Shown here: piece by piece, positions 1-64,000 of the stretch
Layout: each line of letters begins with the position of its first letter
How positions within the stretch are numbered: the first letter of the stretch is position 1
Origin: Sedimentisphaerales bacterium
GTDB taxonomy: Bacteria > Planctomycetota > Phycisphaerae > Sedimentisphaerales > SM23-30
Assembly: GCA_963666285.1 (NCBI GenBank)
Contig: OY762711.1
Length of the DNA stretch: 64,000 nt
Strand: one strand, 5' to 3'
Made by a program: the position numbers and the translations under genes
Notes under the pieces: generated by a model
What the model saw: the letters and a program-made list of their open reading frames with translations, nothing else
What the model was told of the DNA's origin: nothing
The model's database searches: none

Positions 1-20
1 CTTCTCAATGTCAGTTTGAG

Positions 21-2162
21 TTATTTTGTCTTACTCCATACCGTTACTTCCGTTCTCGTATGCTGAAACTTCCTCTTGGTCTCTCGTATCACCATTTCCA
101 TCTCCACCGGTTCAGCTGCCATCTCAAAATGCTCTCCTAATATATCCCCCAATGCCTCCAGCGTCGTATACGGCTCGCCATCTTTCCGATACCCTCCCAG
201 CCAGTTCTCTTTCCCGGTAAACGCTTCATCCCATGAGTAGGGCGATGCTATTATCAGCAGCCCGCCCGGGTTGATCTGCTCATGTATCATCTCCAGGAAA
301 CGCTTCGGGTATGCCAGTCGGTCAATTAGATTACTCGCCAGAACCAGATCATACCCGGTATACAATGCCTTCAGATTACACGCATCCGCCTGGTATAGCT
401 CTACTCGTCTGGCTGCCTCTTCCAGGCCCAGCTCTGCCAGTTTCACTTCATGGTAGCTCTCCAGCTCGCCTTCCTCCAGCCTGGTATATCTCAGGTAGCC
501 TTCCTCTTTCAGCTCTACTCCCGGACGGATTATCCTCGCCGAAAAATCCAGACCTGTCACATTATCAAACTCTCTCGCCAGCTCAAAACTCACCCGTCCG
601 ACCGCACACCCGATATCCAGTGCCTTACCCTTGTGCTTGCCCGCCATCTGTTCCAGGCAGAATTCCGCTATTCGCTTCGGATAGCTTGCTACCCCGAAAT
701 ATTCCGCCCCAAAATGAAACTCGCAATATTGGGTAATAATCGGGTCACTCTCATAAACATCAGCCTTAACGACCGCCTCTGAATTACTTTCTATATATCG
801 CAGCCCGGCATGCTGGTAGAAATGCCGCCGGAACGCATACCGGCTGTCCCGGATAGCCTCGTTTCCGGTTGATATCCACGAGCCGCCTTTCATCAGGTTA
901 TGCCTGCCGTCAAATGTCGGTACCGAAAAATCATCATAGATCGGGTGAACCCTAAAGCCTCGATAACCAGTTATCGGCGTCTCTGTCCACTGCCACACAT
1001 TACCGACAATATCATAAAACTCGCCAAACGCAAATTTGTCAACCGCACACGACGAACTATAATATTCCAGGTTAATATTACCCGGTGCTTCTTCCCAGTA
1101 TGGCTGATCGGTTTCCATATGGCTGTCTCGCAGGTAGTACCATTCTTCCTCGGTCGGCAGTCGCAGCTTCTTACCTGTAGCCTCGCTTTTCCAGTTACAG
1201 AACGCCTTTGCTTCCAGCTGGTTTACCTCAACCGGCCAGTTCCACGGCATATCGACCTCTTCCGCCACACATCTCAGCTTATATCTTCCGCCTTCTTTTC
1301 GCCAGAATCGCGGCATATCCGACTTTTCATATTCCTTCCAGCTCCATCCTTCATCAGTCCAGTATTTCTGCTTTCCGTACCCGCCCGCCTCGATAAAATT
1401 CAGGTATTCTCTGTTACTTACCAGGTACTTACTCGCCTTGAATCTATTGATCTCTGCCTTATGGCTGCCGTATTCATTATCCCATCCATACAGCTCGTTA
1501 TCATCCTTACCCAGCATGATATCTCCCGATGCTATATATATAAGTTCATTTACCGGGGCTTCTCCCGCTTCAATGCATATCTCCCACAGCGGATGCTTTC
1601 TGACATGCTCCAGCGGTAGCTGCCTTATCAATACCGACGAGGTCTCTAGATGTATTCTGGAATGCTCGATCCCCATCAATATCGCCCACCACGGACTATC
1701 CCAGTCAATAGGCATCGTCAGCGGCATGTTTTTTATCAAACCGGCTACGAGTTCGCGTACCTTATCCCGATACGACTGCACCGCCTCAACTGCCGGCCAG
1801 TCATAATGCGACTCATCCAGATCGTCCCAGCTCATCTCATCTACACCCACCGCAAACATGGATTCAAACTTCGGATCAGTCCGCTTATCAATTACCTTTG
1901 CCATTAGCAGCTTATTCACATAAAACACCGCCGTATGGCCAAAATAGAATATCAGAGGATGACGCAGCGGATCTGCCCTCAGGTAAAACGTCTCATCATA
2001 ACGTAGCATCTCCAGCAATGCCTCATCTATATCAAAAGACTTTTGAAAATATGCCAATATCTCCCGACGCTTATCCTCGGCATCACCGCTATCAAGGATA
2101 ATTGTCTTTGTCTGACGTAAACTCAGATCAGTCCGCCACTTATCTGTTGGTCTTTCTCGCAT
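21..2162 (-). CDS. ovoA: 5-histidylcysteine sulfoxide synthase / methyltransferase (ovothiol biosynthesis OvoA)
   Basis: DinB-like N-terminus with HX3HXE iron motif (EHSRIHLE), FGE-sulfatase domain (GNVWQW, HPIYDDF, YAFRRHFYQHAG), C-terminal SAM methyltransferase (LDIGCAVGR). Confidence 0.93.
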   Translation of the reverse strand: MRERPTDKWRTDLSLRQTKTIILDSGDAEDKRREILAYFQKSFDIDEALLEMLRYDETFYLRADPLRHPLIFYFGHTAVFYVNKLLMAKVIDKRTDPKFESMFAVGVDEMSWDDLDESHYDWPAVEAVQSYRDKVRELVAGLIKNMPLTMPIDWDSPWWAILMGIEHSRIHLETSSVLIRQLPLEHVRKHPLWEICIEAGEAPVNELIYIASGDIMLGKDDNELYGWDNEYGSHKAEINRFKASKYLVSNREYLNFIEAGGYGKQKYWTDEGWSWKEYEKSDMPRFWRKEGGRYKLRCVAEEVDMPWNWPVEVNQLEAKAFCNWKSEATGKKLRLPTEEEWYYLRDSHMETDQPYWEEAPGNINLEYYSSSCAVDKFAFGEFYDIVGNVWQWTETPITGYRGFRVHPIYDDFSVPTFDGRHNLMKGGSWISTGNEAIRDSRYAFRRHFYQHAGLRYIESNSEAVVKADVYESDPIITQYCEFHFGAEYFGVASYPKRIAEFCLEQMAGKHKGKALDIGCAVGRVSFELAREFDNVTGLDFSARIIRPGVELKEEGYLRYTRLEEGELESYHEVKLAELGLEEAARRVELYQADACNLKALYTGYDLVLASNLIDRLAYPKRFLEMIHEQINPGGLLIIASPYSWDEAFTGKENWLGGYRKDGEPYTTLEALGDILGEHFEMAAEPVEMEMVIRETKRKFQHTRTEVTVWSKTK

Positions 2163-2374
2163 GCCTTATTCCCATTGTTGTTTTGATACTTTTATAATTT
2201 GAACAAATTCCATATGTTTTTATCATATTATTGACACCTGATACTAAACAAGTCAATGCCGTTTTTCAATATAAATTAACATTGATTTCACCTGAAGCTT
2301 TATTTATCATAGTTTTTGTCAGTGGCGGGTTGCTTGCCATTAATTATTGGTTAATTTTTTTTGCTGGGCTGTTT

Positions 2375-3532
2375 ATGAAATCAATTTTAATAATCTTGTT
2401 TATAATGGCTTTTGCTGTCAGTTATCCTTTAGCTCGAGTTGTAATTAATCAGCAGAAAGCTGGCATAGAAAATGACATTGCTGAAGAAAGAAAAAAGTCC
2501 TGGCAGCGTATTTTTGCTGATATCATAATGTTTTTACTAATCGCTTTTTCTTTTCTCCTGGTAATTGGTTCCATGGGAGCTTGGATTAATGCAAGAGGAA
2601 TGAATTCTTTTTCAACAGAACAATTTACTAATGGATTAATAGCGTACATGAATGAGCATGGTGGTAGCTATCCTGACTCAGAAAAGTGGTGCGATTTATT
2701 ATATGAATATGACTCTGGTGTTTTTCAGTATAATTTATTGCATGATAATGATACTGGTGATAATCTTACTCGTTTTATTCTAAACGATGAAGCTGTCAAA
2801 CTTGGTAAAGAAGCACCTTCTGATATGGTTATGCTTTTTCAAGGTGATCAGGGTTGGAATCAATCTGGTGGCCGGGAAATGATAAGTGATGAATACAATC
2901 ATCTTTATGTTGTGTTTGTTGATGGAAACTTCGATTATATTACAAATAAACAGGCCAAATTTCTGCGATGGAATATAAATGAACCTATAAATGATATTAA
3001 TCCAAACAAAATCATGTTGATAATTCCCGGTATTATCTTTGGTGTTTTATGTCTTTATATTATTTTTAACTTTCGATATTTAAAAGTTTCTGCCGATATT
3101 TTTAGTGTTATTATACCTGTTCCAGTGGTATTAGGAGCTGCTGGAGGTTTTGTCGCAGAAATTGCTTTTTATGCGACAACCCATGGTTATCCAAAACTGG
3201 TAGGGGTTTATTCCGGACTTATTTCAGCTCTGCTGCTAGCGATATGTTATATGTTGCATATTGTAAAAAACAAAGCAAAAGGCGAAGTAAAGTTTCATCT
3301 CTATCTACCTTGGGTCAGTGTCTTCACGGGTGTTCTATGCTCATCTCTTATCCATATGTATTTGATGTATAGTTATTATGTCAATGATTATTCTTACCTT
3401 ATTGTTGGATGTGGCTTCGGCTTTCTTGCCGGGTTGCTGGTATATATCTATCCTGATATCAATATCCTTAGACCACAGTATATCAAAAGCAGTTATAATG
3501 CCGAACGGGTAAGTTGTGAAGATGTTCAATAA
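2375..3532 (+). CDS. multi-pass membrane protein with central extracytoplasmic domain resembling the C-terminal part of planctomycete pilin-like (H-X9-DG type) proteins
   Basis: Hydrophobic helices at both ends; central YPDSEKWCDLL...GWNQSGG...YVVFVDG; ATG at 2375 preferred over upstream TTG. Confidence 0.6.
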   Translation: MKSILIILFIMAFAVSYPLARVVINQQKAGIENDIAEERKKSWQRIFADIIMFLLIAFSFLLVIGSMGAWINARGMNSFSTEQFTNGLIAYMNEHGGSYPDSEKWCDLLYEYDSGVFQYNLLHDNDTGDNLTRFILNDEAVKLGKEAPSDMVMLFQGDQGWNQSGGREMISDEYNHLYVVFVDGNFDYITNKQAKFLRWNINEPINDINPNKIMLIIPGIIFGVLCLYIIFNFRYLKVSADIFSVIIPVPVVLGAAGGFVAEIAFYATTHGYPKLVGVYSGLISALLLAICYMLHIVKNKAKGEVKFHLYLPWVSVFTGVLCSSLIHMYLMYSYYVNDYSYLIVGCGFGFLAGLLVYIYPDINILRPQYIKSSYNAERVSCEDVQ

Positions 3533-3602
3533 GCACGCCCCCGACACACTGAAAGTCAAACTGCAAACATGTGTAGATTTGCCTTGGGAAGATTAGAATT
3601 CA

Positions 3603-4121
3603 ATGAAATATAATTTTGACAACATGACTATTTCGTCAATGAGAGTAGATACACAAAACGAGCTTAAACATATCTTAAGTACAAATAAATATAGTTTTTC
3701 AATCTCTGATAATGAATATGCGACTAAATACACATTACTCAAAGTCAGGATAGATTGTAAAGCACATGTTGTCATATATTGCGGATTATTTTATGGCGGT
3801 TATACCCCGTTTGAACCAATGGTCATAAACCATCCAAACAATAACCACATTTGGCTTGCCATGGATAGTGCTGTATACATTGTTTCTTTTGACAAGTTAA
3901 AGGTTATCAAAGAGATTTCTGTACCGTTATATTGGGACGTAGTTATTGGAAATAAATATCCTCTCATTGTTGTTCATGAGCAGGGGGCGACAGCTTTAGG
4001 TAATGATGGCAATATAATGTGGTCTGTCGAAGGCAAAGATAAGCTAAATCATTTTGAAGTAGATAACGGCAATATAAAACTGACTTTTGGCAATGGAGAT
4101 ACGAAAATTCATGATATCTGA
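3603..4121 (+). CDS. hypothetical protein
   Basis: 172-aa AT-rich ORF with ATG start; no recognisable motif. Confidence 0.6.
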   Translation: MKYNFDNMTISSMRVDTQNELKHILSTNKYSFSISDNEYATKYTLLKVRIDCKAHVVIYCGLFYGGYTPFEPMVINHPNNNHIWLAMDSAVYIVSFDKLKVIKEISVPLYWDVVIGNKYPLIVVHEQGATALGNDGNIMWSVEGKDKLNHFEVDNGNIKLTFGNGDTKIHDI

Positions 4122-4217
4122 ATGGCGTGTTGATTCTTTTTGACTGTGCTGTTCTACCTGTATAACCATAATTTAAAACGTTGTCTTTTATGTTTGACTT
4201 TTTATTTAATATCATAG

Positions 4218-6248
4218 TTACTCCTGCCGATTTTTGCCGTATACGGCATAGAACAGCTCGTGTACTACCTCTTTCATCTGTTCGGCCTGTGCCGACAATT
4301 GTTCTGCTGCTGAGGCACTTTGTTCTGAATTGGCCGCATTTGCCTGGGTCGATTTTTCTATCTCAAACATGGCATTTCTTATCTGCTCGATGCTGCTTGT
4401 CTGCTCCTGGCAGGAAGAGTCAACCTCGCCCAGCAGGTTTGCCACTTTTCCAACTGATTCTGATATCTCGGTCAGGTTATGGTTAACTTCCTGGCATATG
4501 GTTACACCATTAGTGGAATTTGCCACAGATTCCTCGATCATCTGCGAGGTGTTTTTTGCCGCTTCTGCCGATCTCATCGCCAGGTTGCGAACTTCCTCTG
4601 CAACTACGGCAAATCCTTTTCCGGCCTCTCCGGCACGCGCAGCTTCTACTGCCGCATTCAGTGCCAGCAGATTAGTTTGAAACGCTATTTCATCTATTAC
4701 CTTTATGATCTTGGAAGTCTCTTCTGATGAATTCTGGATTCTTGCTATTGCATTATTCATTTTCTCCATAGAATCCGTACCGTTTTTAGCTGTTAATGTT
4801 GTTGACCCTGCCAGGCTGTTTGCTCCCTGGGTATTATCTGCATTCTGCCTCACCATATCAGACATCTCCTGGATATTGGCGGTTGTTTCCTCCAGCACCG
4901 ATGCCTGCTCTGTCGCACTTTCTGCTAATTGCTGAGATGCCGTCGAAACCTGGCCGGCTGCAGCATCAACCTGTTCCGAACCAGCCTCAAGCGACTCGAT
5001 TACATTCAGCAATGGTTTCGCTATCCGGCGGGCAAGATATGATGATATTATACTGCTGGCAATAGCCAGTACTATCAATATTGTCAGGAACAGCTTGCTG
5101 ATTTCAGAAAATATCCCTTTTATTGAGTCAAAACTGGTCGCCATAACGGTATGAGTGTCAGAATAGTCATTCTCGTATCCTTCTACTGCTATTATCCAGT
5201 CCCATGGCTCGTAATATGATATCGCCGTCACTACGGTCTGCGGCTCTTCGCCACCTGTTTTTTGGCTGTTGTGAATCTGCCAGTCGATCGGAATTGTTGT
5301 CCCGGTATGACCTTTCATTGTTATTGCTTTATTTACTATTTCTTCAATATACTGGTTGCCTTCTGCATCGTTTTTGCTTAATGCATCTGTCCCATCATGC
5401 TGGCCGCCTTTAGATATAATATATTTTCCCTTCTGATTTCCTGACCCTCCTAACACATAAACATGACCGCTCTTACCTACTGTTATATCCGTTATGCCGT
5501 TTCTCAGGCTGTTAACATTTTCCTGCTTCACTCCGACATAGAGCATCCCGACCAGCTCGCCCGATTCATCCTTTATCGGTTCGTATGCTGTTATATACCA
5601 CGCATTAACCACATAGGCTCTGCTGCGGTATGTTTCACCTTTAAGTACCGTCGAAATAACAGGGTTCGTCGTTCCATCTGGATTAGTCGCTGGTATAAAA
5701 GTACCAACTGCTCTTTTCTCGTCCAGCTTCTTTACATTAGTGCATACTCGCAGCATGTCACCTGCTTTATTCATTCGCTGGAATATGGTACAGGTTCCGC
5801 CGACCAGCTCCTGGGTTTTATCAACTATTGGCGACCTGGTTGACATATCAGTATTTTGCCCGAGCCACGTGCTGCCTACCAGCATCTTTGGCAGCTCCGT
5901 TTTTGCCGCATTTTTCGTATACTGGTTCACCGCGTTCCAGCTGACGGTTTCATCCGATAATGACACTTTCCCGGTATTTACCATGAGATCACGTGCAACA
6001 TTGAGATCGTAATTAACTTTCTGCTGTACCGCTTCATGGCCGGCTCTGCACAAATAATAAACATCTTTTGCTATTATTGAGGTAGATTGTTTTGCCGATT
6101 CCTGTTTAAGCTGCTCGCTTTTAACTGTGCCTGAGTTTATCGCATTGTGAATATCTTTCATCTTCACTGTCAATATAAACACTAGGCATAAACATGCAAG
6201 TATTAGCGGGCAAACAGAGTTAAGTAGTATTTTTCGTTGTAAAGACAT
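4218..6248 (-). CDS. methyl-accepting chemotaxis protein with Cache sensor domain
   Basis: Two TM helices, Cache_3/Cache_2-like [11 protein letters not shown]...AYEPI, MCP hairpin [37 protein letters not shown]. Confidence 0.95.
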
Positions 6249-6842
6249 TTTGTACTCTCACTATTAAAAGGTGTATTAATAAAATAATTAGTAGCCTGGT
6301 ATAAAATGCGAAGCATGAACTGACTTCCAGTTCCTTGTCTTATATCGTTATAATTTCTTTGTACTTTTACAGGAATGCCGACTCAATAATCAGCTTGTTT
6401 TTTATATATTAAACCTATCCTTTTTGATTTCAATATCTTACTACTGTTTTATATTACATGTTTTTACTTATCTGCTTATATATTTCTTGATAAAGTATTT
6501 TTTATAGGACCTAAAATATAAGATGAAAACCAATTATATGCGGGGAATGCCTGTCCTCTTTTCAATCGAAAAGAAGTTACGCGGACAAGTGCATATACCT
6601 TCTAATCTGTTAAACTGAAAAAACTCGATAAGACTTGTTGTGACTGGAGCCAAGCAGCAGGCAGTTGTAAATTGAATGGGGTATCTATGCGTTAATCTTT
6701 CATCTGGAACAGACTCATTTCGCCCGTAGGGCAGGCTAATTCAGACGAAGGCAAATTATAATTATCCCGATTGTTGAGCGTAGCGAAATCCGGGTTCATC
6801 AGGAAGTCCTAACTTCGTTCATAGTATTTTTCTCTATACTTG

Positions 6843-9128
6843 TCATGTCCTGGCCGGCAGCCATACTGATATCGTTGTTCCGACTTCCGGTTTCGATTCA
6901 ACCTCAATTGCGCCATGATGGTTATTTACCACGATATTATAAACTATATCCATCCCCAGTCCCGTTCCTTCACCAGCCGGTTTGGTAGTAAACAGCGGCT
7001 CAAATACCTTATTCTTTACCTCTTCGCTCATCCCGCAGCCGTCATCCCGTATTTTAACTAATATGCCGTTATCTTTTGCGGTTACATCTATTGTCAGGGT
7101 GCCGCCATTTCCCATCGCATAAATGGAGTTTTGTATCAGGTTTGTCCATACCTGGTTGAGTTCATCCTGCGATCCTATTATCTCCGGAAGATCTCCGCCA
7201 TAATTCAGCTCAACGTTTATGAAATTCTTTGTTGAATTCTGGAATAGCAGCAATACATTATCCAGGCACATACGAATATCAACCGGCTTGAACGGCAGTT
7301 GCTTACCCTGGTCATCTGTATCTTTCCTGATATACTGCTTCAGGGCATTTACTATCTTAGATGCCTTACTTACCGCAATTGCGATTGTGTCGCATGCTGT
7401 AATTGAATTAATTATTTCTGATAATATTCCCAGCTTTTCCAGGACATCTTCATGCCGCAGGGCAGGAACCAGCGGCTCTATATTATCGTAGATCTTCATA
7501 CTTATCAGTTTATTACTTATCTCGTATGCATTTGGCACATTAAACTTTTCGAGTGTAGCTGTTATCTCTTCGCAGAGCTTTCTTCTCTCTCTTGTTGTAA
7601 GGGTCACACTGCTGGCACAGCTGCTGAAGCTCTTTTCAAGTATTCTGCCAAATTGCACGCCAAAAGGAGATTTCAGAAATCCTGCCAGTTTATCAATATT
7701 CACAGTTATCTTTTGTAAGTTATTCAGCAAAATTTCATTCGAAGCATCTATCGCTCCCAGCGGGTTATTAATCTCATGTGCTATCCCGGATATCAAATGT
7801 CTCAACGCTCCCATCTTCTCAAATAATATCAGCTGACTTTGTGTCTTCTGTAAGATTGAAAGTGTTTCTTCCAGCTCGTTTGTCCTGTCTTTTACCAGCT
7901 GCTCCAGGTTCTCTCTGTATTTCGTAAGCTCGGCTTCGGCTTCCTTAAACGCTGTTATATCCTGCAGTGTGCCGTTTATTGCCGTACATACGCCGTTTAC
8001 CATGGTTCGCTGACCGATCGCTCTGCACCATTTTACATTACCTTTTTGGGTGGTAAATTGTGCTTCATATTCCATCTGCCCGCCGTTTTCTATCAGGTCA
8101 TTAATCTTTTTAGCTACAAAATCTCTGTACTCCGGCAGATAGTATTGAATATGGTCATTAGACCCGGGTATCGACTGGTCGTATTCAAATTCTGCAATAT
8201 CATATACTCCCTTGGTCCAACTGGACCTGCCTGTAACCATATCAATTTCCCAGCCGCCGATCTTGGCTATCTTACCTACGGCATTAAGAAGCAGCTCTGC
8301 CTGCTTTCTTTTGGTGATATCTGTGTGAGTACCAAGTATTCTTACCGGGCTGCCGGTACCGTCTTTCTCGACTATCATCCCTCTCACCAGTATCCAGGCA
8401 TACGTTCCGTCCTTGCGACGCATCTCAAATTCATAATTCCACCTGGCATTCGCATTGATCGCTTCCCAGACGCCTTTTTCAACATAATCTCGATTTTCGG
8501 GACGAAGCAGGCTTATCCATGTGTCATATGTATGCGGCAATTCGTCCGGTTCATAACCTAGCATTGTAAACCATCTGTCGCTATATGTGATCTTTTGCTC
8601 TTTTACATTGAAATCAAAAAAACCATCGTTAGATGCTTTCAGTACCAGCCTGTGTTGCAGGGTTATTTCTCTAAGGTTATTTTCTGTTTCTTTTCTTTCT
8701 TTTATTTCTTCAAGCAGTTGCAGGGTACGCTGGTCAAGGCTCTGTTCTATACTTTCCTGGTGTTTCTGGTTTAGTCTCCTTTGATATCTTTCTTCCAGGA
8801 TTACACCGACAGCAAAGAAAAAGTTGTTAATATAATCCTGGTATGGTGAAAATTTGTCATGATCATCAATTTTCAGCAAAAACACTCCGTGGTCTTTTTC
8901 CTGGACTGATAGCGGAAATCTTACCATGTTTTCAGGAGTTATCTCTGTCTGGTGTGATTGATAGTCGCATTCGCCTATTCCCGGCAAATCGGTTATACCT
9001 TTGTTCACAAAGTTTATAATGGAATCTTTTGTCGGCAGGTTATATAGAACGCTCTGCATGAGAAGCAGCTGGCCCAGCCACTTCGCTTCAAGTTTTATCT
9101 CTGTATCGCTGTTAGTTTCAATAGACAT
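6843..9128 (-). CDS. PAS-domain sensor histidine kinase (cytoplasmic)
   Basis: Two PAS/PAC domains, H-box GIAHEINNPL, N-box NQVWTNLIQN, G-boxes DDGCG, FTTK, GTGLG. Confidence 0.93.
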   Translation of the reverse strand: MSIETNSDTEIKLEAKWLGQLLLMQSVLYNLPTKDSIINFVNKGITDLPGIGECDYQSHQTEITPENMVRFPLSVQEKDHGVFLLKIDDHDKFSPYQDYINNFFFAVGVILEERYQRRLNQKHQESIEQSLDQRTLQLLEEIKERKETENNLREITLQHRLVLKASNDGFFDFNVKEQKITYSDRWFTMLGYEPDELPHTYDTWISLLRPENRDYVEKGVWEAINANARWNYEFEMRRKDGTYAWILVRGMIVEKDGTGSPVRILGTHTDITKRKQAELLLNAVGKIAKIGGWEIDMVTGRSSWTKGVYDIAEFEYDQSIPGSNDHIQYYLPEYRDFVAKKINDLIENGGQMEYEAQFTTQKGNVKWCRAIGQRTMVNGVCTAINGTLQDITAFKEAEAELTKYRENLEQLVKDRTNELEETLSILQKTQSQLILFEKMGALRHLISGIAHEINNPLGAIDASNEILLNNLQKITVNIDKLAGFLKSPFGVQFGRILEKSFSSCASSVTLTTRERRKLCEEITATLEKFNVPNAYEISNKLISMKIYDNIEPLVPALRHEDVLEKLGILSEIINSITACDTIAIAVSKASKIVNALKQYIRKDTDDQGKQLPFKPVDIRMCLDNVLLLFQNSTKNFINVELNYGGDLPEIIGSQDELNQVWTNLIQNSIYAMGNGGTLTIDVTAKDNGILVKIRDDGCGMSEEVKNKVFEPLFTTKPAGEGTGLGMDIVYNIVVNNHHGAIEVESKPEVGTTISVWLPART

Positions 9129-9769
9129 TATGCCTTACCAATTTCCTTTAGGTATTCTTCCGGTTTCATATAGAATGGATTTGAGACAACCCGTCCTTTT
9201 ATTATCATAAATGGGTGGACTTTCAGGATGTCCATAACCAATGCGCCGTCAAATGTGTTCGCGTCATACTGACATACCGCGGTTACCGGGCATCTCTTCA
9301 GTAGCATACTTACTTTCGATTCATATTCCAGCAGCCGTTCTCCGCCTTTTATATGTTGTATTTCCGTTGTCATTTCTCCAATTACTCTGGCGCCGCTAAA
9401 ATTCATTTCCTGGCTTTCTTTATGAAATTTCTCCAGCAGGTTAAGCATTCTGTCCGGCTCGAAGCAGTCATGGTCGAAATAGACATCTCCTGTTCTTGCA
9501 TGAACCAGCCTGCCTTGTTCCTTTACTTCCTCCAGCGATATTCCATATTGTTCCAGGTAGTAAGAAAAAATCTTATCGTTGACCTTTTCTGAGAAACAGC
9601 TTACCCGTTCGCCTGATTTCAGACCTGAATATACAAACTGCAGCAATGCTTCTTCGCGTTCCTCATCACTGTTGAATATCTGGCATGCATGTACGCCCGG
9701 CCGAAACTTCTGGTCGGTAAAACCCAGATTGATGTTATGATCACATGTTTGAGCCATTTGTTTCCCCAA
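9128..9769 (-). CDS. stand-alone MEDS-domain protein
   Basis: HACQIF...GL..GE, GARVIGEM, YESKV, AVCQYD, ILKVHP, NPFY; stop overlaps the kinase start (TAATG). Confidence 0.85.
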   Translation of the reverse strand: MGKQMAQTCDHNINLGFTDQKFRPGVHACQIFNSDEEREEALLQFVYSGLKSGERVSCFSEKVNDKIFSYYLEQYGISLEEVKEQGRLVHARTGDVYFDHDCFEPDRMLNLLEKFHKESQEMNFSGARVIGEMTTEIQHIKGGERLLEYESKVSMLLKRCPVTAVCQYDANTFDGALVMDILKVHPFMIIKGRVVSNPFYMKPEEYLKEIGKA

Positions 9770-10243
9770 TATCTGTTTTTTTTGCTAATGCGTACATTTT
9801 TATAATCGCCATTATTCTAATACTAAATTACCTGTATGAAGCAATATTTACTGAATTTTGGGTAACTCAATGTAATTACTAGATTTATATGTGCTAGCAA
9901 GAACATGCTGCACAAAGACAAAACAAGAATGTCTAACAAAAGTATATATCTTTATCTCTTCAGATGCAAGCCTGTAGAATAATATCAATGATTTGTGAAT
10001 GTTCGGGTTTACTAAAGAATTATCTTAAAGTTGGTTCAAATATGAATTGCATGTGCAAAGTATATCTATTCTGATATTATGAATGATTGGAGTCTAAACT
10101 TTCTATGTTAAGATATTGTCATCTATTATTAGATTGATAACTATCAATCATACTGGCTCATTCCAAATCGCATGTTTTTCCCTGATTTCTCCAGGTGCAA
10201 TTCGTCTTCAGGCAAAGTTTGGTCAGATCCGGGTAAGGCCAAT

Positions 10244-10278
10244 AAAAAAAGCCCCATCCAACTTAATGAACGGGGCTT
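10244..10278 (-). terminator. intrinsic terminator of the hydrogenase operon
   Basis: AAGCCCC/GGGGCTT stem followed by U7 on the minus strand. Confidence 0.7.
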
Positions 10279-10377
10279 ATATATTCTAAAGTTCAGCCGG
10301 GCAGACTATTTGCGGTTTCGAATATACCGCCCGTTAATCTTTCCAGTTGAATTCATCTCCGGGAGAAGCGAGGCTGG

Positions 10378-10743
10378 TTAGGCAAAAATCTTATTTAACT
10401 CTGCCTTAACCTGCTCGTAACGTACCGGCTTGATCAGGATCGTATCAGCTTTAGTCCAGCTCTGCTCTTCATCTGTCATAGAGTCAAACTCGATACAGCT
10501 TGTCATTATGACATGTGTATCTGCACTCTTCTGCTTGATATGATAAGCCAGTGTAAAGCCTGAATCAGCATGTTCCATCTTCAGGCTGAGAATAGCTACG
10601 TCAAAAACCTGCTGAGCCAGCTTAGCGTCTGCATCGGCTCTGTTCTCGGCAGTTACAACTTTATAACCGTCGGCGACCAGTTTCGGCTCTGTTTCAGCTA
10701 CGAACTGAGTATCGCAATCGACTAGTAATATTGTCTTACTCAT
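10378..10743 (-). CDS. single-domain response-regulator receiver (atypical)
   Basis: CheY-like pattern ILLVD, VIMTS, IKPV; phospho-acceptor position reads AILSLKM. Confidence 0.8.
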   Translation of the reverse strand: MSKTILLVDCDTQFVAETEPKLVADGYKVVTAENRADADAKLAQQVFDVAILSLKMEHADSGFTLAYHIKQKSADTHVIMTSCIEFDSMTDEEQSWTKADTILIKPVRYEQVKAELNKIFA

Positions 10744-10800
10744 TTATTTTATTCCTTATTTTTAAGAATTTACTTTTATTTAGTTCTTTTTCTTGCTGTC

Positions 10801-12519
10801 TTATTTAATTGTCTCACGTTTGGCGTAGTGTGTATGCAGCAGGTGATGACTCTTCTCGCTGAGCGGCTCGCCCAGGAAGTCTTTATAAAGCTGCATAACT
10901 TCTTCGTTCTTATGAGATACTCGCAGCTCGCTTGCGCCATCCAGGTCATACAGGCAGCTCATACGCACAAGAGCTGCTTCTTTGTCTGTATTATACGGCT
11001 GACCGCCACCGGCGATACATCCGCCCGGACAGGTCATAACTTCTATAAAGTGATACTGCTTTTCACCGCTCTTGACTTTTTCCAGCAGTGTCCGTGCACT
11101 CTGTAGGCTGCTTGCTACTGCTACGTTAACGTCAAGGTCGCCGATTTTAACCGTAGCTTCCTTTACGCTGTCCATGCCGCGAAGAGGCTCGATATTCAGC
11201 TCTTCCAGTTCGTTACCGGTTATCAGGAAGTATGCCGAACGTACTGCAGCTTCCATTACACCACCGGTCGCACCAAACAGCTTACCGGCTGTTGATCTTT
11301 CGCCAAATGGAGAGTCAGCTTTTTCAGCCTCGATCTTGTTCATGTCCAGGTTATACATGCGTATCAGGCGGCCCAGCTCACGGGTAGTCAATACCGCGTC
11401 AACATCAGGCACACCATCCGGGCACATTTCCGGTCTCTGGCATTCAAACTTCTTGGCAGTACACGGCATGATAGATACACTAAAGATCTTTTTAGGATCA
11501 AGCTCATTCTTCTGGGCAAAGTAGCTCTTGATTATTGCACCCATCATCTGCTGAGGGCTCTTACAGCTAGACACATTATCGATCATTTCAGGGTAGAACT
11601 GTTCAACGAACTTAATCCATCCCGGTGAACAGCTTGTCAGCTGAGGCAGGGCACCGCCGTTCTTAATACGGTGTACCAGCTCTGAACCTTCTTCCATAAT
11701 GGTCAGGTCAGCGGTAAAACTTGTGTCAAATACATAGTCAAAACCTAAACGGCGGAACGCAGCTGTCATTATACCGCAGATATCCTGTCCCGCAGGCATG
11801 TTAAATTCTTCTGCCAGGGTTACTGATACCGCTGGGGCATGCTGAACCACAACTGTCATCTCAGGATCGTTCAGGGCATCTACTACCTGTTTGATATGGC
11901 TCTGCTCACGCAACGCTCCGGTAGGACATACCAGGATACACTGACCGCAGTTAATACAGCTCGATACATTCAAACCTTCATCAAACGCACAGCCGATATG
12001 AGCCTTGCTGCCGCGGTCGATAAAATCTAGAGCACTTACTGTCTGAACTTCTTCACAAACTCTTACACAGCGACCGCAAAGAATACATTTTTCCGGGTCA
12101 CGTACAATTGATAGACTCGATGTATCTTCCGGGTACTTGCTCTTTTCACCGCAGAATCGACGTTCGCGAACACCGTATTCTTCTGCCAGGGTCTGCAGCT
12201 CGCAGTTCCTGTTACGCACGCAGTACAGACAGTCGTCAGGATGGTCTGCCAGCAGCAGCTCGATAATGGTCTTACGAGCTCTTACCACGCGTGGGGTATG
12301 TGTCTTTATCTTCATTCCCTCGTTTACAGGGAACGCACATGATGGGGTCAAGCCGCGACCGCCTTCTACCTCTACCACACACATACGGCATGCTCCGCTT
12401 GGGAACCTGTCTGCCATATGGCATAGTGTCGGAATATTGATACCTGCATCACGAGCCGCCTCCAGGATTGTCTGGCCCGGCTTGGCTTCTACAGTTTGAT
12501 TGTTGATTTCTATTTTCAC
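10801..12519 (-). CDS. hydA: [FeFe]-hydrogenase catalytic subunit (group A3, HydA/HndD-like)
   Basis: H-cluster motifs TSCSPGW, MPCTAKKFE, EVMTCPGGCIAGGGQP; N-terminal 2Fe-2S, His-ligated 4Fe-4S and 2x4Fe-4S motifs; GTG start. Confidence 0.95.
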   Translation of the reverse strand: MKIEINNQTVEAKPGQTILEAARDAGINIPTLCHMADRFPSGACRMCVVEVEGGRGLTPSCAFPVNEGMKIKTHTPRVVRARKTIIELLLADHPDDCLYCVRNRNCELQTLAEEYGVRERRFCGEKSKYPEDTSSLSIVRDPEKCILCGRCVRVCEEVQTVSALDFIDRGSKAHIGCAFDEGLNVSSCINCGQCILVCPTGALREQSHIKQVVDALNDPEMTVVVQHAPAVSVTLAEEFNMPAGQDICGIMTAAFRRLGFDYVFDTSFTADLTIMEEGSELVHRIKNGGALPQLTSCSPGWIKFVEQFYPEMIDNVSSCKSPQQMMGAIIKSYFAQKNELDPKKIFSVSIMPCTAKKFECQRPEMCPDGVPDVDAVLTTRELGRLIRMYNLDMNKIEAEKADSPFGERSTAGKLFGATGGVMEAAVRSAYFLITGNELEELNIEPLRGMDSVKEATVKIGDLDVNVAVASSLQSARTLLEKVKSGEKQYHFIEVMTCPGGCIAGGGQPYNTDKEAALVRMSCLYDLDGASELRVSHKNEEVMQLYKDFLGEPLSEKSHHLLHTHYAKRETIK

Positions 12520-12652
12520 GATTATTTACCTCTATTTATTATGTTTATTTTGGTAACTTGTTAGCTCAGGCAATTTTTTAATCTCCGCTAAAAGCGTTAA
12601 TTCTGGCATGTGCGATATCAAATGTCCGCCCTTATGCCTTAATGCCTGTCCT

Positions 12653-14605
12653 TTAGCCTACCTTCACAGCATTAAACTTACAAACATCTATACAAGTTCC
12701 GCATGCGATACATTTATCCATATTGATAACGTGCGGCTCTTTTACACTGCCTTCGATAGCACCAACAGGACACTTCTTGGCACATATTGTACAGCCTTTA
12801 CATTCTTCTGCTGAAATCTCATAGGTCAACAGGCTCTTGCATGCGCCCGCCGGACACTTACGGTCATAGATGTGGGCTTCATATTCGTCACGGAACCAGC
12901 GTAGGGTACTCAGGATCGGGTTAGGGGCTGTCTGGCCCAGACCGCATAGGGAGGTATCCTTGATTACTTCCGCCAAACGTTCGATATACATTATTCCCTT
13001 GAAGCGGGCTAGTGTTTCTTCGTCTGTTGACTCGCTGCCGCGATTGTGAGTGATTCGCTCCAAAATCTCCAGCATACGGCGTGTTCCTTCACGACAAGGT
13101 ATACACTTTCCACAGCTTTCACGCTGGATAAAGTCCATAAAGAACTTCGCTACGTCTACCATACAGGTATCTTCGTCCATAACTACCAGGCCGCCGGAAC
13201 CCATCATAGCTCCAACAGTCTTTAGTGATTCATAATCGATCTCGATATCGAGATGCTGGGTCGGGATACATCCGCCTGACGGGCCGCCGATCTGAACGCC
13301 TTTGAACTGACGATCGTTCTGGATACCGCCGCCGATATTAAAGATAATATCACGGAGTGCTGTTCCCATTGGTACTTCTACCAGACCGGTACGATTGATC
13401 TTGCCGGAAAGGGCAAATACCTTGGTTCCCTTACTGTTATCTGTACCGATACTCGCAAACCAGTTAGCTCCTTTGTTGATGATATTTGCCAGGTTGGCAA
13501 ATGTTTCAACATTGTTTACTACGGTTGGTTTGCCAAACAGACCGGAGATCGCCGGGAACGGTGGTCTTGGTCTTGGCATGCCGCGCTTACCTTCGATACT
13601 ATGGATCAGGGCTGTTTCTTCACCACAGACAAAAGCTCCGGCACCTTTCTTGATTACTATCTCAAGGTCGAAGCCGGTGCCCATAATGTTCTTACCCAGC
13701 AGTCCCCAGGCATGAGCCTGTTTGATTGCTTCTTCAAAACGCTCGATTGCCAGCGGGTATTCAGCTCTCAGGTAGCAGTATGCCTTGGTTGCTCCAATTG
13801 CATAAGCACCGATTGCCATACCTTCCAGTAGCTTGTGTGGGTCGCCTTCGATTACCGCACGGTCCATAAATGCACCCGGGTCTCCTTCATCAGCATTACA
13901 TACCATATATTTCTGACTGGCTTCTGCGTTTAGGGCAAATTTCCATTTCTGGCCGGTCGGGAATCCGCCGCCGCCGCGACCGCGTAGACCGCTCTTTAAT
14001 ACCTCTTCGCAAACGTCGGCTCTTTCCATCTTCAATACTTTGGCAAACGCCTGGTAGCCGCCGCCTGCTATATATTCATCAATACGAGTAGGGTCGATAG
14101 AACCACAGTTCGCCAGTACCAGTCTCTGCTGCATCGCCATGAACGGATGTTCGTCAACGTATGGCATACCGGCATAAGATTCCTGGGAATCGTCACGCAC
14201 TTGGCCAAAAACTGTTTCAGCCGGGATATTACCGCTCATGCACCCGTCCATAATCGCTTCTACTGTGTCAGCAGTAGCTTTCTGGAAGGTTACACGGGTT
14301 TTGCCCGGCATTTGTACTTCTATGGTTGGCTCTACCGCACAAAGACCTACACAGCCGACTTCAATTACGTCTGCGTCGATCTTTTTTCCTTCCAGGTAGC
14401 TGTTAATTTTGGTTAGGGTTGCTCCTGCTCCCGCTGCCAGGCCGCAGGTTCCGGTACCTACAAGTATTGTTGGTTTGGTTACCTTCTTACGCGTCAGGGC
14501 GGCAATTTCATCTGCCAAACCGGCATTGTCACCGTTAATGGTCGCCAGTAGTTTATCGTTTACCTTATCCAGTCCGTGGCGGCATTTTGTATCTTTTGCT
14601 ATCAT
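12653..14605 (-). CDS. hydB: NADH/FMN-binding hydrogenase subunit (HydB/HndC, NuoF-like)
   Basis: GLRGRGGGGFP, CNADEGDPGAFMDR, GAGAFVCGEET, ESCGKCIPCREG; N-terminal thioredoxin-like 2Fe-2S and C-terminal 2x4Fe-4S; ATG 14605 overlaps the upstream stop (TAATG). Confidence 0.93.
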   Translation of the reverse strand: MIAKDTKCRHGLDKVNDKLLATINGDNAGLADEIAALTRKKVTKPTILVGTGTCGLAAGAGATLTKINSYLEGKKIDADVIEVGCVGLCAVEPTIEVQMPGKTRVTFQKATADTVEAIMDGCMSGNIPAETVFGQVRDDSQESYAGMPYVDEHPFMAMQQRLVLANCGSIDPTRIDEYIAGGGYQAFAKVLKMERADVCEEVLKSGLRGRGGGGFPTGQKWKFALNAEASQKYMVCNADEGDPGAFMDRAVIEGDPHKLLEGMAIGAYAIGATKAYCYLRAEYPLAIERFEEAIKQAHAWGLLGKNIMGTGFDLEIVIKKGAGAFVCGEETALIHSIEGKRGMPRPRPPFPAISGLFGKPTVVNNVETFANLANIINKGANWFASIGTDNSKGTKVFALSGKINRTGLVEVPMGTALRDIIFNIGGGIQNDRQFKGVQIGGPSGGCIPTQHLDIEIDYESLKTVGAMMGSGGLVVMDEDTCMVDVAKFFMDFIQRESCGKCIPCREGTRRMLEILERITHNRGSESTDEETLARFKGIMYIERLAEVIKDTSLCGLGQTAPNPILSTLRWFRDEYEAHIYDRKCPAGACKSLLTYEISAEECKGCTICAKKCPVGAIEGSVKEPHVINMDKCIACGTCIDVCKFNAVKVG

Positions 14606-15072
14606 TACGCACTTTCCTTTCCGCGATATCCCGCAATGACCTCTTTTACTTTTGTACTGTCCATTGCTGCGTAAAATTCTCCATTGATGCTTATTACTGG
14701 TGCCAGGCCGCACGCTCCGATACAAGCTACAACTTCGATTGAGAATAATCCGTCTGCTGAGGTCTTACCTGCTCCGCAGCCGCATTCTTTCTCTAATGCT
14801 TCCAATACGCTTAGCGACCCTTTTACATGACACGCTGTTCCGCGGCATACCTGGATATGGAACTTACCTTGCGCTTCGAAGGTAAACTGGTTGTAGAATG
14901 TAGCAACACCAAAAATCTTGCTCGCCGGCAAATTCAGGTGCTCTCCCACGGCGATGACCGCTTCTCTTGACAGGTAACCGTCCAGTTCCTGGATATCCTG
15001 AAGGATAGGGATTAAGCTGTCCCTGCCTGCATTCGGATACTGTTTCAACACTTCATTTACTTGTGTACTCAC
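14605..15072 (-). CDS. hydC: 2Fe-2S hydrogenase subunit (HydC/HndA, NuoE-like)
   Basis: GVATFY, VCRGTACHVKG, ACIGACGLAP. Confidence 0.93.
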   Translation of the reverse strand: MSTQVNEVLKQYPNAGRDSLIPILQDIQELDGYLSREAVIAVGEHLNLPASKIFGVATFYNQFTFEAQGKFHIQVCRGTACHVKGSLSVLEALEKECGCGAGKTSADGLFSIEVVACIGACGLAPVISINGEFYAAMDSTKVKEVIAGYRGKESA

Positions 15073-15195
15073 TTGATGAACCTTTCTTTAAGCTATTTGA
15101 ATGTTATTCAAAAACATTTACTTCTATTTTTCTTCGCCCTCAGACGATTTTTATTAGCTGTTGTGTTCGCAGCAATCTTCCCTAATACCTAGGCC

Positions 15196-15843
15196 CTAAT
15201 ACCTAATACCTTCTTTGCCTCGGGCAAAATAGTGTACTTTCTCGAGTGCTATCCCCAAATTGATGTTCTCTACATAAACATCGCCTGGCACCTTTAGTTG
15301 TACCGGGGCAAAATTCATGATACCTTTGATATTACTCTCTATGAGCTTGTCGGCTACGCTCTGTGCTGCGGTTTCGGGAACCGCCAGGATAGCCGAAGTT
15401 ATATTGTATTGCTTTGTTCTTTCGGAAAGTTCGTTCAGATTGTAACATCTGCACCCATAAAAAACATTGCCCACCTTATCTCTATCTTCGTCAAAACAGG
15501 CGGTAACATTAATATTAAAATTCTCTCGACCGATATAAGACAGGATTGCACGTCCGATATTACCTATTCCGATAATTGACGTTGTCCCTTTGCAGTTGCC
15601 GTATAGAAATCTGGTTATACTTTCCTGTAGACCGGAAATGTCATATCCTTTTGATGGACTACCCGCATAACCAACCTCCATGATATCCCTTCGCAGCTGT
15701 GCAGCTGACACGCCCGCACGCTCTGCTAGCTCATGCGAGAATATACTGCTTATTCCGCTGCTTTCCAGCTCCGCCAGCACGCGTCTGTACAGGCATAACC
15801 TGGCAACTATCTTTTCTGATATCATTTCTGGCATAATTATCAC
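15196..15843 (-). CDS. rex: redox-sensing transcriptional repressor Rex
   Basis: RLCLYRR, SHELA...QLRRD..G.....GY winged helix, GIGNIG Rossmann motif, GIMNFAP; start could be GTG 15843 or ATG 15834/15825. Confidence 0.92.
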   Translation of the reverse strand: MIIMPEMISEKIVARLCLYRRVLAELESSGISSIFSHELAERAGVSAAQLRRDIMEVGYAGSPSKGYDISGLQESITRFLYGNCKGTTSIIGIGNIGRAILSYIGRENFNINVTACFDEDRDKVGNVFYGCRCYNLNELSERTKQYNITSAILAVPETAAQSVADKLIESNIKGIMNFAPVQLKVPGDVYVENINLGIALEKVHYFARGKEGIRY

Positions 15844-16083
15844 ACTTACAATATTTTTTCGCCGTTAGGCGGAAATATCAGTTGTGAGTGTTAGCGAACA
15901 CTATAGCTCTTCACGTTTTACTGATAATATTGTGTTAGGGCGGGTTCTACCTTTTCTCTTCCTGATTTTTGCTGTTGCTAAATTATACCCTTGTTCGTTG
16001 TTTCCCCAGCAGGGGTATATTAGCCTTCGCCATCAGGCGATAAAATCATAGGTCGCATCGGCGACATCACAACTATTATTGGC

Positions 16084-16135
16084 TTGTTATTAAAATAACA
16101 TTGTTATTTCAGTAACACTGTTATTTTTTTCACAA
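16084..16135. promoter_or_regulatory. three tandem Rex-operator-like palindromes
   Basis: TTGTTATTAAAATAACAT (16084), TTGTTATTTCAGTAACAC (16101), CTGTTATTTTTTTCACAA (16118) versus Rex consensus TTGT(G/T)AA-N4-TT(C/A)ACAA. Confidence 0.75.
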
Positions 16136-16145
16136 CCAAGTCGCT

Positions 16146-16174
16146 ATTCTATACCTTTAATATCAATTAGTCAA
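16146..16174 (-). promoter_or_regulatory. sigma70 promoter of rex-hydCBA
   Basis: TTGACT-N17-TAGAAT on the minus strand, immediately upstream of the Rex boxes. Confidence 0.7.
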
Positions 16175-16572
16175 GTAAATATCCGATAAAATTGTATCAA
16201 ATATACAGAAAATACTAAATATAGCTATATTAATAGCAGAAAAGTGCCATAAATTCAATTTAAAAGACCTCGCAACAAACCTGCCAGGCCTTATTTCTCT
16301 CGTTTTTATTGTCAAAAAACCACCAAAAAAAAGATAGAATTGATCATTAATTCTGGCGAATAGCACCAATTATTAGAACAATTATCCTCATAACCAGTGT
16401 TATGCTGGATAGTACCAGGCCTGTTTTTGACATTTTATTGGGCCATCCGCCGCCTTTCTTCGTTCCGGTATATGCCGATACTGCTATAATAAATCCAATT
16501 TTCGGGAATATTGAACATGGAATTCGCCTAATACCAATTATATGTCTCAAATTGTCCACAGATCAGTTTGAG

Positions 16573-17043
16573 TTAGTTATCAAGGTCACTTATTGATTCA
16601 CCCATTTTTTTCTTATTCGATAGGTCAAAGGCGTATATTATACTTTTATTTTCACCGGCTCCAAATATATTTGGGAATACACGCTTTATTTTATAATAGA
16701 GTACTTTTCTATCGCCGGAAATACGGATGTCGACTATCTGGGAGTAATCCGAATATTTCCATAGAATTAATGGTATGGGGTCAAGTGGATATTGTAAGGT
16801 TATAGTAGCGGGGCTATTGTCATTCGTTCCGGCATTCAATATTACTGTTTTTCCCTCTAACTGTATTTCGTGACTCCATTCCAGGGCCTGGTATTTTCTT
16901 CCACCTGTTTTTTCTGCTGATAATGGTATGGAATTATTGTAACCATTGATTATATGGCTATTGGCTTGATTGCTGCAACTGCATCCCGACATCCAGAATA
17001 TCATAAGGCTAATGCTTAATAATCTTGCATATAGTTTATTCAT
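16573..17043 (-). CDS. hypothetical lipoprotein
   Basis: Signal peptide with lipobox-like MSGC. Confidence 0.55.
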   Translation of the reverse strand: MNKLYARLLSISLMIFWMSGCSCSNQANSHIINGYNNSIPLSAEKTGGRKYQALEWSHEIQLEGKTVILNAGTNDNSPATITLQYPLDPIPLILWKYSDYSQIVDIRISGDRKVLYYKIKRVFPNIFGAGENKSIIYAFDLSNKKKMGESISDLDN

Positions 17044-17331
17044 ATTTAATTTTCCATCATTATGAGTATGAAATAGCTAGCCTGAAATTACATCCAATCA
17101 TTTATAGTTTATTTTGTCCATAATGTCCATGATGTTTGTCATTTACAGGCTATATATTGCCAGTGGGCTTAACTGGTACCTTGTTTCCTGATATATTGTT
17201 TGCTATAATGCATTCACAGATGGCGAGAATCTCTGCTTTCTGATGTGTTTTTACAATTGAGTATTTTTTGATTGAAAGTGACCAATTGGTCTCTTCGTAT
17301 TGATGTAATAAATTTTAAGGCAAATACTGTT

Positions 17332-18750
17332 ATGAAAAAATTAACCTTAAACAAAGTAATTGCGATAATTCTTTTATTAATTGCCATTATTGTTATTTTC
17401 CCATTTGTTTATGGCCCGGACGGCACTGAAATTATCCAAAAGGCTCGTGATGCCGGCATACTAATCGACCAGACCCGGCTTGAAGCCATGTATCTGACTG
17501 CTGCTTCTGCTACTGACAACGCTGCCCCCGAACTTGAGCTATTGTTTGAGGAATTTGTTGAATGGTGCGATTTCTTCGATAATTGTTCTCTGGATGGTTC
17601 ATATCAGTTCCAATATACACCCGGAACCGAACAGCTCGCCGAGGAGGCTCGCTCTTATCGCAGATATCCTGAACCGGCCTTTAATATCTCCGGCATATCT
17701 GCCCAGGAACTGGCTAATCTGGATTATTATATATCCGCTCAGAAAGATCGGTTCGAAAAAATCAACCCGATCATTGATCGCTGTGGCAATTTCTATTATG
17801 AGGACTGGACCGACTGGACAGAAGGCCTTTCCGGGCTCGGTCTGCTGAAAGCTGTTGCTAGACTCGAAAATAAACAGAGCAGCTATTATAGTAATAACAA
17901 TCAACCCGAAGAGGCTATCAAATGTATCGAAAGATTGTATAAAATCGCTGACTTCGCCTCTGGCACAAATGAACAAATGGGGCAGCTGGTTAGTTCCGGC
18001 GTTTACGGCCTTGCCCAGTATTCCGCTATCGAACAGATTGCTCTGCATCCCGATAGCAAAACATTATCTGCTCTCGAAAAGATAATGCCTCAGTTTAACG
18101 TAAAAGACAAAAGCATAAAATCACTGACTATTACTGAAACAGCTATGTACGAAATTGATTTATTTGGTTTAGATAGCTTGATGGAGTGGACTCACAATAT
18201 TAAATATGTCAAATATAGCAACGCCAATAACTATCTTGAGTTTCTCATCGATTTTAAAACCGAATTTGAAGCCAGGGATATAGATCACTATTCCACTATA
18301 TATGAAGACTTGCGGAATAAGCATCTACCCGGCGAACAAGGTCTGATTACTAGACTTTTGAATAGAAAAGTATACAATAGATATCCGAGCGATGCTAGAA
18401 TGATTGAAATATTCCTTCGCGTCGAAAATATCAGTAGAATCATTCAGATTGCCATTGCCCAGGAAAAATATCTCCGATCCAATAACAGCTTTGCCTCGGA
18501 CCTTTCAACTCTTAAAGCTGATTTCCCGGACCTCGATCTTATCGACCTGCTCGCCCAAAAGCAGGGTAGTTCCTTCGGCTATGAACTCATCACCGATCCC
18601 GATGGCCGCCAGGGCTTTATCGTCTCTTCTGACTTTCTCGATGAACTTGATCCCAAAACCGATACCGACCCGCTCGAAGATGCCCGAGGCAGCCTCGGCT
18701 CATTCTGGAGCGGCGGACCATATCGCTTCGTACTGAAAATCATAAGGTAA
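17332..18750 (+). CDS. hypothetical membrane-anchored protein (pseudopilin-like C-terminal segment)
   Basis: N-terminal TM helix from MKKLTL; C-terminal IAIAQEKY...SDLSTL...FGYE resembles the GspG-like tail of planctomycete hypotheticals. Confidence 0.6.
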   Translation: MKKLTLNKVIAIILLLIAIIVIFPFVYGPDGTEIIQKARDAGILIDQTRLEAMYLTAASATDNAAPELELLFEEFVEWCDFFDNCSLDGSYQFQYTPGTEQLAEEARSYRRYPEPAFNISGISAQELANLDYYISAQKDRFEKINPIIDRCGNFYYEDWTDWTEGLSGLGLLKAVARLENKQSSYYSNNNQPEEAIKCIERLYKIADFASGTNEQMGQLVSSGVYGLAQYSAIEQIALHPDSKTLSALEKIMPQFNVKDKSIKSLTITETAMYEIDLFGLDSLMEWTHNIKYVKYSNANNYLEFLIDFKTEFEARDIDHYSTIYEDLRNKHLPGEQGLITRLLNRKVYNRYPSDARMIEIFLRVENISRIIQIAIAQEKYLRSNNSFASDLSTLKADFPDLDLIDLLAQKQGSSFGYELITDPDGRQGFIVSSDFLDELDPKTDTDPLEDARGSLGSFWSGGPYRFVLKIIR

Positions 18751-19081
18751 AACGTTTGATTTTACCCCGGCTTTTTATTCTCCGGACCACATCTCTAATG
18801 TATATAAATAGCTGCGGCCCAAACTCTGAAAAGATATTTGGGCCGAGCATTTGATTGTGGTATATACCTGTTTACTTTCGCACTTTTCAAGTTGCAATAA
18901 ACGCCTAAAAGGGCCTTCCTATTGCAGTCTGGATTAAATATACTTTCGAGAATTAGCTCGGAAATACAATTAAATGTAAAGTTTTTCATTCACAAGGCCC
19001 TGTTCCGGACTTTGCGAGTAATGTTGAACAGTCAAAAGTACGAAAGCGTACTACCTGATACTGCTTACGCAGTGTGGAATA

Positions 19082-21859
19082 TTATGGGGCACTTACATTA
19101 GTTGCGATACTGGTGGTTGTAAATGATGTCGTCAACGTACCCGGTGAATACGTTCCACCTGTGTACAAACCATCGGTGTTGGTTCCGGTTGAGCTGCCGC
19201 CGTTATACAGTTTGTAGGTTGTGCCAGATACCAGGTCAGGTGACGAAAAGACACATGACTTATAAGCTTTAGCTGGTGTAAAGGTCAGAACCTCTGTTCC
19301 GGCTGATGTCTCGATATGTATCAGGCTGCCGGCAGATTTCCAGGAATTATAGGTAATCTTTATAGAACGCTGTGTTGATGTTGTACTCAGCGACTGTGCC
19401 ATCTGCGAACTGCCTACTCCTACAAGTATACCGCCGCTTATATTACAGCTGCCGTCAAAGTCCACCGCATTATTATTATCTGCTGTCGGGCCGTTAACCA
19501 GGGTTGTACCACCTGTTATCACGATTGAACCGTTAGCATCAAGCCCGTCTCCCGCAGCATTCACTACGATATTGCCGCCATTTATATATAGGAAGTAATT
19601 ACCGGTATCGCCGCCTGGAGGAATGCCGCCGCCGGGACGATGCCATGGATCGTCACCGCCGCTGCTGTCGTTTCCACCGGCAACGTTAAGCCCGTCATCG
19701 CTGGCCGTAACATGTATATTACCGTCATTGATAGTGACAATCGCAGCCTCGATACCTTCATAGCTGTTTGTAACCGTTATTGTTCCGCCGTTTATATCGA
19801 TAGTACTGTCGGCATGAATACCGTCATCGCCGGAAGCTATCTCAAATGTCCCGCCGTTGATTGTTATTCCCTCGTTCGTATGAATTGCATCATCAGCACA
19901 GCTCATAGCAAACGTTCCGCCGTCAATTGTCACGCCAACCGCTGCTTTTATTCCCTTAGCAGAAAGGTCATCTGAAATATTTGCATTATAACCACCGCCG
20001 GAGGTTATATCAAACACGCCGCCGCTGATAGCGACAGTATTATCTGCTGTTATAGCGTCCTCATCAGAGACTACAGTTATATCTCCGTCAGAGATTGTAA
20101 TATCAGCACTTTCGATTCCTTCATAGCTGTCTGTTATATTAACTGCACCGCCTTCGATTTCGATTGTCAGGTCCGCGTGGATACCGTCGCCGCCTGAGGC
20201 AACAACAGTTGTTCCGCCGCTGATTGTCACGGCATTATCAGAATGCAGCCCGTCATCAGCACAGTTAAGGTTAATTGTCCCGCCTTCGATTTCAACGCTT
20301 ACCAGGCCTTTAATTCCTTTTGCTGACAGATCATATGAAATCGTTGCATTATGACCGCCGCCTGATACAATTGTTATATCTCCTCCCTCTACGGTTACCT
20401 CTGATTCTGCTGCAATACCGTCTCCACCGGATGTAATATCCAGCGTGCCGCTCTGAATTGTAATATAGCCCCAGTTAGGGTCTTCATTGTCTGATACCAG
20501 CCCGTCACCTTCAGTTACCAGGGTAAAGTTACCATCCTTGATCAGCAGGTTGTCCTTGCCGCGAATACCGTCATCTACTGACGTAATGTTAAGTGTACCG
20601 CTATAAACTACCAGCTTATCTTTACATACGATTGCATCGTTGTAGTTTCCTTGAACGTTAAGTGTTCCGCTGCCGGAGATTGCCATCGAATCATCGCTGA
20701 ACAAACAGCCGCTCGGCTCGTTTACTGTCGGATCGTCATATACATATTCCGAAGCATCAAACAGATAGTTCTGTGTCTGATCGGCAAGTACTATTGAGGT
20801 AAACGATGCGTCAACCACATAGATCGGGGCGCTCGTAGAGTTGCTTATATTGACACCGTCCAAAATAATTTCCACCAGTCCGTTTGTCGGTGAATTTACG
20901 ACCAGCTGACCGTTGGTTAGTGTACCGCTCACATTGTAGCTGCCGTCCGTTGTTATTGTGGCGGTGGTCCCGTCAACTGTTACGCCGGTTCCTTCTACTG
21001 TAATAGAATCTCCATTCAGGATAATCTGTGTTGTGCCGGCTTCCTCAATACTGCGTCCGCAATACACATCTGCCGCATTACCTTCACCGCTGTAGCAGCT
21101 GGCAAATACGCCGAAATCCAACAGGTCTACATCATAATCCTGGTCGGCATCAACCGGGATAAGACCGTATTCATCCAGAGTCAGACCGCTGCCGGTTGGT
21201 AGCGGATCATAAGATATTCCCTCTCCGGTAAAACAGGTAACAAACGTTACCAGGTCGCTCAGGCCGACATCACCATCCATATCATAATCGCTCAAGGCAT
21301 AACCGACTATCCGGCCCGGGCTTGCAATATCGCCTCCGGTTGACATACGCGAACCATACGCATCTGCAACTGTGGCCAGTATCCAACTCATCTGGGCCAG
21401 TGTTTCACTATAGTCTGCTTCCGGTATATTACAGCTTGCATTTTGGGTGCGAGGTGTGCCGGGGTTGTCCTCGTCGCCAAAGGTCAACTCATCCACCAGG
21501 TTATAGACAGAATCATAAAGATTAATCTGGTCGTTTCGGCCCAGGCTTGTTGCTGCCTCGCCTATTATGGTTACATCAGTCAGTCCCCAGGCTGTGGCAA
21601 AGTCTGTTGCTACCGCTTCGGTTAAAATAACTGATTCTCCCGCTTCTACCACGCCGAAAGCACTCAGGTCAACCGTTCCCGGCACCTGGCTCTTATCGTC
21701 GTAACTCCACCCGGTCATATCTACCGGGTCTGTCCCTACATTGGTAAATTCAATAAATTCGCCATCTGTCCCGCTGTACATCCACTCGGTAATCACCATT
21801 TGTCCCGAGGCAAACGAGCAGAAAAACACAATCAAACCTAGCGCAAGAATGTTTCGCAT
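19082..21859 (-). CDS. secreted lamin-tail + dockerin-like + Cthe_2159/DUF4353 beta-helix carbohydrate-binding protein
   Basis: Signal peptide MRNILALG; ITEWMY...EFIEFTN (LTD); two DxDxDxDVxLxD repeats; many xxDGI/GGTI beta-helix coils; GDGLDANG. Confidence 0.8.
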   Translation of the reverse strand: MRNILALGLIVFFCSFASGQMVITEWMYSGTDGEFIEFTNVGTDPVDMTGWSYDDKSQVPGTVDLSAFGVVEAGESVILTEAVATDFATAWGLTDVTIIGEAATSLGRNDQINLYDSVYNLVDELTFGDEDNPGTPRTQNASCNIPEADYSETLAQMSWILATVADAYGSRMSTGGDIASPGRIVGYALSDYDMDGDVGLSDLVTFVTCFTGEGISYDPLPTGSGLTLDEYGLIPVDADQDYDVDLLDFGVFASCYSGEGNAADVYCGRSIEEAGTTQIILNGDSITVEGTGVTVDGTTATITTDGSYNVSGTLTNGQLVVNSPTNGLVEIILDGVNISNSTSAPIYVVDASFTSIVLADQTQNYLFDASEYVYDDPTVNEPSGCLFSDDSMAISGSGTLNVQGNYNDAIVCKDKLVVYSGTLNITSVDDGIRGKDNLLIKDGNFTLVTEGDGLVSDNEDPNWGYITIQSGTLDITSGGDGIAAESEVTVEGGDITIVSGGGHNATISYDLSAKGIKGLVSVEIEGGTINLNCADDGLHSDNAVTISGGTTVVASGGDGIHADLTIEIEGGAVNITDSYEGIESADITISDGDITVVSDEDAITADNTVAISGGVFDITSGGGYNANISDDLSAKGIKAAVGVTIDGGTFAMSCADDAIHTNEGITINGGTFEIASGDDGIHADSTIDINGGTITVTNSYEGIEAAIVTINDGNIHVTASDDGLNVAGGNDSSGGDDPWHRPGGGIPPGGDTGNYFLYINGGNIVVNAAGDGLDANGSIVITGGTTLVNGPTADNNNAVDFDGSCNISGGILVGVGSSQMAQSLSTTSTQRSIKITYNSWKSAGSLIHIETSAGTEVLTFTPAKAYKSCVFSSPDLVSGTTYKLYNGGSSTGTNTDGLYTGGTYSPGTLTTSFTTTSIATNVSAP

Positions 21860-22334
21860 ATGAAACCCCTTATACTTAAAAGACCTATTCATGTATAACA
21901 CACTATCTAACAAAGCTTTATCTCTCATCTCTCTTCTTTTCCTTTACCCAAAATCTCTCTCTTTACTCATATTATCTGTTCTATGTAGAAAATATATCGA
22001 CTTTTTCCCAGAACTACTACTAAATAAACGACAGGGCAATGCCCTTTCATGTGAAAAAAATATAAATTTTTCGTTATTTATTCGCTAATCATTTCCCAGC
22101 ATATATTTGTTCTGTATTACCGGCAATATCTACCTGTGTTTTTTACTATTTTTTAAAAAAGATATTTTATGGGTTGATGTTTTCTGTCTTTAACTAATTA
22201 TAAATGTGAACGATCTGTGTAATAATCATGCGCACTTTTGCAAAAAAACTTGCATAATTTGTGCTTTACGTCTTTCTGTTTAGGTTTTTGTTTGTTTTTA
22301 GTCTTTACTCTAAGTATATATTGAAAGGTCAGTT

Positions 22335-23174
22335 ATGTGTAGTAAACAGCATTTGAAAAAGGGTTTCACGTTAATCGAGTTATTGGTTGTTATCTCCATT
22401 ATTGCGTTATTGGTGTCGATTTTGATGCCTGCATTGGGAAAAGCCAAGGATCAGGCCAAAAAAACTGTCTGCTCTTCAAACCTCCGCAGTCTAACAATGG
22501 CGATGAAATACTATTGTGATGAAAATGATGGGCACACTCCTAGCTCCACCAATACCTGGAGTGATGGTGGCGTCACCAAGGCTGGTTGGTGTGGGCTAAC
22601 CTGCGATTCTACAGGTGCTCTCTACGATCCGCAGGAGCAGGTTCACGGCTTTACTACTGATGAGTATACTGGTCTTGAAAGAGGGCAGCTTTGGAAATAT
22701 GTTGATTCCAGCGAAATGTGGCGATGTCCCGCAGATCCAAAGAAAGAGCAGCTTAGAAGCTACTGTATGAGTGCCCAATGGTGGGGTACACATACCACCA
22801 CCGGTGATATGGTCTATTATGATACTGCTACTGCCGGTCTCGTATTAGATAATATTGACAGAATTAAGAGAGCATCCGAGCGTTTCACTTTCGTTGACCA
22901 GCTTGGCATGAACCTTGACGCTTATTATGCGATCTGGTATAGTCAGACTAAATGGTGGAATATACCAAACTACAAACATAGCGGTGGGTCTGTCAACGCT
23001 TTTGCTGACGGTCACGTTGAAGGCTATAAAATGCTGAGCGAAACAGTCAAAGCTGCCGAAGATGCTTATGCTGCTGCTGCTTCTGTTACCGATTTTAAAA
23101 TGCCGCAGACTGATATGCCTAGCGTCGATCTTGAATACTATCAGCGGGCAACCTGGGGTAAACTTGGTTGGTAA
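22335..23174 (+). CDS. prepilin-type N-terminal cleavage/methylation protein with H-X9-DG motif (DUF1559-like)
   Basis: [46 protein letters not shown]. Confidence 0.9.
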   Translation: MCSKQHLKKGFTLIELLVVISIIALLVSILMPALGKAKDQAKKTVCSSNLRSLTMAMKYYCDENDGHTPSSTNTWSDGGVTKAGWCGLTCDSTGALYDPQEQVHGFTTDEYTGLERGQLWKYVDSSEMWRCPADPKKEQLRSYCMSAQWWGTHTTTGDMVYYDTATAGLVLDNIDRIKRASERFTFVDQLGMNLDAYYAIWYSQTKWWNIPNYKHSGGSVNAFADGHVEGYKMLSETVKAAEDAYAAAASVTDFKMPQTDMPSVDLEYYQRATWGKLGW

Positions 23175-23190
23175 TTATACCCATAATAGT

Positions 23191-23261
23191 TGAAATTGCC
23201 CGGTCGAGCGTGTAAATGATTAATTACTATTATTTACCTACCGAGCGATCGGGCAATTTCA
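23191..23261 (+). other. intergenic stem-loop between pilin and glycosidase genes
   Basis: TGAAATTGCCCGGTCG...CGATCGGGCAATTTCA inverted repeat with no U tail. Confidence 0.6.
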
Positions 23262-23281
23262 TACACTATAGGCTGTATTTT

Positions 23282-25357
23282 ATGAAAAACTTATTCTCTC
23301 TGCTATTGACCGTTCTGATTTTTTCGATTGCTATTATCCCGCTCGCGAATGCAGAACCGCCAGACAATAAGAGTGACATTACCGTTGCCGCATACTATTA
23401 CCCTTGCACCCACCCGGACCCGCGCTGGGACAAAGCAAAATATCCCGGCTTTACCGAATGGGATTTGATTCGCAAAGCCAAACCTCGCTTTCCCGGCCAT
23501 AAACAGCCCAGGGTGCCTCTATGGGGCTATCTTGATGAATCAGACCCGGACGTAATGGCTAAAAAAATTGCCGCCGCCGCTGATTATGGCGTCGATGCGT
23601 TTATCTTTGATTGGTATTATTATGACGATGGGCCGTATCTCGAAAGGGCTCTGGACAACGGCTTTCTAAAAGCTGAAAATAACGACCGCGTTAAATTTGC
23701 CCTGATGTATGCCAATCACGACTGGTACGACATACAAGGCTACAATCCGGTTGGCCGGTTTAAGCTGCTCTATCCGGGGCGGATTAAACCTCAAACCTGG
23801 GAAACCATTACTGATCTGGTCATCAACCGTTATTTCAAACATCCCAGTTATTGGAAAATTGACGGCAAACCTTATTTCTCGATATATGAAATTCAGCTCT
23901 TTCTGGAAAGCTTCGGTAGCGTAAAGGCTGCCGCTGACGCCTTGGATCGGTTCCGTCAAAAGGCTGAGTTCGCCGGTTTGCCTGGCATACATATCAATGC
24001 TATTCTATGGGGACAACCAAACCTGCCCGGCGGCAATACCCCGACCGACTGGCCTTATCTATGCCAGGCTCTCAAACTCGATAGTCTTACCGGCTATACT
24101 TGGGTTCATCATGGTGCTCTGAACTACGGCACATTTCCTGTTTCAGACTACAACTGGGGGCGGGACCGTTATTTGGCCTTTCTTGACAATGCATTCAATC
24201 AATATCCCGTACCTTATTTCCCTAATACAACTATTAACTGGGACAACAGCCCGCGTGCCCATCCCGATGCCGATTGGTCCGGGCCGGCCGCTCATGTTGT
24301 CAACCCGGTCATGCAGGGCAATACCCCCTCGGCATTCAAGCAGGCAACACAGATTATTATCAAGCGGTTGATGAATTCAAACGTTGAGCCAAAGATACTT
24401 ACGGTTAACGCCTGGAACGAATGGCCAGAAGGCAGTTGCCTGGAGCCGGAGCAGGAATATGGTTACGGCTACCTGCAAGCGATACACGAACTCAAACAGC
24501 CGACTGTTATGCTAGTTGCGCCTGATGATTTTGAAACTGGCTGCCGGGTTAAAACAGACACTGTCTTAACCTGGGAAGAGCTCATTCCCGGTTCGATTAA
24601 AGATCCGGCCTTCAATGTCTACCTGGGCTCCGATAAGGCAAAGGTTACTTCATTAGACCCTGCTGCTTTGGTCAGTACCAGACAAAGTTCTTTCTTTTTT
24701 ACCCCTAACCTCGCTCCCGGCACACTTTACTACTGGACAGTAGCAGCATATATCGACAAAGCCGACCCTAAGCCGATCGTAGTTGCGAAAACCCGCTCAT
24801 TCAAAACGGTTTATAAAGATGAACATTGGACTGATGCTCCTTGGACCGATGATTCTGATTCCGGGATCAGTACCGGCAAGGTTTACACTCATAAGGTCAA
24901 CTTTAATGCCGACGAAACGACTTCTACTGTCATCAACGGCGTTGCTTTCGAAAATGATAACGACCGAAAAGGATCAAACTGGCATCTAACCGGTGCTCCT
25001 GCTAAAACCGGCAGCAGCCATCACATCGCCGGAAACTGCGGCTCGTTAGTAAATGATTTCTACTACGATACCCCGGCAGTTTTAACTCTTACCGGGCTTA
25101 CTCCCGGCATTGAATATATACTTACAAACTATACTCGCGGGTGGGGCAGTGCAGGTACCAGGTACGTTCAGGTAAAAACCGATACTGATGGCCGCATAAC
25201 TGCTTTTGACCAGAATACTGCTGGCGACGGCAATGGCCGCTTATTCAAATTTCAATATACTGCTCCTGACTCCGGCCGGCTTACTCTTACATTCACACCT
25301 CTTGATCCGTCCAGTACCTGGCACCACTACGCTTTCACCAACGAAGTCTTACCATAA
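23282..25357 (+). CDS. secreted glycoside hydrolase family 99-like (WbsX-like) protein with C-terminal accessory domains
   Basis: VAAYYYP, FTEWD, PLWGYLDE, FIFDWY, WDNSPR, NAWNEWPEG.CLEP. Confidence 0.8.
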   Translation: MKNLFSLLLTVLIFSIAIIPLANAEPPDNKSDITVAAYYYPCTHPDPRWDKAKYPGFTEWDLIRKAKPRFPGHKQPRVPLWGYLDESDPDVMAKKIAAAADYGVDAFIFDWYYYDDGPYLERALDNGFLKAENNDRVKFALMYANHDWYDIQGYNPVGRFKLLYPGRIKPQTWETITDLVINRYFKHPSYWKIDGKPYFSIYEIQLFLESFGSVKAAADALDRFRQKAEFAGLPGIHINAILWGQPNLPGGNTPTDWPYLCQALKLDSLTGYTWVHHGALNYGTFPVSDYNWGRDRYLAFLDNAFNQYPVPYFPNTTINWDNSPRAHPDADWSGPAAHVVNPVMQGNTPSAFKQATQIIIKRLMNSNVEPKILTVNAWNEWPEGSCLEPEQEYGYGYLQAIHELKQPTVMLVAPDDFETGCRVKTDTVLTWEELIPGSIKDPAFNVYLGSDKAKVTSLDPAALVSTRQSSFFFTPNLAPGTLYYWTVAAYIDKADPKPIVVAKTRSFKTVYKDEHWTDAPWTDDSDSGISTGKVYTHKVNFNADETTSTVINGVAFENDNDRKGSNWHLTGAPAKTGSSHHIAGNCGSLVNDFYYDTPAVLTLTGLTPGIEYILTNYTRGWGSAGTRYVQVKTDTDGRITAFDQNTAGDGNGRLFKFQYTAPDSGRLTLTFTPLDPSSTWHHYAFTNEVLP

Positions 25358-25607
25358 TATATTCGCTTGTCAAAGATTGCGTTCTATAGACTCAGTGGTA
25401 TGGTTAATTCAGGTCGCCAAGGACCTATAGATTTATGCGTTCACGCGGTCTGTAGTGTCGTAGTTTGTCCAGCTGGGAGTTTTGGGTGACACCTTACCTC
25501 TCTCTCTTCTCTTTTTTTTATCCTCTACAGTCAAGAAAATCGATATTTTCTAAGATTCATACCTGTAACTTATATTAAATTATACGGAAGGATTTATGTT
25601 GATACGG

Positions 25608-25721
25608 TTGGATTTCTTAACGAATGTTGCGAGAATTGCATTGAATTTCTAAATTAACAATTAAGAAAAAACCTTGATTTTCTAAATTGAAAGTATTAAA
25701 ATATGCTTGAATTTCCTATTT
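25608..25721 (+). repeat. four direct repeats TTG(A/G)(A/T)TTTC at exact 33-bp period
   Basis: Copies start at 25608, 25641, 25674, 25707. Confidence 0.7.
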
Positions 25722-25778
25722 GTAATCTCAAATTTTTATATAAGTATTTAATATATATAACCTTAAAGGTATTGTCTT

Positions 25779-27092
25779 ATGAAAAGACTAGCAGAAAAAC
25801 GGATATTAACCTGGAAAAATTCAGATAATAGAAAGCCATTGATAATACGCGGAGCACGGCAGGTGGGGAAAACCTGGCTGGTAAAAGAGGTCCTGGCCAA
25901 AGAATTTGAACATTTTGCCATGGTTGATCTTGAAACTCGAAGGGATCTGCATCGATATTTTGAGAGAAACCTTGTGCCTGGAGACATCTTAAATGGAATT
26001 GAACAGATAACCGGCCATATAGAGCCGGGAAAAACATTGCTTTTTTTAGATGAGATCCAGGCATGTCCGAGGGCAATAACTGCTTTACGGTATTTTTACG
26101 AAGAAATGCCGGAATTGCATGTTGTAGCTGCGGGCTCTATGTTGGAATTTGCTTTTAGTGAAATTTCTGTTCCGGTGGGACGAGTGCAGTATTTACATAT
26201 TTACCCAATGACATTTTATGAGTATTTGCTGGCGACAGGTAGAGAAACTATGGCAGATGCAACATTGAAATGTCAAAAGGATGTCGATCCGTATCAGCAG
26301 GAAGATATTCTGGAGGAGTTAAGAAAATACTTTTTTATTGGCGGCATGCCTGAAGCAGTAAAAAGGTATAAAGATACAGGTTCGCTCGTTAAAGTATTCG
26401 AAACTCAATCTGAGATACTGGATTCATATAGAGATGATTTCGCGAAATATACTCCAAGGGTAGACATAACATGCCTTGATGAAGTGTTTTTAGCCGCATC
26501 AAAATCTGTTGGCGAACAGATAAAATATGCCAGGCTCTGTGATAGTTTTACTGGTGTAACAAACCATAAGGCTTTTGACCTGTTGGTTAAGGCAAAGGTT
26601 TTACATAAAGTGCCTTCTTGTGATCCATCCGGCTTACCTTTGGGTGCTAGTGCCCGGCAAAAGAAGTTTAAGGCTTGTATGCTTGACATTGGCCTTTTAC
26701 AGCGGCTTTGCCAAGTGCCGGTAGATATTGAAATGAATCAAAAAGATTTACTGGCGATATATAGAGGGCAATTGGCAGAACAGTTTGTCGGTCAGGAAAT
26801 GCTTGCCTGGCACAACCGGGAGCTATACTACTGGGCCAGAGGAGCCAGAGGCAGCAGTGCTGAAGTAGATTACCTTACTGTTATTGATGGGGAAATATAC
26901 CCTGTTGAAGTTAAATCCGGGCCAAGCGGTAAACTTCGCAGCATGCACCAGATGCTCAAGGAATATCCGAATTGCCCGGGAGGGTTTGTGTTATATAGTG
27001 GAACATACGAGCAGATACCGGAGCAGAAAATAACATTCCTGCCGCTTTATGCAGTAGCAACGATAGGTAGTAGAGAGCAGGTAATGTTGTGA
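25779..27092 (+). CDS. AAA_14 ATPase with DUF4143 / PD-(D/E)XK-like C-terminus
   Basis: Walker A GARQVGKT, Walker B LFLDEIQ, GGMPE, EVDY...PVEVKSG. Confidence 0.88.
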   Translation: MKRLAEKRILTWKNSDNRKPLIIRGARQVGKTWLVKEVLAKEFEHFAMVDLETRRDLHRYFERNLVPGDILNGIEQITGHIEPGKTLLFLDEIQACPRAITALRYFYEEMPELHVVAAGSMLEFAFSEISVPVGRVQYLHIYPMTFYEYLLATGRETMADATLKCQKDVDPYQQEDILEELRKYFFIGGMPEAVKRYKDTGSLVKVFETQSEILDSYRDDFAKYTPRVDITCLDEVFLAASKSVGEQIKYARLCDSFTGVTNHKAFDLLVKAKVLHKVPSCDPSGLPLGASARQKKFKACMLDIGLLQRLCQVPVDIEMNQKDLLAIYRGQLAEQFVGQEMLAWHNRELYYWARGARGSSAEVDYLTVIDGEIYPVEVKSGPSGKLRSMHQMLKEYPNCPGGFVLYSGTYEQIPEQKITFLPLYAVATIGSREQVML

Positions 27093-27528
27093 TTCTTTTA
27101 CTGCTTCTTCTTCCTTTTGAAGCATTTTCAAATCGTTGTCTAACATGATTATGTAATACCAGGTTACTTTATGATTTTTATTCAGGAAAAAGTAATAAAA
27201 CATTCTAACAAGCCGGAGGCCGACAGATTTTATAATTACTCATTTGCCGTAATAGGCAAATAAGTATCTGAATCTAAATGTTGGGTAATTCAAGTAGATA
27301 GCCGCTTTATTTTTTGAAGAGTATAATATGTTTTTGTAATCTAATGGTGAACTCTGAAAATTGCTATTGATGCGAGAGTTTAAGATTTTGGTTGTTGACA
27401 AGGAATATAAAATAGTGCATATTGGGCTATATTCACTGCTTTATGTGACGCATGTCAGCAGGCATAAGAAAAACTATTCGCTCAAAATGAATTTTCAGAG
27501 ATTGCCTGAATATTGATAAGGTAATGGG

Positions 27529-28509
27529 ATGATGATGGTGTATCCAGTTTTGGCTTTGATGGTTGGTCTGGCTCTTTTGGTATGGAGTGCCGACCGTTTT
27601 GTTGAGGGAGCAGCCTCAACTGCTAGATATTTTGGCATGCCGCCTTTGCTGATCGGCATGGTGATTGTAGGATTCGGAACCTCCGCTCCGGAAATGGTGG
27701 TTTCGGCACTGGCTGCCTTTGAAGGTAGCCCGGGGATCGCTCTTGGCAACGCTTACGGATCCAATATTGCCAACATTGCTTTGATATTGGGGGTGACGGC
27801 ATTGATCAGCCCGATTATGGTGCATTCTACTGTATTGCGCAAAGAGCTGCCAATTCTGACGTTATTGACCGTTCTAAGCTTAGTGCTGATTGTTGACTTT
27901 GAATTGTCCAGGTTAGATGCGATTATACTCCTGTTGGTATTTAGCGGCCTGATGGTATGGACCATTTTCCAAGGGGTTAAAAGAAAAGCGGATTCTCTGG
28001 CAAAAGAGGTGGAAGATGATGCCGCTGATAAAGAAATGCCGGTTAAACGGGCTGTTTTCTGGCTTATTGCCGGTTTATTGATGCTTATTGCCAGCTCTCG
28101 GATTCTCGTTTGGGGGGCGATAGAAATTGCTAAGATTTTTGGGGTGAGCGACATGATCATAGGTTTGACTATCGTTGCAGTGGGCACTTCTTTACCGGAG
28201 CTGGCGTCATCGGTCATAGCGGCTCGAAAGGGTGAGTATGATATCGCTCTGGGTAATATCCTTGGCTCAAACCTGTTTAATACTCTGGCTGTTGTAGGCA
28301 TTGCAGGTACTATTCATCCTTTTGCTGTGGGATATGATACACTCTCCAGGGATATGGTTGTCATGGGAGCTTTAACCGTTTCGCTTTTCCTGATTTGTTA
28401 TGGTTTTAGGGGACGGCAGGGACGTATAAACCGTATTGAGGGGGCAATGTTGCTTTTTTCGTATGTTGTTTATTCGGCGTGGCTAATAATCGGTGTGGTT
28501 CACCAGTAA
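27529..28509 (+). CDS. calcium/sodium antiporter (CaCA, YrbG-like)
   Basis: Alpha repeats GTSAPE / GTSLPE, GNAYGSNIAN / GNILGSNLFN. Confidence 0.92.
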   Translation: MMMVYPVLALMVGLALLVWSADRFVEGAASTARYFGMPPLLIGMVIVGFGTSAPEMVVSALAAFEGSPGIALGNAYGSNIANIALILGVTALISPIMVHSTVLRKELPILTLLTVLSLVLIVDFELSRLDAIILLLVFSGLMVWTIFQGVKRKADSLAKEVEDDAADKEMPVKRAVFWLIAGLLMLIASSRILVWGAIEIAKIFGVSDMIIGLTIVAVGTSLPELASSVIAARKGEYDIALGNILGSNLFNTLAVVGIAGTIHPFAVGYDTLSRDMVVMGALTVSLFLICYGFRGRQGRINRIEGAMLLFSYVVYSAWLIIGVVHQ

Positions 28510-28909
28510 GAACCAGACTCTGAAGTATAGGTTAAACGCATCTTGCTATCTCGGACACACTAGTGGAAATATGTACATATAAAATTACATAACCCTTGTA
28601 AGGATATAAGGACTTTTTTAGATATGCTGTTTCTCTGGAAACAGTTTTTATTGAGTGGGAAACTAGGCAGAAATTGGACAGGGGACTGGGGAGGTTTGTC
28701 TTGGAATGGACAAGGCTGAGTGGGGGAGATTTATCAAGTCATTATTGTAATGTCTGGGGATGGGCATTAAAGTATAAGTTGATATCCCATCGTTATTTAA
28801 GTCTTTTAGGAAAGTATATATATTATGAGTATGATAAAGTTGCTGGTGAAAAAAATAAAGTTAAAATAATGTATGTTAAGAAATATTGTGAGATAGCATT
28901 ATAACTATA

Positions 28910-29413
28910 GTGATGAAAATAACAGAAAATAAAATTTTAGAGATTTTGCTCAAGAGTCGTATGAAACTTACTGCTTATATACGTACTATTGTAGGGGATT
29001 TTCATTGTGCAGAGGATGTTTTCCAGGATGTTTCCATGAAAGCAATTCGCTCAAGTGAACAATTTAAAGATATAAAACATCTCGAGCGTTGGCTTTGGGT
29101 TGTATGCCGCAACGATGCGTTAATTAAGCAGAGAGAACAAAAGAAATTACCTGTTTTTATAGACAAAGATATATTGGATTCAATTCATGATGAGTTCCAG
29201 AAAACAAACCTTTATGATTTAAATGATACAGAAATAAAATTAGAGAAATGTTTAGGTAAGTTAACAGGTTTCTCCAGAAAACTGATCATGTTGAGATATC
29301 GTAAGAACTTAACTGGGCAAAAGCTAGCAAAAGAGCTGAATAGAAAAGTAGAGTCGATCTATGTAGCTTTGAGCAGGACTCATAAGACTTTACGAGAATG
29401 CATGAAGAGGTAA
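28910..29413 (+). CDS. ECF sigma-70 factor
   Basis: AEDVFQDV region 2, WL....RN, C-terminal HTH LMLRY...SIYVALSR...LRECM. Confidence 0.88.
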   Translation: MMKITENKILEILLKSRMKLTAYIRTIVGDFHCAEDVFQDVSMKAIRSSEQFKDIKHLERWLWVVCRNDALIKQREQKKLPVFIDKDILDSIHDEFQKTNLYDLNDTEIKLEKCLGKLTGFSRKLIMLRYRKNLTGQKLAKELNRKVESIYVALSRTHKTLRECMKR

Positions 29414-29436
29414 TTAGCCAAAATGCTGGATAAAGT

Positions 29437-31170
29437 ATGAACCAGAAAAACGACAAAGAAATAAAAGACAAATTGGAAGAATTTGATTCACTTGTATATG
29501 CCTACTTTGATGGTATGGTAGATATACAGCAAATGGATGTCTTAAAACAATATTTGAGAGAAAAGTCATATGTTCGCAGGTTGGTAGATCTTTGTAGGCA
29601 CGACCAGTTGATTTATGAGTTAATGTCTTATGATGAACAGACGTTAGGTGATATTGAAACAAAAGTCTTTAGTGAAATCAAAGACGAAGGTAGTGTTTTA
29701 AAGGATTTAATTGCGTTAGAGCAGAATTCACCTGCAATTGAAATCCATAGCGAAGAGAAAAATATTGAAATCATATCAGAAATAGTTGAAAAAAAACAAT
29801 CTACGGGGAAATTTATTAAGTTGTATAATCGGATGATTTATATAGCTGCTGTATTTATGGTCATATTTATCGTTTATGCTAATGTTTTCCCCCCGCAATT
29901 ATCTGAAGAAGTAGCAACAGTGGTTGATCAATTGGATGTTAAGTGGGATATTTCTTCAGCTAAGCTAAAAAATGGTGAAAGAATACTAACTAATCAGTTG
30001 CCTTATAAGGTTGAGAAAGGGATAGTTAAGTTTTCTTATGATGAAGGAGTCGATGTTGTTATAGAAGGGCCAGCAGAGTTTACCGTAGAAAAGAAAGGTA
30101 TAACAATATCCAAAGGTCTTTTGTACTCGTATGTTTCAGAAGTTGGTCAAGGATTTACTGTAGATACTCCCAATAATCGGTTTATTGACCATGGCACAGA
30201 ATTTGGTGTTTATGTTGATCAAAATGCAACATCAGAGCTTCATGTTTATACTGGTGCAGTGCAATATTACTCCGGAATAAAAGGAGCTCCTAAGGCCAGT
30301 AAGACAATTAGAGCAAATAATGCTAGAAGGTTTGATGCAGATTCTGGGCAAATTCAAAATATACGAGTTGAAGAGAATTTCTTTGCCAGAGATGTAAATT
30401 CAAAAACAGGTATAATATGGCGTGGTCAGGATATAGATTTGGCAGATATTGTTGGCGGTGGTACTGGCTTCGGAGGTGGCGAGCTGGAAAGCGGTATTGA
30501 CGTTGAAGATGGTCAGTGGAAGAATAAGGAAGTGCTGTATAGACAAAACTTGAGTGTCGGATGGATAAGATATAGTGACAATAAATATAATAAGGTTCCA
30601 ACTATAGATTATATTGATGGTGTATTTGTTCCATATGATGCTAATGGTCCGGTTCAACTTTCATCAAAAGGGCATAAATATTCTGGTTTTCATGTAGGTA
30701 GTAACGAGCACTGGAACAATATTTGCTTTGGTGCCTGGCATGAATCAAGTCATGCACCTAAGCATAATTTGAGCTCTGAAGGTATAACTTATGGTTTAGA
30801 TAGTGATACGGCTGCAATTACAATACATTCCAATCAGGGAATTACTTTTGACTTAGATGCGATCAGGAAAAATATACCTGAAAGAAGAATCTCTAAATTT
30901 ACAACAAAAGTAGCGATTTCAGAATCGATATTATTTTTTGGCAAGGAAGACGGTGTCGAAGAAAATCCTTCAAAGGTTGACTTCTGGTGTTTTGTCGATG
31001 GCGAGCTAAGAGATAAGCAAGAAGGTATTACATATAGAGACGGGCTGGTTGAAGTTGAAATAGTCCTGGATGACAACGAAAGATATTTAACGCTCGTTGT
31101 AACAGAATCTGATGATAAATGTAGTTTTGACTGGGCTTTTCTTGCAAGACCGGTATTGGTTGTAGAATAA
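29437..31170 (+). CDS. FecR-like anti-sigma factor with C-terminal NPCBM/NEW2-like domain
   Basis: Single TM; VVIEGPAEF, GFTVDTP, DHGTEFGV, HVYTGAV; C-terminal ITFDLDAIR...FVDG...YLTLVVT. Confidence 0.82.
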   Translation: MNQKNDKEIKDKLEEFDSLVYAYFDGMVDIQQMDVLKQYLREKSYVRRLVDLCRHDQLIYELMSYDEQTLGDIETKVFSEIKDEGSVLKDLIALEQNSPAIEIHSEEKNIEIISEIVEKKQSTGKFIKLYNRMIYIAAVFMVIFIVYANVFPPQLSEEVATVVDQLDVKWDISSAKLKNGERILTNQLPYKVEKGIVKFSYDEGVDVVIEGPAEFTVEKKGITISKGLLYSYVSEVGQGFTVDTPNNRFIDHGTEFGVYVDQNATSELHVYTGAVQYYSGIKGAPKASKTIRANNARRFDADSGQIQNIRVEENFFARDVNSKTGIIWRGQDIDLADIVGGGTGFGGGELESGIDVEDGQWKNKEVLYRQNLSVGWIRYSDNKYNKVPTIDYIDGVFVPYDANGPVQLSSKGHKYSGFHVGSNEHWNNICFGAWHESSHAPKHNLSSEGITYGLDSDTAAITIHSNQGITFDLDAIRKNIPERRISKFTTKVAISESILFFGKEDGVEENPSKVDFWCFVDGELRDKQEGITYRDGLVEVEIVLDDNERYLTLVVTESDDKCSFDWAFLARPVLVVE

Positions 31171-31250
31171 AATAGCTCGATTTCAAGTATTCGTCAAATA
31201 TGTTTAGGCAGTATGGTTTCTTAATAATGAATAAAAGAAGAGAATGGTAT

Positions 31251-32785
31251 ATGAGAGCGCCAAGCGAAGCTAATGTAGTCAAGCCGGCCAATCCGGCATG
31301 GGTAAGGGCTAGCCACCCGCCCATTACAGCACCGGGCGTGCAGAGAGGTAACGAACTGTACGAAGCCCCGGGAAAGGAGTTTGTCAGCCACAACGCAAGT
31401 GAAGGTGTTGAGCCCCGAAATTATTCCTTATCGCATCCGGGCCAGGGTTTTCATATGCCTGAAGCCAATATCGATATATGCGAAATACGGCGAGCATCTA
31501 TCGACGAGCCGGGGTCTGAGTCCGTAGCGGGCAAACGAACTGACTGCATTGGAACTTGGGAGAACCGAAGTGCTCCGAAAGGAAGCGGCCAAGGAGCTGA
31601 AACCGTGACGCGGCCGTATGGCATTTTGGTAGTCGGACTGACTCATAGTAGAGGAGTAAACAGGGTAATGCCTGTTGAGTTTCGAAGTTTGAGGCACTCG
31701 AAGGGGTCAGCATTAATGTGTAAAGGCGAAACAGGATATTGGCCAGGCACTGAACTGGAAGAAACCATGAACGTTCCACAGCGTCTTCTATCGGATACTT
31801 CTACAAGGCACATTACTTTGCCTTATGTAGCCGTCAAAGTGAGCATTAATGAAGAGCCGGATGAGGGAAATCTTCAAGTCCGGTTCAGTGAGGGGCATGC
31901 GTTTCCTTGCACAAAATATAATGAAACTCAGAATTTGTTAAATTAATGAAAGGAGGCGACATGCCTACTCGACAAAAAAGAGGTTTTACATTAATTGAAT
32001 TGCTTGTTGTTATTTCCATTATTGCTTTGCTGGTCAGCATCCTTATGCCAGCACTGACTCGCGCCAAACAGCAGGCCCAGTTTGCCGTATGTAAGGCAAA
32101 TTTGAGACAGTATGGTATTGCTATGAATTTATATCTCCAGGATAGCGATGACAGATTCCCGGAAGCTCATACAAGTCTCTTTCGGGGGATAAGGTCTGAA
32201 TGTCAGTGGCATGATGCCCGCAATGATTATGAAGCGGATACAAGTGTTCGTGGCCCGATGTTAAAATATCTAAGTGATATGGATGTGCATTTATGCCCGA
32301 CTTTTATGCGTTTTGCAGCACGAGTGGGAGAACAGCATCTCGAGCCTTTTGGTAGAACTTGTAGTGTACCGATGGATCCTCAATATAGTTATAGTCAGAA
32401 TAAATACCTGGGCGGGACAAACTCAAATGGGGAATATGTTGGAGTTTCCAGGCTAACTCAGATAAAGAACCCGGGAGAGGTTATTTTCTTTGTTGAAGAA
32501 ACTATGTGGATCATTCCCGGTCAGTCATCGCATATGCTTAACGATACCTGTTTCTGGTCCCGCCATCCACACGATTCGGTAGGATACTTGGGTGATAGTA
32601 TTGCGATGTATCATAATACTACCAAGAAGGATGAGGGTAACGGTAACACTGTATTCGCCGATGGCCATGTTGATTTGAGTAATGTATTTGAAGAATTTGC
32701 TTATTCCTGGGGTAAAGTAACTAGCAGTTTCAAGAAGTCATGGCCAAAGGGTAAAATACCAGAGATCTGTCCATATCAAAATTGA
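31251..32785 (+). CDS. prepilin-type (H-X9-DG) protein split by the intron: join(31251..31254,31974..32785); alternative unspliced start ATG 31961
   Basis: Spliced [18 protein letters not shown]; unspliced MPTRQKRG|FTLIE; CKANL, GNTVFADGHV. Confidence 0.85.
31255..31973 (+). mobile_element. ORF-less group II intron, subgroup IIB
   Basis: 5' GAGCG; EBS1 TCATAT (31451-31456) complementary to exon IBS1 ATATGA (31249-31254); DV GAGCCGGATGAGGGAAATCTTCAAGTCCGGTTC (31854-31886); DVI with bulged A31967 and 3' end CCTACTCGAC; no RT ORF. Confidence 0.9.
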
Positions 32786-32941
32786 TCATAATAGTATTTT
32801 GTATGTCTGTATAGTTTTTAATGTCAAAGTAGAAGTTGCAATTGATATTAGAAGTGTGTGTTATTGCGTTTTGATCTAATAAATGGCTGCCTGAATTGTA
32901 CGAGCAGCAGAAAATTAAACCTTGTATAAGAGGAGATTCAA

Positions 32942-34918
32942 ATGAAAAAAATAGGTATCTTAATTGCATGTATTTTCATGTCAGCCGTCTGGGGAAAAGC
33001 CGACCTGATAACGAATGGAGATTTTGAAGAGGGAGGAGACTGGAAATCTCAATACGGTCAGTCTCCATCAGGCTGGACAAGCAGTTCTGCTGCAGTTTAT
33101 ACAGAAAGTGAATACGGTGAGATAATCGATAATCTCGATACCCGCCCGGCATGTATGATGGCAGGTATCGGCAATTATTATCAGCAAGTATTATCCAATG
33201 TTAATGCTGGTTCTGGCAGTACTTACAAGGTAACCTGCGACTATGGAGCCAGAAGTCATAGTGAATATAATCCCTACGTGTCGGTTGGCCATGAATATAT
33301 ATTAAGATTTTCTCTTTGGGATACAACAGATAATGTAGAGCTTGTTGGTGTTGATCAGACATTCGGATATCCAGGTGGTCATAATGACAATTTCCTGACA
33401 CCGGGTGAATATATTTTAACTTATGATAATTCTGGTTTATATGGACATGAACTTGCATTGCGCATTACACATAATACCCAGCCTCCTTCAGGTGCGCCCA
33501 AGTCTGTCTGTACTTCCATGATAGATAATGTAACTGTTGATATACAAAATGTTGCGAAGCTTGTTTCACCTTCTCCTAGCGGCATGACGGACCTAAAGGT
33601 CGAAACTATACTGGAATGGGATTCTCCTTCAAATTTTACTCCTACAGAATACCGCGTTTACTTTGGTACAACAGAACCTAATATGTTGTTTGATGATTAC
33701 GGCCTGACAGAACTGACAGCGGATCAGGAGCCATATACCTCGACAACAATCACACCGGTACAATGGCCGTTAGAATATCTTACTACTTATTATTGGGTAG
33801 TTGACAGCTATGATAATGATGTGCGTCACAAAGGTATGTTCTGGAGCTTTACAACAATAACAGCCAATGCGGTATTGAACAAAGATTCTGGCCCGTTTGA
33901 CTTGCTTGTCGCACCTGGAGATGAAGCCGTATTTACCGTTGCGGGTGAAAATATCGACGTGTATAAATGGTATGGTCCTAATGGTCTAATTGCTGGTGCA
34001 AATACCAATACATTGACATTAACTGATGTTCAGGCTGATGGTGAAGGTTATTATTATTGTGTAGTCGACAATACAGTCAACCCTAAGACCGAAAAATCAA
34101 GAGAAGCATATCTGCTGACAGAGCGTGTTATATCTCACTGGGAATTAGAAGGTAACCTATTGGATTCAGTTGGCGAAAATATCGGCTCAGAACCTGGTCC
34201 GAGATATGCAGCAGAAGGCATTGTTGGCACAATTTCCCTTGATGTTACACCAAATGATCCTAATACTTATGTTAGAGTGTCAAATGTTGATGAATTAAAT
34301 AATGGTATTAGCTTCACTATTGAAGCTTGGATCAAACCTGAAAATATCAATAATTACCATGCTATAGTCAGTAACCGCGGCGGCACAGTTGAAACTGGTG
34401 TTGATGGTGGCTACGTCCTTTATCTCTTGAGTAATGGTGGTATAGGTTTCTGGATTCACAATGGAATAGGTTTTAATAATACCACTACTGGCGGCGAACT
34501 GGTTACAATCGGTGAGTGGAATTATGTTGTCGCTATTTTTGATTCCGGTACCGCTACTGTATATGTAAATGGTGAACTTGCAGCAAGTGCTAAAGATCGG
34601 GTAATCAAACGAAATACAACTACCGACCTATATATTGGCGCAGGTGCTAATGATGAAGACCAGGCAGGATTTTACTTTGATGGCCTGATTGATGATGTTA
34701 CAATATGTAGCGGTGCCGCTCTAGATGCTTATCAAATAGCAGAAAATTATGTTACACAGTTTCCTGAAGCTGATATTTGTGTTGAGCAGGAAGGTATCGC
34801 ATATGATCTGGATAATGACTGTGATGTTGATCTGGCAGATTTTGCACTGCTGGTATCTGAATGGTTAAATTGTAATCGTGTAGTAGGTGAAAACAGTCTT
34901 TTGAATGATTGTAATTAG
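32942..34918 (+). CDS. secreted CBM-like + Ig + LamG protein with C-terminal dockerin-like motif
   Basis: RBS AGGAG, signal peptide, NGDFE, YYWVVDS, Ig GYYYCVV, LamG FTIEAWIK...FDGLIDDV, DLDNDCDVDLADF...WLNC. Confidence 0.85.
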   Translation: MKKIGILIACIFMSAVWGKADLITNGDFEEGGDWKSQYGQSPSGWTSSSAAVYTESEYGEIIDNLDTRPACMMAGIGNYYQQVLSNVNAGSGSTYKVTCDYGARSHSEYNPYVSVGHEYILRFSLWDTTDNVELVGVDQTFGYPGGHNDNFLTPGEYILTYDNSGLYGHELALRITHNTQPPSGAPKSVCTSMIDNVTVDIQNVAKLVSPSPSGMTDLKVETILEWDSPSNFTPTEYRVYFGTTEPNMLFDDYGLTELTADQEPYTSTTITPVQWPLEYLTTYYWVVDSYDNDVRHKGMFWSFTTITANAVLNKDSGPFDLLVAPGDEAVFTVAGENIDVYKWYGPNGLIAGANTNTLTLTDVQADGEGYYYCVVDNTVNPKTEKSREAYLLTERVISHWELEGNLLDSVGENIGSEPGPRYAAEGIVGTISLDVTPNDPNTYVRVSNVDELNNGISFTIEAWIKPENINNYHAIVSNRGGTVETGVDGGYVLYLLSNGGIGFWIHNGIGFNNTTTGGELVTIGEWNYVVAIFDSGTATVYVNGELAASAKDRVIKRNTTTDLYIGAGANDEDQAGFYFDGLIDDVTICSGAALDAYQIAENYVTQFPEADICVEQEGIAYDLDNDCDVDLADFALLVSEWLNCNRVVGENSLLNDCN

Positions 34919-34957
34919 ACTGTAATTTGTATATTTTGTTAGTCAAATAAAATTCTA

Positions 34958-34998
34958 TGCAGTTGGGTCTGACGATCGTTGGATCCAACTGTATTTTG
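34958..34998 (+). terminator. probable intrinsic terminator
   Basis: TGCAGTTGG...CCAACTGTA hairpin followed by TTTT. Confidence 0.55.
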
Positions 34999-35750
34999 CT
35001 AAAATGTCTTCATCAAAAATAGATCTGAGGCAAAATTCACCTAGGATTTATGATTATCCGAAAGAAATTTGCTCTTTGAATAGTTGATATTGCCGGCGGA
35101 GGATGCTGAAAATTCAGAAAGATTTCTTAAAGAAATAATTGATTATAAATGGAACTTATTCTTATAGCTTAGTTTGTTTGGAACCTTGTCTTGCCAGGGG
35201 TAACCATCTCTGTGTGCGCAGTATGCATTTGCAGTCTGCTATTCATATTTACCAGGTTACCTTATCTTGTTAACCCGGGAGACAATCAAGAATATTATCT
35301 AGAGAACCATTAATAAGCAAATAAGAACCCTATATATATTAAGTGGAAATGGGTTGCGACAAGTACATGCATGATATTACCTCAGATTAGTTTTTGAGGT
35401 GGACAGATAATTTTTCACTTAAAAAATCGTCTTCCAGTTTTCTCTGAAACCACCAATTTGCGACTTAATTACCAATCGGTTTATCTGGTAAGCCCAACAG
35501 GGGAAATAGCCGTTTTATCCAAAAATTACTCTTCGCCGCGCTAGCTCCGCAGACGTCCGCGCCCGTTTACAGCCTTTCGCTGCCTGCCGCGCTGCCTCCG
35601 TTCGACGGCGTTTTCGCCGGAAAAATCAACTTTTCGCCAAATACTGTCTTATTTGAAAATTTCTTGCATACAATTCGGCCCGTTTGGGCATTCCATTTCC
35701 GCCGATATTGAGTTTGCCCGCTATACCCGGCATTGTGTATAATATCAAAC

Positions 35751-37079
35751 ATGACCGGCAAATCAGACAACAGGCTCGAGGCTGTACGCTCTCGCATACG
35801 CGAATTCCCCGCCGCGCCAGGCGTGTATATGATGAAAGACAACGCCGGCATTGTACTATACATCGGCAAGGCCGCCAACCTCCGCGATCGCGTCATGAGC
35901 TACTTTCAACCCTCCGCAGACCTCGCCAATAGCAGGGGGCCAAAGATCGTCGAGATGGTTTCTAAAGTCTGTGATGTAACGTATTTAGAGTGTGATAGCG
36001 AGGTCGACGCCATCCTCCGGGAAGCTCGTCTCATCAAAGATATCCACCCGCCGTACAACACCCGCCAGCTCGACGACAAGACCTTTCCATACATCGAGAT
36101 TACCCGCCAGGACGACTTTCCCGCGGTATATATTACCCGCGAACCGCACAAAAAGAGCAAGCTCTACGGCCCGTTTACATCAGTCAGCGAGCTGCGACGC
36201 GTCGTACAGGTCCTCCAGCGTATCTTCCGTTTCCGTACCTGCCGCCAGGAGATCCTCGCAGACGATCCCAAGCTGCGTTTCAACCGCCCGTGCATCCTTT
36301 ACAGCATCAAACAGTGTACCGGCCCGTGTGCTGGCAAGATCGATGCAGAATCGTATGCTGTTGAAATAAAACGACTTAAACAGTTCCTTGAATCCAAGCG
36401 TTCTACTCTGCTCCGCCAGCTGTACAAGGATATGACACAAGCCTCCCAGGACCTGAACTTCGAAGAAGCTGCCCGCCTGCGAGATGAAATCAAGGCCATA
36501 GAGGCCCTCAACGACCGCGGCAAAGTCGATGAACACGTTCAGCCCGAACTCTTCCAGATCGACCCGGCAGAAGGTATGCGTAACCTCGAGCGAATACTTA
36601 ACTTACGAGAAAACAGCCTTAGGGTTATCGAAGGTTATGATATCGCACATATACAAGGTACCAACACCGTCGCATCACAGGTATGTTTCATCGACGGCAG
36701 ACCGTTCAAAAACGGTTACCGTCGCTATAAGATCAAAACTGTCAAGGGGATAGACGATTTTGCCTCCATGAACGAGGTTATGTCGCGTCGATTTGCCAAG
36801 GCCGATCCAGACGATGAACTTTTCCCCAACCTGGTCCTCATCGACGGCGGACTCGGACAGCTCAACGCCGCCCTGGAGATCGTTTCCCAGATTCCGCTTA
36901 ACCGCCCGGCAATAATATCTTTAGCGAAGCGTGAAGAAGAGGTTTACATACCCGGCAAAGACACACCCATCCGTATTAGCCGACACGACCCGGCATTGAG
37001 AATTCTACAGCATATTCGTGACGAGGCGCACAGATTCGCTCAACACTACTTCCACATTCTCCAGCATAAAAACGTATAA
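35751..37079 (+). CDS. uvrC: excinuclease ABC subunit C (short form lacking the C-terminal HhH)
   Basis: GIY-YIG PGVY...YIGKA, Cys cluster, UVR FEEAARLRD, RNase H-like YDIAH, DDF, IDGGLGQ, RDEAHRFA. Confidence 0.93.
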   Translation: MTGKSDNRLEAVRSRIREFPAAPGVYMMKDNAGIVLYIGKAANLRDRVMSYFQPSADLANSRGPKIVEMVSKVCDVTYLECDSEVDAILREARLIKDIHPPYNTRQLDDKTFPYIEITRQDDFPAVYITREPHKKSKLYGPFTSVSELRRVVQVLQRIFRFRTCRQEILADDPKLRFNRPCILYSIKQCTGPCAGKIDAESYAVEIKRLKQFLESKRSTLLRQLYKDMTQASQDLNFEEAARLRDEIKAIEALNDRGKVDEHVQPELFQIDPAEGMRNLERILNLRENSLRVIEGYDIAHIQGTNTVASQVCFIDGRPFKNGYRRYKIKTVKGIDDFASMNEVMSRRFAKADPDDELFPNLVLIDGGLGQLNAALEIVSQIPLNRPAIISLAKREEEVYIPGKDTPIRISRHDPALRILQHIRDEAHRFAQHYFHILQHKNV

Positions 37080-37146
37080 TTACTACCTAAATTATTGGTT
37101 TCTATACCTTTAAGTCATAAATCGACCAAAAAAATAAAATTAACTT

Positions 37147-37175
37147 TTGACAAATAAAACCTTTTTTGATAGCAT
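37147..37175 (+). promoter_or_regulatory. sigma70 promoter of tRNA-Cys
   Basis: TTGACA-N17-TAGCAT. Confidence 0.65.
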
Positions 37176-37213
37176 TTTCCTCTCTTGGAAAAAGCCTCAA
37201 CGGCACCTCCAAC

Positions 37214-37287
37214 GGCGACGTAGCCAAGTGGCCTAAGGCAACGGTTTGCAAAACCGTCATTCGTGGGTTCAAATCCCACCGTCGCCT
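37214..37287 (+). tRNA. tRNA-Cys (GCA)
   Basis: Acceptor GGCGACG/CGTCGCC, anticodon arm ACGGT-TTGCAAA-ACCGT, T-loop GGTTCAAATCC, discriminator U; CCA not encoded. Confidence 0.95.
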
Positions 37288-37657
37288 TTTCTTTTTTGAG
37301 CTGAAATTGAGGTTTTAGGACAATTCTTAGAACAATTCACTATTTCTTTGTAATAATTCTTCCAAATTTCTTATTGCTGATTTTGTCAGTTTATTATTAT
37401 TTGGAGACTTATTTTTGTGAAAAAAGGTCGAAAAGCTAGATATATTGAAATAAATGGCAGAGAGATTGAGGGTAATGCCAGGATACAGTATTATGAACTC
37501 AAAGTTGGTGTATAACCCACCGAACAGATGCTACTAATATCATTTAATTCGGTTTCTGCTCTGTATTTCTTGCAGTGCTATTGTCTGGATATGTATTTCC
37601 TACGGCAATAGATTTAGACTTCCGTAGTATATAATTACTGATATATTTTCAACTTAA

Positions 37658-38056
37658 CTAAATTTCTTCTCTTGCGTTTTCTACCCAACCGGTTTGGGCG
37701 GTATATTCTTTCAATATATCTAAATCTTTTTTAATTTCGTTTATTGCATTACTTATATTGCCGGTATTGCCGTTATTAACTTCATTTTCCAATGTTGCAG
37801 CCTTTTGAGACAATGCAATTGCCGCCATATTGCTTGCTATCCCTTTTATGGAATGTATCAGTCTTGATACCAATGAAAAATCAGAATCTATACCGGTTTC
37901 TTTGATTGTATTTATATGTGAAGCAATGCTTCTTATACTATCTTCTACAATTTCATATAAAAACTCATTTTCTATGTCTTTACCAAAGCGGTCTATAAGG
38001 TCTGCCATTTCAATAGGTAACGAGTTTTTATTTGATTCTGATTTGAAGTTGTCCAT
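37658..38056 (-). CDS. Hpt phosphotransfer protein
   Basis: HSIKGIASNMAA...AATLE. Confidence 0.85.
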   Translation of the reverse strand: MDNFKSESNKNSLPIEMADLIDRFGKDIENEFLYEIVEDSIRSIASHINTIKETGIDSDFSLVSRLIHSIKGIASNMAAIALSQKAATLENEVNNGNTGNISNAINEIKKDLDILKEYTAQTGWVENAREEI

Positions 38057-38089
38057 TTTTGTTATCCTTTTACTTGCATAAAATATGTA

Positions 38090-40903
38090 TTATGCTCCGG
38101 CATTTACATGTTCTTTTTGAGCCCACTTTTTGATGCTTTTCAATACTAGTTCTCGTTTTAATGGCTTAGATAGAAAATCATTCATGCCTGCTTCAATACA
38201 TTTTGAACGATCGCTTTCAAACGCATTAGCTGTTAAAGCGATAATTGGTGTATGTACTCCTTTTTGCCTTAATATTGTTGTCGCTTCCAGGCCATCCATA
38301 ATAGGCATCTGCATATCCATAAGAATCATATTAAATGACTCTTTTTGAGCTTTGGTGACTGCCTCCTGGCCATTATTGGCGATTGCGACTTTGCATCTGG
38401 TTTTTTCCAGCATCTTAGATGCTAATTTTAGATTAATTTCATCATCATCAACTAATAATACGTGGAGGTGACTAAAATCTATTTCATTTACATTATCATC
38501 TGTTGGTAGATTATTAGTAGTTATTGTTTTTTGTATTCCTTTGCTTGACAATGGTAGTCGTATTATAAAATAGAACGTACTGCCTTTACCTTCTTCGCTT
38601 TCAACCAGCAGTTCTGCATCCATAAGCTTTATAATTCTTTTGGAAATTGCCAAACCCAGCCCGGTTCCACCATATTTGCGAGTTGTCGAACCATCTGCCT
38701 GCTGGAATACATCAAAAATATGTTTTTGCTGTTCTTGGGATATTCCAATTCCTGTATCTCTAATTGCAATTTCTACAGTTGCTTCAATATCGTCTTTCCG
38801 TATACACTTGATTTCTGCTTCAATTTTTCCATTTTCAGTAAATTTAGCGGCATTGCCAAGAAGATTTATCAGAACCTGCCTTAATCTGCATGGATCTCCT
38901 TTTACCCATTGTGGCATTTTATCATCTATTATGCAGTTTAATTGAACATTTTCTTTAACTTTAGGTGTGATTATTTCGCATACGTCCTTCGTCATTTGAA
39001 TGATATCAAAATCGACGATTTCCATATCCATTTTGCCTGCTTCAATTTTGGATAAATCTAATATATCATTTATCAGTGCCAGAAGGGCGTTACCGCTGCG
39101 ATTAATAGTTCTTACTATATCTAAATGTTCGTCGTTAAGGTCTGCTTCCATGAGCATCTCACTGAAGCCAAGAATACTATTCATAGGAGTTCTAATCTCG
39201 TGGCTCATGTTTGCTAAAAATTCACTCTTGGAATGGTTGGCAATTTCCGCTTTTCTAGCCATCTCATTTGCGTTTCTTGTTGCCAGTTCAAGCTGTTTAT
39301 TCATTATCTCAGCTGCTTCTTTGGCGCATCTTAATTCAGCTGTATATTTTGCCTGCTCAGCTTCTGCTTCTTTGAGCTTGCTTATATCGACAAATGATTC
39401 AAGGTAGCATTTTTCTCCATTCAGTTCGATTCGCATGACCGTTTTCAAGATTGCCAGCTTTTCACCGCTTTTAGTCAGTAGTACTCTTTCTGAGTTCTCA
39501 ATCTTGTTATTAATGTCTGACATTGGGCAATTACCCTTAAAGTTAGGGCAAACATAGTTATAGCATACCTTATCGATCATTTCATCTATTGTTGTTTGAC
39601 ACATTGTAGCGGCAGCATTATTTGCGAATACTATTCTATGGTTTTCTTGTGAAATAACAAAAATACCTGCCTGTACTGAATTGAGAATAGATTTTAGATT
39701 CTGCTTGTTTTTCTGAAGTATTATTTCATTTTCTCTTTGCTCGGTAATATCCCTTGCTATTTCAACTGCTTTATCGACTGTACCATCTGTATTTGGTATC
39801 GGAGCCGCCAGGATCTCTAATATCCTGCCGCTTGATGTTGTTGTCTCTATTCTGCATACTTTATTGGTTTTTACAGACTCTTTTACCGGACATTCATTAC
39901 ATGGTGAATTGTGTTCTATGAACCTTTGATAGCATGGATGAGTTTTTTCGTTGCCGAATATTTCGTCCAGGACTATATTTTGATAATATACCTCATGGTT
40001 TATGCCCACTATACTAATGCCGATATCGGCGGAGGCTAAACCATCTATTAATGATTGTAATTTGTCTTTTTCTGTTCTTAATTCATTTTCAGCTTCTGCT
40101 CTCCTCTTAATGATTGCATCTATTTGTCGATATATCTTTAGAAATACAAATGAACCAGTTGCAATTATAAATATAAAGGTTATTATCCTTATTATTCGAA
40201 TTTTGGCAGTAAGTTGTGCGTTGTATTCTTGTAGCTTTTGTATGTCTTTGTGACTTTCATAAAATATTTTAGTAGCACTTTCGCTTGTTCTGATTATATA
40301 TGTATTAATGCCTTTTGAATAAGTAAATAGCTTGCTTCTATCTACATCCTGGGCTTTATTAGCATCACTTAGATGATTATGGACTTCATTAAAGAAACTT
40401 TGGGCTAACATTTCGATATCGATAATTTTTGGCCTTATATCTATGATTTCTATTTGATATCTGGATTTTTCATTTTTAATATATGAATATTCCTCAGTAA
40501 TCGAATCAGCGTCATTGATATTTGATGCTAAGATATCTGTAAAAGTACCGCCATTCTGTAAGGTGTCCAGTGCAGAATTGATAATTGAAATCGATTGAGC
40601 GACACTGTTTTTATAATAATCTATCATTCTGGAATCTTCAGATGCGATAGCCTTTGATATGTTTTTTTCAATAGTTATCAATTCGCGAATTATGACTCTG
40701 CCCAGCCTGCGATGTGCCATTTGATTATATATTTCGCTCTCGCTTTTTTCATCGCAGTAGTTTGAATAGATATCCAGGGTAATTATTGCTATCAGTAAAA
40801 CGATTGCAATTGCTGCCAGAGAAATTAGTTTTCGTTTAATTTCTTCATTGCAGCGTTTATGAAATATACTTTTAATCTTTGTCAATATCATTAAAATTCT
40901 CAT
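38090..40903 (-). CDS. membrane hybrid histidine kinase (PAS-PAS-HisKA-HATPase-REC)
   Basis: Two TMs, FLANMSHEIRTPMN, NLLGNAAKFT, GGTGLGL, receiver ILMDMQMP. Confidence 0.93.
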   Translation of the reverse strand: MRILMILTKIKSIFHKRCNEEIKRKLISLAAIAIVLLIAIITLDIYSNYCDEKSESEIYNQMAHRRLGRVIIRELITIEKNISKAIASEDSRMIDYYKNSVAQSISIINSALDTLQNGGTFTDILASNINDADSITEEYSYIKNEKSRYQIEIIDIRPKIIDIEMLAQSFFNEVHNHLSDANKAQDVDRSKLFTYSKGINTYIIRTSESATKIFYESHKDIQKLQEYNAQLTAKIRIIRIITFIFIIATGSFVFLKIYRQIDAIIKRRAEAENELRTEKDKLQSLIDGLASADIGISIVGINHEVYYQNIVLDEIFGNEKTHPCYQRFIEHNSPCNECPVKESVKTNKVCRIETTTSSGRILEILAAPIPNTDGTVDKAVEIARDITEQRENEIILQKNKQNLKSILNSVQAGIFVISQENHRIVFANNAAATMCQTTIDEMIDKVCYNYVCPNFKGNCPMSDINNKIENSERVLLTKSGEKLAILKTVMRIELNGEKCYLESFVDISKLKEAEAEQAKYTAELRCAKEAAEIMNKQLELATRNANEMARKAEIANHSKSEFLANMSHEIRTPMNSILGFSEMLMEADLNDEHLDIVRTINRSGNALLALINDILDLSKIEAGKMDMEIVDFDIIQMTKDVCEIITPKVKENVQLNCIIDDKMPQWVKGDPCRLRQVLINLLGNAAKFTENGKIEAEIKCIRKDDIEATVEIAIRDTGIGISQEQQKHIFDVFQQADGSTTRKYGGTGLGLAISKRIIKLMDAELLVESEEGKGSTFYFIIRLPLSSKGIQKTITTNNLPTDDNVNEIDFSHLHVLLVDDDEINLKLASKMLEKTRCKVAIANNGQEAVTKAQKESFNMILMDMQMPIMDGLEATTILRQKGVHTPIIALTANAFESDRSKCIEAGMNDFLSKPLKRELVLKSIKKWAQKEHVNAGA

Positions 40904-40934
40904 CCCTGCCTATTGTTCGACATTCAGTAATTTA

Positions 40935-41756
40935 TCAATGTTGCTTAACTGGGATTTTGTTATTCAGTTTTTGATTTGTATTATCTGCAAGTCCATATTT
41001 TAGAAATATTGCGTGTCCTTTATCAGAACTTGCATAATCAAGAAACTTCTTTGCAATCTCAGGGTATTTGCTTGTTTTTAAGATAGCTAAAACCAGCTTT
41101 TTCTTATTCGCATATTTTTCATCTATTTCCAAAACGTCAACATATGGAGCATTTTCCTGCCATACAGCACATGCATACCAATTAATTACGATGTCTGCCC
41201 TTTTTTCCTTTAACAAGGTAATAAGCCTTTTGGAGTCTGTTGTTAATTCGCTGGCATTTTTTTGAACCTCGTCAAAGATTCCCTTCTTGTCGAGAATCTT
41301 TTTGGTTTCTTTACCGATACTGCCTGTTGTGTGGTTACAGATTACGACATACAGGTCATCTCTTATTAAATTGTCAAGGTCGGCTGTTAGATTCTTAGGA
41401 TTTCCCTTTTGTACCATCAAGGCAGCTTTGTTATAGCCAACATGCGATGATTCTGTTATAAGATCTTCTTCTATACATGTATTGATATAGCTGTCTGAAC
41501 CAGGTAAATATAAATCGCCTACTTTATTTACTTTAATAGATTTAAGTAAGTTTCCCGAGCCGCCTTTTGTGATTATTATCTTACAATTTTCTTCTTGTTC
41601 AATGATCCTGGCAATTTCAGCCATAGGTTGTATCATTGTTATGCCGCAGTAAACCAACAGCTCTTTTTTGTTTTCTTCCTTAGTTGATTCTTTACAGCCG
41701 GTTAATGATATCAGTATGCAGACTAATATGGAGATGATAATATGAGACTTATTCAT
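40935..41756 (-). CDS. ModA-like substrate-binding lipoprotein
   Basis: Lipobox LTGC, YCGITM, GGSGNL, GDLYLPGS, VQKGNPK; no permease or ATPase adjacent. Confidence 0.8.
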   Translation of the reverse strand: MNKSHIIISILVCILISLTGCKESTKEENKKELLVYCGITMIQPMAEIARIIEQEENCKIIITKGGSGNLLKSIKVNKVGDLYLPGSDSYINTCIEEDLITESSHVGYNKAALMVQKGNPKNLTADLDNLIRDDLYVVICNHTTGSIGKETKKILDKKGIFDEVQKNASELTTDSKRLITLLKEKRADIVINWYACAVWQENAPYVDVLEIDEKYANKKKLVLAILKTSKYPEIAKKFLDYASSDKGHAIFLKYGLADNTNQKLNNKIPVKQH

Positions 41757-42019
41757 TTTTATTACCCACTTAAATTCGTTTAATATGTGTTTTCAAAGCC
41801 AAACCTGTATATAGCAAAACTATTGAAAAATCGTGTAATTGCTTTTCTACAAAAATCTTATCGGGTAGTTCATGCTGCTTAATAACTTTGACCTTTAATC
41901 GAAAACAGGTAAAAGTGCTGAAGGTGTATAATTGTTTTTAGAATAAGGGTTTACGTTAAGGGATGTTTGGTGTGTGTATTGTAGATTGTAATTGTAGAGA
42001 TTTATTCGGACCTTAAATA

Positions 42020-43643
42020 GAGTTTTCTCAACAAATCCTAAGTTATTATTTGCAAGATTGTTAAGCTTTAAATAGAATGTTTCAAGTGAAAGATAAGTTA
42101 TCGATATTGCCCAAAACCCTTGCACCTGGAGTATTTTATGTATCGTCGCGAGCCAAAAAATCAGCTAAAATTTGAAGATTTTTACCTGCCTTTTGGCGGT
42201 CAGCTTAACCCTGAGAATCGCTGGGTAATTTTGGCTAAAAAGATAGACTGGGATCTGATAGAAGAGCTATATGTAAAGAACTTCCCCAATCCGGAAGTAG
42301 GTAATCCTGCCAAAGATTCCCGTATAGCTTTTGGCTCATTGATCATCAAAGAACGTTTGAATTTATCAGATGAAGAGACAGTAAACCAGATCAGTGAGAA
42401 TCCATATTTGCAATATTTTATTGGCTCACATGAATATGAAGATAAATGTCCTTTCGGTGATACTTCGATGGTATATTTTCGCAAACGATTTACCCGGGAA
42501 GATTATGGAATGATCAATGCAAAGATAATATCAGATTCATATGACAAACAGAATGATAGCCAGGACGATGATACAGATAAGCCAAACAGTGGCAAATTGA
42601 TTGTAGATGCTTCCTGCTGTCCTTCAGATATTACCTATCCCACAGACCTGAATCTTCTTAATGATGCTCGCGAAAAAACAGAAAAGATGATAGATGTGAT
42701 GCATAAGCCATCAATAGGCTTAAAACGCAAGCCCAGGACTTATCGTAAAAAAGCACGCAAAGATTATCTTGCCGTAGCTAAGCAGAAAAGCCCGGGTAAA
42801 AATAAGCTGCTAAAAGCTATCCGTAAGCAACTTGGCTACCTGCAGCGAAATCTCAAGATTATTGCCCAGATGGCAAGTGAAGGTCTTTTGTCTTTGCTTG
42901 ATAATATTCTTTATCGCAAACTGCTTGTTATTAGTGAGTTATATCGTCAGCAGCAATACATGTATAACAATAAGATACACACCGTATCAGATCGTATTGT
43001 AAGTATCTCCCAACCACATATACGCCCAATAGTTCGCGGTAAAGCCCGTAATAAGACTGAATTTGGAGCCAAGATATCTATCAGTTTAATAGATGGTTTT
43101 AGTTATCTTGATACTATTTGCTGGGATAATTACAGTGAATCAACAGAACTGATATCGCAAATAGAAGCTTATAAAGACCGTACTGGTTGTTATCCTGAGT
43201 CAGTCCATGCAGGCAAGACATACAGGAATCAGACCAATAGAGAGTTTTGTGCTAAAAATGGCATAAGACTATCAGGTCCGGCATTAGGTCGACCGCCTAA
43301 AGATAAGGAAAAGTCAAAAGCGATTCGAAAGCAGCAGTATAAAGATGAGATAGACAGAATACCGGTTGAAGGAAAGTTTGGTCAGGGTAAAAGGCGATTT
43401 GGTCTCGGCTTGATAAAGACAAAACTGATTAAAACAGCTGTTAGTTCAATCTCACTGGCATTCATCGTGATGAATTTAGAGAAAATCCTTAAGAATATTT
43501 CTCTTTTTGCGAGTTTATTGTGGAACATGCTGGTTGCCGGTATGCTAATTAGACGTCTAATGCCAGGCATTATAAGATTGCAGCCCAACAGTAACGCCGG
43601 GCTGCAATTGAAAATCGAAAATTATTGATTATTGAGGAAACTC
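42020..43643 (+). mobile_element. IS5-family insertion sequence
   Basis: Terminal IRs GAGTTTTCTCAACAA / TTATTGAGGAAACTC, flanking TA duplication, transposase inside. Confidence 0.85.
42138..43628 (+). CDS. IS5-family transposase (second catalytic Asp apparently replaced by Gly)
   Basis: FGGQLNPENRW, ENPYLQYF, LIVDAS, EFGAK, VHAGKTYR, RIPVEGKFG. Confidence 0.88.
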   Translation: MYRREPKNQLKFEDFYLPFGGQLNPENRWVILAKKIDWDLIEELYVKNFPNPEVGNPAKDSRIAFGSLIIKERLNLSDEETVNQISENPYLQYFIGSHEYEDKCPFGDTSMVYFRKRFTREDYGMINAKIISDSYDKQNDSQDDDTDKPNSGKLIVDASCCPSDITYPTDLNLLNDAREKTEKMIDVMHKPSIGLKRKPRTYRKKARKDYLAVAKQKSPGKNKLLKAIRKQLGYLQRNLKIIAQMASEGLLSLLDNILYRKLLVISELYRQQQYMYNNKIHTVSDRIVSISQPHIRPIVRGKARNKTEFGAKISISLIDGFSYLDTICWDNYSESTELISQIEAYKDRTGCYPESVHAGKTYRNQTNREFCAKNGIRLSGPALGRPPKDKEKSKAIRKQQYKDEIDRIPVEGKFGQGKRRFGLGLIKTKLIKTAVSSISLAFIVMNLEKILKNISLFASLLWNMLVAGMLIRRLMPGIIRLQPNSNAGLQLKIENY

Positions 43644-44801
43644 TAAATACGAGTTTTATACTTGATTTGCACCTGCTGTCTATTAAGTTTTTTGATCTGC
43701 TTTGCGGTTTTGTTTCGTCGGAAAAGAATCAATTGTATGTGTTTATGATAAGCTTCCATTTATTTCTAATCACTTTTTTAACTCTGATGTTTTCCTATAG
43801 AATCAGCGCATATTTGCATAACCCAAATAGTTAAAATAATAAAATTCCCCAAAACGTATCCCATTTATTGCTAACTAATTATGAATTTCCAGCCCATCCA
43901 TTGTCTAAAAAATATCAGCGCACTTTTTACATATCGTCCAAGTGTAGAGAACAAAGATAAATTAGCTTTCATTATAACTTGAATAACGATGAAAAGATTA
44001 TTTAGATTATTGATTTTGCTCTTTGAAAAGTTAATAAACCTTGTCAAATTTTGTTTGGATTTGTGTGTCCAGAAGCTAATCGATGGCAAGATAGCTGAGA
44101 AATAACACAAACACTGGCTTTTGCAGACACCAAGCTTTTTGTTATTGTAGTGTAAGTGAAAAAAATAAATAGCAATGTATTCTGTTTAATAGAAGTGGCT
44201 CACTAGATTTTTACTGATCCTATGTGTGAATTATGTAAGAGTTATGCCTGAAATAAATGTAGTACGATTATACCATTCATGCTTACTTTCTTAGTTAATA
44301 TGGTATCATTACAAGTCAATAATTATATCCAATGGCTGTTATCCGGCAAAGCAAATATGATACTATAGACAATAAGTTTTTGTGTAATATCAGCCATTTT
44401 TGTTGTCTAAAATAGAAAGATGAAGTCTTACGTGTTGATTGGGTTGTAAGTGTTTGTATTAGTTGTGTTTATGTTTTAGGTCTGGCTGCTGAGTTTTGTG
44501 ATTGTAGCAGGGTATGCCGACCTGACGAAGTTGGAATAGATTGATCCTAATTGTCCAAATATGAACTTTTGCGCGAAATAGGCGATTTTAGTACGCAATA
44601 TAGCCTTGATGGTTTTGTTCCTATAGATTTATAATACAATTGTCTAATTGAATAGAGGAATTTTCAGAGAAAATCCAGTCTATTATTTGAATTCAGAATA
44701 TATAAATCACTAAGTCAAAACTTCTAATTAATTTGTAAATGTGAGCACAGGTATATATCTGTGAAAGTATAAGAATTATGTTTCTTTTTGGAGGATCTAA
44801 C

Positions 44802-46904
44802 ATGCAGATTAAATTTGTAAGGACAGCGATATTGTGTTTACTATCGCTGGCGAGTATTTCCTTGGCGGAGTATACAATTACTTCTGCCGACGGTAATGGA
44901 GCTGACACCGGGTTACAGAATGATAACCAAAGAACAACCAGCTATGCAAATTCTACACACGGTTCAGAGGGCTCGTCTGAAATACGATATTGGGAAAATG
45001 TTCGAGCCAGATGTATTATGCTTCGTTTTGATATTAGCGATGGTATTGGCGGAGATGTTTCAGGAGCGATATTGTCTCTTACTGAAACTGTAGGTAACAG
45101 GGGGCGTGATCTTACAGTATATGGACTTAATGATGGCGAAGGAGATAACTGGGACGAAAGTACGATCAGTTATGATACAACACCAGGTTTATTACCGCCA
45201 TATGTTTATACCAGCACAGATCCAAATGCTTTAATAACTGTTGATGAAACTGTTTGGACAGTAGTTGAAACTTTTCCGTTTCTAGATATTTATGAAGATT
45301 GGGACGGTTCTGGTTCTAGCTATGATCAACCTACAGTTATCTCCAGTTCAGGCTCAGAAGATCTTGACAATTTTATAGCCGCTGACACAAACGGCCTGTT
45401 GTCATTTCTTATTGTTTTGCCGGCTGATTCTGCTCCTGATTACTATGTAGCAATGAAAGAAAATACAGATGGTTATGCTATCCCGTCTCTTGTTTTTCCA
45501 AATGCAAGATTTGCAACTAACTCGAGTCCAGAAAATCATGAAACTGTACTTATTTCTCATGACACTTTGAGCTGGACAAATACCGCTCCTGAAGGTGCGG
45601 GTCCCATTACATGTGATGTATATCTTGGCATGAATGAGCCAAACTTTGCTAATCCTGATTATGATCTTACAAAAATAGCAGAAGGTAAAACCGAGACATC
45701 ATTGACTATCCCCTTTGCTTTAAGCGAAGGCAAATATTACTGGGTAGTTGATTCTTATGATGCAGGTACATTTTTGGGTAACGGTGCAGTGTGGACCTTT
45801 GATGTAACAGCTGCTCCTCAAGTCACAACAAGCCCATCTGACCAGATTATAAAACCTGGAGAAACGGCAGAGTTTTCTGTTGCAGTTGAAAGTGTGTCTG
45901 CTGTGACATATACCTGGTATCAAAGTGCAGATAATGCAAATGATACACCTGCTGATGATATTGTTGTTCGTATTGGTTCAGAAATGCTTTCAATTGCCAA
46001 TGTCACCGTTTCTGACGAAGGTTACTATTATTGCAAAGCAGTAAACAGTTCCGGAGAAGCGATGGCGGCATATTCTGATGTCGCTCGTCTGGTTGTGCAG
46101 CGTCAGGTAGCTCACTGGACAATGAATGAACTAGTTGATGGTGTTTTAGTAGATACCAGCGGTGAAGGCAATGATGCAACTCCTTCGAGTGAAGCGATTG
46201 CTTTTGCAGATGGTGTTAACGTACTAATGACAGGTCAGGGTTCTGTATTTGCAGATTCTATCTATGCCCAGGCCGGTACATATGACCCAACAAGCATTTC
46301 AGGTGAATTTACAATATCGTTATGGCTCAGATTGGACTCAATTGATGGTTCAACAGGTATTATTTGCAAACACAATGGATGGGATGCTAATACAACCCTT
46401 TGGCAGTTTGGTACATCATCTGGCAGGGGATTGCGTATTTTCCGTGCAGGTAACAGCAATGTTATATATGGTCAGACTCTGACACTTGGTCAATGGTATT
46501 ATGTTGCAGTTACCTTTGATGGTGCAACTGCTAATATTTACTCTTTCGAGGTTGGTAGTGATGACATTTCATTTGATCTTGGTTCCGGAGCGTTCTCTCT
46601 TGGTGGTATGAACGATGCTGATTTCAATATTGGCTGTGCGAATATTGATTCTGAAACAGGAGAACCTGCAGAATTATTTAATGGTATGTTGGATGAAATC
46701 CAGGTATTTAATTATGCTAAGTCAGCAATAGAAATTGCAGATTTGTATAATGAAGCCGTTGCCCAGGATTTCTGTCTGCTGGAATACGGCAGTTCTGAAT
46801 TTGATCTGGATGTAAATGATAACTGCAGAATTGACCTGGTTGATTTTGCAGATCTGATGCAGACCTGGCTGGAATGTGGATTGTATCCTAATTGTCCTCA
46901 ATAA
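44802..46904 (+). CDS. secreted DNRLRE-like + Ig + LamG protein with C-terminal dockerin-like motif
   Basis: RBS GGAGG, signal peptide, LRFDIS, YYWVVDS, EGYYYC, FTISLW...FNGMLDE, DVNDNCRIDLVDF...WLEC. Confidence 0.85.
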   Translation: MQIKFVRTAILCLLSLASISLAEYTITSADGNGADTGLQNDNQRTTSYANSTHGSEGSSEIRYWENVRARCIMLRFDISDGIGGDVSGAILSLTETVGNRGRDLTVYGLNDGEGDNWDESTISYDTTPGLLPPYVYTSTDPNALITVDETVWTVVETFPFLDIYEDWDGSGSSYDQPTVISSSGSEDLDNFIAADTNGLLSFLIVLPADSAPDYYVAMKENTDGYAIPSLVFPNARFATNSSPENHETVLISHDTLSWTNTAPEGAGPITCDVYLGMNEPNFANPDYDLTKIAEGKTETSLTIPFALSEGKYYWVVDSYDAGTFLGNGAVWTFDVTAAPQVTTSPSDQIIKPGETAEFSVAVESVSAVTYTWYQSADNANDTPADDIVVRIGSEMLSIANVTVSDEGYYYCKAVNSSGEAMAAYSDVARLVVQRQVAHWTMNELVDGVLVDTSGEGNDATPSSEAIAFADGVNVLMTGQGSVFADSIYAQAGTYDPTSISGEFTISLWLRLDSIDGSTGIICKHNGWDANTTLWQFGTSSGRGLRIFRAGNSNVIYGQTLTLGQWYYVAVTFDGATANIYSFEVGSDDISFDLGSGAFSLGGMNDADFNIGCANIDSETGEPAELFNGMLDEIQVFNYAKSAIEIADLYNEAVAQDFCLLEYGSSEFDLDVNDNCRIDLVDFADLMQTWLECGLYPNCPQ

Positions 46905-46939
46905 TTCTAAATCATAAATACAAACTTGGAGATATAGTC

Positions 46940-48979
46940 ATGAAAAAAATATTAGCTTTAATTTTATTAATGATGGTTATGGGTTCTACCCATGCCGAAA
47001 CGGTTACGATGACAAGTGATGCCGATACCTGGCTTCGTGGAGGCCAGAGCCCAAAAGGTTCAGATGGTTATTTGGACATAATGGGTTACTATGACTTTAG
47101 CGGTATATATCGATTTGATTTGTCAAGTCTTGGAGTTATTTCTATTTCTGATGCTTCGTTAACTTTAACTGTAACAGGTGACTGTTGGAGAAGAAATGAT
47201 ACTTTTACAACAGGTCGTTTAGCATTATTTGGCATGAATAATGTTGAAGGTAACACCCCACAGGATTGGGACGAAGCTACATTTACTGCAGATATGTCAG
47301 GTGCCGAGTGGACAGGCGTGATGCCGATGGATGATTCTGTTGCAAACGGCAGAGTTGTTAATCTGGATGCAGACAATGGAGCTAATACTGTTGAAACTGG
47401 TGGCGGTTCCGCTGCTGCCGGAACCAGTATTACTCTTTCAGGAGATGATCTAGTTACTTTCCTTCAAAGTCGTGTTTTTGATGGTGGTTTAGCCTCATTT
47501 TTTGCAGGAAATCCTCTAAATGAGCAAAGAGGCTATGGCTTAGCTACCAAAGAGTATGCTGTAGCAGAATATCACCCTGTTTTAGAAATTACATATGAAC
47601 CTATCGCATATGCATATTTGCCTCAGCCCGAAGATGAAGCATCTGTTTCTTTGGATATAAGTGAATTATCCTGGAGTTATCCTCCATCAGAAGGTACAGT
47701 AACCTGTGATGTATATTTCGGTACTGAAGAACCAAATGCTCTTCTGGAAAATTATGGTTATGACGGTCCGACTTTAACTGGTGTTCTTGCGGCAGATTTG
47801 CCAATTGCTATTCCTGTAACAGTTCAGCCATCAACTACTTACTACTGGGTTGTTGATTGTACAGATTCAGCGACAGGTGTAACAACTCCAGGTAAGAAAG
47901 TATGGTCATTCTATGTTTCCGGTGCTCCTGAATTAGTTACCGATCTTGCAGGAACTGCAGAATTTGAAGGGACTACAGCAGTTTTAAGTACCTCATTTAC
48001 TACTGATGCTGCTTTAGTTTCCGGTTCGCCAAAGTGGTATATGGTTGGTGAAACCGATACAGAAGTTTCAGATTCAGATGCAGATATTACTATCAGCCTT
48101 ACAAATGACAGCGGTGTTTATACTTCTGCTTTAGAGATAGCTAACTTGGATGCTGCTGATGAAGCTGAATATTATTGTGTAATTGAAAACTCAAATGGTC
48201 CAACCCAGACATCAACTGTTAAGCTGATTGTCAAGCGTGAGCTGGCTCACTTTACTTTTGATACAGATCCTAACGATGTACTTGGTAATTTTACTGGTCA
48301 AACTACAGGAAGTCCTACGTACGAAACCGGTAAAGTTGGCAATGCAATTGTTTTCGATGGTGAGGAAGATTATATAACTCTGTCTGAAGGTTTTGAAGAT
48401 TTTACTGCCGGTATGACAATTTCTGTTTGGGCATATCCTACAGCTGTTAATAACTGGGCCAGATTTATTGATTTTGGTACAGGCAATGGTAATGATGATC
48501 TATTATTTTCTCGATATGGTACAACTAATACATTGTCACTTCGCTTCAATGATTCTGAGGCTGTTTTGATTGGAGATTTTGGTTCCGAAGATACTCTTGA
48601 ATTGAATGTGTGGCAGATGTTTGTTGTTACCATTGATGCGGCCGGCAATATTATCATTTATAAAGATGGTTTACCAGTTCTTGATGGTGCCTTAACTGAT
48701 ATGCCAACTGTTGCTGTTCGTACAAGTAACTTCATAGGCAAGAGCAATTGGGAATCAGACTCTCTGTATGCCGGTATGATGGATGATATGCATATCTATA
48801 ACTATGCAATTACAGATGATGATGTCGCAGATATGTATGCTGCGGTAGAAGGTGATTTCTGCCGTGAAAGGCCGGAGTATGATCTGACAGGCGATTGCAA
48901 GGTTGATGTTTACGATCTGTCATACCTGGTGTCTTACTGGCTGGACTGTGGATTCTATCCAAATCCTGCTTGTGAATAA
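46940..48979 (+). CDS. secreted DNRLRE-like + Ig + LamG protein with C-terminal dockerin-like motif (paralog)
   Basis: RBS GGAG, DADTW, YRFDLS, YYWVVDC, EAEYYC, TISVW...YAGMMDD, DLTGDCKVDVYDL...WLDC. Confidence 0.85.
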   Translation: MKKILALILLMMVMGSTHAETVTMTSDADTWLRGGQSPKGSDGYLDIMGYYDFSGIYRFDLSSLGVISISDASLTLTVTGDCWRRNDTFTTGRLALFGMNNVEGNTPQDWDEATFTADMSGAEWTGVMPMDDSVANGRVVNLDADNGANTVETGGGSAAAGTSITLSGDDLVTFLQSRVFDGGLASFFAGNPLNEQRGYGLATKEYAVAEYHPVLEITYEPIAYAYLPQPEDEASVSLDISELSWSYPPSEGTVTCDVYFGTEEPNALLENYGYDGPTLTGVLAADLPIAIPVTVQPSTTYYWVVDCTDSATGVTTPGKKVWSFYVSGAPELVTDLAGTAEFEGTTAVLSTSFTTDAALVSGSPKWYMVGETDTEVSDSDADITISLTNDSGVYTSALEIANLDAADEAEYYCVIENSNGPTQTSTVKLIVKRELAHFTFDTDPNDVLGNFTGQTTGSPTYETGKVGNAIVFDGEEDYITLSEGFEDFTAGMTISVWAYPTAVNNWARFIDFGTGNGNDDLLFSRYGTTNTLSLRFNDSEAVLIGDFGSEDTLELNVWQMFVVTIDAAGNIIIYKDGLPVLDGALTDMPTVAVRTSNFIGKSNWESDSLYAGMMDDMHIYNYAITDDDVADMYAAVEGDFCRERPEYDLTGDCKVDVYDLSYLVSYWLDCGFYPNPACE

Positions 48980-49033
48980 TGCTATTCAGATGAAAGTTTT
49001 CATTCTTAAATAGTTAAATTATTTATATATTTT

Positions 49034-49070
49034 AAGCACCTGTATTATTTTGATGCAGGTGCTTTTTTTT
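49034..49070 (+). terminator. intrinsic terminator
   Basis: AAGCACCTG...CAGGTGCTT plus U tract. Confidence 0.8.
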
Positions 49071-49612
49071 ATGATTTCAACTATGGATTAATTAATAATC
49101 GTTTTCAATACTATTATGCTATGCCTTAGGTAAAGGCTATTTTAATGGTTATAAATACTATAAATGATGTTTATTCTGCCCAAAGCGCAGCTATTTAAGG
49201 GGAGTGCACAAAATGACGTATAATAATGCGCAAAATCGACTTGTTAAAAACGAGTAAATTTACGATAGTAGATATATTCTGATTAATATTAAAAATGCAA
49301 TTGTGTATTATTAGCATTCACTTAATGTTATTAATTGTGTTTGTTGTGTGAAAGATATATTTAGCTTGGATGAAATTTATAATTGTTGAGCATATTGTAA
49401 ATTTCATTAAATAGTACCCTCATACGGTGGATTTTCTTTAAGCCTATGTGATTTTATTTGAAGTAAAGTTTATTTGTAATTTTCTATTTATTTTAAAATA
49501 TGGATATCTGGGTTCAATTGTGAACCGTTTGTGTTTGGTGTTTCGAGTAGCATTACTATAAATGATAATGTGCTTTAAAGTATAATTTTGTGTTTAATAG
49601 GAGAATTTAATT

Positions 49613-50554
49613 ATGTTTTATTATGGTTCTAAAAAAGGTAAAGGATTTACCTTAATTGAATTATTGGTTGTAATTTCAATTATTGCTTTGCTGGTTTCAA
49701 TATTGATGCCATCGTTGAACAGGGCAAAAGACAATGCAAAAAGAACAGTATGTGCCAGTAACCTTAAAAGTATCGGCCAGGCTATTATGATGTATGCTGG
49801 TGACAATGGGGATAAGTTACCTAGAAATATGGATGCTCTTAATGACAGCAGTCCTTTAGCAAATCAGGAGTATAATGAGACAGGAGAAGGTTCACCTCAC
49901 AGATCATATATGATGTTTGATATCGCCGGTAACCGCAGTCTTAGCATAAAACCCTGGGATCGAATAAAGTATAGATACGGTATGGGTTATTTAATGAAGA
50001 AGTATATAGATATTCCAGAAACTTTTTATTGTGAAGGTATTCCAAGGAAGAGGCAGGGTGGCAGTGGAGATGAATTCTCATTAGCATTCAGGTTTGATGA
50101 TTATGATGCCATAGGAGGTTATCCATGGTCGCCGGATGACATGATTAACAACAATCTGATTCGTAGCAGTTTTAACTATATTCCTCAATCTCGTAAGAAA
50201 AAGGTTGCTGTAGCTTTAGACGTGCCAGGATCTTCTTATGATATGACGCAAGCGCAAGCTGATGGAGGGGTTTTTAAAGGAGGAGTTGAGTATTTCCCTG
50301 AAATAGCTACTTCTACATCAGAGTTGTATGGCGATTATTCTATAGTATCAGGTCTTATTCACAATATCGCATTTTTGCCTCATAGAATGGGTAGTGGTAA
50401 GAATGCGGCTTCTGGTATAAATGTACTCTTTGGTGATTGTAGTGTTAGATTTGGCAATGATTTACGAGCAGCACAAAGTGATCTGTGGGATACAGAAAAT
50501 TTGGGTGTGCATGAATATGCGGTTAGAAAGCTTATCTCACTTTTTGAAAAATAA
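49613..50554 (+). CDS. prepilin-type N-terminal cleavage/methylation protein (H-X9-DG-like)
   Basis: [42 protein letters not shown]. Confidence 0.9.
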
Positions 50555-50635
50555 GAATATATTTTATCAGATGTAAGTATCTGTAATATAGATAGTTAAT
50601 GTGTGATTGCATTTTGAATTGTGTTTTCAAATATA

Positions 50636-50672
50636 GAGGTGTCTGACGATTTGATTGTCAGGCACCTTTTTT
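50636..50672 (+). terminator. intrinsic terminator
   Basis: AGGTGTCTGAC...GTCAGGCACCT plus U tract. Confidence 0.8.
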
Positions 50673-50792
50673 GTTGGTTTGTTAAGGTGTTATGGAATAT
50701 GTATTTAAGTTGATAGCGTGGTTGGAGATATTGGGAAATTATAAATATGGGGCTTCAAAAAAGCTATAATAGTATGTATTATAGGAAGATAT

Positions 50793-51473
50793 ATGAACGA
50801 GCAAGATAAGCACAATCGAAGAAAACTGCTGAAAAACATGGCCAGGGCGGGTGTGCTGGCAGGTTTGTTTTCGGTCGGATATGTCGCGGCAAAGCCTGGA
50901 AGTGCCAGGTTTGTTAGTTCGTTGGCAGAAAGTGACGGTAATGGAGCTAAAAACGGCGGGCTACGGCGGGCTACGGAGGCTGACGGAGCAGGTACGGATG
51001 GTGACGGAGGTCGTGCGGCGGGCAGCGGCGGGCTACGGACGCTATGGCAGATTGACCCTGAAAAATGCACGTATTGTGGTAAATGTTCGGAGATGTGTGT
51101 ACTGCACCAATCGGCCGTAAAGTGCCTTCACAAGTCTGATATCTGCGGTTATTGCGATTTATGTACCGGATATTTTTATCCGGAGCCTTCCAATTTGGAC
51201 ACGGCGGCGGAAAATCAGGTATGCCCAACTGGCGCTATTGCCAGACGGTTTGTTGAGGAGCCATATTTCCAGTATGCGATAGATCACGATCTTTGCATCG
51301 GGTGTGCTAAATGTGTTGAAGGGTGTAGTAAATTCGGGAATGGTTCGCTGTACCTGCAGATCATGCATGACAGGTGTCTGAACTGTAATGAGTGTGCGAT
51401 AGCGGTGCAGTGTCAGTCGAGTGCGATAATACGTGTGCCAGAGGACAGGCCGTATTTTTATAAGACAGTTTAA
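50793..51473 (+). CDS. polyferredoxin-like 4Fe-4S protein with twin-arginine-like leader
   Basis: NRRKLL plus hydrophobic stretch; four CxxCxxC-type motifs. Confidence 0.8.
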   Translation: MNEQDKHNRRKLLKNMARAGVLAGLFSVGYVAAKPGSARFVSSLAESDGNGAKNGGLRRATEADGAGTDGDGGRAAGSGGLRTLWQIDPEKCTYCGKCSEMCVLHQSAVKCLHKSDICGYCDLCTGYFYPEPSNLDTAAENQVCPTGAIARRFVEEPYFQYAIDHDLCIGCAKCVEGCSKFGNGSLYLQIMHDRCLNCNECAIAVQCQSSAIIRVPEDRPYFYKTV

Positions 51474-51697
51474 CTGAAGACTGAAGGCTGAAAAGAGATA
51501 ATCGAAGAAATTAGAATTAATAATTAAGGCAAAATGTGTTCTTCCTCAGCTAAGGCTATGGAGGATATGTTGCGAGGTTGAAAAGAATTGCCTGGTGACG
51601 AGTGAGTTAGAATATGAGTAGTTGAGAGTGAGGGAGTATGTTTGTTTGAGATAGTGTTGTTAATCTAAGTTTCCATATAATATTAAAAAGGTGTCTG

Positions 51698-53152
51698 ATG
51701 AAAATGAAAATTGGTATGTGTTTGTTGTCGCTGGTGCTGCTGGTCTCATTTACAGGTTGTAAGAAGGAAGAGCCGGAAACGGCAGAGTCCGGGAAGGTTT
51801 CAGCTATCGTGCCGGAGGTGTCGGGGTTTGACAGGCTTAAAGAATCTGAGGGCAGCAGTGTTTTCAGCCTGGAGCGGAATCTGTCGAAAGAGGGCAGTCT
51901 CGACCTGGGTTTTGGAACGTGTCAGTGGCTGCATCCGCTGGATAAGTGTGAGGAGGAGCTGGCAGCTGAACCGGAATATGGTTCGGAAAATGTGGTATAT
52001 TACGCGGCGGGTTATGGCGATTCGACGGTTGACAGGATGCATACCTTTGTACTGGATGAGAGCGGCGGGACCGGCAGCGGTTATGATACGGTATATTATG
52101 ACCGGGATAATGATAACCGGCTGGATGGCGAGAATGAGCGGGTGAGTGTAGCAGTGGGTGACCCGGGACATTCAGACCCGGTGAGGATTGAGCTGCAGGT
52201 CGAGGTTGAGGGTGAGCGGTATCCATATTTTGTGAATTTGAGTGCGTTTACCTATAAGGATGAGAATAACCCGGTTGAGAAGGTGCATATGAACCTGCGG
52301 AACAGCTCTTATTATGCCGGGAAGGTGACACTTGATGGTAAAGAGTATGCTTTTGCGGTGGGTGATCTGGATAGTAACGGGATGTATAATGATTACGAGG
52401 AGCGAGTGTTTCGGGGTGACAGGCTGTTTGTTGACCTGAACGGGAACGGAAGTTTTAAAAGTGATGATGAGGGTGTGCCGTTCAGTCAGTATGTAAAGAT
52501 CGCCGGTAAATGGTATGAGGCTGCGATGAAGCCTTGCGGTGATGAGATAGCATTTATGCCGTATGATGGCACATTTGGGACATTGAAGGGCAGTAAGGAA
52601 TATTCGACGGTCAAGCTGTTTTCGGGGAAATTGAACCAGAAGGTTGATTTCCACGAGGGCGTGGGGCAGGTGCTGGTGGATGAATATAAACTGGTGCAGG
52701 TTGAGCTGGTTAGTATGGATGGCGATGGAAAGAGCTGGAAGATGAGGGGTGATTTTCGAGATGAGAAGCCGGAGGTGGCGGTTGTAGAAGATGGTCAGGT
52801 GGAGATGCCTAAGCTGCTGCCGATGGAGATATCTGTTACGGTGAAGGAGAATGAAAAGGGTGAACTTGAGATTGAGCATAATCTGGCCAGTGCGGCGGGC
52901 GGAGTGTTTCGGTGTCCGCGAATTGATGGCGAGAGGCCTGAAGGAAGTTTTACAATCGTAGATGAGAAGGGGCAGGTTGTACTTGAAAGCAAGTTCGACT
53001 ATGGTTGAGGCGATTTATGCGAGTACTCGTGGCGAGTACCAAGTGATCTGACCGGTAAATTTGTAGTTAAGCCTAAGATCGAGATGGGCGGTTTTGAGTT
53101 CAAGGTGATTGATACTGAGATCGAGCTTAAAGGCGGGAAGATTGTGCCGTAG
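51698..53152 (+). CDS. putative selenocysteine-containing lipoprotein (Sec at TGA 53006-53008; 484 aa if read through, otherwise ends at 53008)
   Basis: Lipobox FTGC; frame continues 47 codons past TGA (FDYG-U-GDLCEYSWRVP...) to TAG; hairpin GTACTCG-TGG-CGAGTAC at 53023-53039. Confidence 0.7.
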
Positions 53153-53490
53153 AGGGGCTTTAAAAGTATCAAGTATGAATTATAAAGTATAAAAAGAAAG
53201 GTGCTACGAATATAGGTAAGATGTAAAAGGTAAGAATTGTGGTGTTCTTGCACCGTACGGTACAGGACCTTATTTTAAATCGCCTGCGGCGAGATTACCC
53301 CTTACTGCTGTGCGTGGCTCTGACAATCTAATGCGATGTCGGGGTAATTTGAAATATTATAGAAAGGTATTGTAGTAAATTGTATAATATGAATAGAGCA
53401 AGCAGGACAATTGAGACAGTTAGAAAAAGATTTATATTCATCATGAAGGGATTGAAGGTAGTGAAGTTGAAATAAAGGATGTTGTTTTGT

Positions 53491-54825
53491 ATGAAGAAAT
53501 ATTTATGCAGTTTAATTTTAATTTCGTTTCTAACTATTACAGGTTGTGAGAATCATGATATTAATAGTGAATTTCATACGGCTGTTTTACAATCAAATGA
53601 AGAAAAAATAATTGAAATACTCGATGAAGGTTTTGATGTAAATAGCCTCGATGGTAATACAGTTGGCCGTAATGTATTACACAGTGTTTATGATCTTAAT
53701 ATTGCAAAATTATTAGTTGCCAGAGGAGCAGACCTGGAACAGCGTGATAAAGAAGGGGCAACTCCTCTTTGTACAGTCTTGCGTTTTGGCCAGGGTCATA
53801 TTGCTATGTATTATATAGACCAGGGGGCTGATATTAATGTGACCTGTTCGGCGGGAAGAACTGTTATGTATTTTGCATGCATGGGAGGAGAACCGAAAGC
53901 ATTACAATATCTTATTGACAAAGGCCTTGATGTGAACGCGAAATGCCATAATAAAACATATCCTATATTTGTAGCAATTAAATACGGAAATTATCATGCA
54001 GTAAAATGCCTGCTCGATAATGGGGCTGATTGTTTTGTTACCCATACAATTGCTGATCAATTCGATATATATCCAATACAGCAAGCGATAATAGCATATA
54101 ATAGTAAATTAAAAAACGCTAAACTGATAATTGAATTGTTGTTAAAACATATGGATATGTCACGCAAACTTAACGGAGATTGTACTTTTATACATTATGC
54201 AGTAGGTAACGATTTTTATTATGAACATGATTACATATATGATATAGCTGAACGTTCAGATATAAATTCTTTAAATTCAGAAGGGTGGTCGGTACTTGAC
54301 AGAATGGAATTGCTGAAAAATAAGAGTGAAAAACACAGGCAGTTTTATGAATATTTGCTGAAGAATGGAGCTAAGTCATTAAGAGTAAAAGGGGAACATG
54401 AGCATGATTTTATTGGAGGTGAGATTAATGAGAATAAAATTACAGCTGAGCAGGCTACATTATTAGTTGAGCAGATCATTGAAAATAAATATTCTCTCTT
54501 TGAAGATAAAGTATCAAACTATTATGCTGTTACGTGGTGTGATAAGTTGATTAGGCAAAAATATTCTGATCAATCTATAAGACTATTGGATTATCTATAT
54601 GATAATGCAGTGGATGATATTAAATTTCAAAAGTATTATTTTAGTTCGCGTGCATTAATAATGGCAGCATCTGTTGATAACGAAAAGGTATTTGACCATT
54701 TAATTAAGTTAGGGGTAGATCCAAATTCAAAATCAATAACAGGGAAAACCTTTTTTGAGTATGCAAAGGAAAAACTTAGTCCAGAGCTATGTAATAAGTA
54801 TTTAGAGCGGTTAAGTCAGGAATGA
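53491..54825 (+). CDS. ankyrin-repeat lipoprotein
   Basis: Lipobox ITGC; repeats LLVARGADLE, GATPL, LIDKGLDVN, LLDNGAD. Confidence 0.82.
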   Translation: MKKYLCSLILISFLTITGCENHDINSEFHTAVLQSNEEKIIEILDEGFDVNSLDGNTVGRNVLHSVYDLNIAKLLVARGADLEQRDKEGATPLCTVLRFGQGHIAMYYIDQGADINVTCSAGRTVMYFACMGGEPKALQYLIDKGLDVNAKCHNKTYPIFVAIKYGNYHAVKCLLDNGADCFVTHTIADQFDIYPIQQAIIAYNSKLKNAKLIIELLLKHMDMSRKLNGDCTFIHYAVGNDFYYEHDYIYDIAERSDINSLNSEGWSVLDRMELLKNKSEKHRQFYEYLLKNGAKSLRVKGEHEHDFIGGEINENKITAEQATLLVEQIIENKYSLFEDKVSNYYAVTWCDKLIRQKYSDQSIRLLDYLYDNAVDDIKFQKYYFSSRALIMAASVDNEKVFDHLIKLGVDPNSKSITGKTFFEYAKEKLSPELCNKYLERLSQE

Positions 54826-54872
54826 CCAGTTAGTTTTTGCCAGTAATTTTATTGTAATTATATTCGTTACGA

Positions 54873-55334
54873 ATGGCAATTAAAATGATTATGCTAATTA
54901 GATACATATTGGTAAAAAAACTTATAGAAAAAGCCTGGTTTATGCTTGGAGTTTTATGTGTGGGCCTATATCCAATGTTTTCATTAAGACTTTGGAATAA
55001 TATTGATATGTATCTTGTATTATTGATTATCGTTATTTCAGGGATTATTGGCTTTTTGTTAAGTAGAATCTTAGGTGAAATAATTGTATTCCCTGTTTTG
55101 CTATTGTTAAATTATTTAATAGAATTAGCAGACGGCGGTGAACTTGGTTACAATGATAGAGTTGTGGTAGTAATAGGAAAACATAAGGGTAAAGTCGGTA
55201 CAGTACGTAGTATTTGTGATACGTATAGAGAGGTTAAAGTTTATCTAGAGATAAATGAGAATCAAAGCAACTCTGAAGTATTTGATTTTGCTGCTGTTAA
55301 GATTATTGAGAAGGCCGTCAGAAATGATATTTAA
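54873..55334 (+). CDS. hypothetical membrane protein with KOW-like motif
   Basis: TM helices; DRVVVVIGKHKGKVGTV. Confidence 0.6.
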   Translation: MAIKMIMLIRYILVKKLIEKAWFMLGVLCVGLYPMFSLRLWNNIDMYLVLLIIVISGIIGFLLSRILGEIIVFPVLLLLNYLIELADGGELGYNDRVVVVIGKHKGKVGTVRSICDTYREVKVYLEINENQSNSEVFDFAAVKIIEKAVRNDI

Positions 55335-55719
55335 GGCGTCGCTGACGCGAGTATATTTTTAATGGCTATGCCGAAGAAAATAAAAAAAACACTATGAGAT
55401 CAGAGATCAGGTTGCCGGTTTCTGGGCGCAGGGAAGGAAAGCGGATATAGGTAAAAAGTAAAAGGTAAGAGGTAAGAGGTGTCTGTGTCTGGTCCTGTGA
55501 TAAGTTGACACATAAATATTTAATGTTTAGCCAAATTACAGGAGCTAAAAATTATGAAAACACGCAGGATCCTGGTTGTAGTTGATATTGCGAAATAACC
55601 CTTCTGGCGGCATTTTTGCATTATCATACTTATATATTTTTGCTTTCTTTATTTTATTATTTTATCTGTTATAATTATCTCTTAATATATATGTATAGAT
55701 AATAAAGGAGATATTTATT

Positions 55720-56703
55720 ATGAATAGGGCAATAGGTGTATTTCTAACGGTTTTATTTGTTTTTGTGGCAACAGTATTTGCATCTGAGGAAAAGGGAGGT
55801 TTTTTATTTGTTACGTTCAGGGGTGAAGGCTCGCCGATGACCGAGCAGATATATTTTATGGTCAGCCGGGACGGTAGCGAATGGAAGGCACTTAATAATG
55901 GAGAGCCGGCACTGGTGAGTACTGTAGGTGAAAAGGGGGTGAGAGACCCGTATATTATCCGCAGTCATGATAACAGTAAGTTTTACCTGATCGCAACTGA
56001 TCTTTCGATGCATTTTAAACGAGATTGGGGTAAAGCTGTGACGGTTTCCAGTAAATGTGTTGTTATCTGGGAGTCGGAGGACCTGGTGAAGTGGTCCGAG
56101 CCGAAGCTTGTCCAGGTTGCACCTGACGATGCGGGCTGTGCGTGGGCGCCGGAAATAGTTTACGATCAGGATAAGAAGCAGTACATGATATTCTGGGCGT
56201 CAACAACCGGCAGAGATGAGTTTAAGAAGCATCGTATCTGGGCTGTTAATACCTCAGATTTTGAGACTTTCAGCGAGCCATTTATCTATATCGAAAAGCC
56301 GACGACGATTATTGATACGACCATCGTTAATGATAACGGCACTTATTACCGGTTCACAAAGGATGAGAAGTATAAAGCTATTACCATGGAAAAGAGCAAG
56401 CATCTTATGGACGGCTGGGAGGGGATAGAGCAGTTTTCGCTGTCACAGATGAAAGGCTATGAAGGACCGGCATGTTTTGTTATTGAGCCGGCAGCGGGGG
56501 GGAAGTCTGCCAGGTGGTGTTTGCTGCTGGACTGGTATGCTCGCGGGAAGGGGTACCAGGCGTATATAACTGAAGATCTCAGTAAAGGTAATTTTGTCGA
56601 AGGAGAAGCAATGAAATTTCCGTTTCATCCGGTTCGTCATGGTTCAGTTATGCCGATTACATGCCAGGAGATGAACCGGCTATTGTGGAATGAGATGGAA
56701 TAA
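55720..56703 (+). CDS. glycoside hydrolase family 43
   Basis: VRDP, WAPE, IIDT, YEGP, RHGS; signal peptide. Confidence 0.85.
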   Translation: MNRAIGVFLTVLFVFVATVFASEEKGGFLFVTFRGEGSPMTEQIYFMVSRDGSEWKALNNGEPALVSTVGEKGVRDPYIIRSHDNSKFYLIATDLSMHFKRDWGKAVTVSSKCVVIWESEDLVKWSEPKLVQVAPDDAGCAWAPEIVYDQDKKQYMIFWASTTGRDEFKKHRIWAVNTSDFETFSEPFIYIEKPTTIIDTTIVNDNGTYYRFTKDEKYKAITMEKSKHLMDGWEGIEQFSLSQMKGYEGPACFVIEPAAGGKSARWCLLLDWYARGKGYQAYITEDLSKGNFVEGEAMKFPFHPVRHGSVMPITCQEMNRLLWNEME

Positions 56704-56940
56704 AAAAACAGGTATTAGGTATTAGTTTTTAGGTGTTAGGGAATGATTGCCGCAGAGCGGCAGGCTTGTTTTATGTAAAAAAATGAGGTGTTCGTCTATC
56801 CTTCGACTAGCTCAGGACAGGCCGACTCATAACTTAGTTTGAAGGACAAATACGGACGGACACGGATGAGAAGAAATTGTATGAAGGATGAAAAATATAA
56901 GGCAGCAGTTTGGAAAATGTAATTTTAAGGGTATTGCAGC

Positions 56941-59900
56941 ATGAAAGATAAGTATCGAAGAAGTATTGTGAAGTTATCGGGTATTGTCCGGGTGGTAATG
57001 CCGGGATTGTTAGCTATAATTGCCGGTTATGCGGGAGCCGGCAGCGTAGATCAGATAGCGAGAGAATTTGAGATGCCGCCAGATTCGGCCCGGCCGGGAG
57101 TGTACTGGTATTTTATGGACGGTAATCTGAATGGCGAAGAGATGACCGCTGACCTGGAATCAATGAAGGAAGTCGGGCTAGGCAACCTGGTATTTCTGGA
57201 GGTAAATGTAGGAGTACCGCGCGGTCCGGTCGATTTTATGGGTGAAAAATGGCAGGATCTGTTTGTTCATGCAGTTCGCGAGGCTGAGCGGCTGGGGATT
57301 GATATTACGCTGGGAGCGGGGCCAGGCTGGACTGGCAGCGGCGGTCCGTGGATAAAGCCGGAGCAGGCGATGCAGCACCTGGTGTTTAGCGAGACCGAGG
57401 TAAAAGGTCCGGGCCGGTTCAATGCCGTGCTGCCAGTGCCGGAGCAGCGTCCAACGCCCTGGGGCAATATGCGAAGTGATTTTTGTGAGGATGTGGCGGT
57501 GTATGCTATTGCCAAGTGTCCGGCGGTAATTGCTGATATAAACGAAAAGGCACTATACAACCGAGATCCGTACACTTCCAAGGCTGGTGTGAAGGCGTAT
57601 CTGCCGGCATTGGCAGAATATCCAGAGCCGGGCGAGGGGGCGGTAGTCTCGCTAGATGAGATGATAGATCTGGCCGGATATATGCAGCCGGATGGTCGTT
57701 TGGCGTGGGATATTCCTGAGGGTGAATGGACGATAGTGCGTATGGCCCGCCGAGCGACTTGTGCCAATACCCGTCCGGCACCGCAGCCGGGAGTGGGGCT
57801 GGAGTGTGATAAGTTTGATCCGGCAGCGTTAGATGTTCAGCTGGCGAATTATTATGATAAACTGCTGAAGAAAACAGGGGCAAGTCGAGGAAAGCATGGT
57901 TGGAAGGCGGTCCACCTGGACAGCTGGGAGATGGGGGCACAGAACTGGACGGGATCGTTTTTGGCTGAGTTTGCGGCAAGGCGCGGCTATGATGCCAGGC
58001 CGCTGCTGTTGGCTTATACCGGCCGGGCAGTAGAAAGTGTGGAGATATCTGAGCGGTTTCTGTGGGATGTTCGGCAGACATGCCAGGAGCTGGTATTGGA
58101 GAATTATGCCGGTTATTTGAAGGAATACGGAGCTAAAAACGGCTTTGAGCTTTCGATTGAGCCGTATGATATGAACCCGACAGCAGACCTGGACCTGGGA
58201 GCGGTTGCAGATGTGCCGATGTGTGAGTTCTGGAGTGCGGGGATGGGGTATGACAGTTCTTTCAGCTGTATTGAGTCGACGTCGGTTGCTCATACAATGG
58301 GTCGGTCGATTGTCTCGGCGGAAGCGTTTACCGCAGATTACGGCAGTGAAGGATGGCGTCAGTATCCATATTCGATGAAGAACCAGGGTGACTGGGCTTT
58401 TTGTATTGGGATTAACCGATTTGTCTATCATACCTTTGCCCATAGCCCGCTGGGCGGTGAGTATCGGCCTGGTATGACGATGGCGGGTTATGGTGTGCAT
58501 TGGGACAGGGGGCAGACGTGGTGGCCGATGGCGGGAGAGTATCATAAGTATATCAGCCGCTGTTCGCATCTTATGCGGCAGGGAGTAGGAGTTTCGGATA
58601 TATTGTACCTGACGCCGGAAGGAGCTCCGCATGTGTTTAGGGCACCTGCTAGTGCGCTGGCAGGTTCAGGGCCGCTGGCAGATAAGAAGGGTTATGGTTT
58701 TGATGGTTGTTCTCCGAATATACTGATGGCAAGGGCCGAGGTAAGTAAAGGGAAAATCGTGTTTCCCGGGGGGACAGCGTATAGTGTTATGGTATTGCCG
58801 GATGTTAAGACGATGACGCCTGAGCTATTGAAAAAGATCGAGAAGCTGGTAAAGGCGGGAGCGACGGTTATCGGTTCGCCGCCGGTGAAGTCGCCGAGTT
58901 TGTCGGGCTATCCGGACTGTGACGGGGAGGTTCGTAAACTGGCGAAGCGGATGTGGGGAAGTATGGAGTCGCCGAAAGAGATATTAAAGCGTCGATATGG
59001 GCTAGGGAAGATATACTGGGGCGGAGAATTGTCCATGACGGCAGATAGAGAAGCCAAGACGATTTTAGCCGGGAGCAGGTGGGTATGGTACCCGGAAGGT
59101 AGCCCGCAGGTTTCGGCACCGGTTGCAGAGCGATATTTCAAGCGAGTTGTAGAGGTGGATGCCGGTAGAGAGCTTGTTTCGGCGCGGGCGGCGTTGACAG
59201 CGGATAATTCATTTAAGCTATTGGTTAATGGTGAGCAGGTCCTGGAAGGAGATAATTTCAATATTATCCAGGAGTCGAATATCAAGAGATATATGCAGGT
59301 GGGAGAAAATGTAATAGAAGTTGCAGCGGCTAATGTCGGGGATGGTGATAATCCTGCGGGTCTGATCGCTGCGATAGAGCTTAGGTATAAAGACGGCAGC
59401 AGCGAGATGATCTATACTGACAGTTCATGGCAGGCGGGTTTGGGTAGAGAGTCAGAATTGAAGCCGGTGGTGGAATTGGGCGAGTTTGCGATGGGTCCTT
59501 GGCGTCTGTCAGCAGATAAGGCTATGCCTGGATTGTACCCGGAGTATAATATAACGGCTGATATACTGGCAGAGAATAAAATTGAGGAAGATTTCAGGTC
59601 TGATGGTCCGATCCGTTACGGCCATCGCAGAAGCAGGGAAATGGAGCTGTATTTTGTGTCTAATAAGACAGAAAACGAAGTGCAGGCGGAATGCCGGTTC
59701 AGGACAGGACTGGGCGGGCCGCAATTGTGGGATCCGGTGACAGGGGAAATGCGTCAATTGCCGCGATATAAAGTTGAGGATGGGGTAACGACTATACCGA
59801 TGGAGTTTTGTCCGTATCAGAGCTATTTTGTGGTATTTCCACGTTCCGGTGTGAAGGTTGCTGATGAGTCGGTTGGGGAGAATTTTCTGAGGGCGGCAGC

Positions 59901-60429
59901 CTTTGCGAAACTAGAAGGAGCGTGGGAAGTGAGCTTTGATCCGAAATGGGGCGGACCGGGGAAAGTGGTGTTTCCGGAGCTTTATGACTGGACAGAAAGT
60001 CAGGAAAGAGGCATAAAGTATTATTCCGGGATAGCGACTTATAGTAAGAAGTTTGATTGCGTAGAGGATGCTGCTCCAGGAGCGAGAGTGTATCTTGATC
60101 TTGGAGTTGTGCATGATATGGCTCGTGTAAGGCTGAATGGTGAAGAGCTTGGTGTTGTATGGTGTGCGCCGTGGCGTGTGGAGGTTACTGGAGTTTTGCA
60201 GGGTGGTACAAATACCCTTGAAATCGAAATAGCGAATCGCTGGCCTAACCGTATGGTAGGCGATAAGCAGGAGCCGGATGCAAATGTCAGGACAGTTCAG
60301 TGGCCGGAAGGGTACCTGGAAAAGAAGTCGTTCAAAACCGGTCGATATACGTTTGCAACATTTCAATCGTATGACAAACTGCTGCCGTCCGGTTTGCTGG
60401 GTCCGGTGCGGCTAATGGCTGAAGAGTGA
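56941..60429 (+). CDS. glycoside hydrolase family 106 (alpha-L-rhamnosidase-like)
   Basis: PPDSARP..YWYF, GPGWTGSGGPW, GLECDK, HLDSWE, PMCEFW, SAEAFT, GINRFVYH, C-terminal GH2-like sugar-binding domain, SGLLGPV. Confidence 0.85.
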   Translation: MKDKYRRSIVKLSGIVRVVMPGLLAIIAGYAGAGSVDQIAREFEMPPDSARPGVYWYFMDGNLNGEEMTADLESMKEVGLGNLVFLEVNVGVPRGPVDFMGEKWQDLFVHAVREAERLGIDITLGAGPGWTGSGGPWIKPEQAMQHLVFSETEVKGPGRFNAVLPVPEQRPTPWGNMRSDFCEDVAVYAIAKCPAVIADINEKALYNRDPYTSKAGVKAYLPALAEYPEPGEGAVVSLDEMIDLAGYMQPDGRLAWDIPEGEWTIVRMARRATCANTRPAPQPGVGLECDKFDPAALDVQLANYYDKLLKKTGASRGKHGWKAVHLDSWEMGAQNWTGSFLAEFAARRGYDARPLLLAYTGRAVESVEISERFLWDVRQTCQELVLENYAGYLKEYGAKNGFELSIEPYDMNPTADLDLGAVADVPMCEFWSAGMGYDSSFSCIESTSVAHTMGRSIVSAEAFTADYGSEGWRQYPYSMKNQGDWAFCIGINRFVYHTFAHSPLGGEYRPGMTMAGYGVHWDRGQTWWPMAGEYHKYISRCSHLMRQGVGVSDILYLTPEGAPHVFRAPASALAGSGPLADKKGYGFDGCSPNILMARAEVSKGKIVFPGGTAYSVMVLPDVKTMTPELLKKIEKLVKAGATVIGSPPVKSPSLSGYPDCDGEVRKLAKRMWGSMESPKEILKRRYGLGKIYWGGELSMTADREAKTILAGSRWVWYPEGSPQVSAPVAERYFKRVVEVDAGRELVSARAALTADNSFKLLVNGEQVLEGDNFNIIQESNIKRYMQVGENVIEVAAANVGDGDNPAGLIAAIELRYKDGSSEMIYTDSSWQAGLGRESELKPVVELGEFAMGPWRLSADKAMPGLYPEYNITADILAENKIEEDFRSDGPIRYGHRRSREMELYFVSNKTENEVQAECRFRTGLGGPQLWDPVTGEMRQLPRYKVEDGVTTIPMEFCPYQSYFVVFPRSGVKVADESVGENFLRAAAFAKLEGAWEVSFDPKWGGPGKVVFPELYDWTESQERGIKYYSGIATYSKKFDCVEDAAPGARVYLDLGVVHDMARVRLNGEELGVVWCAPWRVEVTGVLQGGTNTLEIEIANRWPNRMVGDKQEPDANVRTVQWPEGYLEKKSFKTGRYTFATFQSYDKLLPSGLLGPVRLMAEE

Positions 60430-60493
60430 GAGTGGTTTCCGAAAATTTTATCCGAAATTGATGATAGAGCAATATTAAAGTGTTCTAATAAGA

Positions 60494-60535
60494 AAAGCCA
60501 ATATCAGCCGTAATAGCAGGGCCGATATTGGCTTT
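60494..60535. terminator. bidirectional terminator between convergent genes
   Basis: AAAGCCAATATC...GATATTGGCTTT. Confidence 0.75.
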
Positions 60536-60558
60536 GTTTAGTTTGGTTTCAGGTTAAA

Positions 60559-62775
60559 TTACCAGTTTATGCTGATAATTTGCCTGTTGTTGATTTCAGG
60601 TGAGTGGAAGAAAACCGTTTTGCTTTTTTGGTCCCAGTTGTAGTCGCTGAAATCTTTGCCGTCGATCACCATTTTTGTTGGTTTTTTCGGCAGTTTAATT
60701 CTTGAAACGATATTGACACCTTCTGTGCCGGTGAGCTCGAATTCAACGCCGCTGTCGATTTGTTTCCAGGTTTCAATTCTGCCGGCGGAAGCGATAGGCT
60801 CAGCTATGCCGGGGGTGAGCTTGTTGATATCCATGAGCCATGCACGCTGACCGGGTTTGACAGTAACGTGTTCGAGTACGGAAAGGTTGGCGTCAAAAAT
60901 ATCGACAAACAGGCCATCAAGTTCGAGCGGTTCATTAGAGAATGATTCTTCGAGGCAAGCGGCAATTATATATGGACCGCGGTTGAGCCATAGATAGTTG
61001 TGTTCCTGATAGTTGAGTCCGGCAGATTGGGCGGCTTTGCTGATGATGCCGCGATAGTGATCGGCCGCCTGCTGGGAACGGGTATAATAAGCGGGGTGAT
61101 TTCTATCGACGATAACACGACCGCTGCCGTAATTATACTCACCGGAAGCTGCTTTTGGTTCCAGGCCGAGTGACGCAAACAAATGCTGAGCGGGAGTATC
61201 GTATTTATTATCGCCGCTGTTCCACCAGTGTGAGACATAGTTGAACGGGTCGGTATCGGCACCGACATAAACCAGAGTACCGCCCCTGGATACCCAGTCG
61301 GCAACGGCCTGGTTGATAGCTGGTACCTGTGGGTTCATGAACTCGTAGCTAAGGATAAGTACCTTGAAATCGTTGAGGTAGTTAGCGAACCTGATAGTAT
61401 TGTCTAGCTGAACGGGCTGGACAGGTATGCCATGTTTGAGCAGCGGCAGGCTGAGTCCGTAGAAAGCCGAGAAGTTGACAATGTCAGCGTCTTCGGCTTT
61501 GGTAGGGTCGTTCCCTTTGCGTTCAGCGAGTTTGTATGCCGGCTGGGCACGCTGGAACATAGCGGAGTCGGCCATAAGGACGCCTATGCCGCTGGTTTCA
61601 TTTACCCATTTTGAGTCTGGCTGTTCCATGTCCCTGAACTGGTTGAATACTGTACAGAGAATAGTAGCGTAATCGCCAGGAATACGTGTGGCGTCCGGAG
61701 AGTTTTGCGGGTATTTGCCATGCATAACTCGTGACGGCCACGGGCATATTTCATAATGCCAGACTTTCGGGTGCAGGAGTGATGCTATTAGAGTAGCCTT
61801 GTAGTTGTAGCGATAGTCGTTCCAGTCATGGCGAGCGTTATCTTCGATCGGGTCGTTGAGGAACCACATGCGGCGGTTAGTATTGCGAACAAGTTCTTGC
61901 ATAACACCATATTCGAGGAAAGCCGTTTCGAAGGTTCTTTCCGCACGTTTGCCCTCGTAAACATTTTGGGTACGAGATGTACCGGTCCATACCTGTGCAA
62001 TACAGCCGTCAATGACATCTGAATCGATAAGGGAAGATTGAGGAGATACAATACCCCAATGGGTATAGTTTACCAGGCTGTGGGTGGGCACATAGAACCT
62101 TATTTTGCGATTGTATTTCTGCTGGGCGTATTCCTTGCACTCTTCGGCAACTCTTCGCAGAGCACGGCTGTAGAGGTAGTATTTGAGGCGGCTGGCCTTG
62201 TATTGGGCATCGGCGGAGGTGTCTGGTCTGACAAAGGGTTCATCGTAAAAGAGCTGCCATTCACGCTGGAAGGCTTTTGAGAAGCCAGTATAGGCCCAGA
62301 ATTCTGGTTCTTCGAGGTGGATAGCAACTACTCCGGCGTCGATAACGGTTTTGAGTTTTTCGGCCATATAGTCGGCAAACTCAACAGAAGGAACGATATA
62401 GGGAGTGCGATAGCCGTGTCCCTTTTCGGCACCGCTGGCTTCAACTTGTATTAGTGACATAACATCGTTGCCGTTGATGTCGCGGAAATCGGCATAGCGT
62501 CCCCATGCGATACCGGTCATAAGGTGTGGTACATAGTCTTTGTCGATCCATGTCTGGATGTTTTCAGGTGCTTTAGGGTCGTCTGCACCATACACCATTG
62601 CGAAATCATTGCGAAAATCGCATTTAGGGTCAAATGGCCGAGCGTCCTGAAACCCGGTAAGTTCCAGTGATCGGTCGGTGACGAGCCGAACGGAATTATC
62701 AGCTACGGCTTTAGTGGAAGAAATTGAGATTATTAATGCTAAACATGCCAGTAACAATACTTTAAGATTATTCAT
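60559..62775 (-). CDS. secreted hypothetical protein, probable glycoside-hydrolase-like TIM barrel plus GATase-like domain
   Basis: Signal peptide, HLEEPEFW, KVLILSYE...WVSRGGTLVYVG (GH42 trimerisation-like). Confidence 0.6.
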   Translation of the reverse strand: MNNLKVLLLACLALIISISSTKAVADNSVRLVTDRSLELTGFQDARPFDPKCDFRNDFAMVYGADDPKAPENIQTWIDKDYVPHLMTGIAWGRYADFRDINGNDVMSLIQVEASGAEKGHGYRTPYIVPSVEFADYMAEKLKTVIDAGVVAIHLEEPEFWAYTGFSKAFQREWQLFYDEPFVRPDTSADAQYKASRLKYYLYSRALRRVAEECKEYAQQKYNRKIRFYVPTHSLVNYTHWGIVSPQSSLIDSDVIDGCIAQVWTGTSRTQNVYEGKRAERTFETAFLEYGVMQELVRNTNRRMWFLNDPIEDNARHDWNDYRYNYKATLIASLLHPKVWHYEICPWPSRVMHGKYPQNSPDATRIPGDYATILCTVFNQFRDMEQPDSKWVNETSGIGVLMADSAMFQRAQPAYKLAERKGNDPTKAEDADIVNFSAFYGLSLPLLKHGIPVQPVQLDNTIRFANYLNDFKVLILSYEFMNPQVPAINQAVADWVSRGGTLVYVGADTDPFNYVSHWWNSGDNKYDTPAQHLFASLGLEPKAASGEYNYGSGRVIVDRNHPAYYTRSQQAADHYRGIISKAAQSAGLNYQEHNYLWLNRGPYIIAACLEESFSNEPLELDGLFVDIFDANLSVLEHVTVKPGQRAWLMDINKLTPGIAEPIASAGRIETWKQIDSGVEFELTGTEGVNIVSRIKLPKKPTKMVIDGKDFSDYNWDQKSKTVFFHSPEINNRQIISINW

Positions 62776-63279
62776 TGCATTTCCTTTAACTTTTGATACT
62801 TTTCTAATTTGTTACATCCTGAATTTTGTCAGTAACGCATATGGTACATATATTTAGAGAAAAATCAATAATAAGGAAAATGTGTCTGATAAAAAGTGTC
62901 TCCATTAAGTGAAAAATAAATAGTGAAACAATTTGGATCAGGTTTACAGGTTCCGGTGGGGCAGTGCAGGTTTGCCGCGGAGTGGCCAAGTTATACCAAC
63001 TGGAAAAAAACAAAATTAACGGATGATGAGAAGAAGTATTTTAAGGTATTGTGATGTAAGTTTGTTTTTATAAACAATTTACGTCAGGTAGCCTGTTTTG
63101 TTTTTTGTTCAGAGTTAATTAGTATCGTGGATAGTTTACTTTTTCAACATATTTTGTTATAATACCGCGTTACCTGTCATTAATAAAAACGCGGCAGGCC
63201 AGATTAGAAAACACAAAACAGCGACATTCCTATAAAGTATTGGGGATATTAGTTTTACAATAGAAAGAGTGAAAGAATA

Positions 63280-64000
63280 ATGGAATTAGCATCCATACCG
63301 GAAATATTAGAAGAGCTTAAATTTGGCAGAATGATCGTGCTGGTTGACGATGAAGATCGTGAAAACGAGGGCGACCTGGTCTGTGCATCTGAGAAGTGTA
63401 CGCCTGAGATAATCAACTTTATGGCCACATATGGCCGCGGTTTGATCTGTGTCTCATTGCCAAGTGATCGTTGTGACATATTGAACCTTCATCCTCAGTC
63501 TGCCAATAATACAGCGCCGCTGGGAACGGCATTTACCGTTTCGGTTGATGCCGCTCATGGCATAACTACGGGCATCAGTGCCGCCGATCGTAACCTTGCA
63601 GTGCATGAGCTGCTGAGGGACGATGCCAGGCCTCATGATTTAGCACGTCCAGGCCATATATTCCCGCTTCGTGCCAAAGATGGCGGTGTTCTGGTCCGAG
63701 CCGGTCAGACCGAGGGCTCTTTGGACCTTGCCAGGCTTGCCGGTCTAAAACCTTCAGGTGTGATCTGTGAGGTAATGAATGATGATGGTACAATGGCGCG
63801 TGTTCCGGATTTGAAGAAATTCTGTGAGAAGCATGGCTTGAAGATGACCAGTGTTGCCAAGCTGGTAGAGTATCGGATGCAGAAAGAAAGCTCGCTGGTA
63901 AAGAGGGTCGAAGAGGTTGAGATGCCAACCGATTGCGGAATGTTCCGTTTGATCGGATATGAGACAATGGTAGACAATCATCTGCACCTGGCATTATGCA
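63280..64000 (+). CDS. ribBA: 3,4-dihydroxy-2-butanone-4-phosphate synthase / GTP cyclohydrolase II (5' part, runs off the window)
   Basis: Read directly from the sequence: MELASIPEILEELKFGRMIVLVDDEDRENEGDL...TGISAADR...RPGHIFPL...GVICE; absent from the ORF track because no stop lies inside the window. Confidence 0.92.
   Translation, partial: MELASIPEILEELKFGRMIVLVDDEDRENEGDLVCASEKCTPEIINFMATYGRGLICVSLPSDRCDILNLHPQSANNTAPLGTAFTVSVDAAHGITTGISAADRNLAVHELLRDDARPHDLARPGHIFPLRAKDGGVLVRAGQTEGSLDLARLAGLKPSGVICEVMNDDGTMARVPDLKKFCEKHGLKMTSVAKLVEYRMQKESSLVKRVEEVEMPTDCGMFRLIGYETMVDNHLHLALC

Follow-up and report, generated by a model that had tools for sequence, protein, structure and literature searches.

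How can a gene remain expressible when a ribozyme interrupts its reading frame immediately after the start codon? Group II introns of bacteria are considered to persist either by keeping out of genes or by splicing efficiently. In the window analyzed here (64,000 nucleotides of contig OY762711.1 from the Sedimentisphaerales bacterium assembly GCA_963666285.1), a group II intron interrupts a prepilin-type gene four nucleotides into its coding sequence, one base past the ATG. The initial annotation proposed that this intron carries a replacement ribosome binding site and start codon, and left two readings side by side: a host-neutral 'start-codon' intron and a domesticated expression element. 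On balance, we favor a reading in which nucleotides 31255-31973 are an ORF-less intron that transposed here recently, from a group II lineage whose target is the translation start site, and in which the pilin-like gene can be expressed by two routes.

An ORF-less group II intron at the start of a prepilin-type gene

The features of the locus are as follows:
28910-29413, + strand: ECF-type sigma factor gene, upstream neighbor (Pfam Sigma70_r2, 30.5 bits; r4_2 under the cut-off)
29437-31170, + strand: FecR-like/NPCBM-domain gene, upstream neighbor (Pfam NPCBM, 29.1 bits; FecR 21 bits, under the cut-off)
31242-31254, + strand: end of the 5' exon, from the sequence, with the IBS2 candidate (31242-31247), IBS1 (31249-31254), the host ATG (31251-31253) and A31254
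31255-31973, + strand: ORF-less group II intron, 719 nt (Rfam RF02005 and RF00029)
31288-31524, + strand: domain I (DI) core, Rfam group-II-D1D4-6 (RF02005; 112.2 bits, E 5.8e-31)
31421-31431, + strand: anti-Shine-Dalgarno-like loop (TTATTCCTTAT) at the EBS2 position, containing the earlier-proposed EBS2 (31421-31426); unpaired in the Rfam structure line
31451-31456, + strand: EBS1, TCATAT, in a hairpin loop left open by the Rfam model; pairs with 31249-31254
31854-31886, + strand: domain V (DV), with the AGC triad at 31855-31857 (RF00029 alignment)
31889-31971, + strand: domain VI (DVI), a long hairpin with branch A31967 (minimum free energy (MFE) fold; basal helix in the 23-sequence consensus)
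31974-32785, + strand: 3' exon, body of the prepilin-type gene (type IV pilin-like, N-methylation motif; PF07963, TIGR02532)
32942-34918, + strand: LamG (Laminin_G_3) domain gene, downstream neighbor (PF13385, 95.7 bits)

The assignment to group II was borne out by Rfam: RF02005 matched over its whole length (model positions 1-225 of 225; cut-off 49 bits), its DI model beginning 33 nt past the 5' splice site (intron nt 34), and RF00029 matched 31852-31973 with 52.3 bits (cut-off 40). The intron begins with G31255 (GAGCG) and ends with C31973, giving a 3' end AC, and its GC content is 50.3% versus 41% for the genome. The annotated positions of DV with its AGC triad, of the branch point and of the 3' end all agreed with the sequence and the RF00029 alignment or folds. 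In a consensus fold of 23 relatives, 13 DV pairs were kept, three of them with compensatory changes, and both this consensus and the MFE fold placed A31967 as a bulge between two helix segments, 7 nt before the 3' end. Only one DV/DVI unit was matched by Rfam in this intron, as had been stated. The 5' end does not read GUGYG; it is GAGCG here and in all 11 genome copies, while the 5' ends of relatives read GTGCG (32), GTGTG (9) and GAGTG (1). Because the copies are fresh (see below), we suggest that the GAGCG variant is active.

The proposed pairing of EBS1 with the exon was recovered at 6/6 positions; at sister sites it is 5/6 or includes G-U. The pairing proposed between EBS2 (31421-31426) and IBS2 (31242-31247) is also present, but it is not above chance, as 56% of 200 shuffled exon sequences pair as well at the pilin copy, and its register is lost in the sister copies. 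For the putative IIB subgroup named in the initial annotation, the signs are indirect: A at +1 in 49/52 relatives, the 3' end AC and the presence of a loop at the EBS2 position.

The interrupted gene scored 33.4 bits with PF07963 (cut-off 21.2) and 32 bits with TIGR02532 (cut-off 16.3), and its product has a short basic leader, G at -1, F at +1, E at +5 and a hydrophobic helix, which upholds the view of an ORF-less intron four nucleotides into a prepilin-type gene. Translation of the joined exons gave the anticipated in-frame MKKRG leader and a protein of 271 aa, while the unspliced reading from the intron ATG gave 274 aa starting MPTRQKRG. A cut at G|F, as foreseen in the initial annotation, would make the two products equal; the same genome encodes a Peptidase_A24 protein (37.4 bits), and its natural prepilin leaders are 5-14 aa long, with MKKKG and MKRKG among them. 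An intron-less ortholog had been expected to start with MKKRGF. The nearest homolog (56% identity, genome G011) starts MKKRA-AFTL on ATGAAA, in agreement over MKKR but not at the next residue; within 1.5 kb of it there was no FecR or LamG match.

The intron belongs to a multi-copy family, probably of recent mobility

The initial annotation suggested a search for sister copies and an RT-encoding parent, and the genome contains both sister copies and RT-encoding relatives. Eight near-identical copies of 719 nt differ by 0-3 nucleotides, and they are accompanied by two longer copies (1929 nt), a 648-nt variant and a 282-nt fragment from the 3' end. The pilin copy is one base away from three others and three bases from four more, all at unrelated genes. 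All eight copies lie directly after (T)ATGA, with A at +1, and at six of the eight sites the ATG opens an ORF of at least 150 codons (lengths 153-515 codons), compared with 20.9% of the 6248 TATGAA sites of the genome (P = 0.0016). A smaller value for the copy sites (P = 4.7e-07) was set aside, since it assumes a Shine-Dalgarno (SD) sequence at six sites and a regex search found no SD-like tetramer upstream of the host ATG of the pilin gene.

The 1929-nt copies encode a group II RT/maturase (TIGR04416, 340 bits, residues 47-416 of 450 aa). They are 85% identical over intron nt 1-425, and the active-site motif is YADD in one and YADN in the other. No nuclease family was found in the RT/maturase with Pfam or NCBIfam. 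In a search of PDB sequences its scores against LtrA, IIC and IIB RTs were similar, and we therefore make no RT class call. The lineage combines a small ribozyme with an RT/maturase that has no endonuclease domain. In the RT-encoding copies EBS1 is the complement of TTAAGA; in the ORF-less family it reads TATGA. All copies (12/12) are oriented with replication, as against 63% of long ORFs (P = 0.004), which is the orientation predicted for endonuclease-less retrohoming on the lagging-strand template. Contigs of three sequencing runs break at the intron ends, where the depth rises from ~21 to ~175; with the contigs breaking at the repeat, they showed neither a joint across the intron nor an empty-site allele.

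Eight copies with 0-3 differences, together with RT-encoding relatives, point to a recent burst of mobility. The same observations tell against the domesticated expression element, according to which the intron would be a switch that sets pilin expression in an ECF/FecR-linked operon by choosing between DVI folding with splicing and internal initiation. The gene does stand behind an ECF sigma/FecR pair, and masking of the SD and AUG in DVI (described below) would make splicing and internal initiation mutually exclusive on each RNA molecule. However, near-identical copies at unrelated genes leave nothing specific to this locus, the same-genus genomes have no close pilin ortholog that could show retention, and the presence of RT-encoding relatives means that the intron is probably still mobile. 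We regard such a switch as quite improbable.

Insertion at start codons is a property of the lineage

The comparison covered 55 complete relatives, drawn from this and related genomes as well as from public genomes and metagenomes. In 53 of the 55, the intron has an ATG at -13 (counted from the 3' splice site) that is in frame with the host gene. Forty-nine of these 53 are inserted at a start codon (46 at ATGA, 2 at GTGA and 1 at ATGG), and the +1 base is A in 49/52 pooled relatives with the ATG at -13. The host provides an SD-like tract at 41 of the 49 start-site insertions. At the EBS2 position, 40/45 start-site introns versus 0/5 others carry a loop with a UCC/CCC core, and there are matched variants of loop and target (CCCCC with GGGGG, ACCCU with AGGGU). 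As EBS2-exon duplex energies, compared with shuffles, were individually non-significant for most introns, the evidence at this position is the contrast in loop composition only and not the duplex energies. Canonical IIB introns have a fixed IBS2-IBS1 register, whereas in the start-site lineage the SD-to-ATG spacing differs among target sites. The ATG-bearing introns are all of one lineage and the ACG exceptions (described below) form one small clade, so that the start-site association rests on few independent events.

The hosts of the lineage include Planctomycetota and many other phyla, mostly non-proteobacterial among the named hosts. The interrupted genes are diverse and their products are often secreted; signal-peptide-like N-termini were found in 14/19, a non-significant enrichment over the 53% baseline (P = 0.06, with a crude predictor). 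An unbiased DNA search for further family members among 401 genomes of the phylum gave matches in only three other genomes, all of them partial. The support for the host-neutral start-codon reading of the initial annotation is purely comparative: in this lineage, the ATG at -13 and the SD-like tract go together with insertion at start codons.

A spare Shine-Dalgarno sequence and start codon in domain VI

Three sequence elements near the 3' end of the intron are relevant to translation without splicing:
31946-31948, + strand: upstream in-phase ATG (-28), overlapping a TAA stop as TAATG (sequence; the ORF listing gives an ORF at 31946-32785)
31950-31956, + strand: intron-borne Shine-Dalgarno sequence AAGGAGG (sequence)
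31961-31963, + strand: ATG within the intron (-13), in frame with exon 2 (sequence)

The DVI 3' strand therefore does supply the AAGGAGG and the in-phase ATG that had been described. By construction this ATG is in phase with exon 2, and no stops lie between them. Among lineage members, 50/53 have an SD-like tract on the DVI 3' strand, in varying words (AAGGAGG, AGGAG, GGAGG, AAGGA), and in the 719-nt family AAGGAGG stands 4 nt from the ATG. As judged from its sequence, the pilin-like gene can probably be read with or without removal of the intron.

In the predicted fold, the ATG and the SD are the partners of the DVI 5' strand at 31896-31908 (CAT, then GCGTTTCCTT). Among 43 distinct DVI folds, the AUG is fully paired in 38, and at least four of five SD positions are paired in 32. 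These are per-sequence folds; the consensus fold missed the SD/anti-SD helix because the spacing varies in the alignment. Folded alone, DVI has an MFE of -29.6 kcal/mol at the pilin copy, and the hairpins of relatives range from -14 to -43 kcal/mol. With the SD and AUG predicted to be paired inside DVI, free initiation there is doubtful, and both elements could be conserved as strands of a helix.

This last point is central to an alternative in which the intron is an ordinary selfish element, the host depends fully on splicing, the DVI ATG and purine tract are a helix strand, and insertions at start codons reflect no more than that selection tolerates the EBS1/EBS3 match (UAUGA|A) there. The stable hairpin, with AUG-CAU and SD/CU-rich pairing in most DVI folds, is what such an intron would have; the eight fresh copies agree as well, mobility itself showing that the ribozyme is splicing-competent, and EBS2-IBS2 is described as dispensable for in vitro splicing of small IIE/IIF introns (PMC3753933). 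However, two relatives with ACG at -13 are located at non-start sites, with C at +1, and have CGU as the helix partner; the DVI helix therefore does not need AUG. Related introns that share DV but have other DVI sequences use other triplets at -13 and never ATG, so that structure alone does not fix the AUG. Moreover, it is invariably the 3' strand that carries the purines, spaced from the AUG as an SD would be, and their sequence is not one conserved word but any of several SD-like ones, strengthened to AAGGAGG in the 719-nt family. For these reasons we consider the purely selfish intron unlikely, and prefer the start-site-homing intron with two routes of host expression.

The host frame is open through the ribozyme of the 719-nt family

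Translation from the host start codon meets one more feature:
31251-31946, + strand: host-frame reading with the host ATG, 229 intron sense codons and TAA at 31944-31946 (sequence)

The host frame contains no stops across the intron, compared with 14 and 20 in the other two frames, and was open in 1/20000 shuffles. Its TAA lies 4 nt before the intron SD. A 230-aa counterpart with 69% identity, starting MRAP, occurs in a metagenome protein set. The initial annotation dismissed the 248-aa ORF at this place as ribozyme sequence. The opposite reading takes the long ORF (248 aa from 31200; 231 aa if counted from the host ATG) for a real gene that overlaps the ribozyme, expressed by the intron from the start signals of the host. 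In its favor are the unexpected openness of the frame, matches to 252 database proteins (dozens of them ~195 aa long and ending at the same stop), and a separate GGAGG and ATG near nt 104 in the 718-nt family. Variation is also slightly in excess at third codon positions (31, 32 and 49 variable of 197 sites each), which is a weak test for selection on openness; in simulations, likewise a weak test, the frame was open in 7% (same-site) and 1% of cases.

Nevertheless, no Pfam family matched the through-intron ORF, and AF2 with a 12-sequence alignment gave a mean pLDDT of 29.8 and a pTM of 0.14. Ribozyme domains cover the whole stretch, and in DV the residue changes follow compensatory changes of the RNA (e.g. 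DEGNLQVR versus VAGNPHGG). The frame used differs between families, the long open stretch of the 718-nt family being in a different one, and database matches are confined to members whose frame is open, a bias inherent in searching protein databases with this ORF. On the Pfam result and the pLDDT we rejected the protein reading, which appears very improbable; the ORF is ribozyme sequence as annotated, with the qualification that the openness of its frame is non-random.

Openness is not shared by the lineage. Host-frame stops number 9-57 in the 732-nt ORF-less intron of genome G004, in five metagenome introns of 718 nt and in the copies of RT-encoding size; the ORF-less introns of this set have 10-17. 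In the other lineage members the first host-frame stop comes by intron nt 102, in most of them at 87-90. The through-intron open frame is thus a trait of the 719-nt family and not of the lineage.

Proposed mechanism

From the observed sequence anatomy, copies, lineage-wide association and folds, we infer the following course of events. In target choice, EBS1 would read UAUGA, its core CAU being the complement of AUG, with a 3' exon that begins with A, and the CU-rich loop at the EBS2 position would pair with the SD tract of the host. The RT/maturase of the 1929-nt copies would supply maturase function and mobility in trans. Once the intron is in place, splicing in vivo (route A) would join ATG-A to exon 2 and yield the native MKKRG leader. 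In unspliced RNA (route B), the intron AAGGAGG and the AUG at -13 would direct initiation on the same ORF, with MPTRQKRG as the leader; a possible alternative start is the AUG at -28, overlapping the through-intron stop. Prepilin peptidase would trim both precursors to one mature protein.

As the SD and AUG are locked in DVI, route B probably requires melting of the hairpin. In the 719-nt family, ribosomes that start at the host AUG could translate 229 codons of ribozyme and terminate at TAATG, immediately ahead of the SD, an arrangement with the layout of termination-reinitiation coupling. A bolder and more tentative proposal is a 'translation-transparent' retroelement, with guides that read SD and AUG, a returned SD and AUG, a stop-free ribozyme and reinitiation on the host ORF. 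Its anti-SD EBS2 loop and CAU-containing EBS1 would find targets as the ribosome does, and its 719-nt ribozyme would be kept stop-free so that ribosomes melt DVI, terminate at TAATG and reinitiate. The host could then do without splicing, and only the mobility of the intron would require it.

If the two-route reading is true, it would represent a third survival strategy, in which many genes are entered one base in and the ribosome binding site and start codon are handed back. The host would pay almost nothing for an insertion, above all in genes whose products later lose a leader or signal peptide. An RNA guide would have evolved to read universal signals of translation initiation, with thousands of potential targets per genome. 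Such elements would also bear on how introns could invade coding regions before efficient splicing existed, and retargetable introns that spare the function of the entered gene could be useful tools.

Comparison with known systems

A full-text literature search retrieved no description of a start-codon intron lineage with its own SD and AUG; several systems share parts of its design. Stop/start overlaps of the UAAUG and UGAUG type serve translational coupling in bacterial operons. Classic coupling has TAATG and an SD near the stop of the upstream frame, but here the 'upstream gene' is a ribozyme read in the host frame. Self-splicing introns are described as carrying an early in-frame stop that keeps ribosomes out (PMC3073962), which is the opposite of the open host frame of the 719-nt intron.

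The initial annotation named C.te.I1 of Clostridium tetani as a loose analog. According to the account in PMC3919590, this is an ORF-less group II intron in a surface-protein gene, where splicing choices shape N- or C-terminal coding sequence. It works through alternative splice sites and repeated DV/DVI units, whereas here there is a single DV/DVI and the alternative lies in the translation start. The ORF-less TeI3 introns of Thermosynechococcus elongatus, described as mobilized by the RTs of related introns (PMC2882425), resemble the 719-nt copies in being multi-copy ORF-less derivatives beside RT-encoding relatives, with diverged EBS sequences. Their targets, as that source describes them, are intron ORFs, IS elements and intergenic DNA, in contrast to host start codons, and they bring no replacement start.

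Group IIC introns, which target Rho-independent terminators (PMC12584367), likewise recognize a generic signal present at many genes, with dispersed copies and minimal harm to the host. As described there, they use a DNA hairpin and a short IBS1, have no EBS2 and insert outside ORFs, while the start-site lineage enters the ORF just past its start codon. The IIE/IIF introns are reported to be small IIB-like ribozymes (450-700 nt without ORF) with an RT/maturase lacking the endonuclease domain (En) and a 3' end AC; their EBS2-IBS2 pairing looks real but is not needed for self-splicing and possibly has a role in retrohoming, and their cluster includes the anammox planctomycete intron c-Ku.st.I1 (PMC3753933; PMC3552965). 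In its small size, its apparently En-less RT/maturase and its 3' end AC, the start-site lineage would fit among them; the term 'start codon' is absent from both sources.

Closest among known systems is the IIB1 start/stop-codon lineage (Michel 2007), a different lineage that is described in PMC12584367 as having a 300-700-nt insertion in subdomain Ia, a length of ~3.2 kb, a CL1-type RT and residence in proteobacterial housekeeping genes. The Ia insertion is absent here, the whole intron being 719 nt with the DI model starting at intron nt 34; the RT/maturase of ~445 aa has no nuclease family; and the hosts are Planctomycetota and many other phyla, with diverse, often secreted products. As far as that description goes, the two lineages are alike in colonizing start/stop codons, which for the 719-nt intron is seen in its insertion one base after the ATG. 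Within IIB1, the groEL introns supply their own stop codon (UAA to UAG) and leave the host product unchanged without splicing (PMC12584367), and their replacement stop follows the same logic as the replacement start of the 719-nt intron.

An intron at the head of the pilin gene

The initial annotation described an ORF-less group II intron 4 nt into the pilin gene, a distance that follows from the position of the host ATG. This description is borne out by the boundaries in the sequence and by matches to two Rfam group II intron models, RF02005 (group-II-D1D4-6; 31288-31524 (+), 112.2 bits, full model covered) and RF00029 (DV/DVI; 31852-31973 (+), 52.3 bits). The placement of domain V with its AGC triad and of the branch adenosine agrees with the sequence and the folds, and the pairing of EBS1 with the exon is complete.

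31255-31973 (+), intron, from the Rfam matches read against the sequence; 5' G31255 (GAGCG), 3' C31973
31854-31886 (+), domain V, AGC triad at 31855-31857
A31967 (+), branch adenosine, bulged, 7 nt before the 3' end
31451-31456 (+), EBS1 in a hairpin loop, 6/6 pairs with 31249-31254
31251-31253 (+), host ATG, from the sequence
31944-46 (+), host-frame stop TAA, overlapping the in-phase ATG 31946-48 (TAATG), 4 nt 5' of the intron SD

Exon joining gives a 271-aa protein with the leader MKKRG, and a start at the intron ATG 31961 gives 274 aa with the leader MPTRQKRG; as previously claimed, the two readings share one frame. The encoded protein carries a prepilin N-terminal methylation motif, and its gene neighbours an ECF-type sigma factor, a FecR/NPCBM protein and a LamG protein. 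It is near certain that this group II intron belongs to a mobile lineage that targets start codons. Elsewhere in the window, a tRNA gene (37214-37287; Rfam, 68.3 bits) whose anticodon loop contains GCA lies closely 3' of a uvrC-like ORF (35733-37079).

Copies in the source genome

BLASTN and RF00029 searches across the whole assembly returned sister copies, for which the initial annotation had suggested looking, and RT-encoding relatives: eight 719-nt copies with mutual differences at 0-3 positions, one 648-nt variant, two 1929-nt copies and one 282-nt 3' fragment. All eight ORF-less copies have (T)ATGA directly 5' and A directly 3'. Six of them open ORFs of 153-515 codons, whose N-termini look leader- or signal-peptide-like by eye, against a background of 20.9% of 6248 genomic TATGAA sites opening at least 150 codons (P=0.0016); the other two sit at doubtful or decoy sites.

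The 1929-nt copies code for a group II RT/maturase (TIGR04416, 340 bits, residues 47-416 of 450) in which Pfam and NCBIfam reported no nuclease family. The RT active site reads YADN in one copy and YADD in the other (G000:C1:5395339-5397267 and 910721-912649, on the genome's contig C1). Since their EBS1 is complementary to TTAAGA, whereas the ORF-less family reads TATGA, and since identity is 85% over nt 1-425, the ORF-less family is a diverged relative of the 1929-nt copies rather than a simple deletion of the latter. GC skew locates the replication origin at about 5.73 Mb and the terminus at about 2.70 Mb; relative to these, 12/12 copies and fragments are oriented with replication, compared with 63% of long ORFs (P=0.004), a bias that fits endonuclease-free retrohoming. 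The fragment (G000:C1:4809701-4809982) lacks the 5' part and matches the 3'-terminal 282 nt of a 1929-nt intron at 98.9% identity, as would be expected if reverse transcription had stopped early.

Several sites deserve separate mention. Upstream of the ATGA of copy c4 (L004, G000:C1:2351430-2352148) the reading frame is open for 62 codons, the last of which encode an RHS/YD-repeat-like motif (..YYLHDHLNSP..), and the ligated ORF has only 86 aa; this copy may stand where a downstream cassette begins within a locus of polymorphic-toxin type, rather than at a free-standing gene start. Copies c5 and d9 and one RT-encoding copy (G000:C1:5266367, 1613560 and 5395339; L005, L009 and L010) lie within short repeats, e.g. 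GAAGGATGA or AATTATGAATGCTGAATTATGA, which imitate an SD plus ATGA without opening a gene, the ligated ORFs spanning just 5-10 aa; d9 and this RT-encoding copy have similar flanks. At 31977, two contigs from sequencing runs X1 and X2 exit the intron 3' end into a flank unlike all eight assembled insertion sites, which suggests an additional copy in the sampled population.

A lineage inserted at start codons

Relatives were collected by BLASTN in 41 related genomes including the source genome (matches in 12), by scanning public genomes for an exact DV pattern (at least 117 stretches, 80 of these fetched) and by a metagenome scan seeded with an alignment of the host-frame peptide (80 loci kept, 30 with complete introns). 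The open-frame seed makes the metagenome sample biased as to frames and neutral as to insertion sites. Record titles of the DV-pattern matches listed include Planctomycetota, Spirochaetia, Omnitrophota, Fibrobacterota, Ignavibacteriales and Scalindua, among others. At least 55 pooled introns are complete, 22 of them ORF-less in size.

Among the matches listed, 53 of 55 complete introns have ATG at -13 from the 3' splice site, preceded at 4-10 nt by an SD-like tract in 50/53; their 5' exons end in ATGA (46), GTGA (2), ATGG (1) or otherwise (4), +1 is A in 49/52, and the upstream host sequence includes an SD-like tract in 41/49 (flanks are too short in two of the remaining eight). As judged by this comparison, an ATG at -13 with an SD-like tract, together with start-codon insertion, is a lineage trait. 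The initial annotation also considered a domesticated element; that the pilin copy is such an element specific to its locus is unlikely.

Both complete introns with ACG at -13 among the matches listed have C at +1 and lie away from start sites, and their helix partner is altered too, from CAU to CGU. ACG, the paired CGU and +1 C mark a small Phycisphaerae/Planctomycetota clade (L067, L113, L123), in which target sequences terminate in GGAGA or GGAGT and an SD-like tract is missing from two of the three introns. Other DV-sharing introns (archaeal, WOR-3 and others) have different triplets at -13 and are not on start codons. The archaeal ones (Methanosarcinales/Methanoperedens; L060, L062, L070, L089, L108, L118 and others) end in ..AAAGGTGGGCTATGGGCTCTACTCGAC and have an ATG at -16, in the same phase as -13, after a GGTG-type tract; the two with complete 5' ends sit off start codons.

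Probable target recognition

EBS1 spans UAUGA, and lineage members occur at GTG sites because of G-U pairing with EBS1. At the EBS2 position, directly after GAGCCCCGAAA, lies a CU-rich loop. Among the matches listed, its UCC/CCC core is present in 40/45 start-site introns versus 0/5 sited elsewhere, and in 20/25 distinct loops of the former; loop and exon vary in matched fashion (CCCCC with GGGGG, ACCCU with AGGGU). We infer that this loop would read the host SD. Because the position of the partner tract is variable (about -9 to -19) and individual duplexes are seldom better than shuffles, this reading rests on composition and covariation. The EBS2 pairing proposed for the pilin copy is present in the sequence yet does no better than chance; upstream of this copy, the host sequence contains no SD-like tetramer.

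A probable spare start concealed in domain VI

In the MFE fold of the window intron, DVI is a single long hairpin in which AUG 31961-63 pairs with CAU 31896-98 and AAGGAGG with the CU-rich strand 31899-31908. Predicted folds of 43 distinct DVI sequences leave no base of the start codon unpaired in 38 cases and pair at least 4/5 of the SD in 32; the basal helix, including AUG/CAU, is present in the consensus of 23 sequences. Once folded, the intron thus conceals the start codon that it carries, and on any one RNA internal initiation should be incompatible with splicing. The intron-borne SD and AUG probably serve host expression.

The mature pilin would be identical by either route, given established prepilin processing. 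Because the 28 prepilin-like motifs of the genome have leaders of 5-14 aa (including MKKKG twice and MKRKG) and a Peptidase_A24 gene is present, both pilin leaders are plausible prepilin-peptidase substrates. No close pilin ortholog was found in same-genus genomes; the closest homolog among the relatives, in genome G011 (56% identity), starts MKKRA-AFTL on ATGAAA, by its sequence itself a suitable intron target. In L097, a Planctomycetota MAG record, a lineage intron with its 5' part lost at the contig end directly precedes another prepilin-like exon, which read from ATG-A begins like a prepilin-type protein (..KGFTLVEL).

An open frame through the ribozyme

The host frame is open across the entire ribozyme (229 codons, with 14 and 20 stops in the other two frames), as in 1/20000 shuffles. 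A stop/start overlap directly before an SD is the classic termination-reinitiation layout. Ribosomes from the host AUG might read through the ribozyme, terminate at TAATG and reinitiate on the pilin ORF, a hypothesis that we hold to be rather doubtful. With no Pfam match and a pLDDT of 29.8 for the predicted structure, it is unlikely that this peptide folds as a protein. The protein collection holds a 230-aa counterpart (69% identity, likewise starting MRAP) and dozens of 195-aa ORFs sharing the stop position, matches that are biased to open frames.

In five 718-nt metagenome introns the host frame contains 12-17 stops, and a 197-210-codon open stretch lies in another frame, where a separate GGAGG and ATG occur near nt 104. 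Since the host frame is closed in these, in the ORF-less intron of related genome G004 and in the RT-size copies, its openness is not general in the lineage; test support for selection on openness is weak. The 718-nt ORF-less family (L170-L175, L169, L174) has 78-80% identity to the window intron and an identical DVI, and its open stretch ends at the common -30 stop in a different frame.

Comparison with known systems

According to PMC3073962, self-splicing introns usually have an early in-frame stop that excludes ribosomes; the open host frame of the window intron is the reverse. A full-text literature search, which did not extend to Michel et al. 2007, found neither an account of this lineage nor one of an intron that brings a replacement SD/AUG with it. 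Its closest known counterpart is the IIB1 lineage (PMC12584367), found in proteobacterial housekeeping genes at their start or stop codons; the members in groEL substitute their own stop codon for the interrupted one. A 300-700-nt Ia insertion defines that lineage, and the window intron has none. IIE/IIF introns resemble the start-codon lineage in size and in an En-less RT. In PMC3753933, EBS2-IBS2 is unnecessary for their self-splicing and a role in retrohoming is suggested; such dispensability would fit the loose IBS2 requirements of the start-codon lineage.

Follow-up and report, generated by a model that had tools for sequence, protein, structure and literature searches.

Bacterial group II introns usually limit the harm they do by avoiding genes. 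A specialised IIB1 (CL1) clade has been described at initiation and termination codons, with Avi.groEL and EcKTE56.groEL as examples (Michel et al. 2007, via PMC12584367 and PMC4028801), and in the relevant sections of these two papers it carries an insertion of 300 to 700 nt in the 5'-subterminal subdomain Ia. The TeI3 introns of T. elongatus are the model for ORF-less copies driven by a related maturase (as presented in part of PMC2882425), and the ORF-less dnaN introns of Trichodesmium are another related-maturase case (as summarised in a section of PMC12584367). For C.te.I1 of Clostridium tetani, unspliced RNA is given as 75 to 95% of the transcripts in an excerpt of PMC3919590, and for DIVa of Ll.LtrB, maturase binding is reported to oppose translation (cited in a passage of PMC3851717). 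The excerpts of PMC4424553 and PMC8919778 made no mention of start-codon targeting under the terms searched.

An ORF-less intron behind a host start codon

The window analysed here is a stretch of 64,000 nucleotides from a Sedimentisphaerales bacterium (contig OY762711.1). On its + strand, positions 31255 to 31973 hold an ORF-less group II intron of 719 nt, with Rfam matches to a D1-D4 core (RF02005; 31288-31524; 112.2 bits) and to DV-DVI (RF00029; 31852-31973; 52.3 bits), the catalytic domain V lying at 31854-31886 and the bulged branch-point A at 31967; the ends at 31255 and 31973 were fixed by comparing eight copies in differing flanks. These eight copies of the 719-nt intron in the genome are 99.4 to 100% identical and vary at only three positions, so that they give no test of selection, and all eight are inserted directly after ATG-A. 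The same genome holds a diverged 648-nt copy, fragments, and two full RT-encoding relatives of 1929 nt that are 85% identical to the ORF-less intron over D1-D3. With no RT ORF in its 719 nt and an intact related RT in the genome, the intron has the composition of an ORF-less element served in trans.

IBS1 (31249-31254) takes in the host ATG (31251-31253) and the first base of codon 2, and EBS1 (31451-31456) is complementary to this start-codon site, with 5 or 6 of 6 positions paired at all eight genomic copies. Since EBS1 reads the ATG-A site, the intron parts the host start from its coding sequence; the in-frame ATGs upstream at 31200 and 31227 could serve as host start too. EBS2 was predicted at 31421-31426 from its register and a permutation test: the IBS2 register -8 to -12 was recovered across 56 members, and the cognate pairing of EBS2 with the exon beat 5000 of 5000 permutations. 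IBS2 lies at 31242-31247 (5' exon -13 to -8). A role of EBS2 as a dedicated anti-Shine-Dalgarno sequence was rejected, as no more than 16 of 41 combine a Shine-Dalgarno (SD) motif with -4 kcal/mol or lower; IBS2 simply overlaps the native SD/spacer zone. When the intron is removed in silico, frames of 86 to >500 codons result at seven of the eight sites, and the remaining copy precedes a frame of only 5 codons. Contigs from four of seven sequencing runs contain no spliced joint, and the one run made from RNA has relatives only. In the window, the 3' exon (31974-32785) encodes a prepilin-type N-terminal cleavage/methylation protein (PF07963, TIGR02532) of 271 amino acids after splicing. Directly upstream and on the same strand (28910-31170) are genes for an ECF sigma factor and a FecR-domain/NPCBM protein, and their control may extend to transcription of the intron; a tRNA gene with the anticodon GCA is located at 37214-37287.

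Elsewhere in the genome (G000), the two full RT-encoding copies (C1:910721-912649, termed L043, and C1:5395339-5397267) have a retargeted EBS1, lie away from genuine gene starts and carry stop codons in the host frame; the ORF-less family, unlike them, keeps the anti-start EBS1. At C1:3630865-3634538, two copies share a strand and are separated by about 2.2 kb, both opening genes with a signal-peptide-like N-terminus. A distant RT fragment (37% identity) is found at C1:3875451-3876053, and a 3' and a 5' fragment of the intron family at C1:4809701-4809982 and C1:5748538-5748587, respectively.

Relatives were gathered by RT homology, by a DV pattern that did not require the ATG, and by genome searches; a metagenome scan gave at least 116 matches, 80 of them with DNA. 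Fourteen loci without a called 3' end, the duplicate L060 and the spurious DV match L058 were left out, and the distant loci L071 to L139, except L120, were used as outgroup only. Named hosts include MAGs of Planctomycetota, Lentisphaerota and Ignavibacteriota, and searches of viral contigs gave 0 and 2 matches, in which no 5' end was visible. A relative also resides on the plasmid pKAP298 of Caedibacter, a gammaproteobacterial endosymbiont (L256:2840-2960); it is truncated at the 5' side and keeps the anti-SD strand, the SD and an ATG at -13. The RT of the lineage has 443 amino acids, with nothing beyond the maturase region. Scored against the group II maturases in the PDB, it gave its lowest score to 6me0_C (562 amino acids), presumably the CL-class protein of T. 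elongatus. Compared with references of classes D, g1, g2 and g3 (one or two per class, taken from part of PMC3552965), it is 26 to 32% identical, groups with none of them, and forms a clade of its own with support of 100/99.

A second Shine-Dalgarno sequence and ATG in domain VI

The linker between DV and DVI, the basal 5' strand and the anti-SD strand of DVI together occupy 31887-31912, the spare SD 31949-31956, and the spare ATG 31961-31963, which is 13 nt from the 3' end of the intron and in frame with the 3' exon. The original prediction had 31900-31908 pairing with 31950-31958 and 31893-31899 with 31960-31966, so that the folded domain hides both SD and ATG. Both helices were found at these positions, the first with two U-G wobbles, and the predicted fold does occlude the SD and the start: the region 31850-31990 folds with z = -5.68 (0 of 200 shuffles were as stable), and when the whole intron is folded with its flanks the SD helix has a pair probability of about 1.0 and the basal pair one of 0.82. 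A DVI loop of about 41 nt is present as described, but it is partly paired in the predicted fold and not long for the lineage, whose DVIs measure 33 to 126 nt (38 of 67 have 121 to 126 nt). The spare SD is strong, with a duplex of -11.9 kcal/mol versus -2.9 to -3.9 kcal/mol for the native site, and its spacer to the ATG is short (4 nt). Opening of the ribosome footprint is predicted to cost about 21.4 kcal/mol at 37°C and 11.9 kcal/mol at 65°C, and this copy is near the top of the 67 DVIs, with a lineage median of 8.8 kcal/mol. By these predicted energies the DVI stem is too stable to open unaided, and binding of a ribosome and formation of the branch helix should exclude each other sterically.

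Both SD and ATG turned out to be conserved in sister introns, with compensatory changes, as the original prediction needed them to be. Among the matches listed, the 99 loci with a called 3' end have an ATG at -13 in 79 cases, at -16 in 10 and at neither position in 10 (67, 9 and 10, respectively, for the 86 distinct DVIs). Outside this genome, 38 of the 43 ATG-13 members with both ends known follow an ATG, one more a GTG and one a TTG; none of nine members without the spare ATG follows an ATG. The frame of the ATG is open for at least 60 codons in 31 of 48 members, compared with 3 and 6 for the other two frames, and the anti-start motif in EBS1 is present in 35 of 41 ATG-13 members versus 0 of 8 without ATG. 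The SD helix covaries: across 38 long DVIs, two-sided changes were seen at 6 of 8 pairs and 0 of 500 shuffles reached the score, a test that is inflated by related sequences. Cognate SD/anti-SD duplexes average -9.3 kcal/mol versus -6.8 kcal/mol (61 strand pairs; 0 of 10,000 permutations), and strand swaps between nearest neighbours favour the cognate duplex 27 to 7, with 27 ties. The strand facing the spare ATG varies by wobble in 16 of 67 DVIs while the ATG holds, a count that is partly circular because the class is defined by the ATG. On this comparison, the hidden SD and the in-frame ATG are traits of the lineage.

In a D1-D3 tree with a weak backbone, the members lacking the ATG fall among ATG members as two clades with support and two lone branches, and SD and ATG were lost in several separate branches that left start codons; in most of the ATG-less members the codon is ACG, compensated on the facing strand, the SD is weak or missing, and the target is a different one. 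A long DVI that lacks both SD and ATG occurs in nine relatives at a greater distance. In the DVIs of 121 to 126 nt there is a conserved, branched insert that has a loop of the GAAA type and, internally, a motif resembling a tetraloop receptor; the insert also occurs in distant relatives without SD/ATG. A more distant group (L155, L158, L160, L162, L182, L183, L190, L201, L203 and L212) combines an SD-like element with an ATG in frame at -16 and mostly does not precede long frames; this class was set aside, with a long downstream frame in only 2 of 9 and a preceding start codon in 0 of 2. L161 and L200 share an identical 5' exon and a 1644-nt intron and differ in their 3' exons, which reflects either recombination between copies or an assembly artefact.

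Open frames across the ribozyme and a putative ribosome relay

The frame that begins at the host ATG is free of stops for 231 codons (31251-31946), running through D1-DV into the DVI loop, where it ends at a TAA (31944-31946) that lies 17 nt before the spare ATG and overlaps an in-frame ATG at 31946. Shuffles of this frame contain 11 stops on average, and 0 of 20,000 were stop-free. The ORF-less sister L265, which is 80% identical, arrives at the same place in two steps: its host frame stops at codon 31 (+90), right before an SD, with an ATG 17 nt on (+107) inside a D1 hairpin, and the second frame, 195 codons long, terminates at a TGA in the homologous place within DVI, where the distance to the spare ATG is likewise 17 nt. 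Judged by sequence, L265 is an independent test of frame continuity up to the DVI stop. The homologous site in the window copy (31341-31360) has lost the relay stop and the ATG, so that the two ORFs are fused; L066 and L210 fused theirs too, each of the three on a separate branch. A single unbroken frame (no stop in the first 140 codons) was rejected as a lineage trait, being found in only 3 of 45 members, and the general form is a two-ORF relay. The D1 stop at +90 is present in 31 of 47 ATG-13 members versus 1 of 9 ATG-less ones, and an SD with ATG or GTG at +107 in 36 of 47 versus 1 of 9. In the window copy, in L265 and in the D1 relay, an upstream ORF ends beside an occluded SD and start, 17 nt away in each case, which is the layout of translational coupling at an SD-occluding stem.

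Of the 36 RT members at start codons, 22 have a chain of one or two ORFs that leads from the host ATG and ends no more than 30 nt from the RT start, where shuffles predict 0.42; such chains were also found in 2 of 4 recently retargeted RT members, in none of 9 others and in none of 6 members that lack the ATG. A complete chain to DVI is seen for two of the eight ORF-less members located at start codons, and the strict chain test was failed by 14 of the 36 RT members and 6 of the 8 ORF-less members. Among RT members, no convincing chain leads from the RT stop to DVI; chains from a DV ATG to DVI occur in 37 of 65 versus 18.7 expected, a count that requires no SD and is alike in other classes. 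Variation is flat over the codon positions (0.122/0.126/0.139), indicating that openness, not a protein, is what is kept, and a conserved protein from the intron body was rejected since there is neither a codon-position bias nor a Pfam family matched by that body. Of nine members that do not sit at a start codon, six still have the frame locally poor in stops. The tightly locked sisters L156 and L170 have a D2 insertion with stops, yet long open stretches cross D3-DVI, and the 648-nt genomic sister has stops as well. Under a neutral model, 28% of lineages would still be open at 10% divergence, a figure that precedes the counting of indels, ORF1 and the +90/+107 signals, and the members are related (median 77% identity in this region), so their counts are not independent.

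We propose that the intron makes up for the loss of the host start with the second SD and the in-frame ATG that its DVI encloses. As long as the RNA is unspliced, ribosomes that began at the host ATG would translate the stop-free intron body, keep the intron unfolded and unwind DVI from its 5' strand; they would stop at the TAA (31944-31946) and restart at the ATG at 31961 (or the one at 31946) on the strong spare SD. The product would be a prepilin with a slightly longer leader (274 amino acids from the spare ATG, beginning with MPTRQ). Prepilin peptidase removes the leader; the G|F cleavage site is present in both forms, and the longer leader falls inside the range spanned by 49 motif matches across the genome. 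If a maturase acting in trans folds the ribozyme first, DVI would close, the spare site would be silent and splicing would restore the native start. Such dependence on maturase is plausible because the genome contains two full RT-encoding relatives. In RT-encoding members of the lineage, the same read-through would feed the maturase gene and create a feedback loop. Ribosomes crossing the ribozyme should hinder splicing, and continuous translation would guard against polarity. To the joint reading that this is a non-autonomous member of a start-codon-homing group II lineage and that its stop-free body carries host ribosomes to DVI, where the spare SD and ATG restart the gene, we assign a probability of roughly 0.6.

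The mutually exclusive states of the original prediction stand on this reading, but both states should yield in-frame host protein, so that the arrangement would be a fail-safe with maturase feedback more than an on/off switch. Its thermosensor fared poorly. Occlusion of the SD is the usual layout of RNA thermometers, and the SD helix does hold its two U-G wobbles side by side; however, the SD is predicted to be 0.94 paired at 37°C, 0.90 at 65°C and 0.75 at 85°C, with the ATG 0.99 paired at 65°C, so that the helix would not melt in the physiological range. Stem stability spans about 3 to 23 kcal/mol over the lineage, one outlier aside, and host protein would come from either state. A thermometer or other condition-sensing switch is very improbable on these grounds, and translation through the intron body is probably the likelier opener of DVI than heat. 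Nor did the internal promoter gain ground, which was to yield transcripts with a free RBS. A perfect TATAAT is indeed present at 31917-31922 and in three genomic DVI variants, and outward promoters are known inside IIC-attC introns (in the part of PMC3001079 that treats them). However, the motif has no -35, is expected by chance with P = 0.097 in shuffles of the DVI loop, occurs in only 4 of 67 distinct lineage DVIs (the three from this genome and 1 of 64 from elsewhere), and is missing from the sister L265, which shares the SD and the stop. A scan for sigma-70-type sites found none on the + strand of 31100-32100, and an outward promoter of the IIC-attC type was rejected because most members have no conserved -35/-10. 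The TATAAT is probably due to chance, and a functional promoter here would surprise us greatly.

Two further explanations dispense with read-through. The SD and ATG could be free during transcription, before DVI closes, if the linker and basal 5' strand first pair with the anti-SD strand in an alternative local hairpin (-7.0 kcal/mol in this copy). Position 31887 in the linker is A in four of the eight genomic copies and T in the other four, the T adding a pair (-7.6 versus -7.0 kcal/mol). The hairpin is predicted in 58 of 67 DVIs, where it cuts the opening cost by a median of 9.2 kcal/mol (median cost, 8.8), 95% of its cells are pairable versus 36 to 79% in slid controls, and it is absent from nine distant relatives without SD/ATG; this route may be the main one in weakly locked RT members. 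On the other hand, it does not covary (453 of 500 shuffles reach the score, with one strand fixed by the search pattern), any anti-SD automatically pairs with the G-rich basal strand, and 5 of 6 members without ATG have the hairpin as well. In this copy it would give only 5.8 of the about 21.3 kcal/mol needed, and we consider a purely co-transcriptional opening unlikely. Alternatively, the spare site might be a passive inherited relic here, almost always closed, with expression depending on splicing alone and the open frame a matter of chance or a leftover. The opening cost, among the highest of all the DVIs, would fit such a relic, as would the rarity of single unbroken frames and the near-identity of the eight copies, which bars a selection test. 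Against it, L265 reaches the same stop by a different route, none of the shuffles was stop-free, and the SD and ATG were lost where branches moved away from start codons. A relic is thus rather improbable, and read-through with restart is the reading that we favour.

For this widespread lineage as a whole, we see an even chance that a ribosome relay is built into the ribozyme, in which ribosomes captured at start codons would pass stations hidden in intron stems (the D1 hairpin, the maturase start and DVI) and be returned to the host gene. Translation would compete with splicing and the maturase level would decide; the result would be a retroelement that regulates itself, is neutral to its host and has a catalytic RNA under additional selection as a stop-free message. 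It seems that the lineage enters many unrelated genes at the spot where they are most vulnerable and undoes the harm by translation signals borne on the ribozyme. If the relay works, a catalytic RNA would be doubly constrained as a message, a simple system would be at hand for measuring ribosome transit against ribozyme folding, and the maturase might be expressed and shut off without a strong RBS of its own. In practical terms, genes annotated to start with M(S/P)TR(Q/H) after a DV-DVI may really begin ahead of a hidden intron, and a gene could be expressed with or without intron removal.

Relation to known group II introns

We found no description of the lineage or the relay in the literature searched; subscription papers and bioRxiv supplements lay mostly outside its scope, so a prior description is possible. 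Like the IIB1/CL1 clade, as portrayed in the pertinent sections of PMC12584367 and PMC4028801, the lineage homes to translation signals of host genes, and the present intron sits at the kind of site by which that clade is known, a start or stop codon or a position adjoining one. Unlike it, the lineage has no insertion of 300 to 700 nt (the D1 model begins 33 nt after the 5' end) and occupies many unrelated host genes; a replacement SD/ATG or a relay is not mentioned for the clade in those sections. With TeI3 and the Trichodesmium dnaN introns, as described in the excerpts cited above, the intron shares the lack of an ORF, multiple copies, good EBS/IBS pairing and RT-encoding relatives in the genome, and it differs from them in being fixed on the start codons of ordinary genes and in its spare RBS in DVI. 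For F3 copies of TeI3, insertion does take place between a pair of start codons, although these belong to the RT ORF (PMC2882425, same part). C.te.I1 is likewise ORF-less and its D5/6 holds annotated start codons of downstream ORFs; it is, unlike the lineage, class B-like, confined to one domesticated locus and alternatively spliced, and the excerpt of PMC3919590 does not mention start-codon homing or covariation of an SD helix.

In Ll.LtrB, too, an RBS lies within intron structure; there, according to the passage cited above, it is in DIV and serves the maturase only. IIC-attC introns resemble the present one in supplying an expression signal to the downstream gene, which in the part of PMC3001079 concerned is a conserved promoter, whereas in the present lineage it is the translation signal that is conserved and not the promoter. 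Finally, as in the organellar "core creep" described in a section of PMC8393795, a frame from the upstream exon crosses the ribozyme core and uses host translation signals; in contrast to core creep, the bacterial stop-SD-ATG relay would be a coupling and not a fusion, and it would return ribosomes to the host gene.
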